Assembly (NCBI GenBank): GCA_902582695.1
Contig: CACHTH010000004.1
Coordinates: 4,064 to 68,063, forward strand
Reading direction: 5' to 3'
DNA from: an uncultured Candidatus Actinomarina sp.
GTDB taxonomy: Bacteria; Actinomycetota; Acidimicrobiia; Actinomarinales; Actinomarinaceae
Length of the DNA stretch: 64,000 nucleotides
Shown here piece after piece: positions 1 to 64,000 of the stretch. The stretch's first letter is position 1; each line of letters opens with the position of its first letter. Both the position numbers and the translations under genes were made by a program. The notes below the pieces were generated by a model. The model ran no database searches, was not told the DNA's origin, and worked only from the letters and a program-made list of their open reading frames with translations.

Positions 1-851
1 TTCCATGTTGAGTCTGTAAACATAAATTTATATAAGCCAAATGCAACATTGTCAGGTTTTTTTCCAATCATTTCGGCTGGATTCATGTCCGACATATTGC
101 TAAAAAGGTGATTTATGCCAAAACGATCATCCGTAGTATCTTTTAAAGCCTCATATTTTTTTATATTCTGCTCAATTATTTTTTTCTCTGTAAAGATCAA
201 ATCCTTATCAACTTTTCTCTCCATCAGAGGCCGTACTTGCAAAAGCAGTGGAGAAGAATTGTTATTCAGAACCATTTCAATGTCTAAATGTTTGTTCCCA
301 AATAAATCTTCTAATTTTGTCAGAATATTTAGATATATAGAATATTCATCATATTTTTTTGGTAACTTGTTTATTGATCTATGAACATAAAAATTTTTAA
401 TCTGATTGTACTTTCCAGATGTAACAGCATCAGTTTCTGGACCATTATAAATTGAAAATGATCTGTAAAGAGAGTCTGTCCCAACCTTAAAAGATGTAAG
501 CACAGATACGCTTCTTGCATTTTTTACATAATCTTGCAAAATCACGGTCTGATTCACATCTTTTTCGTAGCTATTTAACACTTGATTCCATGATTCTTTA
601 ATATCATTTATTCTTTTCTTGCTGATTGGTCCGATGGAAATATATTTACCTGCATTAGAAGAGCTCTCTAAGTCTTCATTAGAACTATTGCTTCTTATCA
701 TTATTTCTTCTGAAAAATCATTAAGAATCTCGTTAATATTTTCTAAATCTTTCAAAGAAAGCTCTCTAAAGTATGGAATTTCTATATCCGTATGGTTTGC
801 CACAAACTCTAGGTTTTTAGCTTTATTACCATAATTTATTTGATCATCCAT
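1..851 (-). CDS. PEP/pyruvate-binding (PpsA/PPDK N-terminal ATP-grasp-like) domain protein; C-terminal part lies beyond the left window edge
   Basis: Not in the ORF track because it runs off the edge. My translation of the minus strand from ATG 851..849 is MDDQINYGNKAKNLEFVANH...IMIRSNSSNEDLESSSNAGKY...SDMNPAEMIGKKPDN, open down to position 3. GNKAKNL and RSNSSNED..S.AG resemble the GGKaaNL and VRSSa.ED..SfAG motifs of PPDK_N domains. The + strand ORFs 115..384 and 619..834 are low-complexity antisense artefacts. Confidence 0.6.
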   Translation of the reverse strand, partial: MDDQINYGNKAKNLEFVANHTDIEIPYFRELSLKDLENINEILNDFSEEIMIRSNSSNEDLESSSNAGKYISIGPISKKRINDIKESWNQVLNSYEKDVNQTVILQDYVKNARSVSVLTSFKVGTDSLYRSFSIYNGPETDAVTSGKYNQIKNFYVHRSINKLPKKYDEYSIYLNILTKLEDLFGNKHLDIEMVLNNNSSPLLLQVRPLMERKVDKDLIFTEKKIIEQNIKKYEALKDTTDDRFGINHLFSNMSDMNPAEMIGKKPDNVAFGLYKFMFTDSTW

Positions 852-857
852 TTTCAC

Positions 858-2213
858 CTATTTGTTTACTGACTCCAAAGCTACTTGAACTTTTTCAGAC
901 GGAAATTCATAGTCAACCATCTCTCCACTTAAAAAGTTTTCATAAGCTTTCATATCAAAGTGACCATGTCCACACATTGCTGTCAATACAGCAATACTTT
1001 CAGAATTTTGGTCGGCATCTTTCACTGCCCTAATTGCTGACGCAATTGCATGAGTTGCTTCAGGAGCGGGAACTATGCCTTCTGTCTTAGCAAATAGTTG
1101 ACCAGCCTCGAAACACTCTTTTTGTCCTATTGCTTCTGCTTCGATTAATTTCTCTTCATACATTGCACTGACTAAAGGTGCCATTCCGTGGTATCTTAAA
1201 CCTCCAGCATGAATTGGATCAGGCACAAAAGAATGACCAAGGGTATGCATTTTGACTACGGGGGCCATTCCTACTGAATCCCCAAAATCATATGCATACG
1301 TTCCCTTAGTCAAAGATGGACAAGCCTGTGGCTCAACAGCTCTAATAATCGTAGACTTGTTATTTTGTATATTTTCTCTAGCAAAAGGTGTAAAAAGACC
1401 GGCAAAGTTAGAACCACCGCCAGTACAGCCAACTATTACATCTGGATAGTCGTCAGCCAGTGCCAATTGTTTTAGGGCTTCTTCTCCAATAATGGTTTGA
1501 TGCATTAGGACGTGATTCAACACACTTCCTAGTGCGTATCTTGTTTTTTCATCTTTTGCTGCAACTTCAATAGCTTCTGAAATTGCAATACCAAGACTTC
1601 CAGGAGTTTCAGGGTCTTCCGAAAGAAACTTTTTACCAATATCTGTTCTTTCAGACGGGCTTGAATATACCTTTGCGCCGTATATCTCCATCATGGTCTT
1701 CCTGTAAGGTTTTGCTAAGTATGATGCAGCTACTTGAAACACCTCTAATTCAATTCCAAAGGCCTGGCATGCAAAAGCCAAAGCAGAACCCCACTGACCA
1801 GCTCCTGTTTCCGTAACTATTTTTGTAACACCTTCTTCCGCGTTATAAAACGCTTGGGGGATTGCAGTGTTAGGTTTATGCGAGCCAGACGGGGATCCAC
1901 CTTCGTATTTGTAATATATTCTTGATTTTGTACCTAGAGCTTTTTCAAGTCGAACTGCTCTAAATAAAGGGGAAGGTCTATAAAGCTTATATAAATCTAA
2001 AACAGGCTTTGGTATATCTATAAAAGAATCTTGAGACACTTCTTGTAAAATCAAACCCATTGGAAATAAGGGAGCTAAATCCTCTGGACCAATTGGCTCC
2101 ATCGTTTGGGGATTCAACGGTGGTGGTAGTGGATTTGGTAAATCCGGAATGATGTTGTACCACTGTGTTGGCATCTCAGATTCTGATAATAAAAATTTAT
2201 ATTGTTCGCTCAT
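858..2213 (-). CDS. TrpB-like PLP-dependent enzyme (tryptophan synthase beta, TrpB2 type)
   Basis: 451-aa ORF with a GSHKPNTA PLP-lysine motif and a CTGGGSNFAG phosphate-binding loop. The long N-terminal extension is typical of TrpB2 rather than canonical TrpB. AGGAGG lies 6 nt before the ATG. The stop is 6 nt from the next minus-strand start. Confidence 0.85.
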   Translation of the reverse strand: MSEQYKFLLSESEMPTQWYNIIPDLPNPLPPPLNPQTMEPIGPEDLAPLFPMGLILQEVSQDSFIDIPKPVLDLYKLYRPSPLFRAVRLEKALGTKSRIYYKYEGGSPSGSHKPNTAIPQAFYNAEEGVTKIVTETGAGQWGSALAFACQAFGIELEVFQVAASYLAKPYRKTMMEIYGAKVYSSPSERTDIGKKFLSEDPETPGSLGIAISEAIEVAAKDEKTRYALGSVLNHVLMHQTIIGEEALKQLALADDYPDVIVGCTGGGSNFAGLFTPFARENIQNNKSTIIRAVEPQACPSLTKGTYAYDFGDSVGMAPVVKMHTLGHSFVPDPIHAGGLRYHGMAPLVSAMYEEKLIEAEAIGQKECFEAGQLFAKTEGIVPAPEATHAIASAIRAVKDADQNSESIAVLTAMCGHGHFDMKAYENFLSGEMVDYEFPSEKVQVALESVNK

Positions 2214-2223
2214 TGTTCCTCCT

Positions 2224-2252
2224 AAAATAAAAAAACCGGGCTGTGCCCGGCT
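2224..2252 (-). terminator. Intrinsic terminator / attenuator hairpin in the trpB2 leader
   Basis: Minus-strand RNA reads AGCCGGGC-ACA-GCCCGGUU followed by UUUUUUUAUUUU, then AGGAGG and the start codon. One stem position is a G-U pair only in the minus-strand transcript. No minus-strand gene lies upstream that it could terminate. Confidence 0.6.
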
Positions 2253-2278
2253 TTAGAAAACAACATAGAACTAGGCAC

Positions 2279-2323
2279 CTACATATGTAGCGTCCACCAG
2301 TTCCAGTTTGTTACTTTATACAT
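2279..2323 (-). CDS. Putative Trp-rich leader peptide, 14 aa (MYKVTNWNWWTLHM)
   Basis: Read by eye on the minus strand: ATG TAT AAA GTA ACA AAC TGG AAC TGG TGG ACG CTA CAT ATG TAG. Three TGG codons fall within 4 codons, in the leader of a TrpB-type gene and upstream of a terminator hairpin. There is no clear SD. Confidence 0.5.
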   Translation of the reverse strand: MYKVTNWNWWTLHM

Positions 2324-2390
2324 TGTTATTAATGTAGATGTTTTTTTTAAAATTTCAAAATTATAATTGTAAATTTTTTGTTAACAGAAA

Positions 2391-3164
2391 ATGTCGAAAT
2401 ATCAATATATCCATTCACAATCTAGTATTGGGTTCATGAATAAAATAATTCACTCTATTGATTTAACAAAAATTTATGGTGAAAAAGAAACAAGCGTCAC
2501 GGCATTAGACAAAATTAATGTCGAGTTTAAAGAAAACGAATTTACAGCAATCATGGGTCCATCCGGCTCAGGAAAGTCAACATTACTCCATTGTTTAGCG
2601 GGATTAGACAGACCAACATCTGGTCAGATATTTCTAAAAGAAGATGACATATCTACTTTAAATGATAAACAATTAACAAAAATTAGACGAGACAGCTTTG
2701 GGTTCGTATTTCAGGCTTTTAACCTAATCCCAACTTTAACTGCTGAAGAAAACATTACATTACCAGCATCTATTGCTGGAAGAAAACCAGATATGGACTG
2801 GGTAAAACAAGTAGTTGAAACAGTAGATATAGGAGACAGGCTAACACACAGGCCTAATGAATTATCCGGAGGACAGCAACAGAGAGTAGCAGCTGCTAGA
2901 GCCATGGCTACAAAACCTGAAGTAATTTTTGCAGATGAGCCATCAGGAAATTTAGATTCAAAATCAAGCAAAGAACTTTTAAGTTTTATGAAGTCCGTAG
3001 TTGATGAGCTTAACCAGACAATCATCATGGTTACACACGATCCCTACGCTGCTTCCTACGCCAATAGAGTAATAATGCTTAAAGATGGAAGAATTGCTAG
3101 TGACTTGGACCAACCAACACAAGAAGAAATTGTTGCAGAGGTTACGGCTTTAACTAACATCTAA
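2391..3164 (+). CDS. ABC transporter ATP-binding protein (MacB/LolD type)
   Basis: Walker [10 protein letters not shown], signature LSGGQQQR, Walker B IFADEPSGNLD. The true start may be the internal ATG at 2436 (MNKIIHSIDL...). The stop overlaps the next start (TAATG). Confidence 0.9.
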   Translation: MSKYQYIHSQSSIGFMNKIIHSIDLTKIYGEKETSVTALDKINVEFKENEFTAIMGPSGSGKSTLLHCLAGLDRPTSGQIFLKEDDISTLNDKQLTKIRRDSFGFVFQAFNLIPTLTAEENITLPASIAGRKPDMDWVKQVVETVDIGDRLTHRPNELSGGQQQRVAAARAMATKPEVIFADEPSGNLDSKSSKELLSFMKSVVDELNQTIIMVTHDPYAASYANRVIMLKDGRIASDLDQPTQEEIVAEVTALTNI

Positions 3165-5779
3165 TGTTTGGATTTACAAAGCGCCCGCTTTTCCTGTTAG
3201 CCTGGAAAAATTTAAAAACCTATCCAGTCAGAATATTTTTAACAACTTCATCAATCATTCTCGGCGTCGCAGTCATTATTGCTTCAAATATTTTTTCGGA
3301 AAGCAATAAATCCGCATTCGACAACCTATTCTCAGGAATTTATGAGGGAGTCGACTTAGTAGTACAGCCAATACAGGAAGATTTTGCTGAGGGTTTTAGT
3401 GGCGACGGTGGACAAGGACCAATCTCTTTTGAAGTTAAAAAAATACCCGATGAAAGAATTGAGGAAATTTCAAATTTACCAAGTGTAAAAGCTGCTTGGG
3501 GTGAAGTATTGGGTTTTGCTCAGTTCATAAAAATTGTAGATGGAGAAACAGTATTAATCTCTAACGGGTTTGCTCCTACATTTGGTGCTGCTTGGGATAG
3601 CAACCCTTATGCACAGCAATGGTCTTTAGTAGAAGGAGAACCTCCAACTAATACAAAAGAAGTTGTTATGGATGTTGTAACTGCTGAAAATCATGACTTT
3701 ACAGTTGGAGATAGAGTAACAGTTTTGGCTGGTGCAACTCCTGCGTCATTTACGATTGTTGGAATTGCAGAGTTTGCTAATGTTGGTGCTCCAGGAGGCG
3801 CAACCTTTGCTCTATTTGAATTTAGAACTGCTCAAAAATTACTAGATTCGAGAGGAGAGGTGGATCTAATTAATGTAGTGATTGAAAATAATTTTGATAT
3901 AAATGATGTGAAAACTGAAATAACAAACTTAGATTCAGAAAATTTAAATGTAATAAATGCTCAAGAAGCTGCAGCTGAACAAGCTGATTCTATCAAGCAA
4001 GGTCTTGATTTCTTCAATACAATACTTAATGTATTTGCTGGTATCGCAATATTTGTTGGTGCTTTTATCATTCAAAATACATTTAGAATTCTTTTGCTTC
4101 AAAGAACAAAAGAACTTTCGCTACTTAGAGCTCTAGGCACATCAAAAAGACAAATTTACAGATTAGTAATTTCTGAATCTCTGTTTATGTCTGTAATTGG
4201 ATCTGGTCTGGGCATTGCTTTAGGAATTGGGTTAGCTGTTGCAGTGAAAGAAGGATTGCAATATTTTGAGTTTGGATTACCAGACGGACCACTAGTTTTA
4301 ACAACAGAAGCTGCAATAACAGGATTAATTATTGGAATAACTGTTACAATTTTTTCCTCTTTACTTCCAGCTAGGAAAGCCTCTCAAGTAAGTCCAATGG
4401 AAGCGATTAGAGACAGTGTTTCAACACCTAGAAGGAAATCCTTATTTATTAGATTAGTTATTGGTTCGCTCATTTCTGTCGCTGGGTTTGGAATGTTATT
4501 TGGTGTTTTGTACGATTTCTTAGACCTACCGACCTTGTCCTCTCTGCAACAAGTAGGTTTTGGTGCAGGCGTAATTTTTATTGGAATCTCTGTAATAACC
4601 CCATCGATTACAAAACCTTTTGTTTTTCTTTTTGATAAAGTTTATAACTTAGTTTTTGGAATTCTTGGTAAATTGGCTACAGAAAATTCAAAAAGAACAC
4701 CAAGAAGAACTGCTTCAACTGCATCAGCTTTAATGATTGGATTAACTTTAATATCTTTAGCAAATGTTATAACGACTTCATTCAAGGCACAGGCAGAGTC
4801 TCTAATAAGTGAGGTAATACTTGCTGACTATCAAGTAAGTGCTTCTAATGTGTTTGTTTCACCGGGAATTCCGACAGGATTATCGGAAGAGCTTTTAGAC
4901 CTAGATGAAGTAACAAAACTTTCTAGAACAAGAGCTACTGTTGTGGGCTACAACCAAAGACCCCTTATTCTTGGTGCCGTTGACGAAACTGTCTTTGATC
5001 TTGTAAAAACAGACGATATATCTGGAAATAGAAAAGACTTCCTTAAAAAAGATGCAATAGGAATACTTAAACAAACAGCGGAAAGAGAAGAACTCTTTAT
5101 AGGAGATGAGGTTATATTAACAATTCCTGAAGAAGGAGAAAGAACTTTTACTGTCACCTATATTTTTGACTGGACCACTCAACCACCGGCTGAATTTTTT
5201 GTACTTCTTGAAAATAATACTTTTTTTGCTGACGAATCACTTGATACAGAATTGTACTTCAATGTAAATAAAAAAACTCCTGAACTAGAGGAGAAAATAA
5301 ATGCGATTGTTGATGAATACCCTGGCGTTGAAGTAAGAGATGAAGACGGGCTTGTTGAAGAAGCAAATAATCAAATCCAATTACTTTTGAATGTAATTTA
5401 TGGATTCCTTTCCATATCCATTTTTGTAGCTCTATTTGGTATCACAAACACACTCTCTTTATCGGTGTATGAAAGAACAAGAGAAATAGGGTTAATGAGG
5501 GCAATCGGAACTTATAGAAAACAAATACGAAGAATGATTTTTATTGAGTCTTCTATTATTTCAATATTTGGTGCAGCTCTAGGTACAGGATTAGGAATAT
5601 TTTTTGCTTGGAGCTTGATTCAGACATTAGCCGACGAAGGATTTACTGTATTTGCTGTTTCCATTGAGCAAACATTTTTGTGGATTGGTATTGCAATAAT
5701 TGCGGGAGTAATTGCAGCAATACTTCCTGCTATTAGGGCAGCAAGACAAAACATACTCGAAGCTATCTCCTACGAGTAA
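3164..5779 (+). CDS. ABC transporter permease, FtsX-like, two-module (871 aa)
   Basis: Two FtsX-type 4-TM modules (around aa 290-410 and 750-870), each preceded by a large soluble region. Translationally coupled to the ATPase. Confidence 0.85.
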   Translation: MFGFTKRPLFLLAWKNLKTYPVRIFLTTSSIILGVAVIIASNIFSESNKSAFDNLFSGIYEGVDLVVQPIQEDFAEGFSGDGGQGPISFEVKKIPDERIEEISNLPSVKAAWGEVLGFAQFIKIVDGETVLISNGFAPTFGAAWDSNPYAQQWSLVEGEPPTNTKEVVMDVVTAENHDFTVGDRVTVLAGATPASFTIVGIAEFANVGAPGGATFALFEFRTAQKLLDSRGEVDLINVVIENNFDINDVKTEITNLDSENLNVINAQEAAAEQADSIKQGLDFFNTILNVFAGIAIFVGAFIIQNTFRILLLQRTKELSLLRALGTSKRQIYRLVISESLFMSVIGSGLGIALGIGLAVAVKEGLQYFEFGLPDGPLVLTTEAAITGLIIGITVTIFSSLLPARKASQVSPMEAIRDSVSTPRRKSLFIRLVIGSLISVAGFGMLFGVLYDFLDLPTLSSLQQVGFGAGVIFIGISVITPSITKPFVFLFDKVYNLVFGILGKLATENSKRTPRRTASTASALMIGLTLISLANVITTSFKAQAESLISEVILADYQVSASNVFVSPGIPTGLSEELLDLDEVTKLSRTRATVVGYNQRPLILGAVDETVFDLVKTDDISGNRKDFLKKDAIGILKQTAEREELFIGDEVILTIPEEGERTFTVTYIFDWTTQPPAEFFVLLENNTFFADESLDTELYFNVNKKTPELEEKINAIVDEYPGVEVRDEDGLVEEANNQIQLLLNVIYGFLSISIFVALFGITNTLSLSVYERTREIGLMRAIGTYRKQIRRMIFIESSIISIFGAALGTGLGIFFAWSLIQTLADEGFTVFAVSIEQTFLWIGIAIIAGVIAAILPAIRAARQNILEAISYE

Positions 5780-5805
5780 ATATTTTTTAACCTTACAATA
5801 TTCCT

Positions 5806-7104
5806 ATGGCTCAAGATGAAATAATAAAGTTATTATCAGAAATGGTTGAGATAAAATCTATTAGCTCTGATAAAAACCATAGGGATGACGTTGATGCTTC
5901 AGCACAATTTGTGCAAAACTTGTTTGCAGATCTTGGATTAAACACTCAAGTCATCAAGGTTGCAGGGGGAATGCCAGCAGTGTTATCCCACACAGAAATT
6001 GATCCTTCTAAAAAAACTGTGCTTCTTTATGCTCACCACGACGTACAACCAGTGGGGGATGTAGATTTGTGGGACACCGAACCATTTGATCCTGTAGTAA
6101 AAGATGGAAGACTTTATGGTAGAGGTTCGGGTGATAACAAATCAGGTGTTGTCGTTCATTACAACGTAGTAAAAAAACTCTTAGAAGATCTACCAGTGAA
6201 TATTCGTATTTTTATTGAGGGCGAAGAAGAGATTGGCTCTCCTACCATGTCTGATTTTATTGAACAAAATCGAGAAGAATTAGAAGCAGATGTTATAGTT
6301 ATCGCTGATTCGGCAAATGTAAAAATAGGCGTACCAACTATCACAACTACACTAAGAGGTTTGGTCGATGGATTTATTGAAGTCAACCAACCAATGAGAC
6401 CTGTACATTCTGGAATGGGAGGTGGAATTGTTCCTGATGCTTTTATGGTCCTTAGTAAGATAATTGCATCTTTTCATGATGACAAAGGTAATTTACAAAT
6501 TGAAGGCTTAACACCAACTGATATGAATGTTGCAGAGCTTGATGAATCTTATACAAAAAAAATGCTTGGTTCAGAAGAGATAAATCTATTTGATGCTGAA
6601 AGCATTTCAAAAAGACTTTGGTTAGAACCAGCATTAGATGTATTAGCTATTGATGCACCAGCAGTTAAAGATGCTGTGAATTTAGTTATTCCTAAAGCTA
6701 GCGCAAAAATTAGCCTCAGACTTCCCCCAACTGAAGACCCAGAGCATGCTATGAAAATGCTTGAAAAGCATGTAATGAAAAATATTCCATGGAATGCTTC
6801 TGTTAAATTTATTCCAAACTCCAAAGGTTCAGGTGTAGTTGCAGATCCCAATAAACCATTTACGAAAGAATTAGTTAATAGCTTTAATTCAATCTGGGAA
6901 AATGAGACTGCTTACATAGGTGTTGGTGGATCAATACCTTTTGCTAATGATTTTGTTAGAGAGTTTCCTAATGCAGAATTGGTACTTGTTGGCGCTGCAG
7001 ATGAAGAACTAGGAAATGCACATGCACCAAATGAAAGTGTCCAAATTGACCATATTGAAATGCTCATAGAAAGTCTCGTACAAACTTTAAAAAATATTTC
7101 TTAA
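5806..7104 (+). CDS. M20 family metallopeptidase (dipeptidase / ArgE-DapE-like)
   Basis: YAHHDVQP, WDTEPF and GRGSGDNKSG motifs, followed by EGEEEIGS, typical of M20 metal-binding sites. Confidence 0.8.
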   Translation: MAQDEIIKLLSEMVEIKSISSDKNHRDDVDASAQFVQNLFADLGLNTQVIKVAGGMPAVLSHTEIDPSKKTVLLYAHHDVQPVGDVDLWDTEPFDPVVKDGRLYGRGSGDNKSGVVVHYNVVKKLLEDLPVNIRIFIEGEEEIGSPTMSDFIEQNREELEADVIVIADSANVKIGVPTITTTLRGLVDGFIEVNQPMRPVHSGMGGGIVPDAFMVLSKIIASFHDDKGNLQIEGLTPTDMNVAELDESYTKKMLGSEEINLFDAESISKRLWLEPALDVLAIDAPAVKDAVNLVIPKASAKISLRLPPTEDPEHAMKMLEKHVMKNIPWNASVKFIPNSKGSGVVADPNKPFTKELVNSFNSIWENETAYIGVGGSIPFANDFVREFPNAELVLVGAADEELGNAHAPNESVQIDHIEMLIESLVQTLKNIS

Positions 7105-7109
7105 TTTTT

Positions 7110-8141
7110 ATGGAAATAGGTATAGATTCATTTGCAAAAAAAACTCAAACTAATGAAGGTGGCACTGTTCAGGACGATGCTCGTGCTATGTCTGAGCTAA
7201 TTGAGAGAATAGTCCATGCAGACAAAGTAGGTTTAGATGTTTTTGGTCTTGGAGAACACCACAGAGAAGAGTTTTTAGATTCAGCAGCACATAATATACT
7301 TTCTGCTGCAGCGGCAAAGACAGAAAATATAAGGCTAACAAGCGCAGTCGCAGTAATAAGTGCAATGGATCCAGTTAGGTTGTTTCAAAATTATGCAACA
7401 TTAGATTTAATTTCAAACGGTAGAGCCGAGATAGTCGCAGGAAGAGGTTCTTTTACAGAAGCATTTCCTCTTTTTGGCTTAGATTTTAATGATTATGATG
7501 AGCTCTATGCCGAAAAGCTTGACCTTTTATTAAAAATAAGAGATGAGAACGGAGTCACTTGGTCTGGAAAATTTAGACCTCCTCTAGAAAATCAGACTGT
7601 GTATCCAAGACCTTTGCAAGATAAAATGCCTGTATGGGTTGGAGTTGGTGGAACACCAGCTTCTTTTGTAAGAGCAGGAGCACTCGGACTTCCTTTAATG
7701 GTTGCAGTAATTGGTGGGGAAACTCATAGATTCAGACCTTTAATAGATCTATATTACGAAGCTGCAGAAAAAGCAGGCCATGATAAAGCCTCTCTAAAAG
7801 TAGGTCTTCATTCACTCGGATTTGTAGCAAACTCAAAAGAGGAAGCTATCGAGAGATATTATCCAGGATATAGAATTTGGTTTAATCAAATTGGAAAAGA
7901 GCGTGGCTGGCCACCAGTTACTATGGAGAGGTTCGAGCAACAAATCGGCGACTTGGGTGCATATGTTATTGGTGGACCAGAGGAAGTAGCAGAAAAATTA
8001 GTTAGACATAGTGAAGCTTTAGGAGGCTTATCTCGTTTTACTTTTCAGATTGATAACGCAGGTCTCACACATGAAGATTTAATGGAAACTTATACATTGA
8101 TTGGAGAAAAAGTAAAACCTTTAGTTTTAGAGAGACTCTAA
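7110..8141 (+). CDS. LLM-class (luciferase-like) flavin-dependent oxidoreductase
   Basis: 343 aa. The N-terminal MEIGIDSF...GLDVFGLGEHH and the TIM-barrel-like pattern are typical of the LLM family. Confidence 0.75.
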   Translation: MEIGIDSFAKKTQTNEGGTVQDDARAMSELIERIVHADKVGLDVFGLGEHHREEFLDSAAHNILSAAAAKTENIRLTSAVAVISAMDPVRLFQNYATLDLISNGRAEIVAGRGSFTEAFPLFGLDFNDYDELYAEKLDLLLKIRDENGVTWSGKFRPPLENQTVYPRPLQDKMPVWVGVGGTPASFVRAGALGLPLMVAVIGGETHRFRPLIDLYYEAAEKAGHDKASLKVGLHSLGFVANSKEEAIERYYPGYRIWFNQIGKERGWPPVTMERFEQQIGDLGAYVIGGPEEVAEKLVRHSEALGGLSRFTFQIDNAGLTHEDLMETYTLIGEKVKPLVLERL

Positions 8142-8753
8142 ATAATCAGGTAAATCAATATCAGCAGAATGATTTTTATCAACTTCTGGTGTTACAAATT
8201 TAGTTTCTACAGGTACTACTCCTGACCAAATTGGAAGGGTTTTATCTGACTCTTCTTCTTTAGGCATACCAGTGCGCTGTTTTAGTGAAAATTCATCAAT
8301 TGTAAATTCAAGCATTGCAGTTTGCAGCCATTCATTTTTTGTAGGCTTTCTTGCATCTTCAAACCTTCCTTTAAAAAATCTATCAACCATATTTTCAAAA
8401 GCAGCATACATAACTGTTTCATCACTAATTCTTTTAGTATTACCAAACACAACTGCTGACTGATAATTCATAGAAGAATGGAAAAGACTTTTAGATAAAA
8501 CTATTCCATGAACACCTGTTGCAGACAACGTTACATTTGAATTATTTGACAATTCTTTAGTAATTCTTGAGCCAACAGCAGCATGAAGATAAATTTTTTC
8601 ATTATAAATTGCATGTAGCATTGGAATAGAAAAGACAGTTCCTTTCTGGTTAAACGACACAGTTACAAAATATGTTTTGTTCAAGAATGAAAAAAGTTCA
8701 TTTAGGTCATATGAAGCACGTTCTTTTAATCTTCTTACTTTAGATTTATCCAC
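8127..8753 (-). CDS. Pyridoxamine 5'-phosphate oxidase-fold FMN-binding protein
   Basis: 208 aa. Begins with a basic segment RRLKERASYD and then the split-barrel pattern (FVTVSF...GTVFSIPM...LHAAVGS) seen in Pyridox_ox_2-type proteins. Convergent 15-nt overlap with the LLM gene. Confidence 0.6.
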   Translation of the reverse strand: MDKSKVRRLKERASYDLNELFSFLNKTYFVTVSFNQKGTVFSIPMLHAIYNEKIYLHAAVGSRITKELSNNSNVTLSATGVHGIVLSKSLFHSSMNYQSAVVFGNTKRISDETVMYAAFENMVDRFFKGRFEDARKPTKNEWLQTAMLEFTIDEFSLKQRTGMPKEEESDKTLPIWSGVVPVETKFVTPEVDKNHSADIDLPDYLESL

Positions 8754-8906
8754 ACTTAAATAGTAAACAAATTGTTAACGGAAGCTATAAAATTTTGTAT
8801 TTTTAATACATCGACAAAGTTTACTTATTAGAATTGCCTTGTAATTTAAGGAAGTTAAATTGCATCACAATTAAATAAAGGGAGCTTATGGAAGGTAGGT
8901 TAACTA

Positions 8907-9452
8907 GTGAAAAAATTCTTTATACAAGATGATGTCTCTACAGCGAAAACATCATCAGTTCTATTCTTTATTTCTGGAGTAATAGCTTTCATACAACCAG
9001 ACATATTAGTTGTGAGAACATTAGCTAGTTTCCTTGGAGCTGTAGCAATAGCACAGATTGTACTCCTTGGGCCACAAATCATGGAAGACAGCATTCCTGA
9101 ATCTTGGAATACTGCAAACGCTATGATTGCTGCTGTTATTTTGCTAGATAATTTAATCGACACTGGTTTTGTCGCAAGAGAACTAGAAAATCCAATTGCA
9201 CGAGAACCAATATTTATATTTCTTAATTTTGCTTTTCTTGGATATGCATTCACGACTGAAGGTAATATGTCTAACGTATTCAGGTATATGATTATGTTTG
9301 GTGCTTCATCTTTTATTCTTGTTATTGGTGCGGAGTTCTTTTTTGGAGTTGAGATACCCGAGTCCTTTGACATAGTATTTTTGCCAGTGTTCTTTTCGTG
9401 GCTTATAGGAATTACAGCAGGAACTTATACAGCTTTTAGTAATAAAGAATAA
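8907..9452 (+). CDS. Small polytopic membrane protein, unknown function (paralogue A1)
   Basis: GTG start, 181 aa, about 4-5 hydrophobic segments. Paralogous to 9803..10339: shared MKKFFIQ, PESW..AMIAA, TTEG....FRY and a C-terminal NKE. Confidence 0.6.
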   Translation: MKKFFIQDDVSTAKTSSVLFFISGVIAFIQPDILVVRTLASFLGAVAIAQIVLLGPQIMEDSIPESWNTANAMIAAVILLDNLIDTGFVARELENPIAREPIFIFLNFAFLGYAFTTEGNMSNVFRYMIMFGASSFILVIGAEFFFGVEIPESFDIVFLPVFFSWLIGITAGTYTAFSNKE

Positions 9453-9465
9453 GGAAGGAGATAAT

Positions 9466-9786
9466 ATGTCAATTACCAACTCAAGAGAGTTCACGATAAA
9501 TGTTGGAAAAATTGCTGAAGCTGAAAAATGGCTTTCCGAAGGAGCAGATCTTTGGAAAGAAATTACAGGAAAAGATGCAGTTATATACAAAGAAGGTTGG
9601 GGAGATCAGTACAAGATGTTATTTGTAACAACCTATGAGTCAATGGGGGAGACAGAAGAAGTTGGTGAAAAAGTAATGGCCGACAAGAGAGTAACTGATT
9701 GGCTTCAAAATGGCATGACAAATGGAGATTTAATTTCCGGTGCTGTTGATAGATTTTTTACAACAATAAAAGATACAAGAAAATAA
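9466..9786 (+). CDS. Small soluble protein, single alpha+beta-barrel (ABM/Dabb-like) module, unknown function
   Basis: 106 aa. GGAAGGAG SD lies 5 nt upstream. The pattern FTINVGK...MLFVTTYESMGETEEV resembles ferredoxin-like ABM/Dabb modules. The fold assignment is by eye only. Confidence 0.55.
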   Translation: MSITNSREFTINVGKIAEAEKWLSEGADLWKEITGKDAVIYKEGWGDQYKMLFVTTYESMGETEEVGEKVMADKRVTDWLQNGMTNGDLISGAVDRFFTTIKDTRK

Positions 9787-9802
9787 AAGAATAGGAGAAA
9801 AA

Positions 9803-10339
9803 ATGAAAAAGTTCTTTATACAAGAACCCAAAGAAGGAGCACAACAAGCAGCTTATATGTTTATAGCTATAAATGTGGTTTGGTTTGTTGGAGGTATAGC
9901 CGAAATAGATTATGGAAATTTTGATAATGTACTTCAAATATTCTGGTCCTTTTCACTTGTAGGAATACTTTTAGGATTGAAAGACCTTCAAGGAGATACA
10001 GTTCCTGAAGATTGGAGACAGGGATACGCGATGATTGCTGCAGCAGTGCTTGTTGCATCACTTCTTGGTATTAACGAAGATCTAAATACTTCTGGGGTTT
10101 GGACATTTTTTGGATTTGTAATACTAGGTCTAGGTGTAACTTCTGAAGGTGTAATCGGCAATATTTGGAGATACGCCGCAATTATTGCTGGATTATTTGG
10201 GATTGTTGGAGCTGGTAGTGAATTTATTACTGGAACTAGTATCATTGCAGACGACTCTCCACTACAGTTTGTTGGTTTTTTAACATTTATTGCAGGTGTC
10301 GGAATAGGACCACTACTTGCTTGGAATAAAAAAGAGTAA
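9803..10339 (+). CDS. Small polytopic membrane protein, unknown function (paralogue A2)
   Basis: 178 aa with an AGGAGA SD. Paralogue of 8907..9452: MKKFFIQ, PEDW..AMIAA, TSEG....WRY and a C-terminal NKKE. Confidence 0.65.
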   Translation: MKKFFIQEPKEGAQQAAYMFIAINVVWFVGGIAEIDYGNFDNVLQIFWSFSLVGILLGLKDLQGDTVPEDWRQGYAMIAAAVLVASLLGINEDLNTSGVWTFFGFVILGLGVTSEGVIGNIWRYAAIIAGLFGIVGAGSEFITGTSIIADDSPLQFVGFLTFIAGVGIGPLLAWNKKE

Positions 10340-10342
10340 CTT

Positions 10343-10984
10343 ATGTATGTAAGACTAGGATTAGCGAACCCTAAAGAAGGAATGACAGAAGACGCTCTAA
10401 ATTACTTTAGAGATGTAGCAATACCTGTATACGATCAAGTAAGTGGACTTCTTGGTGCTGCAGCTTGCATTAATAATGCTGGACAGCTTATGGCATGGAC
10501 TACCTGGGCGAACAATGAAGCAAAAGAAGCGGCAATGTCAGAGTTTCAACAAAACCTTTCAGGATTAGCGGATTTCATTACAGAACCTCCAACAATACTT
10601 GAAGGGCCAATGGTTGCAGGACAACAATACATTACAGTTCCAAAAGATGGTGAAGACCCATTTTTTGCAAGATTTGTATTAGGCGGTGGAACGCAAGAAG
10701 GTAAAACTTATGATGATGTTGCAGAGTTTATGACAAACACTGTTTATCCAGCATATGAAAACGTTGATGGCATATTTGCTACTGCTGCATGCAAAGTTGA
10801 TGACAACAGTGGTTTTAGTTTTAATTTTTGGACTAGCCATGACGCTGCACACGCAGCATCTGATGTAATTGCAAATGTAGTACAAGATGCTGTTGCAAGT
10901 TTAATAAAAGAAGCTCCACAAGAGCTAACAGGGGAATGTAACGTCTGGAAAAACTATGTTGATTTTCCAGTTGGGAAAATGTAA
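10343..10984 (+). CDS. Tandem alpha+beta-barrel (double ABM/Dabb-like) protein, unknown function (paralogue C1)
   Basis: 213 aa, two roughly 100-aa repeats: MYVRLGL...TTWANNEAKEAA and FARFVLG...FWTSHDAAHAAS. Paralogue of 12245..12880. Confidence 0.6.
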   Translation: MYVRLGLANPKEGMTEDALNYFRDVAIPVYDQVSGLLGAAACINNAGQLMAWTTWANNEAKEAAMSEFQQNLSGLADFITEPPTILEGPMVAGQQYITVPKDGEDPFFARFVLGGGTQEGKTYDDVAEFMTNTVYPAYENVDGIFATAACKVDDNSGFSFNFWTSHDAAHAASDVIANVVQDAVASLIKEAPQELTGECNVWKNYVDFPVGKM

Positions 10985-10995
10985 GAAAGGAAAAA

Positions 10996-11607
10996 ATGAT
11001 TACACAAAAAGAAAAACAACTGGGCAGCCTTTTCGCAAAATTGGCAGCAATAGGAGTAGCAGCAAATTTTGTTGTTGGAATAGTCTTAATAGGACCTGAC
11101 AGTGTTGGATATAGCTCAACTTACGGACCACTACAATCTGTTATTGGGTTTGTAACGAATTTTGCATGGTTAGCTATATTAATGTATGGTTCAAAGATCT
11201 GTGACGCTGAAAATAATCCATATTTTAGGCTTGTGTCAAGTGGGTTGTTTGTAATGGTAGCTTTCAATTTAATGAATGCATTTGTTGGTCCGTCATATGA
11301 AACAGCCACTAACACGCTATTTTCAACATCAGAAATTTCTGATATTTATGGTGCAAACTGGGTTGTTTGGAATGTATTTTTTGGATTATATGCACTTGTC
11401 TTTTTAAGAAGTGCCGGAAAAGAACTATTACCTAGATGGGGAGTTATCTTTGGAACTATTGTGGGCTATACCCTCTCATGGTTTCCAATAGCGCTGGCTT
11501 TCATAACACCACCTGATATTGTCGGTATTATTTTGGGTCTTGGTGTTGGAGTTATTAGTTATCCAATTTTTATTTTTTCAATCTCAAAAGCATTTGATAA
11601 CGCATAA
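10996..11607 (+). CDS. Six-TM membrane protein, unknown function (paralogue D1)
   Basis: 203 aa with an AAGGAA SD. MITQKEKQLGS start, LPRWG motif, YPIFIFSISKAF end. Paralogue of 11619..12230. Loose resemblance to DUF4386-type proteins, from memory only. Confidence 0.6.
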   Translation: MITQKEKQLGSLFAKLAAIGVAANFVVGIVLIGPDSVGYSSTYGPLQSVIGFVTNFAWLAILMYGSKICDAENNPYFRLVSSGLFVMVAFNLMNAFVGPSYETATNTLFSTSEISDIYGANWVVWNVFFGLYALVFLRSAGKELLPRWGVIFGTIVGYTLSWFPIALAFITPPDIVGIILGLGVGVISYPIFIFSISKAFDNA

Positions 11608-11618
11608 AGGAAGGATAT

Positions 11619-12230
11619 ATGATTACACAAAAAGAAAGAGAACTTGGTTCAAGGTTTGCACTCATTAACATTGTTGCAACTGTTGCATCCTTTGTAATAC
11701 TTGCATTTGTAATTGGACCAGATCAAACAGGATACGATGAAAGCTTAGGGCCAATTACAAATTTAATTGGACTAGCTCAAGGATTATCATTTTTAGGCAT
11801 TGTTAGGTTGTCTGGAAAGTTATTTAATTCCGAAGAAAATCCTCTATTAGCTGGAGCTGTAGCAGTTGCTTATGGTACAGCAGTTGTGGGGCTTATGTTT
11901 ACATTAACTCCAACATTTATAGCTAACGGGTTTTACCAGGGAACTATGAGTGCTGATATGGTGACTGATTTAGGGTTTGCTTTAAACTTTACACAATTTC
12001 TAATTGGTGCACTCTGGGTATCTCAAGTGGTTAGAGCTGATGGTGGCCAGCTTCCATCATGGGGGAAAAATGTAGGAAACGCACAGGCCTATGGCAGCGC
12101 TGCAGTGCTCTTAGCCTTTTATTTTGGAGCAATTGGAGAAGCATTGTTCGTTCCGGCACTTGTACTTTTTGGAATTGTTTTATACCCACTATTTATTTTT
12201 GGGCTATCTAAAGCATTTGCAGAAAGTTAA
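11619..12230 (+). CDS. Six-TM membrane protein, unknown function (paralogue D2)
   Basis: 203 aa with an AGGAAGGA SD. MITQKERELGS start, LPSWG motif, YPLFIFGLSKAF end. Confidence 0.6.
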   Translation: MITQKERELGSRFALINIVATVASFVILAFVIGPDQTGYDESLGPITNLIGLAQGLSFLGIVRLSGKLFNSEENPLLAGAVAVAYGTAVVGLMFTLTPTFIANGFYQGTMSADMVTDLGFALNFTQFLIGALWVSQVVRADGGQLPSWGKNVGNAQAYGSAAVLLAFYFGAIGEALFVPALVLFGIVLYPLFIFGLSKAFAES

Positions 12231-12244
12231 AAAGAGAGGAAATT

Positions 12245-12880
12245 ATGTACTTTAGAATAACAATTCCATCTCTTCAAGATGGAAAAAAAGATGAAGCAAT
12301 TTCTTTTGTTAAAGAAAGGGTGATGACTGAGTTTGACAACACTCCTGGACTTTTATCAATGACTGCAGCGATCACTGGAGAAACATCTGGTATCAATATG
12401 GCAGCCTATGAAAGTAAAGAGGCCATGGAGTCAATTGCTGATAAAATACAGACTGTTTTAGCAGAAGCAGCAGTCTTTATGTCTGCACCTCCTGTAATTT
12501 ATCAAGGAGATGCAGTGTTTGGAAAAGTTTATCAAACTATTGGAAAAGATGAAAAAAAACCAGGTTATTTACGTCTTGTTGTAGGAGTAGCAAAAGACAA
12601 TGATGCTGTTTTAAATTTCATAAAAGAAAAAGTTCAACCCATATATGAAGAGTCTGAGGGACTTCAAATAACTGGAGCAATATTTGATGAAAATACAGGT
12701 ATAAGTTGGAGTATTTGGGATTCCCAAGCTGCAATGGATGAAGCTGCTACGCAACTTCAAAACGCGCTTGATAGTGAATCAGAATCAGATTTATTTGATG
12801 GAGCTACCGTAGCTTATATGGGTCCTGTATATGCAGGTAAATTGTTTGTAGATTTTAACGAAGGAGATTCTCCTACATAA
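12245..12880 (+). CDS. Tandem alpha+beta-barrel (double ABM/Dabb-like) protein, unknown function (paralogue C2)
   Basis: 211 aa with a GAGAGGA SD. Two repeats: MYFRITI...AAYESKEAMESIA and YLRLVVG...IWDSQAAMDEAA. Confidence 0.6.
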   Translation: MYFRITIPSLQDGKKDEAISFVKERVMTEFDNTPGLLSMTAAITGETSGINMAAYESKEAMESIADKIQTVLAEAAVFMSAPPVIYQGDAVFGKVYQTIGKDEKKPGYLRLVVGVAKDNDAVLNFIKEKVQPIYEESEGLQITGAIFDENTGISWSIWDSQAAMDEAATQLQNALDSESESDLFDGATVAYMGPVYAGKLFVDFNEGDSPT

Positions 12881-12905
12881 ATCTTTGTGAATAGATAACG
12901 CATAG

Positions 12906-12941
12906 AAAAAAAGGGATTTTTTATAAAATCCCTTTTTTTTG
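12906..12941 (+). terminator. Intrinsic terminator closing the 8907-12880 operon
   Basis: GGGATTTT-TTAT-AAAATCCC stem-loop followed by a T8 run. Confidence 0.75.
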
Positions 12942-13101
12942 TATTTAAAATATTTACCATATTTTTATGTTTAGAAAGTTAACCCCAGCAAGAGTAATTT
13001 TTATTTTGTTGCTTTTGTATATACTTTTTTCTGAAGACGACACAGCAAGAAGATTTAAACAACTTCCTGAACTATTGTTAAATTATTTTTAAAATGAATT
13101 T

Positions 13102-13479
13102 ATGAATCTTAAAGACTTCACGGATGTCGAATATATAAATCTTATTACATACAAAAAAGATAAAACGCCTATTACAACTCCAGTATGGGTTGCCGACTTT
13201 TCTAATTCATTAGTTATAACAACAAGTCTGAATGCAGGAAAAGTTAAGAGGGTTAGAAACAATGGTCAAGCAACAATATACATTACTAACCAAAGTGGTT
13301 CTAAAAAGCTATCAGAAAGTATAGACCTAAAAGCATCACTTATAGAGGATGTAGATCTAAAAGAGCAGGCTGCAGATGTAATTAGAAAAAAATATGGCAT
13401 GATGGCAAAAATGATTATGAAAGGACCCGATGAAAATAGGGCAATTATCAGATTAGAAGAAAAGGGAGGTGAAAAATGA
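13102..13479 (+). CDS. PPOX-class (pyridoxamine 5'-phosphate oxidase fold) probable F420/FMN-binding protein
   Basis: 125 aa. YINLITYKKDKTPITTPVWV...KVKRVRNNGQATIY...IRKKYG matches the small PPOX-class pattern. Confidence 0.65.
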   Translation: MNLKDFTDVEYINLITYKKDKTPITTPVWVADFSNSLVITTSLNAGKVKRVRNNGQATIYITNQSGSKKLSESIDLKASLIEDVDLKEQAADVIRKKYGMMAKMIMKGPDENRAIIRLEEKGGEK

Positions 13480-13510
13480 TGTGTCCTGAATGCGGATGTG
13501 AAGACGAAAG

Positions 13511-15379
13511 TTAAGTTAAATTATCTTTGTGCCATTTTATGACGTGGTCAAATCTTTGTTTTCTGTGATTTGGCGTTCCAGATCTAGAAAGTTCATGACT
13601 TTCACCTGGGAACCTTAGCATTGCTGTTTTTACACCCCTTCTTTTAAGGTTAGAAAATAGCTGCTCCGCTTGTTCTATTGGACACCTGTAGTCTTCTTGT
13701 GAGTGAAGTATGAGGGTAGGAGTTTTAATATTTGATGCGTAGGTGATAGGACTTTTCTTTCTATATAAATTTATATTTTTATCCATATCATCAAGCAAAT
13801 ACATCTCAGGAAAGCCTATTCCTATATCAGATGTTCCAACCATTGTTTCCCAATTTAGAAGTGCTCTTTCAACAATTGCAGATTTAAACATATTCGGATG
13901 ATGACTGATGATCCAAGATGTCATAAAACCACCATATGAGCCACCCATAATTCCGTCATTTTTACTTGTAATACCCATTTCTTTTTTCATGCTTTTAAAT
14001 GAAGTAAGTACATCATGCATATCTGTTACACCCCACTTATTGCCACACACATCTCTTAAGAAATCATGACCTCTACCACTCGACCCTCTTGGGTTACATG
14101 CAATAACATTAAAACCAGCCGAAGCATATGTTTGAAACTCATCAAAAAAGGTAAATGCATACTGGCTTGCAGGTCCACCGTGTATATTTAAGATTGTTGG
14201 CTTATCTTTACCTACAAAAATTCCCCAAGTATCTATCTCAGATTTTCCAGTATCAATTCTTTGATATTGACAATCCCAAGTTTTAACTTTTTTAGTAAAA
14301 AATTCATTAGCTTTAGAAATTTTTGTAAGTTGACCATTATTCAACTCGTATATTTCATCAGGATTTGAAAATGAATTTGCGATTACATATGTTTTTTCAT
14401 TGTTAAAAGCAAAATCTTTAATGGTAACTTTTGAATTTATTAGATCTACATTGTTTGTTCCATCTCGTAGTAAAGTTTTTCCAGAATCTTCGTACAAGAA
14501 ATAGAGGATAGCTTCATTCACTTCTGCTTTAACTATATTTCTATCAAATAAACGATACTTATAAGATACTTTTCCAGTGTTTGAAATTTTTAAAACAGTA
14601 GTATTTGTAGGCCAGTCAAATCTTTTTCTCATGCCTACTGCATGAAGTCCATCTTCGTAGTAGAAAAGATTTCCCATACTGCCTTGCGAATAAATTTCTT
14701 TAATTTTTGAACCCTCTATTGCTCCAATTTTCTCTTCTAGCATGGTTCCTTTAGAGTTGTACTGGTCAAAAGAAAGCACTAAACCTTTCTCTCCCTCCAC
14801 TATTGATTCAATAGAAATAATATCTTTCGCATCACCATCAACAATTTTGGTAAATTTCTTAGTTTGAATGTTTACTTTATAGACGTGAGATCTTTTATTG
14901 TAAATTATGCCTCTTGTATCAAATCGAAAAGGAAGGTTTTCATAGTACATAGGCTCGGAATTTTTATCTTCAATATTTTTAAACTCCTTACTCCACTCAC
15001 TTGTAATCACATACATTGACTTTCCATCTTTACTTAGTGAATAATTACTTATACCTCCTTCAACTTCAAAGACAGTATCTATAGACCGGCCTGCTTGCAT
15101 ATGGATTGTTGATAAGACTTTTTTTGATCTACTTTTATCTTGAACAGACCTATTTGTTTTTATATAAAAAACGGTATTTTCTTTATCCCCAAATTTTGGA
15201 TTACTAAAGTTATTGTTACCTGTCTTAAAACTTTTCCACTGTCCATTACTTCTTTTCCATAGTTCACTTATATAGGTGTTAGTTTCAAAGTCCATTCGAG
15301 TGCTTTGTACCACTAAAGTGGTACCTTTCCCAACTAGGTTAGACAACGTATTAAAAGAGTTTAAATCAGTAGGCTTCAT
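13511..15379 (-). CDS. S9 family serine peptidase (prolyl oligopeptidase / acylaminoacyl-peptidase type)
   Basis: 622 aa. N-terminal [17 protein letters not shown] region and C-terminal alpha/beta hydrolase with a GGSYGG nucleophile elbow, QEDYRCP (Asp) and GESHEL (His). Confidence 0.85.
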   Translation of the reverse strand: MKPTDLNSFNTLSNLVGKGTTLVVQSTRMDFETNTYISELWKRSNGQWKSFKTGNNNFSNPKFGDKENTVFYIKTNRSVQDKSRSKKVLSTIHMQAGRSIDTVFEVEGGISNYSLSKDGKSMYVITSEWSKEFKNIEDKNSEPMYYENLPFRFDTRGIIYNKRSHVYKVNIQTKKFTKIVDGDAKDIISIESIVEGEKGLVLSFDQYNSKGTMLEEKIGAIEGSKIKEIYSQGSMGNLFYYEDGLHAVGMRKRFDWPTNTTVLKISNTGKVSYKYRLFDRNIVKAEVNEAILYFLYEDSGKTLLRDGTNNVDLINSKVTIKDFAFNNEKTYVIANSFSNPDEIYELNNGQLTKISKANEFFTKKVKTWDCQYQRIDTGKSEIDTWGIFVGKDKPTILNIHGGPASQYAFTFFDEFQTYASAGFNVIACNPRGSSGRGHDFLRDVCGNKWGVTDMHDVLTSFKSMKKEMGITSKNDGIMGGSYGGFMTSWIISHHPNMFKSAIVERALLNWETMVGTSDIGIGFPEMYLLDDMDKNINLYRKKSPITYASNIKTPTLILHSQEDYRCPIEQAEQLFSNLKRRGVKTAMLRFPGESHELSRSGTPNHRKQRFDHVIKWHKDNLT

Positions 15380-15391
15380 GTATAACTAATT

Positions 15392-16756
15392 CTATTTGAT
15401 TGCTTTATCTGCCACAAGTGTAATAACCATTGAGAAAAGCAAACCAATAGCAAAAGTGTTTAGGTCAGCTAGGCCGTAAAGGTCTGTAGGAATGAATACT
15501 CCACCCGGGTTTACTTGGAGATCTATAAATAAATATCTATAGACGTAAACAGAAATCAGAGATCCGACAAATGGAATTATAAGTAAAATATCCTTGCTAG
15601 ATTTTTTTATTCTATAGAAAGCTGGAAACACAAGGCATGCTGCAAATAAGTCAGCTACTAAAAATACATTAAAGATACTCGTTACTTCAATTGAAATTAC
15701 TAACGCAATACATACAACTAATAAGGTTATTAATTTAGCTTCTTCAGATTTCTTCTTAAGAATATCTAGAGAAATAGTTGATGCAATTGCATTTTCCAAA
15801 GTATCAATGCTTGATGTTACAAGCAGAGTTGCCAGAGAAACGAGCAATATAATTGTAAAATTATTTAAATCAAGCTGTTCAATGAAGCTTAATGCAGGTG
15901 ATTCTATCCCTTTCCCTGCTCCAACTGCACCACCAATTCCTAAAATTAGAATGGTTAAGAATGCACCGATTCCAGAAAAAATACTTGCTTGCTTAATTGC
16001 TTTTGAGTTTTCTGCTGAAAAAGTTCTCTGCCAATAACCCATGGAAAAAACCTCAGCTGCAGTTACAGCAATTATTACAGCTAATGCAGACTTAAAACTA
16101 AAACTCTCGAAAGAATTTAGCCCTCCCGCGTTTGCAAAAGTTACTAATTCAGAAAGAGTATTCTGACTTAACCAAATCGTAAGAACAATGGCTAGTAATA
16201 AAATTATTCCATAACTTTGAAGCCTATCTGTAAAATAAGACGCTTTAAAACCATGCCTGAAGAGGTATGCCAATGTTGTTATTGCAATAAGCAAGCTTAT
16301 TAGAATTCCACGCACAGACGATATAGATTCAAAAACAAAACTAATTGATGCAAACTCAGCTATTAAAAAAGCCCCCATATATATCACTGCTACTATTGAA
16401 ACAATTTTTTGAGCAATATTGCCATATTTAGTTTCCACAAATTGTGCAAGGGTGGCTCCTTTCGGCAACAAATCTGCAATTTTAGGACCAAAGATATAAA
16501 TCAATATAAAGGGTGTGGCTGCTGAAAGAGCATATCCATAAATGTCATATCCTAATCCATACCATGCAACTTCAGCTGGAGAGGTTAGAATCCAAAGACC
16601 CATTCCACTTGCGTAAAAACTTAAGCTTAAGCCGAGTACACCCTCTGACTTATTTAAAACAAAATATTCGTTTTCATTAGATTTCAAACTTCTTGTTTGA
16701 AAGTAGATCCAAGTCAAAATCAATACAACTATTAAATAAACTATATTTGCGTTCAT
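15392..16756 (-). CDS. Sodium:solute symporter family transporter under TPP-riboswitch control (ThiV-like; thiamine or thiamine-precursor uptake inferred)
   Basis: 454 aa, about 12-13 TM, with an SSS-like N-terminus. A TPP riboswitch lies about 20 nt upstream of its start. Confidence 0.7.
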   Translation of the reverse strand: MNANIVYLIVVLILTWIYFQTRSLKSNENEYFVLNKSEGVLGLSLSFYASGMGLWILTSPAEVAWYGLGYDIYGYALSAATPFILIYIFGPKIADLLPKGATLAQFVETKYGNIAQKIVSIVAVIYMGAFLIAEFASISFVFESISSVRGILISLLIAITTLAYLFRHGFKASYFTDRLQSYGIILLLAIVLTIWLSQNTLSELVTFANAGGLNSFESFSFKSALAVIIAVTAAEVFSMGYWQRTFSAENSKAIKQASIFSGIGAFLTILILGIGGAVGAGKGIESPALSFIEQLDLNNFTIILLVSLATLLVTSSIDTLENAIASTISLDILKKKSEEAKLITLLVVCIALVISIEVTSIFNVFLVADLFAACLVFPAFYRIKKSSKDILLIIPFVGSLISVYVYRYLFIDLQVNPGGVFIPTDLYGLADLNTFAIGLLFSMVITLVADKAIK

Positions 16757-16774
16757 GCATACCTCATTCCTATA

Positions 16775-16875
16775 AAAGTAATGGGATTTGAGTCCGAGTT
16801 CCCTTCGTTAGCATTACCTAACAGGTTCTTACGGTCGGTCTTTTAAACCCTCTCAGCTTTTGCTCCCGTTACCCA
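16775..16875 (-). promoter_or_regulatory. TPP (THI-box) riboswitch
   Basis: Minus-strand RNA reads GUAACGGGAGCAAAAGCUGAGAGGGUUUAAAAGACCGACCGUAAGAACCUGUUAGGUAAUGCUAACGAAGGGAACUCGGACUCAAAUCCCAUUAC. It contains the conserved CUGAGA and ACCUG...GGUAAUGC...ACGAAGGGAA cores (compare E. coli thiM CUGAGA...ACCUGAUCUGGAUAAUGCCAGCGUAGGGAA). GUAACGGGA / UCCCAUUAC can close a P1-like helix. Confidence 0.85.
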
Positions 16876-16933
16876 AATACTACTAGCAATTGTAAGTAAA
16901 AGTTATCTTTTAAGACACATTACTATCTCAATA

Positions 16934-17848
16934 ATGAACTCAACCAAAACAACTGACTTAAAACAACCAACTTTGCTACAGGCTACATGTGCAATATTGG
17001 TTGCTGCTGTTATGTGGGGTTCAGGGAATGTACTCTCTAGAAGCTTATTAATTGAAGGCATAAATGAAATATTCTTAGTTACATTGAGAGTTACACTAAT
17101 TGGTACAATATTATTTTTAAATTATTTTTTATTCATACGAGAAAAATTTCAAATAACGATATTTAAAGAAGCAACTATAACTGGAACTTTTTCTGTTTTT
17201 TCTGTAAGTTGGTTTTTTATTTATGCATTACAATATATTTCTTCTGGACTCGTAACTCTACTTATTAGCTCTGCTCCTATATTCACCGCTCTATGGCTGA
17301 AAGTACTTTTAAAAGAAGAAAAAATTTCAAAACTTAGATATATTGCTATCGCAACTGGGTTTGTTGGGATTTGTTATTTATTTGTAACAGGCGAAACAGG
17401 ATTGTTAAATGATGGAAATATCCTCCTTGGAGGAAGTCTCGCCTTCTGTGGGGTACAGTGTATTGCTCTAGCGACAGTACTTAATAGAAAATATGCCCCT
17501 AAATATAAAGTTGCGACGTGGCTCACATATCAATATCCTTTAGTAATTATCTTGAGTATCGCTGCTTATCTAATTTTTGACATTTCACCACAGCAATTAT
17601 CAACTTCTCAAATTATTAGAGTTGCAGCATTAGTTGTATCAAACCTAAGTGCATTTACTGCTTTCACCTGGCTCATTAGACGAGTCAGTGCATTACAAGT
17701 TGCATCTGTAGATTATTTAGTACCAATTGTTGGAGTGACAGCAGGAGTTGTTTTTTTAAATGAATCTTTTAATTCAAATGTAATTGTGGCTGCAGTGTTT
17801 ATATTTATATCTTTGTTAATAAACACTAAAGAAGAATTTTCAAACTGA
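16934..17848 (+). CDS. DMT superfamily (EamA-like) transporter
   Basis: 304 aa, about 10 TM arranged as two 5-TM EamA-like halves. Confidence 0.7.
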   Translation: MNSTKTTDLKQPTLLQATCAILVAAVMWGSGNVLSRSLLIEGINEIFLVTLRVTLIGTILFLNYFLFIREKFQITIFKEATITGTFSVFSVSWFFIYALQYISSGLVTLLISSAPIFTALWLKVLLKEEKISKLRYIAIATGFVGICYLFVTGETGLLNDGNILLGGSLAFCGVQCIALATVLNRKYAPKYKVATWLTYQYPLVIILSIAAYLIFDISPQQLSTSQIIRVAALVVSNLSAFTAFTWLIRRVSALQVASVDYLVPIVGVTAGVVFLNESFNSNVIVAAVFIFISLLINTKEEFSN

Positions 17849-18418
17849 GCTAATTTCTTTTTTGACTTTTTTTAGATCTTGCCAAGTCAACCATTTTGGT
17901 TTACCTTTTTCTTTTGAAGGATTTCGCAAAAGATATGATGGGTGAAAAATTGGCATATACTTGATATCTTCTCTAACTATCCACGTACCTCTTAATTTAG
18001 AAATTGGCTCATCAATATTTAGGTACGATTGAACTGCTGTAGATCCAGCCAAGACTATAACCTTTGGTTTAATCAACTCAATTTGCTCATTTAACCATGG
18101 CAAACACTCTGCGACTTCATTTGCTGACGGCTTTCTATTATTTGGTGGTCGACACTTTACAATATTTGATATATAACAGTCCTCATTAGTGTCAATTCCA
18201 ACAGACTGAAAAGCACTGTCTAGCATTTTTCCAGCCCTTCCTACAAATGCTAATCCTTGCTCGTCTTCTTGCTGACCAGGTCCTTCACCTATCACAAAGA
18301 GTTTCGAGTTTGGATTACCCCTTCCAAAGACAACATTATTTCGAGTTTTAGACAAAGAACATTTAACACAGGCGCAACATTCATTCTGTAAAATTTGGAA
18401 TTTATTTTGGTTCACCAT
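17840..18418 (-). CDS. Uracil-DNA glycosylase, family 4 (Fe-S type)
   Basis: N-terminal Cys cluster CCACVKC, GEGPGQQEDEQGLAFVGRAG motif, and HPSYLLR near the C-terminus. Confidence 0.85.
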   Translation of the reverse strand: MVNQNKFQILQNECCACVKCSLSKTRNNVVFGRGNPNSKLFVIGEGPGQQEDEQGLAFVGRAGKMLDSAFQSVGIDTNEDCYISNIVKCRPPNNRKPSANEVAECLPWLNEQIELIKPKVIVLAGSTAVQSYLNIDEPISKLRGTWIVREDIKYMPIFHPSYLLRNPSKEKGKPKWLTWQDLKKVKKEISSV

Positions 18419-18754
18419 TTTATAAAAATATTAGCGAGTTTTCTAAAATTGAACACCCCAAGAGACAAGGTTCCTGGGATTTTTGCATACCAACAAATAA
18501 GGGAGCATTTGTTTTGATAACTGAACATATTATGTATTAGAGAATTAAATACTAAGTAAACACATTTTAAACGGTAAGGAAATTCAGAAACAGTCAGTAA
18601 ATGAGAAAACCCTTGAAAACTCCGCAATCTGTTTCCAGATTTCCTGTCTCAAGGGTTATCTCGTTATACTTCTTATAATGATCATCTATAAAGATTTTCT
18701 TCATAAAAAGTAATTTAAATCTATCTAAAAAAGATTAAAAAATCAAAAAAAATT

Positions 18755-19690
18755 TTAGGAATTTTTCCCACTCTTTCTTCTGGAAATAATCAAATTAAAC
18801 ATGATTGCCAAAACAGTGACACCAAGTAAAGCACTAAGAACAGTTGATATAAAATCATTATTTATAGCACTAATTCCATAGTCATCAAGAAGCAAAACTA
18901 TTCCATCTGTTTGTGTAAAGCCAAACTCTTCCGCGACGGATTCTAAGCCATCTGGAGATGACGATGCAAAAGGTGTGACAAGGCTTAAAAGTAAAATAAG
19001 AATAATAAATAGACCATAGAAAGATACTTTGGTTGTGTTTTCATCACTTCTCTCATATGCATAAATTAAATCAGGTCTTACTCGAATTAAAAGAGTGATA
19101 ATAAGAGCTGTAATTACTCCCTCACCGAAACCAATGATGAAATGTGTTGTGACCATGGCCAACAAAACTGTTCCTACCGGTATTGATATTGTTCCACCAA
19201 TTGCATATTGGATTGTAAAAGCTATTGATGAAAACACAACACTCAAAATTCCTGCAAGTACACTAACAGAGACAATAGAGGTTTTATTTTTTCCAATGAA
19301 CTTTATCCAGTACTTAACAATAAACCAACTAGTTGCACTAGTTACAATTGCCATATTTAAAACATTCACTCCTAAAGCACTGAGACCCCCATCAGCAAAA
19401 AGTAGAGATTGAATAATAACTACTACTGATAGACAAATTAATCCCAATCTTGGTCCTAAAACTATAACTGCGAGCGCACCACCAAGTAAATGGCCACTTG
19501 TACCAGCGGCTATAGGGAAGTTTATCATTTGAAGAACAAATATTAATGCAGACATCATTCCTGTTAAGGCAATAAATTTATCTGCAATTAAATCTTTTGC
19601 TGATCTAATGTATGCCCACAATGTGCCAAAACTGATTACTCCAGTAGCAGCAGACATAGTTACATTCATAAATCCGTCAGGTACGTGCAT
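18755..19690 (-). CDS. cbiM: ECF-type cobalt/nickel transporter CbiM fused to a C-terminal PDGLE (CbiN-like) module
   Basis: MHVPDGF N-terminus diagnostic of CbiM/NikM. About 6 TM, then a C-terminal TM-SSSPDGLESVAEEFGF-TM extension. Confidence 0.8.
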   Translation of the reverse strand: MHVPDGFMNVTMSAATGVISFGTLWAYIRSAKDLIADKFIALTGMMSALIFVLQMINFPIAAGTSGHLLGGALAVIVLGPRLGLICLSVVVIIQSLLFADGGLSALGVNVLNMAIVTSATSWFIVKYWIKFIGKNKTSIVSVSVLAGILSVVFSSIAFTIQYAIGGTISIPVGTVLLAMVTTHFIIGFGEGVITALIITLLIRVRPDLIYAYERSDENTTKVSFYGLFIILILLLSLVTPFASSSPDGLESVAEEFGFTQTDGIVLLLDDYGISAINNDFISTVLSALLGVTVLAIMFNLIISRRKSGKNS

Positions 19691-19745
19691 AGGAAAAAGT
19701 ATAAGCCCTTAGTATCCTTATTGCAAGTGTTTTGCAATAAGGAAC

Positions 19746-20483
19746 TTAAATCAGATTATTTTCTTTAAACCAATAATGAATTTCACTCAATACAAAAGTT
19801 CTTGTATCTTGATTCAAAATTTCATGTTTTGAGTTTTCGACGATTATAAATTTCACATTTTCAAGTTTAGATATATTTTCACTCGCTTTAATTGGAACAA
19901 TCTTATCTTTATCTCCATGTAGAACTAATGTAGGAATCTTTAGTTTTTCTATATTTTCATTAACAAAATTTTGTTCAGTAGTTATTTCATTACCGAATTT
20001 AAAAGTCAAACTTCTAAAAACTAGCGGATCATTAAAGTAACTATCTACGGTTTCTTTATCGGTAGACAAATTTCTCTTATTTACTGGTGAAGGCGCACGT
20101 AATTTTGGAAAAACCTTGGCCATAGCACCAGACATATTCTTAACGAATTTTGGATAATTATCATCAAAATGAGGCGCTGACAGTATTAGGTAATCAGGGT
20201 CAATTTTTTCTCTAAGAATTGCAGATACTGACACAAGAGAGCCATAGGAATGAGCAAAAATGATTTTTATATCTTTGTTTACAATTTTATTGTAAGCAAT
20301 AACTAACCCTTCAATATTTTCATCCCAAGTTTCTATATGACCTTTTTCATCGATGTCACCATGCCCAGGAAGATTCAATGAATACGTTTCAATACCTAAG
20401 TTTTTTAACCACTCAACATTGTCTTTGTGACGTCCTTCATGTTCAAATAATCCATGAACTACTAATGCTCCTAAATTAGACAC
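19746..20483 (-). CDS. Alpha/beta hydrolase (lysophospholipase / monoacylglycerol lipase-like)
   Basis: 245 aa. HGLFEH oxyanion region, AHSYGS nucleophile elbow, HGDKDKIV and SKHEI (Asp/His). Confidence 0.75.
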   Translation of the reverse strand: MSNLGALVVHGLFEHEGRHKDNVEWLKNLGIETYSLNLPGHGDIDEKGHIETWDENIEGLVIAYNKIVNKDIKIIFAHSYGSLVSVSAILREKIDPDYLILSAPHFDDNYPKFVKNMSGAMAKVFPKLRAPSPVNKRNLSTDKETVDSYFNDPLVFRSLTFKFGNEITTEQNFVNENIEKLKIPTLVLHGDKDKIVPIKASENISKLENVKFIIVENSKHEILNQDTRTFVLSEIHYWFKENNLI

Positions 20484-20515
20484 AAGCTCCCCTTTTTTTT
20501 ATTAAATTTATATTA

Positions 20516-21226
20516 ATGAATATTGACTTCATAAAAGTACCATTTTCAAACAATCCGTCTATGCAAAAATATGATGGTCCACTTTTTAATACAAATCCAA
20601 ATGAGAAATATCTGTCTGAGAAACAACTACAGCTTGAAAAATATGGAAAAGATTTATATGGACAAACAGAACAATTTGAAAATTCTGATTTAAACCAAAA
20701 AGTCAGTCAAACCTTGGGGCTAGAAGCAACAGAATCTTTATACGAAACCGCAGTGCAAATAGAAGAGGATTTAGCTGTCATGCATAATGGAAAGCTTGAA
20801 GCTATATGTTTTTGTTTTCCAAGTGGCTGGATACCAGGAAGAGAGTTAAAAGCAGATCTTTCTAAATTACACCAACCAGTTGCAGATAACGACCTATTAC
20901 TTAAATCAAGTGAGAAATTATCACAACATATGAACAAGCAAACTATACGAAGATGGGTGTGGAATGTAACTACTGTTCCTGGGCTAAGTAATCACCCTAG
21001 TGAAGGAAGACCGCTATTAAATGATTTAGAAAATTTATATTTCAGATTAGAAACACAAATTTCGACACCATTAGATGAATCTTCAAGTTTATTTTTAGTA
21101 AAGGTAGATGTGGTCCCCCTAAAAAATGTATGGGATGAAGTAATTCTAGAGAGTATAAATTCAATGAGTGAAGACGTTTTAAATTATAAGAATTTATCTG
21201 AAATTAAAAAATTTTTAAATAGTTGA
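20516..21226 (+). CDS. DUF3445-like protein (heme-dependent oxidative N-demethylase alpha-subunit family resemblance)
   Basis: 236 aa. ICFCFPSGWIPGRELKADLSKLHQPV resembles the conserved fPs.W.p..k.G..l..iH.PV block as I remember it. Weak assignment. Confidence 0.4.
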   Translation: MNIDFIKVPFSNNPSMQKYDGPLFNTNPNEKYLSEKQLQLEKYGKDLYGQTEQFENSDLNQKVSQTLGLEATESLYETAVQIEEDLAVMHNGKLEAICFCFPSGWIPGRELKADLSKLHQPVADNDLLLKSSEKLSQHMNKQTIRRWVWNVTTVPGLSNHPSEGRPLLNDLENLYFRLETQISTPLDESSSLFLVKVDVVPLKNVWDEVILESINSMSEDVLNYKNLSEIKKFLNS

Positions 21227-21478
21227 TCTTTTCTCTTTCACAATAAGAAAAAGAATTAGCCCAGTCAGAATCGTTGTCATCGAGTTTGTAGCCATTAATG
21301 GAATGTCGTTTAAATAATTGCCATATAGAAACCAAGATAGGGACCCTAGAAATAAAAATAGATAAGTAATTAACGACAAGTCTTCAACTCTTCTCGTTTT
21401 TAATGTTTTTATCGCTTGAGGTAAAAAAGAAACAGTAGTAAAAAAAATTGCAAGGTAACCCATTATTTGAAAACTCAT
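21215..21478 (-). CDS. SemiSWEET (PQ-loop) transporter
   Basis: 87 aa, 3 TM, with the LPQAIKTLKTR PQ motif. Confidence 0.85.
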   Translation of the reverse strand: MSFQIMGYLAIFFTTVSFLPQAIKTLKTRRVEDLSLITYLFLFLGSLSWFLYGNYLNDIPLMATNSMTTILTGLILFLIVKEKRSTI

Positions 21479-21520
21479 GGCAACAGTATATAAGAGGATT
21501 AGTTTAAATAAGGGTACTCG

Positions 21521-21595
21521 TGGGCCTAGTTAGATTTGAACTAACGACCTCATCCTTATCAGGGATGCGCTCTAACCAGGCTGAGCTATAGGCCC
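21521..21595 (-). tRNA. tRNA-Ile (anticodon GAT)
   Basis: Reverse complement: GGGCCTATAGCTCAGCCTGGTTAGAGCGCATCCCTGATAAGGATGAGGTCGTTAGTTCAAATCTAACTAGGCCCA. Cloverleaf with a 7-bp acceptor stem and anticodon loop CTGATAA. No encoded CCA. Confidence 0.95.
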
Positions 21596-21683
21596 ATACG
21601 TCTAATTAACAATAGTCTATCAATGGAAATATTTAAATTTTTTTTTCATTTACTGTAAGATTCAGTGCATAATATAAATGCGA

Positions 21684-21756
21684 GGGGATGTAGCTCAGCT
21701 GGAAGAGCACCTGCTTTGCAAGCAGGGGGTCGTGGGTTCAAGTCCCATCATCTCCA
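21684..21756 (+). tRNA. tRNA-Ala (anticodon TGC)
   Basis: GGGGATGTAGCTCAGCTGGAAGAGCACCTGCTTTGCAAGCAGGGGGTCGTGGGTTCAAGTCCCATCATCTCCA. G3-U70 pair present. Anticodon loop TTTGCAA. Confidence 0.95.
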
Positions 21757-21776
21757 CAATAAGGTAACCTAAATAT

Positions 21777-21962
21777 ATGGATAAAAAAGATTTAGAAAAC
21801 TTGTCTGTTAGTGAGCTATTAAAACTTAAAGAATCTATTAATGATGAAATTGAAAAAAAGCGTACCCAACAGACACTTTCTAGTGCTAATAGAAAAGGAC
21901 TATCTTTAGTTTGGATAGCAGTAGCAATTGCAATTGCTGTATTTAGGTACTTTAGTTCATAA
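21777..21962 (+). CDS. Small tail-anchored membrane protein, unknown function
   Basis: 61 aa. Charged helical N-terminus and a single C-terminal TM (LSLVWIAVAIAIAVF). Its stop overlaps the next start (TAATG). Confidence 0.45.
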   Translation: MDKKDLENLSVSELLKLKESINDEIEKKRTQQTLSSANRKGLSLVWIAVAIAIAVFRYFSS

Positions 21963-22192
21963 TGGAATATTTAATTGCTTTATTTATCGGAGTAGTAATT
22001 TTTAGATTTTTAAGAAACTCCATTTCATCATTAGCCAGCATACCTCCTGAATTAGATACAGATGATGTTGTTGAAATATCGCAATCTTTTATATGCAACA
22101 AATGCGGCACAGAGTTAACTATAAATAGGCAGTCTGTTGTGGCAAATGAACCTCCAAAGCACTGTAAAGACCCCATGGAGCCATTAGATTAA
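21962..22192 (+). CDS. Small membrane protein with a C-terminal CxxC...HC zinc-ribbon-like motif, unknown function
   Basis: 76 aa. N-terminal TM, then CNKCGTEL...PKHC. Its stop overlaps the glpD start (TAATG). Confidence 0.45.
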   Translation: MEYLIALFIGVVIFRFLRNSISSLASIPPELDTDDVVEISQSFICNKCGTELTINRQSVVANEPPKHCKDPMEPLD

Positions 22193-23655
22193 TGAACTTT
22201 TCAAGACCTGAACAGTTACAGGAGCTTGAAAGTAAATCAGAATTCGATTTACTTATTATTGGAGGTGGGATTGTTGGATCAGCTGCTCTTGAAATGGCAG
22301 CTTCAAGAGGGCTAAGTTCAATTCTTTTAGAGAAAAATGATTTTGCATCAGGTGCATCCGGTCGAAGTACAAAACTTTTACACGGCGGTATTAGGTATCT
22401 TCCTCAGCTACAGTTTGGCCTAGTTAGAGAAAGCCTGCAAGAACAAAAAATATTAATCAAATTACTTGGGAGGCTTTATAAGCCCCTCAAGCTGCTTGCT
22501 CCAATTTATAAAGATGATGGTTTTTCAGACCTCCCTAAAATGCTCCAATATAATTTCATTTCTTCGTTTGCTTTCAAGCTGGGGTTAACCCTGTATGACT
22601 TACTTGGAAGCAGAAATAAAAAACAGAGACATATAAATTTTGATAAATCAAAAACAAAGGAAATGTTTCCTTTACTTAAACAAGAAAAATTAAAAAGAAG
22701 CTTTATTTTTCAAGACGCACAAACAGACGATTCAAAATTAGTAGTTACATTATTGAGGAATGCAGTGGAAATTAATAATGCTATTGCAATAAACTACATG
22801 GAAATTACAGGCATCAAAAAACAATCTTCAAAATATCAAATAACAGCAATTAATAAATTAAATGGCAATAAACATATGTTTGTTGCAAATAAAATTATTG
22901 CGGCAACAGGGGTACACGCTTTGCCAGGTGATTATTCTGTAAAGTCTTCTCACATTAAATTTAGTGGTGGAGCTCATCTTATCCTTAAAGATGATCCTCT
23001 AAAAATTAATGGAAACGGTATCTTGCTTCCAAAAACTGAAGACAACAGAATCATGTTTGTTTTGCCTTGGTTTGGTAACACTATAGTTGGCACAACAGAT
23101 ACCGAAACTTTTTCGGGAACACTAGACAGGCCATATGCAAATAATGATGACAAAGAATACATTATTAGACACGTAAAAAAATATTTCAATGTTGATAATG
23201 TTGAATACATATCATCTTGGTCAGGCATACGTGCTCTTATAGATAATCAACTAACATCGACAAAAAATGTTTCTAGGGGTCATTTTTTTAACAATGCCGA
23301 TGAAGGATTTATTCAAATTTCAGGAGGTAAACTTACAGGATTTAGACTTATAGCTAAAGAGAGTTTGGAATTATTGTTTAGTGATAATTTTGAACTGACA
23401 CCTCTAAGCTTTGTTGATGAGGTTCTAGATTTATCAAATAAATTTAATGAAAATGATTTAAAGAAATGCTTCGAACACTACTGTATTGCTAAACCAACAG
23501 ACTACATGCTTAGAAGAACTCATTTAAGTTGGTTTAGTGATAATGGCGGCAAGAGTGAAATTTCAAAAATAATAGAAAATTTTGATATAAATGGAATTGA
23601 AAATGATACTTTTGAGGAACTAATTGATGAGGGTCTTTTAGATAAAACTTACTAG
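22192..23655 (+). CDS. glpD: FAD-dependent glycerol-3-phosphate dehydrogenase/oxidase
   Basis: DLLIIGGGIVGSA dinucleotide fold and SGRSTKLLHGGIRYL motif. 487 aa. Confidence 0.85.
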   Translation: MNFSRPEQLQELESKSEFDLLIIGGGIVGSAALEMAASRGLSSILLEKNDFASGASGRSTKLLHGGIRYLPQLQFGLVRESLQEQKILIKLLGRLYKPLKLLAPIYKDDGFSDLPKMLQYNFISSFAFKLGLTLYDLLGSRNKKQRHINFDKSKTKEMFPLLKQEKLKRSFIFQDAQTDDSKLVVTLLRNAVEINNAIAINYMEITGIKKQSSKYQITAINKLNGNKHMFVANKIIAATGVHALPGDYSVKSSHIKFSGGAHLILKDDPLKINGNGILLPKTEDNRIMFVLPWFGNTIVGTTDTETFSGTLDRPYANNDDKEYIIRHVKKYFNVDNVEYISSWSGIRALIDNQLTSTKNVSRGHFFNNADEGFIQISGGKLTGFRLIAKESLELLFSDNFELTPLSFVDEVLDLSNKFNENDLKKCFEHYCIAKPTDYMLRRTHLSWFSDNGGKSEISKIIENFDINGIENDTFEELIDEGLLDKTY

Positions 23656-23906
23656 TTGTAGTTAGTGGTCATTAAAAAACCTGCACCAATCAACCCCAGC
23701 CCACTCCACAAATACCATCTTGAAACAGATCCAGGTAGCAAAGTTAAATAGTTAAGAACTATTAAAAGAACTCCAACAATCATCAGGGTCGACATTAAAA
23801 CTGTATACCATCGAGGTGAAGGAGCATTACTTGTTGACATTTGACTAGAAATCTTTTTTGACTGCGTAGGTCTGCTATTTTGTTTTCTTTTTTTTGAAAC
23901 TGGCAT
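23652..23906 (-). CDS. crgA: Cell division protein CrgA
   Basis: 84 aa. MPVSKKRKQN basic N-terminus, PSPRWY, two TM segments. This is the pattern of actinobacterial CrgA. Confidence 0.8.
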   Translation of the reverse strand: MPVSKKRKQNSRPTQSKKISSQMSTSNAPSPRWYTVLMSTLMIVGVLLIVLNYLTLLPGSVSRWYLWSGLGLIGAGFLMTTNYN

Positions 23907-23928
23907 ATTTTACAAATTAGTATTAATT

Positions 23929-24756
23929 CTAATTTATTTCAATAATATTATTTTTCTTAAACTTTATTAAGTTGTCTTTTTTCAACCCTTCTAGAGCTTT
24001 TTGGACCTTGTCAGAATCCTCATTAATTTCTTCAAAAAGTTTTTGATTTTTTATTTGGCCATTGTTTATTAAGAGTTTAATTATTTTTCCTCGAACTTCT
24101 CTGTTTGAACCTTTGAATTTTTCTTTACCCCTTTTATTAACAGAAAAATGTTTACTACAGCTATTTTCTATTGGGCAAATGTTACATCTCGGGTTAGAAC
24201 TTTTACAAATAGAGCTCCCAAAATCCATAAATGCTTGGTTAATATCTCTTGAATCTACATTAAGTAGAAAATGTTCAAAATTTTCTTTGAAGAAATCTTT
24301 TGTATCATTTAATCCAAAATATCTTTGACAAATTCTTACTGTGTTTGTGTCAACAGCAAGAACCTTTTCCCCATAAGCAAATGAAAGAATTGCATTTTTT
24401 GTATATGGACCAACTCCAGGTAGAATCTCAAAATTTGGATAAATCTGATCAAAGCCTTTCTTTTCGATTATTTTAGAAGCTTCAAAAAGCCTTTTGGCAC
24501 GATTGTTATATCCTAGCCCTGACCACATTTTTAAAATTATTTTTAACGAAGAATTCGCCATAGACTTTGGCGATGGAAATTCTATTAAGAATTTTTCAAA
24601 ATATAAGTTAGCTCTTTCTAACTGGGTTTGCTGAGATAAAGTCTCAATTAATAGAATTTGCCAAGGGTCAGTTGTATTTCTCCATGAAAAGTCTCTTTTA
24701 TTTTTTTTATACCAATTAATTAAATCAATTTTTAATTTTTCAATTTTAGTTTTCAA
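23929..24756 (-). CDS. MutY-like HhH-GPD adenine DNA glycosylase (Fe-S), without the NUDIX-like C-terminal domain
   Basis: DFSWR...LSQQTQ, LPGVGPYT HhH, VDTN catalytic Asp region, C-x6-C-x2-C-x5-C cluster (CKSSNPRCNICPIENSC). Only 275 aa. Confidence 0.75.
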   Translation of the reverse strand: MKTKIEKLKIDLINWYKKNKRDFSWRNTTDPWQILLIETLSQQTQLERANLYFEKFLIEFPSPKSMANSSLKIILKMWSGLGYNNRAKRLFEASKIIEKKGFDQIYPNFEILPGVGPYTKNAILSFAYGEKVLAVDTNTVRICQRYFGLNDTKDFFKENFEHFLLNVDSRDINQAFMDFGSSICKSSNPRCNICPIENSCSKHFSVNKRGKEKFKGSNREVRGKIIKLLINNGQIKNQKLFEEINEDSDKVQKALEGLKKDNLIKFKKNNIIEIN

Positions 24757-26515
24757 AAGTCAACTCTACAACACCTTCTGGTTCTAAGAATTCACCTTTT
24801 CTAGGTATTTGCTTTCTAACAATACCGTTAGTATCTCCACTTACTGTCGCAACTAAGCCAAGTTCTTCAAGAACACTTAAAGCTTCTTCATAGCCAAGCC
24901 CTTCGACTTCAGGTACTTCAATTTTTATCCCAAGAGACACCACTACTTGAATTAATTCATCTGGGGTTACAATTTCTCCAGCTTCAGGTATTGTTCCTGA
25001 AACCAATCCAATTTCTACATCCTCTGAATATTCCTCTATTAGTTCATATTCAAATCCCAAAGTTTCTAAAATTTGAATTGCGTCCTCTGGTGATTTTCTT
25101 GAAAGATCACTAATCACTATGAGACTAGGGCCCTTAGAAACAACTAGGTCAACAGTGGTACCTGGACTCATTTTTGTTCCAGCTAAGGGATTCTGAGAGA
25201 TAACAAAACCTCTTGGTATGTTCTCATCATTTACTTCAAGTACTTGACCTAACGTAAAGCCACTTTCTTCTACAATATAAATTGCTCTTTCTGATTCTAT
25301 ATCTAATATATAGGGAATTGGAAACGCTTCAGGACCAACAGAAACAATAATTGTAACCAGTGAGTCGGGATTTACGATTGTATTGGATGGAGGTTGAGTT
25401 CTAATTACAGAACCAGCTGGCACAGAGGCGTCGGCGGAATTTTCAATACCTACTTTAAATCCTAAGTTTTGAAGGTCAGTAAGAGCTTGTGCTTGCTCGC
25501 TTCCAGTTAGATCAGGAACTTCTAAAAGAGTAGGTGCTCCACCATCTACAGGTAGACCATCAAAAACCTGTGTCAATGTCCAAATTGTTCCAATAACAAC
25601 TCCTATAGAGATAATTAGAGCAGGTAAAGTAAATCTTAATTTCACTTTTGGATTTGTAAGATCAACTAAATTTTCTCTTGTTTGTTCAGACTGCAGTGCT
25701 TTTCTTTGCTGAAGCAGTGTTGCCCTTAAGTCTTCAGCAGATTTAAATCTGTCATAAGTAGCTTTTTCAAGAAGCTTTAAAATTGCACTTTCAACACCTT
25801 TTGGCAGATCACGCCTAAACAATGATGGCTTTTCTGGCTTTTCTGTTAAGTGCTTTGTTGCAGTTGAAATTGGAGAATCACCACTAAAAGGTGCTTTACC
25901 AGTAATTAGTTCATAAAGAACAGTTCCTAGAGAATAAAGATCGGACTCAATAGAAACCGGCTTTCCCTGTGCCTGTTCTGGCGAAATGTAACTTGCGGTA
26001 CCGAGTACAGAGCCAGTTTTTGTAATATCACTTTCTTCATTTTGAAGTGAAACAATACCAAAGTCTGTAACTTTCACTTTTCCTTCCGGAGTTATCATTA
26101 TATTTCCTGGCTTGATATCTCTATGAACAAGTCCTTTCTGATGAGCAGCATGCAAACCGCTAGACACCTGTGCACCAATAAATAAAATGTCACTTAAACT
26201 AATCGTTCTATTTTTCGAAATAATTGAGGTTAATGTGTTTCCCTCTATATACTCCATTACAAAGTAAGGTTCGTCTTCAATTCCCCAATCAAAAATCTGT
26301 ACAATATTTGGATGATTTAAGTTTGCTGCTGTTTTTGCTTCCCTCTTAAAACGATCTACAAAAGTTTCTTGATTTACATAATTTGGTTTTAATGTTTTAA
26401 TTGCAACAAATCTCTCAAGCTGCATATCACGAGCTTTATAAACAAAAGCCATTCCACCCTCTCCTAAAATTTCGAGGATTTTGTATCGTTCTTTTACTAT
26501 CTGTCCAATTTTCAT
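24746..26515 (-). CDS. pknB: Ser/Thr protein kinase with four extracellular PASTA repeats (PknB type)
   Basis: GEGGMAFVYKA glycine loop, HRDIKPGN, DFG, SPEQ. One TM, then four roughly 65-aa PASTA-like repeats. Confidence 0.9.
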   Translation of the reverse strand: MKIGQIVKERYKILEILGEGGMAFVYKARDMQLERFVAIKTLKPNYVNQETFVDRFKREAKTAANLNHPNIVQIFDWGIEDEPYFVMEYIEGNTLTSIISKNRTISLSDILFIGAQVSSGLHAAHQKGLVHRDIKPGNIMITPEGKVKVTDFGIVSLQNEESDITKTGSVLGTASYISPEQAQGKPVSIESDLYSLGTVLYELITGKAPFSGDSPISTATKHLTEKPEKPSLFRRDLPKGVESAILKLLEKATYDRFKSAEDLRATLLQQRKALQSEQTRENLVDLTNPKVKLRFTLPALIISIGVVIGTIWTLTQVFDGLPVDGGAPTLLEVPDLTGSEQAQALTDLQNLGFKVGIENSADASVPAGSVIRTQPPSNTIVNPDSLVTIIVSVGPEAFPIPYILDIESERAIYIVEESGFTLGQVLEVNDENIPRGFVISQNPLAGTKMSPGTTVDLVVSKGPSLIVISDLSRKSPEDAIQILETLGFEYELIEEYSEDVEIGLVSGTIPEAGEIVTPDELIQVVVSLGIKIEVPEVEGLGYEEALSVLEELGLVATVSGDTNGIVRKQIPRKGEFLEPEGVVELTFEN

Positions 26516-26517
26516 AG

Positions 26518-27171
26518 TTAAATTATATTTATAATAATGGCAGTTATGTTATCTTTAGGTTCTTGGAGTAAAACTTCACTGACTAAAGTTTCTGCACTAA
26601 TGCCTTCTTGTAATTTTTTTTTCAGATATTCTTCTCCCAACTCGTTGTAAAGTCCATCTGTACATAGTAAAACCACATCTCCTTTGAATAATTTAATATC
26701 TTTAGTCTGAATTGATAGCTTCTTTTTTGTCCCCAAGGCTTGTAATAAGACGTTTTGATAACCTGGAACGTTCTCATCTTCTGTTAATTTAATTAAATTT
26801 CTTTTTGAGAGAACATAGCATCTTGAATCTCCTACGTGAGCAACATGCAAAACACCACCTTCATCAATCTTTATTGCTGTCATAGTTGTTCCCATACCCT
26901 CAGAGTCTTTATTGTTCTCTTGATATTCATAAATTGCTTTATTAGCTTTTTCTACGTAGGTAATAAGGTTTTTATAATCTTCTTCCATAACAGAAGACGC
27001 TAACTCACTAGCAACTTCACCTTTTTTGTGTCCACCCATGCCATCAAATACACCAGCTTTAAATGGCACAAAACCACTTCCAGATACATCTGGAAAAACG
27101 GAATCTTCATTCTTTTTTCTTATTGGTCCACATTCGCTTTTAACAGACCATACAATTTTTAATTTTTCCAC
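26518..27171 (-). CDS. pstP: PP2C-family Ser/Thr phosphatase (short, soluble PstP-like)
   Basis: RKKNEDS, FDGMGGH and LLCTDGL motifs. 217 aa with no TM segment. Confidence 0.8.
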   Translation of the reverse strand: MEKLKIVWSVKSECGPIRKKNEDSVFPDVSGSGFVPFKAGVFDGMGGHKKGEVASELASSVMEEDYKNLITYVEKANKAIYEYQENNKDSEGMGTTMTAIKIDEGGVLHVAHVGDSRCYVLSKRNLIKLTEDENVPGYQNVLLQALGTKKKLSIQTKDIKLFKGDVVLLCTDGLYNELGEEYLKKKLQEGISAETLVSEVLLQEPKDNITAIIINII

Positions 27172-27269
27172 TTATCAACAATCTTAGTTGTGAAATGTAA
27201 TTGTTTTCTTACACTTAATAAAGAAGTAGAATGTCTCACAAGTAGGTATTTGTTAAAAAGTGATTTTAA

Positions 27270-28250
27270 ATGAGAAATAGTTTAAAAAATGTATTATTAA
27301 TAGTTTTTGTATCAATTATTTCTTTGGGGTTATATCAATACTATCAAAACTACAATGAGGCCAGATCATTTAATAATTTTTTAGACAGTGCTGCTCTTGT
27401 GTCTTCGCTTCACCTTGAAGCTTCTGAAGAATTTAAAAATCTTTTAGATTTTTCTGAGATTAGTCGAGAAGATTTTGAAAACAAGATAGATAAAGTAGTT
27501 TCTAACTCAAAAGAAGCATATGAAATAATTAATAACACTGACGTATCTTTGACCCTTAAAGAAAAAGAACTTTTATCTTTAGCTACATCATATTGGCTAC
27601 AGGGTCTTGAGATGTTTGAAGTTTCTATAATTACTTTGATAGACAATCCTAATTCAGAAAAAATTCAAGAATCTATTGCTCAAAGTATTTCTGATTTATC
27701 AATTGGAGACAGGTCTTACTCTGAATTCTTATTTTTAACAAAGCAAAATGCAACCTCAGAAGGTACGTTTCTTCCGGTGCTTTATGAAATTGAGTACGTA
27801 GGTCTAGAAGATAATTCATTTAGATTTGCTGATTTGCTTGTTGAAAAAGCTAAATCTAGCACAGGTGGATTATTTTTAGTAAGAAATTTATCAATTTCAG
27901 GCGCTGAGTTTCAACCCAATCCAATTGCAGTTACAGAGGAAGATTATTCTGTACTACTAAATGAAAAAATAGAACTTCAAGTAGTCCTTACAAACGAGGG
28001 AAATGTTGACGCTTATGATGTAGTTATTTTAATTTTAGTAACAGATGAATTTGGAGAAACTATTCATGAGCAGCAATCAAAAATTGATTCGATAGGTCCT
28101 CAAGAAAGCAGAATTTTCTATAGTGATGCAATTAATATAGAAGCAGGTGTATTACATGAATGGTTTATTAAATTAGAAGAAGTAGAAAAAGAGGAAAACC
28201 TAAATGATAATTTATATAGTATCTTTGGTTTTATACCTCCAGAAGGATAA
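27270..28250 (+). CDS. Membrane-anchored hypothetical protein with a C-terminal CARDB/Ig-like module
   Basis: 326 aa. N-terminal TM (VLLIVFVSIISLGLY). The C-terminal VVLTNEGNVDAYDVVILILV...IGPQESRIFYSD pattern resembles CARDB domains. Confidence 0.5.
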   Translation: MRNSLKNVLLIVFVSIISLGLYQYYQNYNEARSFNNFLDSAALVSSLHLEASEEFKNLLDFSEISREDFENKIDKVVSNSKEAYEIINNTDVSLTLKEKELLSLATSYWLQGLEMFEVSIITLIDNPNSEKIQESIAQSISDLSIGDRSYSEFLFLTKQNATSEGTFLPVLYEIEYVGLEDNSFRFADLLVEKAKSSTGGLFLVRNLSISGAEFQPNPIAVTEEDYSVLLNEKIELQVVLTNEGNVDAYDVVILILVTDEFGETIHEQQSKIDSIGPQESRIFYSDAINIEAGVLHEWFIKLEEVEKEENLNDNLYSIFGFIPPEG

Positions 28251-28253
28251 CTT

Positions 28254-29504
28254 ATGTTAGATCCCGCAATATTAAAAGATAATTTAGAAGTTTTAGAATC
28301 AAATATATCAAGAAGAAATTTAGATATAGATGTGAATCATTTAATTTCTTTAAATGAAGAAAGAAAATCTTTACGGTTTAATGCAGAACAAAAACGTTCT
28401 CAACAAAAGGAATTAGGTAAACAAATTGCAAATGCTGAAAAAAATGAAAAAGAAGAATTATTAAACAAAGCATCAGAATTAAGTGATGAAGTAAAGTTAT
28501 TGTTTGAACAAGTTGATAAAAAAGACGAAGAGTTCTTAAATCAATGGGTAAAAATTCCTAATTTAATTTCCAAAACTTCTCCTGATGGAAAATCTGACAA
28601 AGATAATTTAGAAATTAAAAAAGTTGGAAATGTTAAAGAAATATCTAATCCAAAAGATCACTTAGAAATTGCCTCGCAATTGAATTTAATTGACGTTGAA
28701 AAAGCTTCTGAAGTCTCAGGTTCAAGGTTTGCATATTTATTTGGAGATTTGGTAAAAATTGAGTTTAATTTAGTTTCTTGGGCATTAAATAAATTATCAG
28801 AGAAAGGATTTACTCCTACAGTTCCTCCAGTTTTGGTGAGAGAAAATGCTTTGTATGGTACTGGGTTTTTTCCTGATGACGCAGAGCAGGTTTATGAAAT
28901 TCCAAATGATGATTTGTATCTAGTGGGTACTTCTGAAGTTCCCCTTGCTGCACTGCATACAAATGAAATAATCAATATGGAAGAATTGCCAATAAGGTAT
29001 GCAGGATTTTCAACATGCTTTAGACGAGAAGCTGGTACTTATGGAAAAGATACAACAGGAATATTTAGAGTTCATCAATTTGATAAAGTTGAGATGTTTT
29101 CCTTTTGTAATCCTGAAAAATCTGAAGCCGAACATGAATTTATTCTTTCAGTAGAAGAAGAACTGTTACAGTCCTTAGAGATTCCATATAGGGTTGTAGA
29201 TGTTTGCGCAGGAGATTTAGGTGCTTCTGCAGCTAAAAAATATGATATTGAAGCATGGATACCAAGTCAAAATACATATAGAGAGGTTACATCTTGCTCT
29301 AACACAACTAGCTTTCAAGCTAGAAGACTAAATATAAGAGCAAAGTCAGAAGGAGAAACTAGTATATTACATACTCTTAATGGAACAGCTATTGCAGTTG
29401 GAAGAATTTTAATTGCTTTAATTGAAAATAATCAAACTGAAGATGGAAAAGTTGAGTTCTCTGATAAAGTTGCTGAAATTATTGGTGTTAAAAACCTAGG
29501 CTAA
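28254..29504 (+). CDS. serS: Seryl-tRNA synthetase
   Basis: N-terminal coiled-coil arm and class II motifs (FRREAGTYGKDT, GTAIAVGRILIAL). 416 aa. Confidence 0.95.
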   Translation: MLDPAILKDNLEVLESNISRRNLDIDVNHLISLNEERKSLRFNAEQKRSQQKELGKQIANAEKNEKEELLNKASELSDEVKLLFEQVDKKDEEFLNQWVKIPNLISKTSPDGKSDKDNLEIKKVGNVKEISNPKDHLEIASQLNLIDVEKASEVSGSRFAYLFGDLVKIEFNLVSWALNKLSEKGFTPTVPPVLVRENALYGTGFFPDDAEQVYEIPNDDLYLVGTSEVPLAALHTNEIINMEELPIRYAGFSTCFRREAGTYGKDTTGIFRVHQFDKVEMFSFCNPEKSEAEHEFILSVEEELLQSLEIPYRVVDVCAGDLGASAAKKYDIEAWIPSQNTYREVTSCSNTTSFQARRLNIRAKSEGETSILHTLNGTAIAVGRILIALIENNQTEDGKVEFSDKVAEIIGVKNLG

Positions 29505-30050
29505 TAACAAACTGGCAATCATACTCAAGCCGAGCACCACGTACGTTGCACGAGCTACTCTTTTATTTTTTTCTAAACTATTTTGAAGTTGTTCTCCGAG
29601 AATCAACCATATGCCAACACAAAAAGGTAAAACTAGAAAATAAATAAAAGCACCTTGGTTGTTTGTAATATTGAAGGCAGTCAGTCCTGACACAGCCATG
29701 ACAACCCCTTTTGGATTTATCCACTGGAAAAGACATGCTTGTACGAAAGTAAAAGGTTTATCAACAGAAGAGTTTTCTTTATTCGTATCCAAAGAAGTTG
29801 AGGCAATTCTATAGGCAATATAGGTGATAACTGCGTAACCAAAGTACTGGAGGTAATCAAAAATTTGAGCAGGAACATATGAAAGTAAAAACCCACCAAC
29901 AAAAAATAAAAAAGTAAACCCCAACCAGATACCAAGAAAATGGGGTATTGAAGCTTTTCTACCAAACTTTATTCCAGAGGCCATAAGCATTGAGTTATTT
30001 GGTCCTGGTGTGATTGCAGTGACAAATGCAAAAATGAAAAACTCAAACAT
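29496..30050 (-). CDS. LysE/RhtB family amino-acid exporter
   Basis: 184 aa, about 5-6 TM, with an N-terminal ITPGPNN motif. Confidence 0.75.
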   Translation of the reverse strand: MFEFFIFAFVTAITPGPNNSMLMASGIKFGRKASIPHFLGIWLGFTFLFFVGGFLLSYVPAQIFDYLQYFGYAVITYIAYRIASTSLDTNKENSSVDKPFTFVQACLFQWINPKGVVMAVSGLTAFNITNNQGAFIYFLVLPFCVGIWLILGEQLQNSLEKNKRVARATYVVLGLSMIASLLLA

Positions 30051-30090
30051 TTGGTTATATTAACATCAACACTTGAGATAATTAAATTAG

Positions 30091-30549
30091 ATGAAATATA
30101 TATCAGACGAAGAAAAGATGAGAGTAGCTCTTAATGAAGCAAAAAAAGCTCTTGATGTTGATGAAGTACCTATTGGTGCAGCAATATTTGATAAAGACGA
30201 TAAATTAATTTGTGCAAATCACAATAGAAGAGAGTTAGATCAAAACCCAACGTCTCATGCCGAGATATTAGTTTTAGAAGAGGCATCGCAAATCCTAGGT
30301 ACTTGGAGACTAGAAGAGGCAACAATAGCGGTAACTTTAGAACCAGACGCTATGTGTGCGGGAGCAATTGTAAACGCTAGAATTAGAAAACTTATTTATG
30401 CAGCTCCTAACCTTAAAGCAGGTGCTGCATATTCATTATATAATATCCCACAAGACCCTCGACTTAACCATCATGTCGAGATAAAAGATAATATTCTTTC
30501 CCATGAATCTGAAGCCATATTATCCTCTTTCTTTGACAGTAAGAGATAA
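30091..30549 (+). CDS. tadA: tRNA-specific adenosine(34) deaminase TadA (variant zinc motif PDxxC)
   Basis: SHAEILVLEEA (H-A-E) and VTLEPDAMCAGAI align with E. coli AHAEIMAL and VTLEPCVMCAGAM. The codon at the first Cys position is GAC (Asp). Confidence 0.85.
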   Translation: MKYISDEEKMRVALNEAKKALDVDEVPIGAAIFDKDDKLICANHNRRELDQNPTSHAEILVLEEASQILGTWRLEEATIAVTLEPDAMCAGAIVNARIRKLIYAAPNLKAGAAYSLYNIPQDPRLNHHVEIKDNILSHESEAILSSFFDSKR

Positions 30550-30576
30550 CTAAAATAGAATCTCAGGTTTTTTTTC

Positions 30577-30665
30577 GGAGGGATCGCATAGTCTGGCCTA
30601 GTGCGCACGCTTGGAAAGCGTGTAAGGGTTTATCCCCTTCGAGGGTTCGAATCCCTCTCCCTCCG
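30577..30665 (+). tRNA. tRNA-Ser (anticodon GGA)
   Basis: GGAGGGA acceptor stem, anticodon loop TTGGAAA, long variable arm, GGTTCGAATCC T-loop. Confidence 0.9.
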
Positions 30666-30685
30666 CAAAAAGAAAGAAACCATCT

Positions 30686-30771
30686 GGAGGGATGGCCGAG
30701 CGGACGAAGGCGATAGTCTTGAAAACTATTGTATGTATTCCATACCGTGGGTTCGAATCCCACTCCCTCCG
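30686..30771 (+). tRNA. tRNA-Ser (anticodon TGA)
   Basis: GGAGGGA acceptor stem, anticodon loop CTTGAAA, long variable arm, GGTTCGAATCC T-loop. Confidence 0.9.
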
Positions 30772-30778
30772 CTGACTT

Positions 30779-30865
30779 GGAGAGGTGACTGAGTGGCCTA
30801 AAGTGCTCGCCTGCTAAGCGAGTGGGGAAGAAATTCCCTCGAGGGTTCGAATCCCTCCCTCTCCG
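30779..30865 (+). tRNA. tRNA-Ser (anticodon GCT)
   Basis: GGAGAGG acceptor stem, anticodon loop CTGCTAA, long variable arm, GGTTCGAATCC T-loop. Confidence 0.9.
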
Positions 30866-30869
30866 CAAT

Positions 30870-30943
30870 GCGCCCGTAGCTTAACTGGATAGAGCATCTG
30901 ACTACGGATCAGAAGGTTGGGGGTTCGACTCCCTCCGGGCGTG
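30870..30943 (+). tRNA. tRNA-Arg (anticodon ACG)
   Basis: GCGCCCGTAGCTTAACTGGATAGAGCATCTGACTACGGATCAGAAGGTTGGGGGTTCGACTCCCTCCGGGCGTG. Anticodon loop CTACGGA. Confidence 0.9.
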
Positions 30944-30954
30944 CATTAAAAACC

Positions 30955-31617
30955 TTAGTAACTCCAAAGAGGGTCTTCTAAGTTCCAATTAGTTTCATTA
31001 CCCCAAGTATTTAGATATGTAACTTCATCCACAGGATTTCTATCAGCCACACCCCATTTTCCTAATGGATAACCAGCAGTGATTACGGCATCAATTTTCC
31101 AGCCTCTATCATTAGGTATATTTAGAATCTCAAAAGCTTTTTCTGGTTTAAACATCCCAAGAACAGTTGTTAAACATGTACCAATTCCGTGTGCTCTACC
31201 TGCAAGCATAATGCTCCAAATAGCAGGATAAATCGATGATCCTGTTGGATCATTTCTTGAGAGCACAACAAACATAGCTGGTACTTTATGAAAATTTTCA
31301 GACAACCATGCAGCTGACTTACTAATTCGAACAACTTGTTCAGCTTTTTTGTCATTTGGAACATTGGACGCACCCATATCTGCACTTCCTCCATAAAATT
31401 CTTTTACATAAAAATCCCATGCTTCTCTGTATGAATCTCCAAGTTGATTTTTAATTTCTTGATCAGTGACGACAATAAACTTCCAGCCTTGACGATTAGA
31501 ACCGCTAGGAGCTCTAATTCCAGCATCAACCATTTGTTTTAATATATCTTCTGGAATGGGATCTTCGCTGACTCTGCGCATTGCCCTAGTTGTATATAAA
31601 GCTTCGAATACATCCAT
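30955..31617 (-). CDS. Nitroreductase family protein
   Basis: 220 aa. TTRAMRR...IRAPSGSNRQGW N-terminal motif typical of NADH/FMN nitroreductase-fold proteins. Confidence 0.8.
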   Translation of the reverse strand: MDVFEALYTTRAMRRVSEDPIPEDILKQMVDAGIRAPSGSNRQGWKFIVVTDQEIKNQLGDSYREAWDFYVKEFYGGSADMGASNVPNDKKAEQVVRISKSAAWLSENFHKVPAMFVVLSRNDPTGSSIYPAIWSIMLAGRAHGIGTCLTTVLGMFKPEKAFEILNIPNDRGWKIDAVITAGYPLGKWGVADRNPVDEVTYLNTWGNETNWNLEDPLWSY

Positions 31618-31643
31618 TAGACAATCTTACTAAGATAATATAA

Positions 31644-32453
31644 ATGGAAGACAAATTATTAAAAGAAATAAAAAACAACGTTGGGTATGTTTGGATAAAT
31701 CGCCCAGATAAAAAAAATGCTCTAGATGCTGATGTTTGGTTCGGGTTACCAGAAATTATAAATGAACTTGATTCTGATGATGAAGTCAGATGTATAGTAG
31801 TTGCAGGCAAAGGAGATTCATTCTCTGCTGGGATTGACATAACCATGTTTATGTCAGATTTTCAAATCAATGAAGACATGTCTTCCACTCCTAGTGACAG
31901 AAAGAAACTACAGGCTCAAATTAAAAAAATGCAAGACTCTTTTACTGCATTATCAAAAACTTCTGTACCAGTTATTGCTTTAGCCCATGGTCACTGCATT
32001 GGGGGGGCAACTGCTTTAATATCAGCATGTGATATAAGAATTTCTACTGTAGATGCAAAATTTTCAATTGGGGAAACAAAATTAGGACTAGTTGCAGATG
32101 TTGGTATTTTACAAAGAATGCCAAAAATTGTATCTAAGGGAGACGTTCGGGAACTTGCTTTCACAGGTCGAATATTTGATGGAGAGTATGCAGAAAAAAT
32201 AAGGTTTGTAAGTAAAACTTATGAGAATTTTGAAGACTTATTTAAGGCTGGTGTAGAGCTAGCCGAAGAGATTGCAAGCAACGCTTCAAGTATTGTACAG
32301 GGAACTAAACAAGTTCTTGATAAAGGTGAAGATTTGACAACTGATCAAGCATTAGATTTTGTTCAATTGTGGAATACAAGTTTTTTATTAACTGAGGATT
32401 TAAGAGAGGGAGTCACTGCCTTTATGGAAAAAAGAAAGCCTAAATTTAATTAA
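31644..32453 (+). CDS. Enoyl-CoA hydratase/isomerase (crotonase) family protein
   Basis: VWINRPDKKNAL and FSAGIDI oxyanion-hole motifs, with GGA in HGHCIGGATAL. Confidence 0.85.
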   Translation: MEDKLLKEIKNNVGYVWINRPDKKNALDADVWFGLPEIINELDSDDEVRCIVVAGKGDSFSAGIDITMFMSDFQINEDMSSTPSDRKKLQAQIKKMQDSFTALSKTSVPVIALAHGHCIGGATALISACDIRISTVDAKFSIGETKLGLVADVGILQRMPKIVSKGDVRELAFTGRIFDGEYAEKIRFVSKTYENFEDLFKAGVELAEEIASNASSIVQGTKQVLDKGEDLTTDQALDFVQLWNTSFLLTEDLREGVTAFMEKRKPKFN

Positions 32454-33426
32454 TTTTTTCAAAAGCAGAGATAGCAAATCTGTCAGTCATTCCTGCAACG
32501 TAGTCTACTGAGTTAGCTATGTCGCTTTGATTTTGAACATAATTTTTTGGAAGTTTATCTGGATTCTTTTCGTAATAGACAACCAAGGCTTCAACGATAT
32601 TCTTTGCTTCAGACCTTTGAGATAAAGTTTCTTCTCTTAAATATACTTTATCAAACATAAACTCTCTTAATTCATTCATCACATTTAAAATTTCTTGGTC
32701 CATTTGTAAACTACCACCCGAAGAAGCCTTGAAAACACCAGATATTAATGAATTGATCCAGGTCTTACCTGGTGAACCTAAAACAGATGTAATGCTTTTA
32801 GGTATATCGGACTCTTTTAAAACATTTGCTCTTATTGCATCTTCTACATCATGAGAAAGATAAGCAATTCTATCAGCAAATCTACAAATTAAACCTTCAG
32901 GAGAAAAAGGTGGTTCTTCATATCTCCAAGGATGTTTTTCAATACCATTTATAGTTTCTTTTGTTAGGTTAAGAGGTTCTATTACAGATAACATTCTCAC
33001 AGAGTTTTCAGAGTGGCTCCAGCCACCGTCTAGCATATCATTTAATACATCTTCACCAGTGTGACCAAATGGTGAGTGACCTACATCATGTCCTAAACAA
33101 ATTGCTTCGGTCAAATCTGGATTTAAACCTAATGTTTTAGCAATAGACCTACCAATTTGGGTCACATTAAGTGTATGAGTCATTCTTGTTATAAAATGAT
33201 CACCATCAGGGTTTATAAAAACTTGTGTTTTATGTTTTAATCTTCTAAAAGTTTTTGAGTGAATAATTCTATCTCGATCTCTCTCAAAACATGTTCTGAA
33301 CGCATCTGGTTCTTCATCCACGTATCTCCCTAAAGAGTTGGAGGCAAAAGTAGCATTGCTGGATAGAGTGACTCGCTCATTCTGCTCTCTCCATATCCTA
33401 TCTCTAAGGATAAATGAATCGTTCAT
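32446..33426 (-). CDS. dGTPase-like HD-domain triphosphohydrolase
   Basis: FERDRDRIIHS, TRMTHTLNV and LGHDVGHSPFGH motifs. Confidence 0.85.
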   Translation of the reverse strand: MNDSFILRDRIWREQNERVTLSSNATFASNSLGRYVDEEPDAFRTCFERDRDRIIHSKTFRRLKHKTQVFINPDGDHFITRMTHTLNVTQIGRSIAKTLGLNPDLTEAICLGHDVGHSPFGHTGEDVLNDMLDGGWSHSENSVRMLSVIEPLNLTKETINGIEKHPWRYEEPPFSPEGLICRFADRIAYLSHDVEDAIRANVLKESDIPKSITSVLGSPGKTWINSLISGVFKASSGGSLQMDQEILNVMNELREFMFDKVYLREETLSQRSEAKNIVEALVVYYEKNPDKLPKNYVQNQSDIANSVDYVAGMTDRFAISAFEKIN

Positions 33427-33435
33427 ACAACTACT

Positions 33436-33987
33436 TTACAAGTTGTAGCTCTCTAGTAAAGAGCTTAATTCCATCCAGTCGTTTAAATCTTTTGTTCCAG
33501 TAACTGGTCTATTATAAGGTCGAACAAATCTAAGAATTAATTTTTCAGGTACATGTTTAACAAAGTTTTCTAACTGATGAGGCGCATCATCAATATATAC
33601 ATCACAGTTTATGTTCCATTTATCTTCAATAAAATGAATTTCTTTAGAAGGAATTTTATTTTCTCCTAACCAAATAAGTGTATCGTGAATTGACCACCAT
33701 GGTTTAGAGGACAAGATTACAATTTCATGACCTGCCATGGACAACTCAATTAGTACCTCAACTGCGTTGTCGTATGTTCTTAAATTTCTAAATATAGAAG
33801 AACCATTAAAATCTTTTGCCCAATTCCAAAAATCAATTTCTTCCTCGAAGTGAGTGAGAGGTTTTGATAATCCCCATTCGGTAATATCTTTTTCTAGAAT
33901 TTCTTTACCGAAGTCTTTTTTGTATTGAGATGTCCATCCGTGAGTAAAGTCTGCCACAACCCCATCTAAATCAACACCTATTCTCAT
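33436..33987 (-). CDS. 5'(3')-deoxyribonucleotidase (NT5C/HAD family)
   Basis: MRIGVDLDGVVADF (DxDxV HAD motif I). I start it at the internal ATG 33987. The ORF-track start at 34074 adds 29 atypical residues and overlaps dnaX. Confidence 0.7.
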   Translation of the reverse strand: MRIGVDLDGVVADFTHGWTSQYKKDFGKEILEKDITEWGLSKPLTHFEEEIDFWNWAKDFNGSSIFRNLRTYDNAVEVLIELSMAGHEIVILSSKPWWSIHDTLIWLGENKIPSKEIHFIEDKWNINCDVYIDDAPHQLENFVKHVPEKLILRFVRPYNRPVTGTKDLNDWMELSSLLESYNL

Positions 33988-34047
33988 TTGACTTAGTCTA
34001 ATTGTATGATGCATTATGGAAAGTAAAAGATAGTAACATTTATTTAT

Positions 34048-35589
34048 ATGCAAGAAGCACTTTACAGAAAACATAGACCCAGCTCTCTAGAGGAGTTAGT
34101 AGGGCAACCTGATGCTGTACAACTTATTAGTGAACAAATAAAAAATAGTAACTTGAGTCATGCCTACTTGTTTTCAGGACCAAGAGGGGTCGGCAAAACT
34201 TCTTTAGCACGTATTATTGCAACAACAATTGGATGTGATCCAGTATTTGATATTACAGAAATAGATGCAGCTTCTCACAATAAAGTAGATGATGTTCGAG
34301 AGCTTAACGATAGTGTTAATTTTATTGCAAGTAGTCCAGGAAAGAAAAGAGTATTCATCCTAGATGAAGTGCATATGCTCTCCAATGCTGCTTCGAATGC
34401 ATTTTTAAAAACTCTTGAAGAGCCACCCGAGCATGTAATTTTTATACTTGCAACAACTGAACCAGAAAGAGTCATTGAGACAATTAGAAGCAGAACTACA
34501 CAGATAGCATTTAAAAGAATAAAAAATACTGACATTATAACTTCACTTGAAAAGATCAGTAAGGCTGAAAAGATCAAGTTATCTAAAGATGTTTTAGAGT
34601 ACATTGCCAACCAGAGTGATGGTTCATTAAGAGATGCCATTAATCTTTTTGAACAGACTTTTTCAACCTTTGGCAATAAAGCTACCATGGAACAACTTTA
34701 TAGTATTTTAGGAAAGGTTACGATATCTGATTTACTTCAAATATTAGAAGCTATGGGAACTCAGGACACTGCAACTGTTCTCAAAGTGCTAAGAGCAAAT
34801 TATAAAAATGGACTACAGGCAATTGATATCTTAAATTCAATAACAGATCTTTTTAGAAATTTATTTTACTTTAAGTATCTGCCTGAAGATGAAAACTTCA
34901 CCTCATTAAGTGATTCTGAAAAAGAGTTAATTAAAAATTGTAATGATATTATTTCTGCAAAAGATTTATCAAGAATTTTAGATATGCTTGATGAGATTAA
35001 TCAAAGTATTAAAACTTCACCGTCACAAGAATTAAAATTGGAACTATTTTTAGTAAAACTTATTAAACCACAATTGGCGATAGATATTAAGTCTGTGAGT
35101 AGAAGAGTTGATATGCTAGAAGAGCATGGTGTAACAGAAAAAATTTCTGAAGAGCAACAAACATCTCCAGATAAAAAAAAACTAGGTAATGAAAAAGTAG
35201 CTAAAGATAAACCTACAAAAGAAAATACCAAGAAACCAATTGTTAAAAATGATATTGAGAACTTTGATGTTTATTGGCCAAAAATTCTAGTGGAAGCTAA
35301 GGAAATTCTTTCACCAAGAAAATACTCTTACCTAACACTTGTAAAACCAGAGGTTATAGATTCCAATAATTTAACTCTATATATAGATAGTGAAAACGAA
35401 TATTTGATATCTGAACTTCGTAAGTCAGATGAAATTATTGAATTAATTAAATCAAATGTTATCCAGAAAATGGGAGTAGAAGTAACTGTTGCTATACAGC
35501 CGCATGAAGGGCTTCAAAATAACAATCAAACAAGTAAAGATGTACAAAGTAACATTAGTGAAATTTTTGATGTTGAGAGTATTGATTAA
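34048..35589 (+). CDS. dnaX: DNA polymerase III subunit gamma/tau
   Basis: GPRGVGKTS Walker A, ILDEVHML Walker B, SRT sensor, and a Lys/Glu-rich linker. 513 aa. The A9 run at 35173-35181 is treated in the findings. Confidence 0.95.
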   Translation: MQEALYRKHRPSSLEELVGQPDAVQLISEQIKNSNLSHAYLFSGPRGVGKTSLARIIATTIGCDPVFDITEIDAASHNKVDDVRELNDSVNFIASSPGKKRVFILDEVHMLSNAASNAFLKTLEEPPEHVIFILATTEPERVIETIRSRTTQIAFKRIKNTDIITSLEKISKAEKIKLSKDVLEYIANQSDGSLRDAINLFEQTFSTFGNKATMEQLYSILGKVTISDLLQILEAMGTQDTATVLKVLRANYKNGLQAIDILNSITDLFRNLFYFKYLPEDENFTSLSDSEKELIKNCNDIISAKDLSRILDMLDEINQSIKTSPSQELKLELFLVKLIKPQLAIDIKSVSRRVDMLEEHGVTEKISEEQQTSPDKKKLGNEKVAKDKPTKENTKKPIVKNDIENFDVYWPKILVEAKEILSPRKYSYLTLVKPEVIDSNNLTLYIDSENEYLISELRKSDEIIELIKSNVIQKMGVEVTVAIQPHEGLQNNNQTSKDVQSNISEIFDVESID

Positions 35590-35927
35590 TTTTCTTTAAG
35601 ATTTAATTCACTTAATGCAACTGTTATTCTTCTTGAGCCTTGATTTTGAGCACTTTTACATAATTCAATAAAGCTCCTTAACTCACCAGTTCGAAATTTC
35701 TTTAACTCATCACCAGATTCGATTTTTGTGTTTCTCTCTCTTTCCAAAAGTTTTATTTCTATCTCTTTTGCTCTAGCCAGGTAAGTACTGCTAACCTCGA
35801 ATAAAGTATCTACACCATCAGCTATTGGTGGGTTGATATGTCCCATAAGAACATCAATGTACTCCTTTATTTCATCGTGCAAATCTTGGGCACTAGAGAG
35901 ACCTTTTTTTAATGGAAATTTTTGCAT
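35586..35927 (-). CDS. Hypothetical helical protein, unknown function
   Basis: 113 aa with charged helical composition. Its start abuts the murJ stop, so it is probably co-transcribed. Confidence 0.4.
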   Translation of the reverse strand: MQKFPLKKGLSSAQDLHDEIKEYIDVLMGHINPPIADGVDTLFEVSSTYLARAKEIEIKLLERERNTKIESGDELKKFRTGELRSFIELCKSAQNQGSRRITVALSELNLKEN

Positions 35928-37405
35928 TATCTTCTTTTAGCTATATTAATATACTCAAAGTTTAGCAAGTTTAATGAGACAAAAATCACTACAGGTATAA
36001 GTAACAAGCTAAAAATTAAATTTAATATTCCAGAGAGTGAAACTGCGACACCAAAAACAAAATAAATTAAAAAAAGAATCAAGATAATTTTAGAAAACTC
36101 AACTACTAAATTTTTATTAAATATTTTTTCCGAATTAAATTTAATCGATACGAGTAGCACTATGCAGTATATGTATAAGGAGAAAATTATAATCCATGCA
36201 TATGTCTGAGAATTACTTGCAGCATTAAATAGTATGATTGAAGTTAAAAGAGTAATAAAGCTACCCGTTACTACAGGAAACCAAAATTTTTGCTGGACAT
36301 AATACGATCTTGTAAGAATCTGGTTGATAGACCAAGGAATTGTTGCAAGAGAAATAATTACAAATACTCCGCTAACTCGAGCTGTATCTGTACTTGTAAA
36401 AGCTCCTCGTTCATAGATTATTTTTATTAAGTAATCTGCATTTATAATTGCACCAACCATCAATGACCCACCAATTAGAAACAAATAAGATAGCTGTTTT
36501 TTTACTAGTTTAGATAATTCATCAATTTCATTTTTTTGATATAGCCTAGAAAGCAAGGGATAGCTTGCCACTCCAACTGCCTGAGCAACAATACCAACCG
36601 GAAGAAGGGCTATCCTCCTTGCGTATCTAAACGTTGCAACACTTCCAGCCGTAAGAAATGTACCAAAAATTCTAAATAGCTGCTCATCAATTACTGCAAT
36701 TGATTGACCAATAATTAATGGGAATGAAATAACAATGTATTCTTTCAAGTGTTTTATTTTTGGAAAGAGAAAATAAAAATTTAATCCTGATTTCTTTGCA
36801 CCATAAATCTGAATTATAAAATGACCTATTATTGAACCAATTAATGTTCCAAGAGCAAAACCTTCAACAGTTGCTTCGGGGGATGATGAATTTATCCATC
36901 CAAATAAAATAATTGTTGAGTTATAAATTACTGGCGCAAGTGCAGCATATTTAAAGCTGTCATGAAAATATTGATACGACATAAGTATTGCTCCAATAAA
37001 GAAAAATACCTGGCTAAAGATAATTGGAGTAAATACTTTTGTAAAAAAATCTAATGACTCGATCTCTAAAAACTCTGCAAATTGAAATCTTAAAGAGTAT
37101 GTTATCACTGAAAAAAGCACAAAAACTATTGAAAGTCCGTAAAGAATCGAAAGGAAATATTTTTCTAACTCTTCATTGTCTTTTTTACTCATTATTGGTA
37201 TCAATGTGATTGCTAGATAACCTCCAGCAGAGAGATAGAAAAGAAAGTCGGGAATTATAAATGCTAAGTCCAATGTATCTGTAGCTTCAGACACTCCTGC
37301 CCAATTAGCTAGGAGTATTTCCCTAAAAAATCCAAGCACTCTACTTGCTGCATAAGAAAAAGTTATTATTGAGATAGATCCAATTAATTTTTTATAATTT
37401 TGCAT
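35927..37405 (-). CDS. murJ: Lipid II flippase MurJ (MviN family)
   Basis: 492 aa, about 14 TM. N-terminal AASRVLGFFREILLANWAG is typical of MurJ. Confidence 0.85.
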   Translation of the reverse strand: MQNYKKLIGSISIITFSYAASRVLGFFREILLANWAGVSEATDTLDLAFIIPDFLFYLSAGGYLAITLIPIMSKKDNEELEKYFLSILYGLSIVFVLFSVITYSLRFQFAEFLEIESLDFFTKVFTPIIFSQVFFFIGAILMSYQYFHDSFKYAALAPVIYNSTIILFGWINSSSPEATVEGFALGTLIGSIIGHFIIQIYGAKKSGLNFYFLFPKIKHLKEYIVISFPLIIGQSIAVIDEQLFRIFGTFLTAGSVATFRYARRIALLPVGIVAQAVGVASYPLLSRLYQKNEIDELSKLVKKQLSYLFLIGGSLMVGAIINADYLIKIIYERGAFTSTDTARVSGVFVIISLATIPWSINQILTRSYYVQQKFWFPVVTGSFITLLTSIILFNAASNSQTYAWIIIFSLYIYCIVLLVSIKFNSEKIFNKNLVVEFSKIILILFLIYFVFGVAVSLSGILNLIFSLLLIPVVIFVSLNLLNFEYINIAKRR

Positions 37406-38270
37406 GCAACTCTTTCATTTTAGATAGTAATTCATAGGGAACCTTTATTGGGGAATTTTCGTACCCTATACCTAATAGATTGTTTGGTTTCCTACTTCCA
37501 TGAAAATCACTACCACCTGATACTAAAAGATTTTGATTTTCACACACTTCTAGCAATGTATTGATGGTGTTATGAGAGTATCCTGGATAATAAACTTCAA
37601 TTCCGTCAATATCCATATCTTTAAGCGTCTGAATATAATTATGAAATTTATTATCTATCCAGTTGTCTGACTTGGAATATAATTTATTGCTCATAAGAGT
37701 ATGAGGATGAGCAAGAAACACTAAAGATTTTGATTGCTTTGCTAAATTTATAATTTCTTTGATGTCCAACTGGTGATTATCAATCCCATCTATTTTTCCA
37801 TTACCAAGATATTTTGAAAAAGCCTCAGAAATGTTTGAAACATAATTTTTTTTAACCATAAGTTCTGCAATATGAGGCCTTCCAGGTACCTTTGTCTCTA
37901 AGCTATCAAGATCTTTTTTATCAATATAAATTTCAAATTCTTCCAAATTATTAATAATTGAATAATTTCTTTCAATTTTATTTTGCCTCAATTCAATGAG
38001 TTTTTTATCTAAGGGGGACTCTTCATTAAGAAAATATACCAACAAATGAGTACCGCCAAATTTGTTAGTATCATCAAGAAGATCCCAACTTACACTTATT
38101 TCTACACCTTGGATTATCTCTATATTGTTTTGTTGAGGAACCTTAGTGAGGTATTCATGGTCTGAAATACAAATAGCCTCTAATTGTAGTTCGATAGAGG
38201 ATTCAATAATAGCTTCAGTTGAATCAGTTCCGTCAGAATTTACTGAATGAACATGTAAATCTATACTCAT
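37392..38270 (-). CDS. PHP-domain metal-dependent phosphoesterase
   Basis: MSIDLHVHSVNSDG N-terminal motif, and later HPH and GGSDFHG. Confidence 0.8.
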   Translation of the reverse strand: MSIDLHVHSVNSDGTDSTEAIIESSIELQLEAICISDHEYLTKVPQQNNIEIIQGVEISVSWDLLDDTNKFGGTHLLVYFLNEESPLDKKLIELRQNKIERNYSIINNLEEFEIYIDKKDLDSLETKVPGRPHIAELMVKKNYVSNISEAFSKYLGNGKIDGIDNHQLDIKEIINLAKQSKSLVFLAHPHTLMSNKLYSKSDNWIDNKFHNYIQTLKDMDIDGIEVYYPGYSHNTINTLLEVCENQNLLVSGGSDFHGSRKPNNLLGIGYENSPIKVPYELLSKMKELHAKL

Positions 38271-38316
38271 AAAACTAGAGTACTAGGGTCTTTAATTCTT
38301 TAATAAATTAATTAGA

Positions 38317-39537
38317 ATGTTTCCAATGAGTTTAATAGTACAAAAATTTGGCGGTACGAGTGTCGCAGATACAGATTCACTCAGAATTGTTGCTGAGAGA
38401 ATTATCGATTGCAAGAAAAACGGTAATGAGATAGTAGTTGTTCCGTCTGCAATGGGTTCAAGTACAGATGAATTAATTCAACTTGCTAACGATCTCTCAG
38501 AAAACCCAACACCAAGGGAACTGGATATGCTCCTGTCAGCAGGTGAGAGAATCACAATGTCTTTATTGTCAATGCATCTAAACAGTCTTGGATACAGCTC
38601 TTTTTCTCTTACTGGTTCACAAGCTGGGATAATTACAACATCTAGACACGGACAAGCTGAAATAGAGGAAATAACTGGTGAAAGAGTTAAAGAAGGCTTA
38701 GAGAACGGCGACATTGTAATTGTTGCTGGGTTTCAGGGGTTTAACAGAGACACTAAAGAAATAACAACTTTAGGAAGAGGAGGTTCTGATGCGACTGCAG
38801 TTGCACTTGCTGCTGCTCTTGGAGCAGAGAGATGCGAAATATTTACTGATGTAGAAGGAGTATTTACTGCAGATCCGAGAGTAGTCAACTCTGCTGAATT
38901 AATTCCAGAAATTACCTATGAAGAAATGTTAGAAATGGCTTCTTCAGGCGCTGGAGTTTTAATGGCTAGGTCTGTAGAATTCGGCAGAAGGTATAATGTA
39001 CCAATAATTGTAAAATCAACGTTTACAAATAATGAAGGTACTGAAGTAAAAGAGAAAGTTATGGAAGAAGCATTAGTTAGCGGAGTTACTCATAATACTA
39101 AAGAAGTTAAATTTACTCTTTTTGAGGTACCAGATCAACCTGGAATTGCAGGAACAGTTTTTGGTTCATTATCCGAGATAGGCATCAATGTAGATATGAT
39201 TGTTCAAAATGTGTCCAAAGACTCAATAACCGATATTTCATTTACCGCACCTACTGAACAAAAGGATGCTGTTGAAGACATGTTAAAAAATATTGCTATA
39301 GAACTTAAAGCCAAAGGTTATGATGTTGATGAAAATGTCGGAAGAGTTTCAATAATCGGTGCTGGGATGAAATCAGAATCAGGGGTCGCATCGAAAATGT
39401 TTAAAATACTAGGGGAAAACTCAATAAATATTTCAATGATTTCAACCTCCCCTATCAGAGTTTCTTGTGTAATTGACAGTAAAGATATAAACGCTGCTTT
39501 GGAAGCTTTACATAAGGAATTCATAGAAAAAGAATGA
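38317..39537 (+). CDS. lysC: Aspartate kinase
   Basis: VQKFGGTSV, GRGGSDATAV, and C-terminal tandem ACT regions. The start may be the ATG at 38326. Confidence 0.95.
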   Translation: MFPMSLIVQKFGGTSVADTDSLRIVAERIIDCKKNGNEIVVVPSAMGSSTDELIQLANDLSENPTPRELDMLLSAGERITMSLLSMHLNSLGYSSFSLTGSQAGIITTSRHGQAEIEEITGERVKEGLENGDIVIVAGFQGFNRDTKEITTLGRGGSDATAVALAAALGAERCEIFTDVEGVFTADPRVVNSAELIPEITYEEMLEMASSGAGVLMARSVEFGRRYNVPIIVKSTFTNNEGTEVKEKVMEEALVSGVTHNTKEVKFTLFEVPDQPGIAGTVFGSLSEIGINVDMIVQNVSKDSITDISFTAPTEQKDAVEDMLKNIAIELKAKGYDVDENVGRVSIIGAGMKSESGVASKMFKILGENSINISMISTSPIRVSCVIDSKDINAALEALHKEFIEKE

Positions 39538-40520
39538 AGATAGCAATTGTTGGTGCAACAGGCCTTGTTGGCACAAATATTATAAATTTATGTGAACAGT
39601 ATTTCGATGTAGGTGTTGAATACTCACTTTTTGCTTCAAAATCCTCAGAAGGAAAGAAAATAAAAATTAACGACAAAGAACTAACCGTTAAAGAACTTAA
39701 TAAAGAAAATATTGGAGAATACAACATTTCACTATTTTCAGCCGGTGGTGAAAGGTCTAAAGAATACGCAACTAATTTCATAGACAATGGTTCGTTTGTT
39801 ATAGACAACTCATCTGTTTTTCGAATGAACGATGAAGTTCCTCTTGTGGTGTATGGAATTAATGAAAACATAATTACAAAAGAATCAAAACTAATATCTA
39901 ATCCAAACTGTACAACAATGGGATTAGTAATGGCTTTAAAGCCCCTACATGATAGGTACACTCTATCTTCCATGACCCCTGTTGCTTATCAGGCAGTGTC
40001 TGGATCAGGGTCTGAAGCTATAAAATCATTGGAAAAAGAGAACTTATTAGGTGATAAGCTAGATGCAAATTATCAACAGGCTTATTATACAAATCCAATA
40101 GCTCGGAACGTTATTCCTCTTGCAGGAAGCTTAACTGATAACGGATACTCTGATGAAGAAATGAAATTTGTCCATGAATCAAGAAAAATATTATCGATTC
40201 CAGATTTAGTTGTTGAACCATCTAATGCAAGGGTTGGAGTAAGAACAGGTCACGGAACTTTTTGCTCTGCAGTGTTTGAAAATGAAGTTGACCTGGAGGA
40301 ATGCACTGATTTACTAAATAATTTTGAAGGTGTAGAAGTCTGGAATGATTCATTACCAACACCAATAGATGTAGAAGGCAAAGACGAGGTCTTGGTTTCA
40401 AGACTTAGACAAGGTCTTTCATCAAAAAATATTTTAAACTTTTGGGTAGTCTCTGACAACCTTTTAAAAGGTGCTGCTTTAAATGCAGTGCAGATAGCTA
40501 AGTTTGTGGAAAAATTATGA
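39534..40520 (+). CDS. asd: Aspartate-semialdehyde dehydrogenase
   Basis: IVGATGLVG NAD(P) fold and NPNCTT active-site Cys. 4-nt overlap with lysC. Confidence 0.9.
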   Translation: MKIAIVGATGLVGTNIINLCEQYFDVGVEYSLFASKSSEGKKIKINDKELTVKELNKENIGEYNISLFSAGGERSKEYATNFIDNGSFVIDNSSVFRMNDEVPLVVYGINENIITKESKLISNPNCTTMGLVMALKPLHDRYTLSSMTPVAYQAVSGSGSEAIKSLEKENLLGDKLDANYQQAYYTNPIARNVIPLAGSLTDNGYSDEEMKFVHESRKILSIPDLVVEPSNARVGVRTGHGTFCSAVFENEVDLEECTDLLNNFEGVEVWNDSLPTPIDVEGKDEVLVSRLRQGLSSKNILNFWVVSDNLLKGAALNAVQIAKFVEKL

Positions 40521-41167
40521 TTTCTACGAATGAAAAACTAGCAAAAAAACAAAGAAAAATATTAGGTCCTCTAGGAAGGTTGTTACTAAAAGTTTTTAGA
40601 TGGGAAATTAAAGGAAAAATTCCTGATTTGGAAAAAATGATACTTATAGGCATTCCTCATACAGCTATGAGAGATGCCTGGTATGCGTTACTAGCTGTAT
40701 GGGCATTAGATTTAAAAGTAAATTTTTTTGGAGCAGCTTGGGTATTTACGAGGCTTCCAAGTTTATTTACTATATCTAAAAATTTAGACAGGCAGGGTAT
40801 TCCCTGGCCATTCTGGTGGTTACAAAAGTACTTGATGCTAAAGCTCGGTGGTATACCTGTTTATCGTGTTAACTCCAAAGGGCTAATTAGAGGAGCTGTT
40901 GAAGAATTTAAAACTATTAATAACTACATTTTAGTTATAGCTCCAGAAGGGGGAGTTGAACCTGTTAAGCAATTTAGAAGTGGCTTTTATTATTTAGCAA
41001 AAGGATTAAATATTCCTTACGTACCAATTGAAATTGATTTTAAAAATAGGTGTTTTGCAATTCAAGAGCCTAAATATATAACTGGAACCTTTGAACAAGA
41101 ATCAGAAAAAATAGCAAGTTTGTTTAGTGGAGTTGAAGGAGCAACTAGAACTTTTAAAATGTTATAA
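40517..41167 (+). CDS. PlsC-family acyltransferase-like protein
   Basis: 216 aa. HTAMRD fits the HX4D motif, and later APEGG. 4-nt overlap with asd. Confidence 0.5.
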   Translation: MISTNEKLAKKQRKILGPLGRLLLKVFRWEIKGKIPDLEKMILIGIPHTAMRDAWYALLAVWALDLKVNFFGAAWVFTRLPSLFTISKNLDRQGIPWPFWWLQKYLMLKLGGIPVYRVNSKGLIRGAVEEFKTINNYILVIAPEGGVEPVKQFRSGFYYLAKGLNIPYVPIEIDFKNRCFAIQEPKYITGTFEQESEKIASLFSGVEGATRTFKML

Positions 41168-41837
41168 AGAAGGGAACAAATAGACTCAATATATAGTTAC
41201 CAACTGGTATTTGCTTTAATCCCAACAGATTAATTCCAACACCTACAAGTAAAACTCCACCAATACCTGCAATTGAATCTGCTACAACTTGGTCTATAGA
41301 ACCCCCAAGACCTAATGCGCACAACGTAAAAAACCCTTGATAGATTAGAATAGAAATTCCAGAGTATCCGGCTCCTTTTCCACCACTTGAAGTTAGAAAA
41401 AGCACAAGAAAACAATCGAGTGCTGTTTTAATTAAAAGTAACTCTATATTCCCTTCGACTACATCTAGAAAGGGGCCAACTATAGCAAGCGGCCCAGTAA
41501 CTACTATTAAAGATGCAGTTAAATAGCTTTCAATAAACTTACTTTTTTCTGAACTATCTTTTTCAAATTTATTATGTAGATATTCTCCAAAACTTTTTAT
41601 TCTCTCTTCTATTCTTAAGAAAGAACCTATAATTGCACCAATTAATACTGCTACTAATGTCAGTAAAAACTCGGGACTTTTTAGCGACTCCCTTATTCCA
41701 AGTGTTAGAACAAGAAGACCAAGTGGTAATAAATTGTTTTCGAAATTTTTAATTTCTTTTTTTACGAAAAACCTTGTTAAAATTCCAACACCAATTACAG
41801 CAAAGGAATTTATTAGTGTACCTATTCCTGGAATCAT
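41154..41837 (-). CDS. DUF554-family membrane protein
   Basis: 227 aa. The [18 protein letters not shown] start and the overall pattern are typical of DUF554 (YdfK-like) as I remember it. Confidence 0.55.
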   Translation of the reverse strand: MIPGIGTLINSFAVIGVGILTRFFVKKEIKNFENNLLPLGLLVLTLGIRESLKSPEFLLTLVAVLIGAIIGSFLRIEERIKSFGEYLHNKFEKDSSEKSKFIESYLTASLIVVTGPLAIVGPFLDVVEGNIELLLIKTALDCFLVLFLTSSGGKGAGYSGISILIYQGFFTLCALGLGGSIDQVVADSIAGIGGVLLVGVGINLLGLKQIPVGNYILSLFVPFFITF

Positions 41838-42400
41838 TATTTTTTAAAGTCAGTATGACTTCTACTTGGAGTGGGCCCTTCTTGCCCTTGGTACTTACTA
41901 CCATAAGTTTCTGATCCATATTCAGACTCTGAAGGCGAATTCAAATAATAAAAAGAAATTTGACCAATCTTCATCTCAGGGTAAATTTTTATCGGAAGAT
42001 TTGCTACGTTTGAAAGTTCAAGTGTTAAGTATCCAGAAAATCCTGGATCAACAAAACCTGCAGTAGAGTGAATTAATAAACCAATTCTTCCAAGTGAACT
42101 TTTTCCTTCGAGTCTGGCAACAACTTTATTTGAAAGAGAAACTTTTTCAAACGTAGTTCCAAGTACAAATTCACCAGGATGAAGTACAAATGGTTCTTCA
42201 ATCGTTGCAGTTACCAGTGAAGTTAGATCATCTTGTTGAGCTTTTGGGTCAATATGTGAATATTTGTGGTTTTCAAAAACTCTAAAATCAGCTCCTACTC
42301 TTAGATCTACACTTGAAGGTTGGATATAATCCTCAATCAATGGAGATATTTCAATATCATTATTTTTAATTGAGTTTTTTATGTCTATATCTGATAACAT
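41837..42400 (-). CDS. dcd: dCTP deaminase
   Basis: 187 aa. MLSDIDI..., PSSVDLRVG and [15 protein letters not shown] motifs. Confidence 0.9.
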
Positions 42401-42443
42401 TTTTCCCCTTACTCTTTGAATATATTAATCGTTTTATAAAAAA

Positions 42444-42644
42444 TTATCTGTTTATTAAAGATGCAATAGACCAGATAGTTATTAAAAGACCAACACCAGT
42501 TAAAAAAATAGTTCTTCTTAAATACATATTTTTTCTTTTATGATTCTTGTTAAAAAAAGCTGCGAGGTTTCCTGCAACCATAGCTGCTCCAACACCTAGC
42601 AAAAGAAGAATAATTGTTAAATCAAGTGCAAATGGATCATTCAT
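42444..42644 (-). CDS. Small two-TM membrane protein, unknown function
   Basis: 66 aa, two hydrophobic segments separated by KNHKRKNMYLRR. Lies directly upstream of dcd on the same strand. Confidence 0.4.
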   Translation of the reverse strand: MNDPFALDLTIILLLLGVGAAMVAGNLAAFFNKNHKRKNMYLRRTIFLTGVGLLITIWSIASLINR

Positions 42645-42654
42645 AACTTATATT

Positions 42655-43512
42655 ATGATAATGAATATGATCAAAGCTAGTGAAGTGATTGAAATATTTT
42701 TAAAGTATGGCATTTCAAATTCAAAAGATGAAAGTAAATATGAGATTTCAGAACTAGACGGCATTACAAATACAAGCTATGTAGTAGATCTGGATAGTGA
42801 AAAGTATGTTTTAAGAATACCTGGTGATAACCCAGATGTAATTAATAGAAAATCTGAAAAACAAAATACATTAAAGGCACAGGAATATGGATTGACTTTA
42901 CCTTATATAATTTTTGATGAAAATACAGGTGTTAAAATTTCCAAATATTTTGATATATACACATATAAATCTTCTGATTTTAAAAACGAAAATATGAGAA
43001 AGGAAGCCTTCAAAAAGCTGTTTGATTTACACAATTCAGATTTAGTTTTTGAAAATAATTTTTCACCTCTCAATGTGTTTAGCGAAATTGCTGATATTTC
43101 TAATTCAATCGAGAGAGATGCAAAAGAAGTTGGTTTTGAGATTATTGAAAAAATTAAAGAAATTGGTATTAATAATGAACCTTGTCACCAAGATCTTTAT
43201 TCAGGTAATTTTGTAGTATATGATGACCAAACATACCTAATTGACTGGGAATATTCATCGATGGGAGACAAGTATTTTGATTACGCAGACTTATTTTGGC
43301 AAAATGAGTTCGACTTAGACAAGAATATGCGTCAACAGGCACTCAATGAAATTAATATTCAAAAAAAAGATGAAATCGAAAAGTTTGAATATTTTGAAAT
43401 ACTATCAATGATTACTTGGGGATTATGGGCATTAAAACGTTCTCCAGAGGACAATGATGGTAAAAACGCTTTATTAAAAGCAATAAATCTTGGTACTGAT
43501 AAAAAACTTTAA
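42655..43512 (+). CDS. Choline/ethanolamine kinase-like phosphotransferase (APH fold)
   Basis: CHQDLYSGNFV and LIDWEYSSMGDKYFDYADLF (Brenner and choline-kinase motifs). I start it at ATG 42655. The ORF-track start at 42547 is antisense to the 42444..42644 gene. Confidence 0.75.
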   Translation: MIMNMIKASEVIEIFLKYGISNSKDESKYEISELDGITNTSYVVDLDSEKYVLRIPGDNPDVINRKSEKQNTLKAQEYGLTLPYIIFDENTGVKISKYFDIYTYKSSDFKNENMRKEAFKKLFDLHNSDLVFENNFSPLNVFSEIADISNSIERDAKEVGFEIIEKIKEIGINNEPCHQDLYSGNFVVYDDQTYLIDWEYSSMGDKYFDYADLFWQNEFDLDKNMRQQALNEINIQKKDEIEKFEYFEILSMITWGLWALKRSPEDNDGKNALLKAINLGTDKKL

Positions 43513-43583
43513 AAAGATTTTCAATTAATCATGAAAATCCGTTAGACTTTCGCAGTTAGGAAAAAAGGAAAAAAATTTAATTT

Positions 43584-43679
43584 ATGGGATCTTTGATTAA
43601 AAAAAGACGTAAAAAAATGTCAAAACATAAATATCGTAAACGTCGTAAATCAAATAGACATAAGAAGAAAAGCGTTTAG
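43584..43679 (+). CDS. Ribosomal protein bS22-type (31 aa, extremely basic)
   Basis: Below the ORF-track cutoff. MGSLIKKRRKKMSKHKYRKRRKSNRHKKKSV matches the mycobacterial bS22 pattern MGSVIKKRRKRMSKKKHRK. AAGGAAAAA lies upstream. Confidence 0.8.
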   Translation: MGSLIKKRRKKMSKHKYRKRRKSNRHKKKSV

Positions 43680-44528
43680 TTAAATTTCTCTCTCTTCATT
43701 TAAGAAATCTTCAATTTGTTGAACAAGATTATCTTCTGAAAAATTATCTTCGATACTAACATCAGCTTCTTCTAATTTAGAAACGTACTCTGCTAAATCT
43801 TGAGAGTTTTCCATAGCCTTGTTAATTTTTAGTTCAAACTGTTGTCCTTCACTTTGAATTCCAGAATCATCAATATCAATTTTTAAGATATCGGAAGTTT
43901 TATTTAACAGTGCACTCATTCCTTTAGGATAACCACCACTACTTAGGTAATGAGGAACAGCTGCCCAAAGTCCTGCAGTCTCGATACCGTTATCTCTGAG
44001 TGTTTGCCCAACAACACTAGTGATGCCTGTAGGTCCAGAATAATTTGGATTTAAGACATTGTATCTTGAATGAAATGTTGGATCTCCACTAACACCAAAT
44101 ATTGGTACAGGAAGCGTGTGTGCAACTTGTCCAAAAAAAGCACCTAAAGTTACTGCTTTTTTTACTCCAAGCTCAAGCAGCGTATCCGAAATGTTTCTTG
44201 AGTAATCTTTCCACTTCATTGATGGTTCTTCACCAAAAACTAATATCAAATCACTTTTTAACTTGTAGTCTTCAATTGAGTAAAAAGATGTTTGGGGCCA
44301 ATGAAAGTTTCTTTCTCCAAAGTCTTTAACTTCAACAATTGGCCTTCTCATTTGGTAGTTATAATATGAATCTGAGTTTAATTCTGCAAACGGTTCAACG
44401 TCATACGTACTGCTCAAGTTCTCAACACAACCGGTGGCAGTGTTGCCAGCATCACTCCAACCTTCGAATGCAAGTATTGCAACAGGTTCTGATAAAAGCG
44501 GCTTTCTATACCAAACTACATCTTCCAT
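43680..44528 (-). CDS. PAC2 (proteasome assembly chaperone 2-like) family protein
   Basis: 282 aa with AILAFEGWSDAGN near the N-terminus, typical of actinobacterial PAC2 proteins. Confidence 0.75.
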   Translation of the reverse strand: MEDVVWYRKPLLSEPVAILAFEGWSDAGNTATGCVENLSSTYDVEPFAELNSDSYYNYQMRRPIVEVKDFGERNFHWPQTSFYSIEDYKLKSDLILVFGEEPSMKWKDYSRNISDTLLELGVKKAVTLGAFFGQVAHTLPVPIFGVSGDPTFHSRYNVLNPNYSGPTGITSVVGQTLRDNGIETAGLWAAVPHYLSSGGYPKGMSALLNKTSDILKIDIDDSGIQSEGQQFELKINKAMENSQDLAEYVSKLEEADVSIEDNFSEDNLVQQIEDFLNEEREI

Positions 44529-44571
44529 ATTTGAAGAATAATGTTGCGATAGATTTATTTAAGATTAATTT

Positions 44572-46650
44572 TTAGAGTTTTCTTGAAGAGTTTATAACAA
44601 CCGAAATACTAGAAAGTGCCATTGCTAGTGCTGCCAAATTCGGTGTAATTAGGCCAACAACTGCAATAGGTATCATTAGTGTGTTGTATATAAAGGCGAG
44701 AAAAAGATTTTGATATATTCTATGTTTTGATTTTTTTGAAAGATTAAATACTTCACTAAGAGTTTCTAAACCTCCTTTGTGGATTAATATATCTCCAGAA
44801 ACTTGTGCAATCTGGCTACTAGAAGAGGTAGTTACTCCAACATCAGCTTGTTTAATTGACGGTGAATCATTAACTCCATCGCCAACAAAAATTACCCTCT
44901 CGTCTTTTTGGATGTCTTTTATAAAATCAAGTTTTTCCTCAGGACTTTTATCAGAATAAAATTCTTTTATGTTTTGTTCTTCAGCAAATTTTTCTACATT
45001 AACTTTTTTATCACCAGAGAGAATTACGATATTCTTCTCTTCTTTAAGTTCTTTTAAAAAATTGTTAGACACGGATGATTCCTCTTCTAGGTACAAAAAA
45101 TAATCCAGATCATTTATTGAAACTATAAGTGAAGAGTCATTTTTCTCTTTGTTTTTTTCAATTTTAATAAGTTGCTCTTCAACAATGCCTTCAATTCCAA
45201 CGCCGGGTTTTTCTTTTATATTTGAAGCAGGAAGAAGTGTTAAATCCTCTAACTCTGCTTGATAAACAATACTTTTTGCAATTGGGTGTTGAGAATAGTT
45301 TTCAAGACTTGCAATCAACTGCAATACAGTACTTTTTGGAATAGTTTCATTAGGCATCTGAATTTCTTTAATTTTAAAGATACCGGAGGAAAGAGTACCC
45401 GTTTTGTCGAAAACCATTGTATTTATGTCTCCAAACTTTTGAAGAATATCAAAATTCTTAAAAAGAAAGCCTTTTAGTTTGCTGACTGTTGCAGTTTTAA
45501 ATAAAACTATTGGGGTCGCTAGTCCCAGTGCACATGGACATGCAATAACTAATACAGCTATTGCATTTTTTAAGGCGTCTATCAAGGCAACATCTTGAAT
45601 TAGATACTTGAAGGCAAAAGTGCTAAAACTAGTAAATAAAACAACCGGTACAAAATACTGTGTAATTGTGTCGAGTGATTTTTGAATGTCTGGCTTAGTT
45701 CCCTGAGCATTTCTGATTAAGTCTTCGATAATGTTATAAGTTGATTTTTGGTAAGATTCTTTTACTTCAATCTCTATATTTCCTTGTAAATTAATACTTC
45801 CTCCAACAACCTGATCTCCTCTTTCCTTTGTTAAAGGAATAGACTCTCCAGTAAGAAGGCTTTCATCAACAGTAGTTTCACCTTCAATAATCTCACCATC
45901 AACGGGAATAATTTCACCGACCATTACATTGAAACGATCTTTTTCTTTAACATCTTTTGTAGGTATTTCAATTCTGCCTTCATCTCTATTTACTATCAAA
46001 GTTTTTGGCATACGACTTTTTATTGACTCTGATGTTTTCACAGACTCTTCTATTACTCTATCTTCTACTGCCTTACCAATAAGCAAAAAAGACACAATAA
46101 AAGCTCCAGTATCAAGAAACATTTTATTTCCACCTGATGTAGAACTCACTGAAGAAACCAGCTCAGCAGGTAATAGAGAAATTAACAAAGAACTCAAACT
46201 TCCAAGCGAAATCAAAGTGTCCATATTGAAATCAAGATTTTTAATTTTTTTAAATGCAGATATATGGAAATTTCTTCCAAGAACTAAAATAACAAAAAAA
46301 CCTATAAGGTAGGAAATTAAATCTAGGCCTGCTTCAAAAAAATACCTAAGAGAAACAGTCATTAATAATGAAGCTATTGGGGTAAATATTTTAAATTTGA
46401 TATTTTTTTCAGTGTTATCTTCAGCAGCTTCTTTTGCTTTATAGCCAATCTTATTTACTGATTTAATAATTTCATTAAAATCAACACTTTCATCATCTGC
46501 GATATCTACAATTGCAGATTTTAAAGGAAAGCTCACTGATGCGTCTAATACATGTTCATTTTTTGTTAGTACACGCTCAACTCTTGCAGCACAAGCCGCA
46601 CAAGTCATACCATCAATATCTAAATTGACAGATTTAGCTTGATTCGACAA
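44572..46650 (-). CDS. copA: Copper-translocating P1B-type ATPase
   Basis: GMTCAACA metal-binding domain, CPC (ACPCALG), DKTGT and GDGVNDSP. Confidence 0.9.
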   Translation of the reverse strand: MSNQAKSVNLDIDGMTCAACAARVERVLTKNEHVLDASVSFPLKSAIVDIADDESVDFNEIIKSVNKIGYKAKEAAEDNTEKNIKFKIFTPIASLLMTVSLRYFFEAGLDLISYLIGFFVILVLGRNFHISAFKKIKNLDFNMDTLISLGSLSSLLISLLPAELVSSVSSTSGGNKMFLDTGAFIVSFLLIGKAVEDRVIEESVKTSESIKSRMPKTLIVNRDEGRIEIPTKDVKEKDRFNVMVGEIIPVDGEIIEGETTVDESLLTGESIPLTKERGDQVVGGSINLQGNIEIEVKESYQKSTYNIIEDLIRNAQGTKPDIQKSLDTITQYFVPVVLFTSFSTFAFKYLIQDVALIDALKNAIAVLVIACPCALGLATPIVLFKTATVSKLKGFLFKNFDILQKFGDINTMVFDKTGTLSSGIFKIKEIQMPNETIPKSTVLQLIASLENYSQHPIAKSIVYQAELEDLTLLPASNIKEKPGVGIEGIVEEQLIKIEKNKEKNDSSLIVSINDLDYFLYLEEESSVSNNFLKELKEEKNIVILSGDKKVNVEKFAEEQNIKEFYSDKSPEEKLDFIKDIQKDERVIFVGDGVNDSPSIKQADVGVTTSSSSQIAQVSGDILIHKGGLETLSEVFNLSKKSKHRIYQNLFLAFIYNTLMIPIAVVGLITPNLAALAMALSSISVVINSSRKL

Positions 46651-46843
46651 CCGTATAGCCTTGTTCGTCGAGCATGTTAGAAACTAGAGACAAATCTAGA
46701 TCTGAGGAAGACTTAACTTCTACTGATTTTTGATCAATATCAACATTGACAGCTTCAACATTTTCGAGACTATTTACAGTTGACTCAATTGTTTCTTTAC
46801 AGTGTCCACAACTAATTTCAGGTACAGTAAATTTTGTTTCCAT
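46634..46843 (-). CDS. copZ: Heavy-metal-associated (CopZ-like) copper chaperone
   Basis: 69 aa with an ISCGHC motif in a ferredoxin-like HMA pattern. 17-nt overlap with copA. Confidence 0.8.
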   Translation of the reverse strand: METKFTVPEISCGHCKETIESTVNSLENVEAVNVDIDQKSVEVKSSSDLDLSLVSNMLDEQGYTVVESS

Positions 46844-46876
46844 AATTAAATAATAATAATGATGTGTTTATAAAAT

Positions 46877-46900
46877 AAGCCCCTATTTTCATAGGGGCTT
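46877..46900 (-). terminator. Hairpin, probably an intrinsic terminator after the 64-aa gene (alternatively an operator in front of copZA)
   Basis: AAGCCCCUAU-GAAA-AUAGGGGCUU followed by AUUUUAU on the minus strand. A second hairpin GAAATCTC-N6-GAGATTTC sits at about 46904-46925. Confidence 0.55.
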
Positions 46901-46946
46901 ATCGGAAATCTCATGGGGGAGATTTCATTAGGGGGGAGTTTAAAAC

Positions 46947-47141
46947 TTAAGCAGTTTCTTGGAGAATTCTGCCTCTAACTCTAGGATATTTCACTGGAGC
47001 GTGATTGAAGCAATGATCTCTTTTGTTATATATACTTAGTTGAGTACTGCAAGATTCATCTTTACATACTCTGCCCTGGTCAAAACTTTTTGATGGCCTT
47101 ATTCCGCCCTTAATTTGACTAGCTTTTAATCCGTCTGTCAT
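46947..47141 (-). CDS. Small zinc-ribbon-like protein (C-x4-C-x12-C-x2-H), unknown function
   Basis: 64 aa with RVCKDESCSTQLSIYNKRDHCFNH. AAGGAA SD. Confidence 0.6.
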   Translation of the reverse strand: MTDGLKASQIKGGIRPSKSFDQGRVCKDESCSTQLSIYNKRDHCFNHAPVKYPRVRGRILQETA

Positions 47142-47159
47142 TTTGTTCCTTTATATACT

Positions 47160-47177
47160 TTGTGAATATATTCACAA
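47160..47177. promoter_or_regulatory. Perfect 18-bp palindrome containing a CRP/GlxR-type site TGTGA-N6-TCACA
   Basis: TTGTGAATATATTCACAA is fully self-complementary. Its centre lies about 27 nt upstream of the 47141 start codon. Confidence 0.5.
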
Positions 47178-47206
47178 GCTTAACACTTTTATTTTAGATG
47201 GCAACT

Positions 47207-49105
47207 TTATTTTGACAAGTTTTTTTGGGATAAAAAGGCCTCATCATTCCATTTTCTACCTAAAAAGTCCTTAACCATGTTCTCAGCAGGTACAGTTCCT
47301 CCAGGCTTTAGAATTTTATTTTTATAGTCAACACCAACAGAATTAGACAATACCCCTTCATTTTCAAATCTACTAAATAAGTCATCACCGATTATTTCAG
47401 CCCACAAATAACCATAATAAGCCGCATCATACCCACCAAGTAAATGTCCAAAAGCTGCTAGATGATTGATATCTTTCGGATATGTTATTGTTGTAACTTT
47501 TTGAGCTGCATGCTCTATTTCTAAAAGGCTGTCTTTAAAGTTTTCACCATGTAAATGCTGATCTGCAAGACCAAATGAAACCTGCCTGAGTGTAAGTAAA
47601 CTAACTCCAATATTTTTTGATTTATTTAATTTTTCACATATTTCTTCAGACAATGATTCACCAGATTCAATATGCGTTGAAATTCTTTTCATACATTCTA
47701 CTTTCCATACCCAATGCTCCATAATTTGACTTGGTGCTTCGACGAAGTCCCATTCACAGTTTGCACCAACAAATCTCGTATATTTTGATTTTCCAATTCC
47801 GTTGTGTAGAACATGGCCAAATTCGTGAAAAAGAGTTTCAACTTCATCGAAAGTCATTAACCCATCTCCTGTGTTCGGGTTTGGAAAATTTGCAACCATT
47901 GAGCATATTGGCAACTCTTGTCTGCTAGATTCACCAGAAGATATATCGAATACTGCAGCATGTGTAAATTTTCCTTCTCTTGGATAAAGGTCTAAATAAA
48001 AATATGCTAATTGTTGACCATTTTTTTCCCATAAAGACCAAAGCTCAACATCTTCATGCCATGCAGTTTCATTCGATTCAGGTTTTATATGCAAATCAAA
48101 TACTTCTTCACAAACTTTAAACATTTCAGTTTTCACATCATGTATGTAAAAGAATTTTTTTAATTCACTATTTTCAATGCTGCTTACTTTACTTCTTTCT
48201 TTTGAAATAAAATAGCGTATATCCCAAGGAGTTATATCAGAAATTTCGATGTTATCTATAGCAAGTTCAATTTTTTCTACTTCAGCTGCTTTTTGTAATT
48301 TTGGAATCAAGCTCTCATACATTGAAGCTACATTTTTTGGTGACTTTGCCATCCTGTTCTGCAATCTATATTCAGCCCAAGTTTTAAATCCAAACAACAA
48401 AGCTTTTTCATTTCTTAGTTGAACAGCTTTTTCAAGAATTGGACTATTTTCTTTTACAGCTCGATTGTTAAAAGCTTTCCAAACAATTTCTCTAGTATTT
48501 CTCACACTGCAGTTTTCCATAACAGCATTAATGTCTGGATATGCCATTGTTATAACAAAACTATCATTATTTTTCTTCAAGTTTTTAAGTTCGTTTTGAC
48601 TCAGACCTTTTAGTTCTTCTTCCAAAAACATGACTTCAGTTTTGTCCTTTGCAATATTTTCTGAAAAAGAAATGCTGAGATCTATAAGCTTTTTTTCGAT
48701 TTCTGTGAGCCTATCCTTTTTTTCATCTGATAGACCATGTCCTGCATCTTTGAAGTCAATTTCTAAATCTCTATAAAATGTTTTCGATTCTACATCTAAA
48801 TTTTTAGTTTCTATTTCTTTAAACTTTTCGTATAGATCTTGATCTTTAAATATTTCAAGTTCAAGATTTTGTATTTTTGAATCTGCTTCATTTCCAAAAT
48901 CTCTTATTTTTTCATCTGGATGTACATCTCCCATAAACGCAATGCGTCCAGAAAGATCATAAATTGCACTCTCCAGCTCATTAAAATTCGATAAATCGAT
49001 ATTTTCAGAAGATTTAATATTATTAACGAAATCTTTACATTCTTCGATTGTATTTTTTAAGTCTTCTTCTAATTTTCCTAAAGATATATCTGAATAGTTA
49101 TACAC
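47207..49105 (-). CDS. M3 family metallopeptidase (oligopeptidase A / Dcp-like)
   Basis: 632 aa with the LFHEFGHVLH zinc motif and a downstream E ligand region. Confidence 0.85.
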   Translation of the reverse strand: MYNYSDISLGKLEEDLKNTIEECKDFVNNIKSSENIDLSNFNELESAIYDLSGRIAFMGDVHPDEKIRDFGNEADSKIQNLELEIFKDQDLYEKFKEIETKNLDVESKTFYRDLEIDFKDAGHGLSDEKKDRLTEIEKKLIDLSISFSENIAKDKTEVMFLEEELKGLSQNELKNLKKNNDSFVITMAYPDINAVMENCSVRNTREIVWKAFNNRAVKENSPILEKAVQLRNEKALLFGFKTWAEYRLQNRMAKSPKNVASMYESLIPKLQKAAEVEKIELAIDNIEISDITPWDIRYFISKERSKVSSIENSELKKFFYIHDVKTEMFKVCEEVFDLHIKPESNETAWHEDVELWSLWEKNGQQLAYFYLDLYPREGKFTHAAVFDISSGESSRQELPICSMVANFPNPNTGDGLMTFDEVETLFHEFGHVLHNGIGKSKYTRFVGANCEWDFVEAPSQIMEHWVWKVECMKRISTHIESGESLSEEICEKLNKSKNIGVSLLTLRQVSFGLADQHLHGENFKDSLLEIEHAAQKVTTITYPKDINHLAAFGHLLGGYDAAYYGYLWAEIIGDDLFSRFENEGVLSNSVGVDYKNKILKPGGTVPAENMVKDFLGRKWNDEAFLSQKNLSK

Positions 49106-49142
49106 TCAACTCCTTTAACTTTTTATATGATAGTATTTAGTT

Positions 49143-49379
49143 ATGGAAATCAAACTTGAATTTTGTGTAGTTTGAAACTACACACCTCGTGCAGTTGGTA
49201 CGATTGAAGATATCTTAGAAGTTTACGGTAACAAAGTTACAAACATTCAACTAATTCCAAGTGGTGGTGGAGTATTTGAATTTCATTTAAATGAAAAATT
49301 ATTATTTTCAAAAAAAGAACTTGGAAGACACTCAGAAGATGGAGAAATTCTTAAATTAATTGAAGAAGATCTTGGTTGA
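49143..49379 (+). CDS. Rdx (SelW/SelT/SelH-like) thioredoxin-fold protein with an in-frame TGA at the CxxU position; candidate selenoprotein
   Basis: Not in the ORF track. ATG 49143, TGA 49173-49175 in frame, stop 49377-49379. Translation: MEIKLEFCVV[U]NYTPRAVGTIEDILEVYGNKVTNIQLIPSGGGVFEFHLNEKLLFSKKELGRHSEDGEILKLIEEDLG. It fits the Rdx pattern (I.YC..C/U....RA...; G.FEV.....l.fSKk..g.fP). Confidence 0.65.
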
Positions 49380-50110
49380 ATCTACCGTTTGACTTAACGC
49401 TATTTGAAGTAATTTTTATTGCAATATTACTTTTTATTGGCTCTGCCGTTCAAGGCGTTTTGGGTTTTGGCTTTGCTGTTATTGCTTCACCAATAATTGT
49501 TCAAATTGAGCCTAGTCTGGTGCCTCAACTGCTAGCGTTACTTGGTTTGCCACTTGCTTTAAGAGTTTTTTACCGAGAAAAAGACGAAGTTGATTTATCT
49601 AAAGTCAAGCCACTTATTCTAGGTCGATTAATAGGAGGACCAATTGGACTCTTATTATTATTAAACTTATCCGAAAAATATTTATCAATCTCTGTAGGGC
49701 TTATTGTTTTTATAGCAGGTGCAGGCTCTTTTTTTGGTTGGGAAATTAACAGAAATAATTTGAATTCCTTTTTTGCAGGTACTTTTTCAGGTATTTTTGG
49801 GATGATTGCAGCCATTGGTGGTCCTCCTGTAGCTTTGCTTTATAGGAATACTAAATCTCAGGAATTTAGGCCATCTCTCAATAGTGTATTTAGCATAGGC
49901 ATTTTGATTACATTGTCTCTTTTAATTTTTAGTGGCAATCTTTATGTTGACCACCTACTTTTATTTATGTTATTTCTTCCAGTTGTTTTGGTAGGCATTA
50001 GAGTTTCTAGCTCGCTTTTCTCAAAAGTCTCTGACAGTTTTATTGCCCAGTCGGTAACTTATTTTTCCATTATTTCTGGGCTTTATGTTATTTTGAGAAA
50101 CATAAATTAG
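49376..50110 (+). CDS. TauE/SafE (TSUP, DUF81) family anion permease
   Basis: 244 aa, about 7-8 TM, with SAVQGVLGFGFAVIASP near the N-terminus. The TTG start overlaps the stop of the Rdx gene (TTGA). Confidence 0.7.
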   Translation: MNLPFDLTLFEVIFIAILLFIGSAVQGVLGFGFAVIASPIIVQIEPSLVPQLLALLGLPLALRVFYREKDEVDLSKVKPLILGRLIGGPIGLLLLLNLSEKYLSISVGLIVFIAGAGSFFGWEINRNNLNSFFAGTFSGIFGMIAAIGGPPVALLYRNTKSQEFRPSLNSVFSIGILITLSLLIFSGNLYVDHLLLFMLFLPVVLVGIRVSSSLFSKVSDSFIAQSVTYFSIISGLYVILRNIN

Positions 50111-50147
50111 TTTATTTCAACTGGGGGGATTATTAACATATAAGCAT

Positions 50148-51635
50148 ATGTTTATGAACGCCATTATTGCCGGCTTGCTCTACTTCTTAAGTTTCCCTCC
50201 TTATGATTTTTGGTATTTAATATTTCCTGCACTTTATTTTTTTTATTATTCATTGCTTTCAAGTAAAAAATCTTTTCTGTCAGGGTTTATCTTTGGGTGC
50301 GTTGCTTACGGCGTGATTCTATTAGGAATTCAATCAATAGGACTTGAAGCCTGGATACCGTTGACATTTTTAATGGGGTTGATGTATGGAGTATTCTCAA
50401 AATTATTTTCTTATCTAAATACAAAATCTGGAAATAATTTCTATGTATTGTTGGCAGCGTTAGCAGTCTTTGATTTGATCAGAGCATATTTTCCTTTTGG
50501 AGGATTTCCTTGGGGTTTTCCATCAACAGTTTTACTGACAGGCCCTATAGATAGCCCATTATTTTTTGAAGTACCTTTGACATTCAGAAACTTTGGACCA
50601 ACGGGATCTTCGCTTTTACTACAATCTCTTCCTTTAGTAATTGCACTTGGTGTTTTTTCAAAAAGCAAACCAAAAAATTACTTAAAGGATTACAGCATAT
50701 TTTTATTAATAATTTTCACAATATTCATTTCAAATTATGTTGTTAATGACTATCAATACACTCAGTTAGAAACATCAGAACTTAACATTACAATCGTTCA
50801 AGGAAACAGCCCTTGTCCTGGTGCAAAAAACAGATGCATCAATGAAAGACAAAAAATTTATGATAGCCATTTAGCTCAAACCCAATCTCTCGAAGGGAAT
50901 TTTGATTTAGTAGTTTGGCCTGAGAGCTCAACAGGATTTAACAATGATCCGGGAGTACACAGTAGAGTTCAAAATGACGTTTCTACTCAAGCTTTGAGAT
51001 TAGATTCATATTTTTTAATTGGGGGAGACAGACCTGTACAAAAAGAATATTTCGAAAACTACGGAATCTTTATTAACAGAGAGGGAGAGATTGTAGATCA
51101 ATATCTAAAACAGCATCCAGTACCATTTGGAGAATATATCCCTTTTAGAAAATATTTAGATTGGATTCCCCCACTAGCACTGGTTCCTCGCGACATGATT
51201 AGGGGAGATGGTCAAAAAATATTTATGGTTAATGATACAAAAATATCAACTGTTATTTCATTTGAAGGTTCTTTTCAAAGATACATTAGGAACAGTGTCT
51301 TGGACGGTGCAGAGTTGGTTGTAATCCTTACTAACCAAGCAAGCTATGGAGAAAGCGGGATGTCGGACCAATTTATATTAATGTCTAGGGCAAATGCAAT
51401 TTCAAACGATAGACCAATTGTACATGCAGCAATTACAGGTAAATCAGCGTTCATAGATCACAATGGAAAAGTTATTTCTAAAACTGAATTATTTGAAACA
51501 ACAACATTAAATGAAAAACTTGAGGTAAAACAAACAAAAACTCTATACAGCAAATACGGAAATTATTTAAATTATATTTTTATAATATTTGGAGTTCTTA
51601 TCTTTGCTAGAAGATTTATTCGTCCAGTTGATTAA
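50148..51635 (+). CDS. lnt: Apolipoprotein N-acyltransferase
   Basis: 495 aa. N-terminal polytopic region plus a CN-hydrolase domain (VVWPESS, and later ISFEG). Confidence 0.8.
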   Translation: MFMNAIIAGLLYFLSFPPYDFWYLIFPALYFFYYSLLSSKKSFLSGFIFGCVAYGVILLGIQSIGLEAWIPLTFLMGLMYGVFSKLFSYLNTKSGNNFYVLLAALAVFDLIRAYFPFGGFPWGFPSTVLLTGPIDSPLFFEVPLTFRNFGPTGSSLLLQSLPLVIALGVFSKSKPKNYLKDYSIFLLIIFTIFISNYVVNDYQYTQLETSELNITIVQGNSPCPGAKNRCINERQKIYDSHLAQTQSLEGNFDLVVWPESSTGFNNDPGVHSRVQNDVSTQALRLDSYFLIGGDRPVQKEYFENYGIFINREGEIVDQYLKQHPVPFGEYIPFRKYLDWIPPLALVPRDMIRGDGQKIFMVNDTKISTVISFEGSFQRYIRNSVLDGAELVVILTNQASYGESGMSDQFILMSRANAISNDRPIVHAAITGKSAFIDHNGKVISKTELFETTTLNEKLEVKQTKTLYSKYGNYLNYIFIIFGVLIFARRFIRPVD

Positions 51636-52842
51636 ATGGTAAGTTTTTCATAGCCACAGCCTCTATTACACCACTTTGGAAAACTCGTAATCCAAATTTT
51701 GGAAGAATTGCAAATAAGTGATCAAAAATGTCTGATTGTATTTTTTCATAAGCAACCCACTCTGTTGTGTTCGTAAATGTATATATTTCTATAGGTACTC
51801 CTTCAGGAGAAGAGGGTAATTGACGAACTAAAAAAGTCATGGTGTCAGTGTTTAAATTTTGACTTTGCTTCAGATAGTTCTCAACATACGCTCTATAAGT
51901 TCCGATATTTGTTAATCTCCTAGTTTCTAATTGGTTAGAAGACTCACTGTTTAATTTATTAAATTCTTCTAACTCCTTATTTTTTTCTGAAATATAGCTC
52001 TTAATTGGTGAAAGCTTTTGAAGTTCGACTGTTTCTTCTGCTGTTAAAAACTTGATACTAGAAATATCTATTAATATTGATCTTTTTATCCTCCTCCCTC
52101 CATACTCAGACATTGCCCTCCAGTTTTTCACAGAAGTATTAACAATTTTTGATGTAGGTATTGTTGTAATTGTTTTGTCCCAATTTTGCACTTTTACAGT
52201 GTGAAGAGCTATATCTACAACATCTCCATCTGCACCAAACTCGGAAACCTCTATCCAGTCACCAATCTTAATTATGTCATTTTGGCCAATTTGGACTGAT
52301 GCTACAAAAGAAAGAATTGTATCTTGAAAAACTAACAACAATACTGCAGTCAAAGCTCCAAGACCACTTATGTAATAAGCCACTGATTGACCAGTTATTA
52401 TTGCAAAAATAATTATTGCAATGAATGATGCGATAATTATTTTTATTATTTGAATATATCCTTTGATAGGTTTATTTTTTAATACATCTATATTTTCAGA
52501 AACTTTATTGAAAACAGTAAGCATTTCAAGAATGGTAAGACCGACAAACAAAGTCAGTAATGAATCAAGAAGTCTTGAAATTATTGGATTTGAAAATATT
52601 TCAAGATTAAATCTAGGAGATGAGGTCAAAAAGGTAAAAACTATAATTACTAGAACATATGAAAGTCGATTCAGAAATTTTTTTTCCAGAAATAAATCAT
52701 CAATAAACGTTGATGTTCTTTTTGCTATTTTTTTTAATGTAGGAAAGAGGATGCTTCTCAATACAAAATAAGTAATGATTAAAATTCCAAAAATTATTGC
52801 AAGAGACGAGAGTTCAGAGGTTGATAAATTATTCATAGTCAA
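51616..52842 (-). CDS. Mechanosensitive ion channel (MscS family) protein
   Basis: 408 aa. TM region followed by IKIGDWIEVSEFGADGDVVDIALHTVKVQNWDKTITTIP (MscS beta-domain signature). Confidence 0.8.
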   Translation of the reverse strand: MTMNNLSTSELSSLAIIFGILIITYFVLRSILFPTLKKIAKRTSTFIDDLFLEKKFLNRLSYVLVIIVFTFLTSSPRFNLEIFSNPIISRLLDSLLTLFVGLTILEMLTVFNKVSENIDVLKNKPIKGYIQIIKIIIASFIAIIIFAIITGQSVAYYISGLGALTAVLLLVFQDTILSFVASVQIGQNDIIKIGDWIEVSEFGADGDVVDIALHTVKVQNWDKTITTIPTSKIVNTSVKNWRAMSEYGGRRIKRSILIDISSIKFLTAEETVELQKLSPIKSYISEKNKELEEFNKLNSESSNQLETRRLTNIGTYRAYVENYLKQSQNLNTDTMTFLVRQLPSSPEGVPIEIYTFTNTTEWVAYEKIQSDIFDHLFAILPKFGLRVFQSGVIEAVAMKNLPFNQLDE

Positions 52843-52850
52843 ATTTTACC

Positions 52851-53531
52851 TTAAAATCCTTTTTGTTGGCTGATCCAAGGTTCAGGTGAATCATTTACGA
52901 ATTCGTCAACACTTGGACCATTTAAATTTTGTAAACTTCTTTGACCGACAATATATGAAATTACTAAAAGAATTAAGGTGCTTTGATTAGATGTTGCAAG
53001 TTTGATTACAACCAGTATTTCAGGATTGTTAAAGAAGTAAATTTGTAAACCAGCCTTTAGAGACAAATAAATGGTCCAAATAATAGCAACTTTTGTATAA
53101 GCAGGGCGTACTTTTGGGTGAAAATACCACCCTTTAGGCCAATTCCTAAATGCTTTTGAACTATATATGGTAAATGGTTTTCTTATTAGTATCGAAATTA
53201 ATCCAAAGATTGCAATTGTTGCGTCTCTTATAATTCCAGGAATGAAAAATCCAGAAGCACTTCCTTGAAGTCTTGCCAGAAGTAGTGCAATAGCAGATCC
53301 AACAAATCCATAAAAAACAAACTTTAAATCTTGTTTTCTTAGTCTTCTGTAAATTAGAAAAACAATAAGTAATCCACCTGTACTAAAGATCGCTGTATTT
53401 AAATCAACAAAGTTAGCCAACACAACAAAAAACACGGGAGCAATTACGGCATCAATTACACCTTCATTGTTTGGAAGTAAATCTTTTACTTCTTCTCTTA
53501 TTTCAAGAAATTTTGATTTGAATTTATCCAA
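52851..53531 (-). CDS. DUF3159-like membrane protein
   Basis: 226 aa, about 5-6 TM. GFFIPGIIRDATIAIFGLISILIRKPF resembles the DUF3159 core as I remember it. Confidence 0.45.
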   Translation of the reverse strand: MDKFKSKFLEIREEVKDLLPNNEGVIDAVIAPVFFVVLANFVDLNTAIFSTGGLLIVFLIYRRLRKQDLKFVFYGFVGSAIALLLARLQGSASGFFIPGIIRDATIAIFGLISILIRKPFTIYSSKAFRNWPKGWYFHPKVRPAYTKVAIIWTIYLSLKAGLQIYFFNNPEILVVIKLATSNQSTLILLVISYIVGQRSLQNLNGPSVDEFVNDSPEPWISQQKGF

Positions 53532-53532
53532 T

Positions 53533-54795
53533 TTATTTAAATTTATCTTTAAACGTTTTTTCGTCGACGTTTTTTTTAACTTGATTTTCTAAATCTGGAA
53601 ATTCTAATTTAAATTCTTTTTCAAGCTCTTTTTTTAATTCTTCAGCAGATAAATTGTTAAAGATTTCTTCTTGAATTTTTCTATATGCTGTGTCTCTATC
53701 AACCCCGTTGTTCACAAGATATGAAAGATATTTTTGACTTACAGATTTATTTTTTGCATCTTCAAGGTTTATATTTATTTGTTCATAATTTATAACTAGG
53801 TGTTTTAGTATTGAATTCAGCTCAATACTCATAAAACTAATAAGGTGAAAAGCATCTGGGAGCATAATCCTTTCAACTGAAGAATTAGAAATGTCTCTTT
53901 CGTTCCATAAAACCATATTCTCTAAGCTTGTGCTGACATAAGATCTCATTATTCTTGCTAATCCGGTTATTCTTTCGCTACCAATAGGATTCTTTTTATG
54001 TGGCATTGCCGAAGAACCTTTTTGCCCATCTTTAAATGACTCGTACATTTCAGATATTTCAGAACGCTGATAGCTACGTATGTTTGTAGCAATCCTCTCA
54101 TAAGTAGATGCGAGTATGCCAAGTGAGCTAACAACCTCCGCATACCGATCTCTACCTACAATCTGATTTGCAAACTGCTCAGGTTTTAAATTCAATTTTT
54201 CAAGTGTAAGCTTCTCCATTTCCGAAGTTACTACTGAGTGGTTTCCAACTGGGCCACTTAATTTACCAAAAGAAATATTATTTTTAGAATTCTCAAGTCG
54301 ATTCAATCCTCGAGCAACTTCTAGATGCCAGTTGCCAAAGATATTTCCTAAAAAAGTTTCTTCTGCGTAAACACCGTGAGTTCTCCCAATAATCAAGGTA
54401 TCTTTTTCTTGCACAGCTTTTTCCTCTAAAGTTGAAAGAAAATCATTTACTAAATCCTTAACATAATCAAGTGACTGCATAATTAAAACGCTATTTGCAG
54501 TGTCTACTATGTCTGAGCTTGTTAATCCATAATGTATCCAATTAGAACCTTCACCAACTTTTTTTTGCAATATATCAACAAATGAAGCCAAGTCATGGTT
54601 TGTTATCTCCTCTTGTTTATATACTTCATCTTTTTGAACAACTGATTGATTTATTTTTTTAGCGATTCCATTTTCAGCTACATCTAACTCTTCTAGTGTC
54701 TCAACATATTTTTCTTGAACCAATTTCCATGTATCGAATTTGTTTTGATCGTCCCAAATAGAATTAATTTCTGGATTTAAATATCTCTCAATCAT
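53533..54795 (-). CDS. purB: Adenylosuccinate lyase
   Basis: GSSAMPHKKNP fumarate-lyase signature and TSSDIVDTA. 420 aa. Confidence 0.9.
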   Translation of the reverse strand: MIERYLNPEINSIWDDQNKFDTWKLVQEKYVETLEELDVAENGIAKKINQSVVQKDEVYKQEEITNHDLASFVDILQKKVGEGSNWIHYGLTSSDIVDTANSVLIMQSLDYVKDLVNDFLSTLEEKAVQEKDTLIIGRTHGVYAEETFLGNIFGNWHLEVARGLNRLENSKNNISFGKLSGPVGNHSVVTSEMEKLTLEKLNLKPEQFANQIVGRDRYAEVVSSLGILASTYERIATNIRSYQRSEISEMYESFKDGQKGSSAMPHKKNPIGSERITGLARIMRSYVSTSLENMVLWNERDISNSSVERIMLPDAFHLISFMSIELNSILKHLVINYEQININLEDAKNKSVSQKYLSYLVNNGVDRDTAYRKIQEEIFNNLSAEELKKELEKEFKLEFPDLENQVKKNVDEKTFKDKFK

Positions 54796-54796
54796 T

Positions 54797-56068
54797 TTAA
54801 ATTACTATATTTTCTGTTCTCTCAGGCCCAACAGAGATGAACGTAATGGGTACTTCAATAAAGTCTTCAATTGCTTTTATATAAGTTTGTGCATTTTTTG
54901 GTAAGTCTTCAAAATTCTTAACTGAGGAAATATCTTCTGTCCAACCATCAAAAGCTTGATAAACAGGCTCAGCTTTATAGTGAATACTTTCTTTATATGG
55001 ATAATCTGTAAAAAGCTCATTTTCATATTTGTATCCAATACATAAATTTATTTCTTCTAGTCCTGAGAGAACATCAAGTTTAGTTATAAATAGCTCAGTT
55101 AAAGAATTAACTCTTACTGAGTACTTCAAAGAAATTAAATCAAGCCAACCACATCTTCTTCTACGACCTGTAACAACACCAAATTCTGCCCCCTTTTCAA
55201 TTAGGTAGTCACCAATTTCATTTTTTTGTTCTGTTATGAATGGCCCACTTCCAACTCGAGATATATATGCTTTTGTAACTCCAACAATACGATCTATATT
55301 TTTTGGACCAACTCCAGATCCAATAGCAGCATTTCCTGCAGATGTATTTGAGCTAGTTACAAATGGATAAGTTCCATGATCTATGTCGAGCAATGTACCC
55401 TGGGCTCCTTCAAATAAAATTGTTTTGTTCTCTTTAATAGCATTTTCAATTAAAAGTGAGGTGTCTTTTATATGATTAACGACAATATCTCTATAACCAT
55501 TAAATTCTTCAATTATTTCTTCAGCTACCAAAGGAGGGCGCTCATAGATTTTTGTAAGAGTGAGATTAGTTTCTTCAATATTTGATTTTACTTTTTTTTC
55601 AAATACTTCATGGTCTAACAAGTCCTGTACCCTTATGCCACGTCTCTGTATTTTGTCTGCATAACAAGGGCCAATTCCTTTTTTTGTCGTTCCTATTTTG
55701 TTTTCTCCTAAACTTTCTTCGATTAACTCATCAAGTAATTTGTGATAGGGCATTATAAGATGAGCGTTTGGTGAAATAGCTAACTTCTCAGTATCTATGT
55801 TTTTATCTTCTAACATTTTGAGCTCTTGCTTTAAAAAGCCCAAGTCTATTACACAACCTGAACCTATTACCGGAACACAGTCAGGATATAGAACTCCAGA
55901 AGGCGTTAAAGACAGAGCAATTTTATCTTCTCCAACTACAATTGTATGACCAGCATTGTTTCCACCTTGAAATCTGACAACAAAATCAGCTGTTGAAGCA
56001 AAAAAATCTGTGACTTTACCCTTACCTTCATCTCCCCACTGGGCGCCGAGAACTACGGTAGTGGACAA
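54797..56068 (-). CDS. purA: Adenylosuccinate synthase
   Basis: GAQWGDEGKGK P-loop, GNNAGHT and GTTKKGIGP. Confidence 0.95.
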   Translation of the reverse strand: MSTTVVLGAQWGDEGKGKVTDFFASTADFVVRFQGGNNAGHTIVVGEDKIALSLTPSGVLYPDCVPVIGSGCVIDLGFLKQELKMLEDKNIDTEKLAISPNAHLIMPYHKLLDELIEESLGENKIGTTKKGIGPCYADKIQRRGIRVQDLLDHEVFEKKVKSNIEETNLTLTKIYERPPLVAEEIIEEFNGYRDIVVNHIKDTSLLIENAIKENKTILFEGAQGTLLDIDHGTYPFVTSSNTSAGNAAIGSGVGPKNIDRIVGVTKAYISRVGSGPFITEQKNEIGDYLIEKGAEFGVVTGRRRRCGWLDLISLKYSVRVNSLTELFITKLDVLSGLEEINLCIGYKYENELFTDYPYKESIHYKAEPVYQAFDGWTEDISSVKNFEDLPKNAQTYIKAIEDFIEVPITFISVGPERTENIVI

Positions 56069-56268
56069 TTTTTTCTCCTTAGATACAACATAAAATAATA
56101 ATGCAGTTTTCTTCTAAACAGTAGGGGTTTCTTAGCGAATTTAAATTAAATTGCAAACAGTTTGTTTATTTACATAATTTTTCATTGATACAAAAATCTA
56201 ACTATATTAAATTAATAACATACGGCTTCTAATGAAGCTGTCTACTTTTAATTAAAAGGAGATAAACA

Positions 56269-57348
56269 TTGAATAAAAAAGCAATTGTTTTTCTTTTAGT
56301 ATTTGCAATGGTAATCGTCGCTTGTGGAGACACAACCGAAGAAGCTGCTGTTGAAGCTACTGAAGAAGAACATGACCACGAAGGGGAATCAACTCTTGAA
56401 CAAGTTCAAGAAAGAGGATTCCTTAAGTGCGGTGTTAGCACCGGTGCAACTGGATTCACTGAAGTAGGGGACGACGGTTCTTATTCAGGATTTGACGTTG
56501 ACTACTGTTATGCAGTTGCTGCTGCTGTTTTCGGCGATTACAGTAAAGTTGAATTTAAGCAACTTACTGCTGCTGAAAGATTCACAGCACTTAGCGCTGG
56601 TGAAATCGACGTGTTAATAAGAAACACAACATGGACTCAAAGCCGAGACACTGAGCTTGGTAATGATTTTGGACCAACAACTTACTTTGACGGTCAACAA
56701 TTAATGGGTAGAGTTTCTGATGGACTTTCTTCATCTTCAACTCTTGCTGACATTGATGGACTAAGAGTATGTACAAATGCTGGTACAACCACTGAAAAGA
56801 ATATTACAGAAGGTGCTGGACTTGTAGGAGCTACTATTGAGCTTGTTACAGTTGAAGCATTCTCAGAAGCAATTGACAAGTTCATTGCTGGTGAGTGTGA
56901 TATTGTAACAACAGACGGTTCAGGATTAGTTGGTAGAAGAGCAGTTAACGATGCTCTTAATGACTGGGCAATTTTCCCACAATCACCAATTTCTAAAGAA
57001 CCATTAGGTCCAACATACAGATCAAATGATAGCCAATGGGCTGACATCATTAACTGGGTTGTTTATGCAACAATCATTGCTGATGAGTATGGAGTTACAA
57101 GAGCTAACATCGACTCATTTGACTATGATGCTGCACCAGAAATGGGTAGATTATTTGGTAAGAATGACGGAGAGCTTCAAACAAAGATGGGTCTTAGTGC
57201 TGATGCGTATTACAACGTTGTAAAGCAAATCGGTAACTACGACGAAATCTTCTCACGAAACCTAAATCCATTAGGTCTCTACAGAGAAGGTGGAGCTAAC
57301 GCTCGCTGGACAGAAGGCGGATTAGTTTACGCACCACCAGCAAGGTAA
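56269..57348 (+). CDS. General L-amino-acid ABC transporter substrate-binding lipoprotein (AapJ/BztA-like)
   Basis: TTG start with an AAAGGAG SD. Signal peptide with lipobox VIVAC. Family-3 SBP pattern. G+C visibly above the local background. Confidence 0.8.
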   Translation: MNKKAIVFLLVFAMVIVACGDTTEEAAVEATEEEHDHEGESTLEQVQERGFLKCGVSTGATGFTEVGDDGSYSGFDVDYCYAVAAAVFGDYSKVEFKQLTAAERFTALSAGEIDVLIRNTTWTQSRDTELGNDFGPTTYFDGQQLMGRVSDGLSSSSTLADIDGLRVCTNAGTTTEKNITEGAGLVGATIELVTVEAFSEAIDKFIAGECDIVTTDGSGLVGRRAVNDALNDWAIFPQSPISKEPLGPTYRSNDSQWADIINWVVYATIIADEYGVTRANIDSFDYDAAPEMGRLFGKNDGELQTKMGLSADAYYNVVKQIGNYDEIFSRNLNPLGLYREGGANARWTEGGLVYAPPAR

Positions 57349-57370
57349 TTTTTACCTATTTATAATTAGT

Positions 57371-57393
57371 AAAAGGGGCTTTTAGCCCCTTTT
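57371..57393 (+). terminator. Intercistronic hairpin (partial terminator or mRNA stabiliser) between the SBP and permease genes
   Basis: AAAAGGGGCT-TTT-AGCCCCTTTT, a 10-bp stem whose 3' arm ends in T4. Confidence 0.55.
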
Positions 57394-57431
57394 ACTTTGA
57401 ATATAAAAACTTAATCTGATAGGATTTATTT

Positions 57432-59231
57432 ATGAAAAATGCGCTTAAGACACTTTCGTTTTTTAGAAACGTAGTTTTTCTTAAGTGGGCTTCTCAAATT
57501 GTATTTTTAGTAGGCCTTCTTTACATAATTTGGAGCTACATACAGAATGCAGTTGTTAATCTTGAACAAACCAATATTGCTTTTTCATGGGGATGGTTAG
57601 GAGAAACACCAGGGGTTTCCATTGCAGAAGGAATGTATACCCTCCCTAATTCAGGTCGTCAAATGATCCAAGTTGGAATGTTAAATATGTTAAGGGTCAC
57701 AGTTACAGGCATATTTGCAGCAACATTTTTGGGTACATTTCTTGGTATTGCACGTTTATCAAAAAACTATATAGTAGAAAAAACTTCAACAGGTCTGTTA
57801 GAGGTTGTTCGTAATGTTCCCCTATTAGTACAAATTTTCTTTTTCCAAGCTTTTGTATTGACTTTTCCTAGATTAGAAGTTTTTGATGTAGGAACATACA
57901 ATATTCATGTAAGTGCAAAAGGTATCGCTTTCCCTTGGTTAAATAGGCAACCTACAGCATATTTATTTTGGGTTTATTTATTAGCTATTTTTATTTTGGC
58001 TAACAAAATATATAAGTGGAGAGTACAAATTCTTGAAAGAGAAGGTAGAGAGACTAGGCCTTTTCTTTGGTCAGTTGGAATCTTTTTTGGATTACTGGTT
58101 GCTGGCTGGTATGGAGGATATCGAGTTATGGGTGTTATTGGATTCTTAGCTGGATATATTTCAACTGGGGTCGATCTTTTACCTGCTATTTTTTATCAGA
58201 TACTTTTTTCTTCGGTTGCAGTATTCATTGGTTTTAGGTCTACAAAGAAGTTTATCGATAGCAAAAAATCAGAAGAAGCACAGGGAATTTATAGCGATGA
58301 CGATTACTTTAAAATTATATTAAATGTAGTAGTTGTATTGCTAGTCGTTGTCTTAATGTTTTCTTCTGTAGGGTTAGGACTTTCTAACTTCTTAGTTGGT
58401 GACGAAATTGTTTTCAAAGCAGATTGGGGGGTTCCTCAATTTTTTGACGGTGTAAATAATAAACTTTATTGGAATCCTGAAGCAAAAATTGTATTAGAAG
58501 CTCAATTAGATGGTATGAAAAAAGCCGAAATCGTTGATTGGATTGCAGATCCAGGAACAGAAGTCACAAAGGGCGATGTAGTAGCAATAGTTACTGCAAA
58601 AGACTTGAAAGGTGATTTAAATCAAGAGATTTCCATTAATGCAAAATATACAGGTGTAATTGAAGAGGTTTTTGTCTCTAACGGAGATACTATAAAAATT
58701 AACGATAAAACATACGACATTCGAGTAACAGACAGCAAGCCACTAGAGTTATCAAGACCAAAAGTCGAACAAATTGGAACTACTAAGTTTAAAAGATATG
58801 CTGAAGGATTTGGCAAGAGCCTGTCTGTGGGGTATTTTGCTATTTGGCTTGGCGTCGTTCTCTATACTGCGATATTTATTTCTGAAGTAGTAAGAGCTGG
58901 AATAATGGCAGTTTCAAAAGGACAATCTGAAGCAGGTCTTTCTCTTGGGCTTGGACGTGGTGCCCTATTGAGGCTAGTAGTTTTACCACAGGCAATTAGA
59001 GTAATGCTTCCACCAATGGGTAATCAGTATCTAAATCTTGCCAAGAACACGTCTTTAGGTATAGCAGTAGCATATCCAGAAATTGTTGCAGTAGGTCAGA
59101 CTTTATATAACCAAGAGGGACAGACACTACCAGTATTTTTAATCTGGATGGCGTTTTACAGTACAGTAAGCTTGACTATTTCAACAATAATCAATTATTA
59201 CAATAGAAAAATGAAGATAGTGGAGAGGTAA
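57432..59231 (+). CDS. Amino-acid ABC permease (AapQ/BztB-like) with extra TM segments and an inserted lipoyl/biotinyl-like barrel domain
   Basis: 599 aa. Conserved ARLSKNYIVE..VVRNVPLLVQ and C-terminal YTAIFISEVVRAGIMAVSKGQSEAG...LPQAIRVMLPPMGNQYLNLAKNTSL (EAA-loop region). The insert spans about aa 340-440 (see findings). Confidence 0.8.
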   Translation: MKNALKTLSFFRNVVFLKWASQIVFLVGLLYIIWSYIQNAVVNLEQTNIAFSWGWLGETPGVSIAEGMYTLPNSGRQMIQVGMLNMLRVTVTGIFAATFLGTFLGIARLSKNYIVEKTSTGLLEVVRNVPLLVQIFFFQAFVLTFPRLEVFDVGTYNIHVSAKGIAFPWLNRQPTAYLFWVYLLAIFILANKIYKWRVQILEREGRETRPFLWSVGIFFGLLVAGWYGGYRVMGVIGFLAGYISTGVDLLPAIFYQILFSSVAVFIGFRSTKKFIDSKKSEEAQGIYSDDDYFKIILNVVVVLLVVVLMFSSVGLGLSNFLVGDEIVFKADWGVPQFFDGVNNKLYWNPEAKIVLEAQLDGMKKAEIVDWIADPGTEVTKGDVVAIVTAKDLKGDLNQEISINAKYTGVIEEVFVSNGDTIKINDKTYDIRVTDSKPLELSRPKVEQIGTTKFKRYAEGFGKSLSVGYFAIWLGVVLYTAIFISEVVRAGIMAVSKGQSEAGLSLGLGRGALLRLVVLPQAIRVMLPPMGNQYLNLAKNTSLGIAVAYPEIVAVGQTLYNQEGQTLPVFLIWMAFYSTVSLTISTIINYYNRKMKIVER

Positions 59232-61033
59232 TGGTTGATTTAATAAAAAAGAACGTGAAGTCATTACAAGAGAGCTTGTTCTCCTCAGTTGGATCTGCAG
59301 TTTTAACTATTGCTACAACTTATCTTGTAATTAATTTTTTCAGAGGCATGCTTGGTTTTGCATTAACATCGGATAAAGATTGGCTTGCGGTTTTAAACAA
59401 TATGCAGCTCTACATGGTGCAAGCATATCCCGAGGAAGATTTTATTAGAGTTTGGCTATCAGTTGGACTTACTTTTGTTCTTGCAGGATTATCCATTGGT
59501 ATTTGGAGAAGTGATGATAGGGTAAAAAGTTCACAGATATTTAATTCATTTTTCAAGGGTGGCCTTGGTGTACTGTTCTTTACAATTATTGCTCCAACAA
59601 ATGCAAGCTTCATGGGAAACGACGGATCGGTCATAACAGAAGAAGTCTTTTCTATGGATACAAGGTTAGGAATCTTAATTCCGATTGCTGTTTTTTGCGT
59701 AATATTTTTCAGTATTCGATTTACAAATGTTAACTTTACCGTTAATAGTTCTGACATGGTTTTCTTTTATTTATTTATTCCAGTAGCACTTCTTTGGTTT
59801 GTGAAACTTCCTACTATTCAACTTGATCAAAATAATGAAAGAATTATTCCTGATCCTGTTATGCCTATAGCTGATACTACAAAAATTCCTTGGACAGTTA
59901 TTTTTGTATCATTTTTACTTAGTTATTTTATTGGGATGTATCTTAAAAATATAAAAAGTATTAAGTCAGTCATATCTTTGTCTTGGTTTCTATTACCTCT
60001 TTTAATTTTTTCTTGGATTTTCAAAAAACCACAAATTGATATGTCAGTTGTGCTCGGCAGTGACCTTCCTATTTTTGGCGTTTTCTTACTTTGGGGCTTT
60101 CTTGTAATTACTTTTGTAAACAACTCTATATTTAAAAAATATTACTCGACTTACTTAGGGGTGACATTCTTATTAACACTTGTTGGAGTGTTTTCCGGTT
60201 TACCAATGTTGGCTAAAACTTGCTTACTTTTAATAGCTTTGTTTTCAGTTGTAGTACCAGCAGTATCAACCTCCTCACAGGGTAAAAGAAGTCTTTTGAT
60301 TGTGTGGGCTGTTGCATTGGTCACCCTTACCTTTTTGCTTAGAGGAGGAGCATCAGACACTGGTATAGTTGTTCCTGGTTCAAGTATTTTTGGAGGTTTT
60401 TCCTTAACATGGCTACTGGCCATATTTGGAACATACGTTTCGTTCCCGCTTGGAGTTTTATTGGCACTCGGAAGAAACTCAAAACTACCAATAATTAGAA
60501 TTGTGTGTACTGGAATTATTGAATTAACAAGGTCAGTGCCGTATATAACTTGGCTATTTTTTGCAAGCGTTACGTTAGCTGTGTTTTTACCTGCAGGAGT
60601 TGAATTCAACTTAATAGTAAGGGTCTTAATGGTTACAGCTTTCTTCAGTGGAGCATACTTTGCAGAAAATATCAGAGGAGGTCTTCAGTCCATTCCAAAA
60701 GGACAATACGAAGCTGCTGATGCAATAGGAATGAGTCCATTTCAAAAGATTTCTTTAATCATTATGCCACAGGCCTTAAGAGCAGTTATACCTACTCTTG
60801 TTAGTAGTGCTATTACAGCTTTTAAAGACTCAAGCCTTGTAACAATTATTGGATTATTTGATTTCCTCACTATTGGAAAAACTGTCATTGGAAATCAATC
60901 TATACCTGTAAACTTTGTTGGTCATGATAGAGAGAATTTAATTTTCGTAGCAATTGTATATTGGATATTTACATTTACGCTTTCAAGAAGAAGCATGAAA
61001 GTTGAAAAGAAGTTAGGATTAGGAGAGAGGTAA
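59231..61033 (+). CDS. Amino-acid ABC permease (AapM/BztC-like), expanded N-terminal membrane region
   Basis: 600 aa. C-terminal core GAYFAENIRGGLQSIPKGQYEAADAIGMS...MPQALRAVIPTLVSS. About 390 aa of TM-rich sequence precede the core. Confidence 0.8.
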   Translation: MVDLIKKNVKSLQESLFSSVGSAVLTIATTYLVINFFRGMLGFALTSDKDWLAVLNNMQLYMVQAYPEEDFIRVWLSVGLTFVLAGLSIGIWRSDDRVKSSQIFNSFFKGGLGVLFFTIIAPTNASFMGNDGSVITEEVFSMDTRLGILIPIAVFCVIFFSIRFTNVNFTVNSSDMVFFYLFIPVALLWFVKLPTIQLDQNNERIIPDPVMPIADTTKIPWTVIFVSFLLSYFIGMYLKNIKSIKSVISLSWFLLPLLIFSWIFKKPQIDMSVVLGSDLPIFGVFLLWGFLVITFVNNSIFKKYYSTYLGVTFLLTLVGVFSGLPMLAKTCLLLIALFSVVVPAVSTSSQGKRSLLIVWAVALVTLTFLLRGGASDTGIVVPGSSIFGGFSLTWLLAIFGTYVSFPLGVLLALGRNSKLPIIRIVCTGIIELTRSVPYITWLFFASVTLAVFLPAGVEFNLIVRVLMVTAFFSGAYFAENIRGGLQSIPKGQYEAADAIGMSPFQKISLIIMPQALRAVIPTLVSSAITAFKDSSLVTIIGLFDFLTIGKTVIGNQSIPVNFVGHDRENLIFVAIVYWIFTFTLSRRSMKVEKKLGLGER

Positions 61034-61039
61034 TAACTT

Positions 61040-61768
61040 ATGAGCATAATTCAAACAAAAGATGTCAAAAAATGGTTTGGAGACTTCCAGGCTCTAAAAG
61101 GCATCACTATGGATGTAGCAGAAGGAGAAGTTCTTGTTGTCTGCGGACCTTCAGGTTCTGGTAAATCTACATTTATTAGATGCATTAACAGACTTGAGCA
61201 ACACCAAGAAGGCCAAATAATTGTTGACGGTATTGAGCTTACAAATGATTTAAAGAACATCGAAGCAATTAGATCTGAAGTTGGAATGGTTTTCCAAAGC
61301 TTTAATCTATTCCCACACTTAACTGTTATGCAAAACATTACCCTTGCGCAGATATGGGTTAGAAAAAAGAATAGAGCTGAATCTGAAGAAAAAGCAATGG
61401 AATTATTAGAGCGAGTTGGAATTCCTGAGCAAGCACAAAAATTTCCTGGACAACTATCTGGTGGTCAGCAACAAAGAGTTGCAATTGCAAGAGCTCTAGC
61501 AATGGAACCAAAAATTATGCTTTTTGATGAGCCTACTTCAGCATTAGATCCTGAAATGATTAAAGAAGTATTAGATGTTATGAAAGAGCTAGCCAAGTCT
61601 GGAATGACCATGATTGTTGTAACTCATGAAATGGGCTTTGCTAAAGAAGTTGCAGATAGAGTAATGTTATTTGACGAAGGCATGTTAGTTGAAGAAAATA
61701 CTCCAGAAGAATTCTTTAATAATCCAAAGAGTGATAGAACTAAATTATTCCTAAGCCAAATACTTTAA
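61040..61768 (+). CDS. Amino-acid ABC transporter ATP-binding protein (AapP/GlnQ-like)
   Basis: Walker [10 protein letters not shown], signature LSGGQQQR, Walker [13 protein letters not shown]-loop VTHEM. Confidence 0.95.
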
Positions 61769-62907
61769 AGTTGATCCCAAAGGTTTTTTTCAGCTAAATC
61801 AATGATGGAAGCACCCATTGCGTATGCACCATCATATATGGCTTTATGACCACCTTCAGTTAATGTAGCTGCAGCATATTCAGGTTGGTGATTAACAGCT
61901 TCTTTTTCTCCAATTCCAAGCATTGGGTGTATTGATGGAAAGATTTGGGATACATTTCCCATATCAGTAGAACCCAAACCTGGTCTAGTGGCATCTTTTT
62001 GTAATATCATTTCTCTACCTACATCTTGTGCATTTTCCATGAAGAGCTTATACATTGTTTCATTGTTATTAATTTCTTCATATCTGTAATCAGGTGATGT
62101 AATTTTTACTTCACACTTTGTTGATAATGCAGCAGCATTAGCAAAGTTATAGAAGTCTTGCTCCAGATTGTTTAACCCTTCTTCATTTAGCGATCTTAAA
62201 TACCATTCTGATTTTGTATATGATGGAATTATATTTGGTTTAAAACCCCCATCTCTTATTACACCGTGCATTCTGTTGCTTTGTACCATTTGCTGTCGAT
62301 AGGTTGATGTATTAACGAACAGTTGTATTTGTGCATCTAAGGCATTGATTCCTTGATCAGGCGCTCCAGCAGCATGTGCGTCTTTACCAAAATACTCGAC
62401 TGTGTATTGTTGAATAGTCGTAAACGTAGGATTCACCACATCTTCATATCCAGGATGAATCATCATTGAGCATGAAGCGTCCTCAAACGCTCCTTCGTTA
62501 ATAAGAATAATTTTTCCACCCCCACCTTCTTCAGCAGGAGTTCCTAAGAGCTTTACTCTAATCCCTAATTTTGAAGCTATGTCCTTTAAACCCAATCCAG
62601 CCCCTATAGAAGCTGTTGCAATAATGTTATGTCCACATGCATGGCCAATTTCAGGCAAGGCATCATATTCAACACATATAACTGTAAGAGGGCCCTCTTC
62701 CCCAAATGTAATATCAAAAGCTGTTTCAAGACCATGTGAGGGGTAATTTACAGATTTTGAATTTTTTTGAATATAGTCAACTAAATATTTTGATGTTTTG
62801 AATTCTTGAAATCCTAATTCTGGGTTTTCATACATCCAATCGCTGACGTCACACAAGCTTTCAAATAAACCATCCAAACAATTTTTAAATTCATTTTTAT
62901 AACTCAT
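61765..62907 (-). CDS. M20D-family amidohydrolase (AbgB / aminoacylase-like)
   Basis: 380 aa with [15 protein letters not shown] and HP motifs. Confidence 0.75.
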
Positions 62908-64000
62908 GAATTGATTCTACTAAAGTAGTCTTCATCGTACACACTGGAATTGTTCCAAATTATCCAATCTAGGCCTTTATCTTCTGCTGCTTTAATATTC
63001 AACCTTACATCTTCTGAAGAATGCCAAAACCCTTGAAGAAAAGGTCTCAAGCTTTTTTCTTGTATCCCTCTAGAAAGCCCATCATTTAATGCTGCCGTAA
63101 CAACTTCATAAGGGAAATTATTTGGATAACTGTATCCAAAAGAGCCTTTAGAGTAATGAGATGGATAGACCATAGGAGAAATAAAGTCTACAGTATTCAC
63201 TATTGTTTCTAAGTACTGCCCTATACCGTTGTCATTCTTTGAATTAAGTACATATCCAAATATATCTGCAGAAGCTAGGCACCCATTGTCATGCAACAGG
63301 TTCGTAGCATTTTGTAGAAATGAATTAATATTTTTTGTCCTGTTTTCAAAATTGCTTTCCTCATCATAAACTAAACCTTGATAACTTGTATCAGGATATC
63401 TTATATAATCAAATTGAATCTCATCAAAACCGAGTAAACACGCTTCAAGAGCAACGTTTAGAATGTACTCTCTGCTTGCACTATCACTTGGATCAAGAAA
63501 GTACTGACTGTCTTGAGAATAAGGTCTGCCTGTTTTAATATCTGTGATTGCAGATTCAGGATAGGTTCTTGAAAAGATAGGATCTTGAAAAGCAACGACT
63601 CGACCAATTAAATAAATATTAAACTCCTCTTTAAAGGACTTTAAAGTTTGATTATCGTATTTAATTCTTTCATTTTTTAACCTCTCTACTTCTGAGATCT
63701 CACTGTCATAGAGTAAATGACCATTATCTGATTTAACATCAAGAACTATTGTGTTCACAATGGTGTTTGACAGAATTACTTTTATTGGATTAATTTTCTC
63801 GTCTTTTAAAAAATGATAACCACTTAGATATATTCCTTTAATACCACTATTAGTTTCACTGAATTTCTCCCACCTGTTTAGAGCGATATATTCATTAATG
63901 TCTTTTAAATTTTCTTTTTGAGTTTCTTCAAAATTATTAAACAAGTTGTCATGACTATTTGTTAAAGCTTGTAATTTCTCACTGATCAATTGCTTTTGAC
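62904..64000 (-). CDS. Putative glycoside-hydrolase-like TIM-barrel protein (DUF4015/GHL type), possibly 5'-truncated by the window edge
   Basis: GFDEIQFDYIRYPD motif. The reading frame stays open upstream of the TTG at 63989 to the window end. Confidence 0.5.
   Translation of the reverse strand, partial: QKQLISEKLQALTNSHDNLFNNFEETQKENLKDINEYIALNRWEKFSETNSGIKGIYLSGYHFLKDEKINPIKVILSNTIVNTIVLDVKSDNGHLLYDSEISEVERLKNERIKYDNQTLKSFKEEFNIYLIGRVVAFQDPIFSRTYPESAITDIKTGRPYSQDSQYFLDPSDSASREYILNVALEACLLGFDEIQFDYIRYPDTSYQGLVYDEESNFENRTKNINSFLQNATNLLHDNGCLASADIFGYVLNSKNDNGIGQYLETIVNTVDFISPMVYPSHYSKGSFGYSYPNNFPYEVVTAALNDGLSRGIQEKSLRPFLQGFWHSSEDVRLNIKAAEDKGLDWIIWNNSSVYDEDYFSRINS

What the first reader, a model, noticed from the sequence alone, without database searches (positions are those of the whole stretch)
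8907..12941. Seven-gene operon built only from paralogue pairs: two kinds of small polytopic membrane proteins interleaved with ABM/Dabb-like alpha+beta-barrel proteins
Operon structure: seven co-directional ORFs have gaps of only 3-16 nt. Nearly all have a purine-rich SD (GGAAGGAG, AGGAGA, AAGGAA, AGGAAGGA, GAGAGGA). The set is closed by a clean hairpin+T8 terminator. Gene order is A1-B-A2-C1-D1-D2-C2.

Paralogue pairs:
- A1 (181 aa) and A2 (178 aa) share MKKFFIQ, PE[SD]W..AMIAA, T[TS]EG....[FW]RY and an NK(K)E end. Each has about 4-5 TM.
- D1 and D2 are both exactly 203 aa. They share MITQKE[KR].LGS, GPD..GY, LP.WG and YP.FIF..SKAF. Each has about 6 TM.
- C1 (213 aa) and C2 (211 aa) are each an internal duplication of a roughly 100-aa module.
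- B (106 aa) is one such module.

Fold guess: the module pattern is a hydrophobic beta-strand start, then ...W/Y.S.[ED]A...A. It looks like the dimeric alpha+beta-barrel fold of ABM, Dabb and EthD proteins.

Context: I see no ATPase, substrate-binding protein, regulator, or obvious cofactor or metal motif. The operon is bracketed by PNPOx-fold flavin/deazaflavin proteins (8127-8753 and 13102-13479) and an LLM oxidoreductase (7110-8141).

Composition: spot counts of single 60-nt lines give 47% and 37% G+C inside the operon against 22-30% in lines elsewhere. That is comparable to the AapJ-like SBP gene (47%). It could mean high expression, Gly/Ala-rich composition or foreign origin.

A soluble-barrel plus membrane-partner stoichiometry repeated three times suggests a membrane-associated complex of unknown role. 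This is my best candidate for an undescribed system.
Basis: partly seen in the sequence, partly recalled or inferred. Interest (0 to 1): 0.8.

Follow-up and report, generated by a model that had tools for sequence, protein, structure and literature searches.

The report
Variable membrane-plus-barrel gene array, Actinomarina
A tiny-genome ocean bacterium (Candidatus Actinomarina) has one operon of unknown function, made of a new family of small membrane proteins plus ABM-fold barrel proteins, whose gene set differs in almost every species and is swapped gene by gene between species.

Summary
The seven-gene operon is real. The ORFs, 3-16 nt gaps, Shine-Dalgarno sites, terminator, three paralogue pairs and the internal duplication in C all check out.

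C1 models confidently as a single-chain tandem ABM barrel. B is NIPSNAP-like, just below threshold. D1 models confidently as a six-helix membrane protein. It has no relative in Pfam, NCBIfam or PDB sequences, and no Foldseek match. A and D appear to be distant homologues.

The window comes from Candidatus Actinomarina. In 32 complete species-level loci the same chromosomal slot holds 28 different arrays of 2 to about 10 genes. Nearly all come from these families. Subfamily order is kept but content varies. Single cassettes have been exchanged between species and genera. All subfamilies are under purifying selection.

A conserved leader with a covariation-supported RNA hairpin always precedes the first cassette.

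The membrane:soluble ratio ranges from 0:2 to 5:2, with no cognate neighbours, and D-only arrays exist in other lineages. A fixed three-fold complex is therefore not supported. The flanking flavin-enzyme genes are not conserved neighbours, and composition is native.

Function is unknown. My best guess is a diversifiable toolkit for handling small hydrophobic or aromatic molecules. The locus appears undescribed.

The parts
8829..8834 (+). Putative -10 promoter box TAGAAT
   Evidence: Inferred from sequence only. The box is conserved at the same alignment columns in all leader types (TAGAAT, TAGACT, TATAAT, TATACT). It lies about 6 nt before hairpin 1. The transcription start site was not determined.
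8840..8864 (+). Leader RNA hairpin 1: 10-bp stem with a GGAAG loop
   Evidence: 98.4% of cells are paired across 25 distinct leaders. 5 of 10 pairs show compensatory changes and the other 5 vary only to G.U. Slid controls pair at 28-50%. Energy -7.3 kcal/mol, z -2.35. The one-sided changes give U.G wobbles, which fit sense-strand RNA only.
8883..8901 (+). Leader hairpin 2, with an SD-like GGAAG(G) in the loop (tentative)
   Evidence: Energy -7.0 kcal/mol, z -2.42. The sequence is conserved but shows no real covariation, and the type-2 leaders use a shifted register.
8907..9452 (+). A1: 181-aa, about 6-TM membrane protein (A family, subfamily 'A5')
   Evidence: The GTG start is confirmed by the family-wide MKKFF N-terminus. 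dN/dS 0.06. Leader plus gene is 87% identical in DNA to L032, where the flanks are 69-72% identical.
9466..9786 (+). B: 106-aa soluble NIPSNAP-like protein
   Evidence: NIPSNAP at 20.4 bits against a cut-off of 22.3. All 4 orthologues tested hit nearly the full profile. dN/dS 0.07.
9803..10339 (+). A2: 178-aa, about 6-TM membrane protein (A family, subfamily 'A2')
   Evidence: dN/dS 0.14.
10343..10984 (+). C1: 213-aa cytoplasmic tandem ABM barrel, the constant core of the array
   Evidence: AlphaFold2 pLDDT 93.3, pTM 0.87. Foldseek PDB matches 3mcs/3f44, TM 0.75, E 3e-11. Present in 32 of 32 complete slots, but it was the search query, so this is biased. dN/dS 0.07.
10996..11607 (+). D1: 203-aa 6-TM membrane protein (D family, singleton subfamily 'D9')
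   Evidence: AlphaFold2 pLDDT 88, pTM 0.84, six long helices. No Foldseek match in PDB or BFVD. Only 62 relatives among 1.84 billion representatives.
11619..12230 (+). D2: 203-aa 6-TM membrane protein (subfamily 'D6'), a recently exchanged cassette
   Evidence: Window 11607-12223 is 94.2% identical in DNA to L025, where the flanks are 75-80% identical. The breakpoints lie at the gene borders.
12245..12880 (+). C2: 211-aa tandem ABM barrel (subfamily 'C2')
   Evidence: 28% identical to C1, E 1e-25. Its halves are related. dN/dS 0.08.
12906..12940 (+). Intrinsic terminator: long A/U-G/C stem followed by T8
   Evidence: Energy -16.9 kcal/mol, z -5.47, 0 of 200 shuffles as stable. Conserved after the last cassette in genus-1 loci.

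Best explanation
SHOWN
- This is one transcription unit of Candidatus Actinomarina. It runs from a conserved structured leader to a conserved terminator.
- Its genes are interchangeable cassettes of two kinds. The first kind is six-TM, N-in/C-in cytoplasmic-membrane proteins of a new clade-restricted superfamily (A and D). The second kind is cytoplasmic proteins of the cofactor-independent ABM / dimeric alpha+beta-barrel class: C, a fused pseudo-dimer; B, NIPSNAP-like; and, in other genomes, E.
- The array sits at a fixed chromosomal slot. It keeps a fixed subfamily order but differs in content between nearly all species.
- Single cassettes are replaced by homologous recombination between species and genera.
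- Each subfamily is under purifying selection.

INFERRED
- The parts work as loosely coupled modules, not as a fixed hetero-complex.
- The barrels bind or transform small hydrophobic or aromatic molecules (quinone-, polyketide- or tetrapyrrole-like). This is what characterised ABM proteins do.
- The membrane proteins bind, admit or expel such molecules at the membrane.
- Paralogue diversification and cassette swapping tune the range of compounds handled. This would be a compact 'accessory chemistry' locus in a genome that otherwise has very few paralogues.
For: - Operon anatomy.
- Leader: one copy per locus, always in front of the first cassette whichever subfamily that is, with covariation.
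- C1 fold: pLDDT 93, with nearest structures being ABM monooxygenase-type proteins, including an anthrone-oxidase-like protein and PenE.
- Weak ABM, NIPSNAP and DUF1428 hits to B, C and E, and weak ABM-type hits in the PDB profile search.
- D1 is a confident 6-TM model. A and D are related. Topology is N-in/C-in.
- Across each family only Gly, Pro and aromatic residues are invariant. That fits binding or scaffold roles with diverging specificity better than one fixed catalytic site.
- 28 distinct arrays occur in 32 complete slots, with conserved subfamily order.
- Cassette-bounded identity jumps.
- dN/dS is 0.05-0.27, against 0.04-0.13 for the flanking genes.
- Native codon composition.
- In some genomes the same operon also carries a cupin and an Acyl_transf_3 gene.
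Against: - No substrate, ligand or activity is indicated by any result. The functional half of the statement rests on fold-level analogy at about 10% sequence identity.
- No catalytic residues are conserved across the C subfamilies.
- The A and D proteins have no conserved polar intramembrane residues and no structural resemblance to any known transporter.
- Membrane and soluble genes need not act on the same thing. D-only arrays exist, and one contig has B+C1 with no membrane gene.
- C1's universality is biased because it was the search query.
- hhalign between two hydrophobic families can overstate homology.
Confidence: 0.4

Rival explanations
1. Fixed membrane-associated hetero-complex. Each barrel protein docks onto a cognate membrane partner, and the operon encodes three such pairs that assemble into one machine.
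For: - Tight translational coupling, with 3-16 nt gaps.
- Conserved cytoplasmic-loop motifs in D (K.LF..NP and LPxWG) could be docking sites.
- C1 is almost always directly preceded by a membrane gene.
Against: - The membrane:soluble ratio varies from 0:2 to 5:2.
- Each soluble subfamily follows 4-9 different upstream subfamilies, and C allele similarity does not track the upstream neighbour.
- There are runs of C-C (C1-C4, C3-C2) and of A-A-A.
- D-only arrays occur in other lineages.
Confidence: 0.12
2. Immunity or protection array. The small polytopic membrane proteins, and perhaps the barrels, neutralise membrane-targeting toxins, peptides or phage functions. Paralogue arrays with cassette exchange would resemble orphan immunity-gene islands.
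For: - Tandem, deeply diverged paralogues.
- Content differs between close relatives, and cassettes move between species.
- The proteins are small multi-TM proteins without catalytic residues.
Against: - No toxin, secretion, bacteriocin or defence gene lies in or beside any slot.
- PADLOC, PHROGs and Pfam give nothing.
- No copies on viral contigs.
- Subfamily order is conserved and orthologues evolve slowly.
- The clade is reported to lack toxin-antitoxin and similar systems (PMC7771536).
- Free-living picoplankton at low cell density seems an unlikely setting for contact-dependent antagonism (my own reasoning).
Confidence: 0.15
3. Nutrient or vitamin capture. A and D would be substrate-specific membrane components, like the S-components of ECF transporters, that use an energising module encoded elsewhere. 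The paralogues would cover different micronutrients in a highly auxotrophic organism.
For: - Size (180-200 aa), six TM segments and N-in/C-in topology.
- Many deeply diverged paralogues.
- No ATPase in the operon.
- The clade is reported to have extensive auxotrophies (bioRxiv 10.64898/2026.04.03.716425).
Against: - Foldseek finds no S-component (RibU, ThiT, BioY and so on) or any other transporter. Best E is 0.27 and TM is at most 0.36.
- No ECF, BioY or ThiW Pfam signal in 47 members.
- No PDB sequence hit.
- It gives no role to the ABM partners.
Confidence: 0.1
4. Envelope-variation locus. The membrane proteins are exposed or envelope-modifying factors diversified under phage pressure, a miniature counterpart of the glycotype island.
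For: - Hypervariable content at a fixed position.
- In genus 2 an Acyl_transf_3 gene follows the last cassette with no terminator. From background knowledge, this family typically O-acylates envelope glycans.
Against: - The outward-facing loops of D are short (7 and 19 residues), and loop 1 is among the most conserved parts of the protein.
- Half of the genes are cytoplasmic barrels.
- dN/dS is low.
- GC3 is native, whereas the glycotype island is reported to have low GC (PMC7771536).
Confidence: 0.08

Closest known systems
Single-chain tandem ABM 'putative monooxygenases' (PDB 3mcs FN1347, 3f44), the anthrone-oxidase-like protein 5f9p and PenE 9kdp; ABM superfamily, Pfam PF03992
   Same: C1 has the same two-module beta-alpha-beta-beta-alpha-beta barrel in one chain (TM 0.59-0.76, E 1e-8 to 3e-11). 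It has no cofactor motif. It carries the W-x-S-x-[ED]-A type signature.
   Different: - About 10% identity, and below the Pfam cut-off (15 against 23 bits).
- No conserved catalytic set across subfamilies.
- Encoded in a variable array with membrane proteins.
- The best-matching structures are themselves structural-genomics proteins of unknown function.
NIPSNAP family (PF07978)
   Same: B aligns to nearly the whole profile in 4 of 4 orthologues. From background knowledge, NIPSNAP has the same general fold class as ABM.
   Different: All scores (15-20 bits) lie below the gathering score of 22.3. B has no detectable similarity to C. No structure was predicted for B.
Flexible genomic islands of streamlined marine bacteria (fGI1 / HVR of Actinomarinales; PMC7771536; bioRxiv 10.64898/2026.04.03.716425)
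   Same: Fixed chromosomal position, content that differs between close relatives, and exchange of small cassettes between species and genera.
   Different: - Not tRNA-bounded; the nearest tRNA is more than 8 kb away.
- Only 1.3-6 kb, and inside a single operon.
- Built from four or five homologous families in a conserved order.
- Native GC3.
- The 2020 paper states that no other island common to all genera was detected.
Tandem paralogue clusters that evolve by recombination between repeats (for example the cluster in PMC2568036, seen from title and abstract only)
   Same: Tandem homologous genes with variable copy number, and recombination breakpoints at or near gene borders.
   Different: Here two unrelated protein classes are interleaved. 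Paralogues are 20-40% identical, too diverged for simple unequal crossing-over. Subfamily order is conserved.
ECF-transporter S-components
   Same: Similar size, six TM segments, many divergent paralogues and no ATPase nearby.
   Different: No structural or sequence similarity detected.
5'-terminal stabiliser stem-loops, and GGA-loop hairpin pairs as bound by CsrA-type regulators (from background knowledge)
   Same: A hairpin lies about 6 nt downstream of the putative -10 box. There are two hairpins with GGA-containing loops, the second at the ribosome-binding site.
   Different: No Rfam family matches. The transcription start site is unknown. To my knowledge CsrA is not known in Actinobacteria. 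Only hairpin 1 has covariation support.

Membership tests
ABM / dimeric alpha+beta barrel superfamily (C1, C2) | Ferredoxin-like beta-alpha-beta-beta-alpha-beta module, two of which form a barrel | tested here: met
   AlphaFold2 model with pLDDT 93 shows the pattern twice. Foldseek TM 0.75 to 3mcs/3f44, with 133 PDB matches at E <= 1e-3. C2 was not modelled; membership is inferred from its 28% identity to C1.
ABM / dimeric alpha+beta barrel superfamily (C1, C2) | Pfam PF03992 score above the gathering cut-off (23.1 bits) | tested here: not met
   C1 scores 15.1 bits and C2 14.3 bits. By sequence these are outliers of the family.
ABM / dimeric alpha+beta barrel superfamily (C1, C2) | Cofactor-independent oxygenase or isomerase activity on an aromatic substrate | not testable with these tools
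   Needs biochemistry. No conserved catalytic residues across subfamilies.
NIPSNAP (B) | PF07978 score above the gathering cut-off (22.3 bits) | tested here: not met
   15.2-20.4 bits in 4 orthologues, covering profile positions 3-81 or 4-89 of 102. Consistent but below threshold.
ECF-transporter S-component (A, D) | Six-TM fold superposable on RibU, ThiT or BioY | tested here: not met
   Foldseek against PDB gave no transporter hit. Best E 0.27, TM at most 0.36.
ECF-transporter S-component (A, D) | EcfT/EcfA energising module in the genome | not tested
   Only a 64-kb window and locus flanks were available.
Any Pfam, NCBIfam, PADLOC or PHROGs family (A, D) | Profile match above threshold | tested here: not met
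   No family reaches its cut-off for 27 A and 20 D members. The DUF2871 hit is limited to one subfamily, below threshold and out of register.
Toxin-immunity or polymorphic-toxin immunity array | A toxin or toxin-domain gene adjacent, or a known immunity family | tested here: not met
   Slots contain only A/B/C/D/E genes plus, occasionally, a cupin, Acyl_transf_3 or PutA. No Pfam or PADLOC hits.
Integron-type cassette array | An integrase and attC recombination sites between cassettes | tested here: not met
   No integrase in any slot. Intergenic gaps of 3-16 nt seem too short to hold an attC site (sizes from background knowledge).
tRNA-bounded flexible genomic island (fGI1 / HVR) | tRNA genes at the boundaries, and glycosylation-type content | tested here: not met
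   The nearest tRNA is at 21.5 kb in the window. The content is unrelated.
Known RNA families (leader) | Rfam covariance-model match | tested here: not met
   Only a sub-threshold, unrelated hit at the terminator.

The most novel reading that the evidence does not exclude
The A/D proteins are founding members of a new membrane-protein fold and superfamily. Together with diversified cofactor-free ABM barrels, they would form a previously unknown kind of modular system for processing or exporting small molecules. Its repertoire would be reshuffled cassette by cassette within an operon, without integrase, tRNA target or mobile element, and the operon would be controlled by a new structured 5' leader. 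That would be a third way, besides integrons and tRNA-targeted islands, for streamlined bacteria to keep a population-level gene pool at one locus.
Probability: 0.3. Interest if true: 0.85.

Novelty: new variant of a known kind. Interest (0 to 1): 0.62.

Why it matters
- **Organism.** Candidatus Actinomarina is among the smallest and most abundant free-living bacteria of the surface ocean. Its genomes are reported to hold only 29-48 paralogous genes (PMC7771536). One operon that holds 6-10 paralogues, is present in every genus sampled and differs in almost every species is therefore a conspicuous investment. It is probably ecologically important.
- **New families.** The locus defines a membrane-protein superfamily with a confident predicted structure but no known relative. 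It also defines several deep subfamilies of tandem ABM barrels.
- **Exchange mechanism.** Gene-by-gene exchange happens inside an operon with none of the usual machinery.
- **Regulation.** There is a new conserved leader RNA.
- **Use.** Each of these is directly testable. The array could also serve as a fine-scale marker of Actinomarina population structure.

Tried and rejected
- **Family libraries.** Pfam and NCBIfam on the seven proteins, and Pfam on all 47 A/D members, gave nothing above threshold. The ETR1_N, HlyIII, TspO, EamA and DUF2871 hits are sporadic and sub-threshold, and DUF2871 is out of register.
- **Defence and phage libraries.** PADLOC and PHROGs gave nothing.
- **Solved structures by sequence.** A and D profiles against PDB sequences gave nothing. 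The C profile gave only weak ABM hits, plus spurious hits to designed TPR proteins from a short motif.
- **Fold search.** Foldseek of the D1 model against PDB and BFVD gave no match. This set aside the ECF S-component, TspO, DoxX and PnuC ideas.
- **B and E as C-like modules.** hhalign of B and E against the C halves showed no relation.
- **Viral contigs.** Scans for C1 and D found none.
- **Regulatory RNA.** Rfam gave nothing on the operon. The leader covariance model found no second copy in 398 kb, so no regulon clue.
- **Cognate pairs.** The test comparing C alleles with their upstream neighbour gave no signal.
- **Technical failures.** The first leader alignment used wrong coordinates and was redone. 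One dN/dS script timed out and was rewritten. One cluster look-up timed out; the retry returned only 'hypothetical protein'.
- **Short contigs.** The contigs for P0085, P0091 and P0081 added nothing.
- **Foreign origin.** Rejected on GC3.

Full report
**1. The observation**

All seven + strand ORFs are present at the stated coordinates. The gaps are 13, 16, 3, 11, 11 and 14 nt. Purine-rich ribosome-binding sites precede every gene except C1, which starts 3 nt after A2. The terminator at 12906-12940 folds at -16.9 kcal/mol (z -5.5).

The paralogue pairs are statistically solid:

| Pair | Identity | E-value |
|---|---|---|
| A1/A2 | 25% | 9e-17 |
| D1/D2 | 29% | 3e-22 |
| C1/C2 | 28% | 1e-25 |

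The two halves of C are related (hhalign probability 99.5%). B is not detectably similar to the C halves.

The G+C contrast was overstated. The operon is 37.0% G+C against 34.0% for the window. GC3 is 0.221 inside against 0.218 outside. The excess sits at codon positions 1-2 because the proteins are rich in Gly and Ala (19.9% against 12.8%). The genes are therefore compositionally native.

**2. What the proteins are**

No protein reaches a curated threshold in Pfam or NCBIfam. PADLOC and PHROGs give nothing.

*C1.* AlphaFold2, run on 32 sequences, gives pLDDT 93.3 and pTM 0.87, with the beta-alpha-beta-beta-alpha-beta pattern twice. Foldseek places the model next to several groups of structures:
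- single-chain tandem ABM 'putative monooxygenases' 3mcs and 3f44 (TM 0.75, E about 1e-11);
- an anthrone-oxidase-like protein, PenE, sulfur oxygenase reductase and coproheme decarboxylase.

All of these matches are at about 10% identity. The function cannot be read from the fold.

*B.* It hits NIPSNAP just below threshold in all four orthologues tested, across nearly the whole profile.

*D1.* AlphaFold2, run on 16 sequences, gives pLDDT 88 and pTM 0.84, with six long helices. The K/R distribution fits an N-in/C-in topology. Foldseek finds nothing in PDB (best E 0.27, TM at most 0.36) or in BFVD. The A and D profiles find nothing among PDB sequences.

An exhaustive HMMER scan of 1.84 billion representatives found only 62 D relatives, all about 200 aa or fragments. 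A profile search for A found 51 relatives, none with its own Pfam domain.

hhalign relates A to D along almost their whole length (probability 92%, E 6e-7, 165 columns). Both families end in a Gly-x-Gly-x-Gly helix. The two 'kinds' of membrane protein are probably one diverged superfamily.

Within each family the invariant residues are Gly, Pro and aromatics. There is no conserved polar or catalytic set.

**3. The locus in other genomes**

The window comes from Candidatus Actinomarina (OCS155, Actinomarinales). I analysed 37 loci: 34 from GTDB species representatives, two metagenome contigs and the window. In all of them the array lies just upstream of the PPOX-type gene. Where the left flank is present, it lies downstream of the M20 peptidase gene.

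Key points:
- **Flanking genes.** LLM is present in only 15 of 32 complete slots and Pyridox_ox_2 in 4 of 32. The flavin 'bracket' is not part of the system.
- **Slot content.** Slots hold 2 to about 10 genes. Nearly all come from the A, B, C and D families, plus a further ~117-aa soluble family I call E. Occasionally there is a cupin or an Acyl_transf_3 gene.
- **Subfamilies.** At 50% identity there are 8 A, 9 D and 5 C subfamilies.
- **Order.** Subfamily order is conserved: [A5][A1][B][A4][A2|A3|A6] [D5|D7] C1 [C4][E] [D block] [C3][C2|C5].
- **Content.** It differs between genomes, with 28 distinct arrays in 32 complete slots.
- **The window's array.** It reads A5-B-A2-C1-D9-D6-C2. It is one of only two that lack the commonest A subfamily, and its D1 gene is a singleton subfamily.
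- **Minimal arrays.** These are A+C1 and B+C1.

Every subfamily is under purifying selection. dN/dS is 0.05-0.27, against 0.04-0.13 for the flanking genes.

**4. Cassette exchange**

DNA identity jumps at gene borders:

| Comparison | Flank identity | Segment | Segment identity |
|---|---|---|---|
| Window vs L025 | 75-80% | D2 gene (11607-12223) | 94.2% |
| Window vs L032 (another genus) | 69-72% | Leader + A1 | 87.2% |
| Window vs L003 | 87-90% | A2 + C1 | 96.3% |

In the L003 comparison the D block is non-homologous. Single cassettes are therefore replaced by recombination between species and even genera.

The usual machinery is absent:
- No tRNA lies nearby.
- No integrase or other mobile-element gene lies in any slot.
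- No copies occur on viral contigs.

The described Actinomarinales hypervariable island is tRNA-bounded and concerns glycosylation. The 2020 genome paper states that no other island common to all genera was detected. That paper also reports only 29-48 paralogues per genome, so this array accounts for a sizeable share of them.

**5. Leader**

The ~80 nt before the first cassette is conserved whichever subfamily comes first and whichever gene lies upstream.

- **Putative -10 box.** 8829-8834.
- **Hairpin 1.** 8840-8864, a 10-bp stem with a GGAAG loop.
- **Hairpin 2.** 8883-8901, again with a GGAAG loop, at the ribosome-binding site.

Hairpin 1 is paired in 98.4% of cells across 25 distinct leaders. 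Five of its 10 pairs show compensatory changes. The other five vary only to G.U. Slid controls pair at 28-50%.

Most of the double changes trace to one split between two leader types, with independent events in L020 and L017. The one-sided changes give U.G wobbles, which argues for sense-strand RNA rather than a DNA operator.

Hairpin 2 has no covariation support and is tentative. Rfam has no match. A covariance model of the leader finds exactly one copy per locus and none elsewhere in 398 kb.

In genus 2, Acyl_transf_3 follows the last cassette without a terminator.

**6. Against a fixed complex**

- Membrane:soluble gene counts range from 0:2 to 5:2.
- Each soluble subfamily follows many different membrane subfamilies, and C allele similarity does not track the upstream neighbour.
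- In other marine lineages (contigs at 34% and 40-42% G+C), the D family forms arrays of 3-4 tandem paralogues with no A, B, C or E gene, next to ordinary metabolic genes.

**7. Interpretation**

Shown: this is a single leader-to-terminator operon of interchangeable cassettes. They encode a new six-TM membrane superfamily and ABM-class cytoplasmic barrels. The operon sits at a fixed slot with conserved order, variable content, inter-species exchange and purifying selection.

Inferred, with low confidence: the modules handle a varied set of small hydrophobic or aromatic molecules, and paralogue turnover tunes the range. This rests on fold-level analogy only.

The rival explanations are a fixed complex, an immunity array, S-component-like uptake and envelope variation. 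Each has specific evidence against it, but none is excluded.

**8. Novelty**

The ABM part is a set of new subfamilies of a known superfamily. The evolutionary behaviour is a new variant of a flexible genomic island, because it is intra-operon, ordered and tRNA-independent. The A/D superfamily and the leader RNA have no known relatives.

I rate the whole as a new variant of a known kind. I put about a 30% chance on it proving to be a truly new type of system.

Noticed in passing
window 8829-8906; same position in L003-L034: A conserved structured 5' leader (putative -10 box and two hairpins, both with a GGAAG loop) always precedes the first cassette. Hairpin 1 has covariation support. There is no Rfam match.
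   Followed up: yes
L013-L017, L024, L031-L034 (about 22 nt after the C3 stop); also L022, L026, L036, L038: An Acyl_transf_3 membrane protein of about 365 aa (PF01757, E 3e-17) lies between the array and PPOX. In L013-L017 and L031-L034 it starts about 22 nt after the last cassette with no terminator. In L022, L026 and L038 a ~118-aa cupin-like gene precedes it.
   Followed up: partly
L042 10001-12275; L046 7114-9951; L047 4378-7417; L037, L043, L044, L048: D-family-only tandem arrays of 3-4 paralogues, with gaps of up to about 200 nt, occur in unidentified marine lineages (contigs at 34% and 40-42% G+C). Their neighbours are PfkB, LOG, arylsulfotransferase, DinB_2, FAA hydrolase and EamA genes. 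No ABM partner is present.
   Followed up: partly
L016 9317-9673, L021 8654-9004, L023, L026 8655-9008, L031, L034, L036: A fifth cassette family, 'E': a ~117-aa soluble protein starting MEQ.TVNI.KY..H..EIYEAWK. One member has a weak DUF1428 hit. It is absent from the window.
   Followed up: partly
L004 (BOWN01000001.1, 617-kb contig): The record is titled 'MAG: Cryomorphaceae bacterium', but its M20, LLM and C1 proteins are 98% identical to those of the Actinomarina window, so it is probably mislabelled. The array breaks off about 18 nt into a D-like gene (ATGATTACACAAAAGAAG), and no PPOX follows. This could be a rearrangement or an assembly join.
   Followed up: no
L001 10001-10615: The C1 orthologue on this long-read contig loses similarity after residue ~159 and ends early at 204 aa. 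It looks like a frameshift, either an assembly error or a pseudogene.
   Followed up: no
L008 3448-6762; L026 2739-6068: An ~1100-aa ORF lies immediately upstream of the array in these two genomes, in place of the usual left-flank genes. From its sequence it looks like a PutA-type proline dehydrogenase / aldehyde dehydrogenase fusion, but I ran no family search on it. The left flank of the slot is not stable.
   Followed up: no
window 21520-21757 and 30577-30944: A divergent tRNA-Ile/tRNA-Ala pair and a cluster of three tRNA-Ser plus tRNA-Arg lie here, with G+C dipping to 29% around 28-29 kb. This might be the edge of the tRNA-bounded hypervariable island described for Actinomarinales.
   Followed up: no
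window 8887-8909: An upstream ATG inside hairpin 2 (ATGGAAGGTAGGTTAAC...) opens a short reading frame that is out of frame with A1 and overlaps its start. It is conserved in type-1 leaders. Its significance is unknown.
   Followed up: no

Follow-up and report, generated by a model that had tools for sequence, protein, structure and literature searches.

The forward strand of the 64-kb stretch of DNA analysed here (referred to as the window, at its full length) holds at 49143-49379 a reading frame that is interrupted by a single TGA, which raises the question of whether a protein is made across this codon and, if so, by which route and with the help of which RNA structure. The frame comprises 78 codons plus a stop and translates as MEIKLEFCVV*NYTPRAVGT...EEDLG* (in full, MEIKLEFCVV*NYTPRAVGTIEDILEVYGNKVTNIQLIPSGGGVFEFHLNEKLLFSKKELGRHSEDGEILKLIEEDLG*), the TGA at 49173-49175 (codon 11) being its sole internal stop. 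It is missing from the standard ORF list, as the original prediction had pointed out, since a selenocysteine (Sec) codon resembles a stop and gene callers overlook the gene. We consider it very probable that this is a genuine Candidatus Actinomarina selenoprotein gene, which encodes a 78-residue Rdx protein with the motif Cys8-Val-Val-Sec11 by canonical Sec decoding, a hairpin termed H3 serving as the SECIS. That an Rdx/SelW-like gene is present and that its UGA is decoded as Sec had been proposed from the sequence alone; the proposal has gained from profile HMMs, from the alignment with Cys-containing homologues, from the predicted fold, from a TGA found in 93/93 loci and from the Sec machinery as reported for the whole genus. 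The gene and its codon 11 are given as follows:

49143-49379, + strand: very probable selenoprotein gene of the Rdx/SelW-like type with the motif C8-V-V-U11 (78 codons and a stop), assigned from HMMs, PDB alignment and an AlphaFold2 (AF2) model

49173-49175, + strand: predicted Sec-UGA, codon 11; TGA in 93/93 loci, opposite the second Cys of the CxxC in Cys-form homologues

HMM searches were performed with the translated product, in which Cys was substituted at the TGA. Pfam PF10262 (Rdx) was matched with 58.7 bits against a cut-off of 22.6 (E = 6.5e-16), residues 3-74 being aligned with profile positions 2-73 of 74, and NCBIfam TIGR02174 'CXXU_selWTH' was matched with 44.3 bits against a cut-off of 34.2. 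The equivalog NF041051 (SelTWH_Campy) was scored at 80 bits and thereby fell short of its cut-off of 88; the product appears to be related to this subgroup without being a member and to form a subgroup of its own. A sequence search of the PDB returned the SelW-related bacterial structures 3dex, 2fa8, 2ojl and 2p0g, the CxxC of which lies opposite C8-V-V-TGA11, and it is a CTQC that is aligned with this motif in both 3dex and 2fa8. The TGA had been placed at the position of the second redox Cys/Sec, and in these solved homologues it does stand opposite the second Cys of the CxxC. An AF2 model, calculated with 15 orthologues as input and W in place of U, reached a pLDDT of 90.5 and consists of beta1 (residues 2-8), the motif loop, alpha1 (14-31), beta2-4 and a C-terminal helix alpha2. 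The model thus predicts the thioredoxin-like beta-alpha-beta-beta-beta-alpha fold of the family, with the CxxU motif directly after beta1 at the start of alpha1, where the family has it. In Foldseek comparisons the best 21 matches were all bacterial SelW-related structures (TM 0.78-0.82, rmsd 1.3-1.6 A; for 2fa8, TM 0.80 and rmsd 1.4 A), followed by weaker matches to MIEN1, mouse SelW and thioredoxins. The Rdx-family layout that had been read from the sequence is borne out by PF10262 and TIGR02174, both above their cut-offs, and by the matching predicted fold: the product is a member of the Rdx (SelW/SelT/SelH-like) family.

Related loci were collected by scanning one genome per species with peptide patterns downstream of the TGA, from which the TGA codon itself was excluded, and 80 loci were obtained. 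The closest ones stem from single-cell genomes and MAGs of Candidatus Actinomarina / OCS155, several at 100% identity, and the distant ones from Chloroflexota, Marinimicrobia/Fidelibacterota, Gemmatimonas-type and other bins. The codon in front of NY(T/L)PRA was TGA in 93/93 loci, window included, in Actinomarinales as well as in four other phyla. Among 57 distinct Actinomarinales gene sequences purifying selection was seen on both sides of the TGA; in the ten codons upstream of it the amino acids are conserved and the changes are synonymous (ATC/ATA, CTT/CTA/TTA, GAA/GAG). The xx residues of the CxxU motif are VV, IV or IT in the Actinomarinales orthologues. An alignment of orthologues for TGA or TGY at this position had been suggested as a check and came out wholly on the side of TGA with coding conservation to either side; a lack of conservation upstream of the TGA, which had been named as an argument against the gene, was not found.

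If the UGA is decoded as Sec, a SECIS element would be expected in the mRNA. The best candidate for it is a hairpin that the original prediction overlooked:

49187-49203, + strand: H3, probable bacterial SECIS, 6-bp stem 49187-49192/49198-49203, loop AGUUG 49193-49197

Unconstrained folding of 49160-49240 yielded two adjacent hairpins, H1 (described below) and H3. The latter is a 17-nt structure, UCGUGC-AGUUG-GUACGA, that starts 11 nt after the UGA and leaves 17 nt between UGA and loop. A spacing rule for SECIS elements, 11 nt after the UGA, was reportedly put forward by Liu et al. in 1998. H3 is present in the MFE and the centroid fold, and the RNAalifold consensus independently predicts it as a whole. 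In 33 distinct Actinomarinales sequences it is paired in 100% of cells, the closing pair being U:A in 20, C:G in 12 and G:C in 1, and pair 34-42 being G:U in 24 and G:C in 9. In the closing pair, a Pro codon (CCU/CCC/CCG) contributes its third base and an Ile, Val or Leu codon (AUU/GUU/CUC) its first. When the pair is traced on a neighbour-joining tree built from 890 nt of flanking sequence, it requires at least 4 state changes, with no unpaired intermediate among the sampled sequences. The sole amino-acid change in an arm of H3, ACG to ATG, retains a G:U pair. No synonymous variation was found at codons 16-18 and 20 (CGT GCA GTT .. ACG) in 57/57 genes; CGT and ACG are rare codons, each making up 6% of its codon family in this genome, and elsewhere in the gene these amino acids are encoded by freely varying codons. 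The invariance of H3 could partly stem from the invariant peptide motif PRAV, which leaves the frozen synonymous sites unexplained.

H3 has a free energy of -5.7 kcal/mol alone and of -6.5 kcal/mol in its 40-nt context 49173-49212, where the context z is -0.5. Published criteria for bacterial SECIS elements (bSECIS) demand a loop of 3-9 nt, an upper stem of 4-16 bp, a G at loop position 1 or 2 and a distance of 16-37 nt between UGA and loop (criteria i-iii), together with an MFE of -7.5 kcal/mol or lower (criterion iv; PMC13188914). H3 agrees with criteria i-iii, having a 5-nt loop, a 6-bp stem, a G-U at loop positions 2-3 and a spacing of 17 nt, and at -5.7 to -6.5 kcal/mol it is weaker than the -7.5 kcal/mol of criterion iv. 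Orthologues in which the closing pair is C:G or G:C reach -9.0 and -8.7 kcal/mol over 60 nt. The other phyla have, ~4 nt further downstream, a G+C-rich hairpin whose loop opens with G[G/U], and this hairpin covaries on its own (CG12/GC3/GU2/AU1 and CG9/UA8). No SECIS match was obtained with Rfam, neither at the gathering threshold nor at E <= 10; a recent preprint on Actinomarina notes that Rfam covers bacterial SECIS elements poorly and likewise reports no significant Rfam match (bioRxiv 10.64898/2026.04.03.716425). Judging from conservation and covariation, the working SECIS is most likely H3 and neither of the two hairpins that had been put forward earlier. A pattern search of the window for further copies of H3 gave one look-alike, and at least 2 matches were obtained in 3/100 shuffles. 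This look-alike, TCATGC-AGTAG-GCATGA at 14629-14645 on the - strand, is located in the 622-aa ORF of an S9-type peptidase; as it has no UGA upstream, we took it for a chance match.

Decoding as Sec further depends on the corresponding machinery. No tRNA-Sec was found by ARAGORN in the window or in 60 Actinomarinales loci, and none of the 20 window ORFs of selA/selB/selD-like size gave an NCBIfam match to selA, selB or selD. Sec machinery was found neither in the 64-kb window, for which its absence had already been noticed, nor in any fetched locus. A serS gene (28254-29504) lies ~1 kb from a cluster at 30577-30944 of three tRNA-Ser (GGA, UGA, GCU) and a tRNA-Arg(ACG), none of which is a tRNA-Sec. 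For the genus as a whole, selC(UCA), selA, selD and a divergent selB are described in all 84 complete Actinomarina genomes, along with ~5 predicted selenoproteins per genome (2026 preprint, bioRxiv 10.64898/2026.04.03.716425). One could suppose that the UGA is read without selenium, by a near-cognate Trp or Cys tRNA or another kind of recoding, and that the hairpin only stimulates read-through, as the lack of Sec machinery in the window and in the fetched loci and an H3 weaker than the bSECIS energy threshold might suggest. However, the UGA coincides exactly with the catalytic CxxC/CxxU position in a family that is known for Sec forms, it is kept in 93/93 loci although a Trp or Cys product should drift to UGG or UGY, and the full Sec pathway is reported for the genus (bioRxiv 10.64898/2026.04.03.716425), all of which makes a selenium-free reading very unlikely.

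Based on family membership, on the conservation of the TGA and on the conservation and covariation of the structure, we infer that the UGA of codon 11 is translated as selenocysteine via the canonical bacterial route. SelB together with Sec-tRNA(Sec) would bind an mRNA hairpin just outside the ribosome while the UGA occupies the A site, and the hairpin bound by SelB would be H3 at 49187-49203, starting 11 nt after the UGA.

The two hairpins of the original prediction share one arm and are given as follows:

49164-49184, + strand: H1, lineage-specific 9-bp hairpin whose 3-nt loop is the UGA; putative accessory

49176-49196, + strand: H2, pairing of AACUACAC/GUGCAGUU, probably not functional; overlaps stem and loop of the candidate SECIS

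The UGA had been described as the 3-nt loop of a perfect hairpin. The inverted repeat GTGTAGTT/AACTACAC is indeed perfect and extends to 9 bp, pairing 49164-49172 with 49176-49184, at -8.7 kcal/mol (z = -3.5; 0/200 shuffles as good). Shuffled sequence contains ~14 perfect hairpins with stems of 8 bp or more per 64 kb, so that chance is unlikely to have placed one with its centre exactly at the UGA. Within Actinomarinales H1 is paired in 93.9% of cells, and its pair 10-24 is GC in 26 and AU in 6 sequences, GTA having changed to ATA along with TAC to TAT in a single evolutionary event. Its 3' arm prefers the minor codons AAC and TAC, which are used in 50/57 and 42/57 genes versus genome fractions of 0.30 and 0.28. 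H1 is absent in the other phyla, where the xx residues differ. These patterns argue for H1 as a real, order-specific structure. As H1 cannot exist during decoding of the UGA, any role would have to precede decoding, and it would be an accessory for mRNA folding, for shielding the SECIS from pairing as H2, or for ribosome pacing, absent at the moment of decoding itself.

H2 was likewise recovered as described, with AACTACAC/GTGCAGTT (49176-49183 with 49189-49196) pairing at 7/8 positions around the loop ACCUC; at -3.6 kcal/mol, however, this pairing is weak. It had been suggested that H2 is an unusually close SECIS which alternates with H1 as a switch controlling Sec insertion. Both pairings are present and share the arm AACUACAC, and all changes in this arm keep wobble pairing in H2, with C-G becoming U-G at two pairs. 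Against this, H2 contains zero compensatory changes and an A.C mismatch in 33/33 sequences, was never picked by the MFE fold or by RNAalifold, and deviates from bSECIS criteria ii and iii, as its loop has no G at position 1 or 2 and lies 8 nt from the UGA instead of 16-37. Its 3' arm is invariant because these bases double as 5' arm and loop in the covarying H3, with which H2 competes, and known ribosome footprints suggest that its 5' arm would be inside the ribosome with the UGA in the A site. We regard the SECIS role of H2, and with it the switch, as extremely unlikely; H2 would be an incidental alternative pairing. Of the checks that had been recommended, hairpin covariation favoured H1, through the one compensatory event only, and went against H2, which also departs from criteria ii and iii of the bSECIS model.

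The use of TGA as a stop elsewhere in the window, part of the original prediction, was confirmed. The 59 long non-overlapping ORFs end in TAA (45), TGA (8) or TAG (6), and the TGA-terminated ones, among them 13102-13479 and the aspartokinase gene 38317-39537, stop at positions matching the ends of their families, with short extensions only beyond the eight TGA codons. Since TGA ends 8/59 long ORFs, the standard genetic code applies, and an alternative code with TGA as sense (tables 4/25) does not fit the window. The stop of the Rdx gene is itself a TGA, which overlaps the start of the next gene, a TauE-family gene. Downstream of the TGA at 49173-49175 there are zero in-frame ATG, GTG or TTG codons from which a shorter gene could start. 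ORF gaps, extensions past TGA stops and open frames upstream of a TGA were scanned for other in-frame-TGA genes in the window, and none was found. A protein search returned about 90 relatives, most of which have 84 residues with a 'W' at the TGA and six extra residues past the true stop. These 84-aa relatives come from short AT-rich contigs on which genes were called under a TGA=Trp code, and they run through the true stop into the start of the overlapping TauE gene; a JGI call covers a 42-residue C-terminal fragment only and is named 'selenoprotein W-related protein'. A pseudogene, a shorter gene behind the TGA or a lineage with TGA as sense (code 4 or 25), as the W-containing 84-aa products and the 42-aa fragment of public gene callers might suggest, has practically no probability left, given a TGA fixed in 93 loci of several phyla, purifying selection on both sides of it, the lack of an in-frame start codon after it, 84-aa products that also cross the true stop into the TauE start, and 8/59 long ORFs ending in TGA at family ends.

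The surroundings of the gene bear on how it may be expressed, and two features are of relevance:

49128-49136, + strand: putative extended -10-like promoter element TGnTAGTAT, ending 6 nt before the ATG

49376-50110, + strand: TauE/SafE-family (PF01925) membrane protein gene, an ORF assigned by a Pfam TauE match of an orthologue

The extended -10-like TGATAGTAT is located within 49128-49142, where no Shine-Dalgarno sequence is present, and a TANNNT hexamer 6 nt before the ATG, again with no Shine-Dalgarno sequence, recurs in all Actinomarinales clades. A generic sigma-70 scan did not call the TGnTAGTAT element. An AAGGAG lies 4 nt upstream of the GTG with which the divergent M3 peptidase gene starts. 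From the position of the hexamer, the Rdx mRNA is probably leaderless. The TTG start of the TauE gene overlaps the stop of the Rdx gene as TTGA (49376-49379). This junction and an intact TauE frame were found in 72/72 Actinomarinales loci, where the last Rdx codon invariably ends in T and the TauE start is preceded by no conserved Shine-Dalgarno sequence. Due to the TTGA overlap and the missing Shine-Dalgarno sequence, translation of TauE may require that ribosomes get past the Sec codon, and the TauE-family permease would be translationally coupled to the Rdx gene. TauE adjacency was absent in 20 loci from other phyla and is therefore not a family-wide partnership.

It is tempting to go further and to picture a selenium-gated mini-operon on a leaderless mRNA, in which only a ribosome with Sec already inserted at codon 11, ~200 nt upstream of the TauE start, can translate TauE, H1 acting as an accessory that, for example, sequesters AACUACAC from the SECIS or paces the ribosome. 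We consider this extension speculative and rather unlikely; if it were true, permease synthesis would track the selenium supply. A literature search for a link between TauE and selenium returned nothing relevant by title or abstract, and an exact-sequence look-up of the neighbouring TauE protein gave no match. K07090 is presumably the TauE family, and no in-frame TGA was found in TauE in any locus here. In the Actinomarina preprint a selenoprotein group 'matching K07090' is listed, and same-strand overlap was used to link predictions with called genes (bioRxiv 10.64898/2026.04.03.716425). This group may be a mapping artefact of the Rdx gene, given the 4-nt overlap of the Rdx gene with a TauE gene that has no in-frame TGA.

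Several loci show peculiarities of their own. Actinomarina-type Rdx-TauE-Lnt contigs were encountered in bins labelled Methanobacteriota, Marinoscillum and Flavobacteriaceae (L071, L072, P0062), which resembles misbinning; MAG JBEROH01 contains two divergent copies of the whole locus (L030 and L049) and resembles a mixed bin; and L053 combines the Rdx gene of one clade with the TauE gene of another, which may be due to recombination or a chimera. In one clade a 190-aa wrong-strand ORF is called instead of the TauE gene. Elsewhere in the window, a conserved 64-aa Cys/His-rich ORF with no Pfam match (46947-47141, - strand) is located between the CopZ/CopA and M3 peptidase genes and is syntenic in all close relatives, and perfect hairpins of 12-15 bp at 12906-12939, 19715-19743, 46875-46902 and 57368-57396, in or at the ends of long-ORF gaps, could be intrinsic terminators.

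The selenoprotein family and the decoding mechanism are already known, and Sec usage in this lineage has recently been reported; our understanding of the Sec decoding mechanism is left unchanged by the Rdx gene. What the analysis offers is a family assignment, together with thiol/selenol oxidoreductase as the likely class of function, for what is probably the commonest 'uncharacterized' selenoprotein of Actinomarina, which is among the most abundant bacteria of the surface ocean. Some of the SelW-like sequences by which marine selenoproteomes are dominated would thereby stem from Actinomarina. The analysis further provides a covariation-supported candidate SECIS for an AT-rich actinobacterium in which Rfam models fail, and this candidate could seed a lineage-specific model for finding other selenoprotein genes. 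Code-4 gene calls on short AT-rich contigs create false 84-aa 'Trp' proteins.

The commonest selenoprotein predicted in the preprint is an 'uncharacterized' 78-residue family with no database match, the deep-Sep 78-aa family, which is present in most genomes (bioRxiv 10.64898/2026.04.03.716425). The Rdx gene belongs to the same genus, has the same length of 78 aa and a single U, and is likewise missed by gene callers. The 78-aa family is probably this Rdx gene; the text and supplement of the preprint give no sequence. Unlike the 78-aa family, to which no family was assigned and for which no SECIS was found, the Rdx gene comes with an Rdx/SelW-like assignment and a covarying candidate SECIS.

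Among characterized families, the product resembles the bacterial SelW-like/Rdx selenoproteins (PF10262, TIGR02174) in its domain, in a CxxU after beta1, in its small size and in its marine habitat, and its predicted fold superposes on 2fa8, 2obk, 2ojl, 3dex and 2p0g with a TM of about 0.8. In the marine habitat the Sec form of SelW-like proteins outnumbers the Cys form (Sargasso Sea and GOS selenoproteomes, PMC2398784). Unlike other Rdx selenoproteins, the Actinomarinales orthologue scores below the NF041051 cut-off, has VV, IV or IT as its xx residues and is part of a fixed operon with a TauE-family gene.

With respect to the RNA, H3 resembles the minimal SECIS of E. coli fdhF, the 17-nt upper stem-loop GGUUGCAGGUCUGCACC (sequence as used in PMC10945757), in being 17 nt long, in starting 11 nt after the UGA within the coding sequence and in having a G followed by U near the 5' side of a small apical loop (G22-U23 in H3, G23-U24 in fdhF). 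It differs from fdhF in lacking a bulged U, in having the 5-nt loop AGUUG/AGUUA where fdhF has GGUC, and in its AU/GU-rich stem of only -5.7 kcal/mol. Unlike in fdhF, no lower stem pairs the UGA downstream; the UGA is instead enclosed by a hairpin that reaches upstream.
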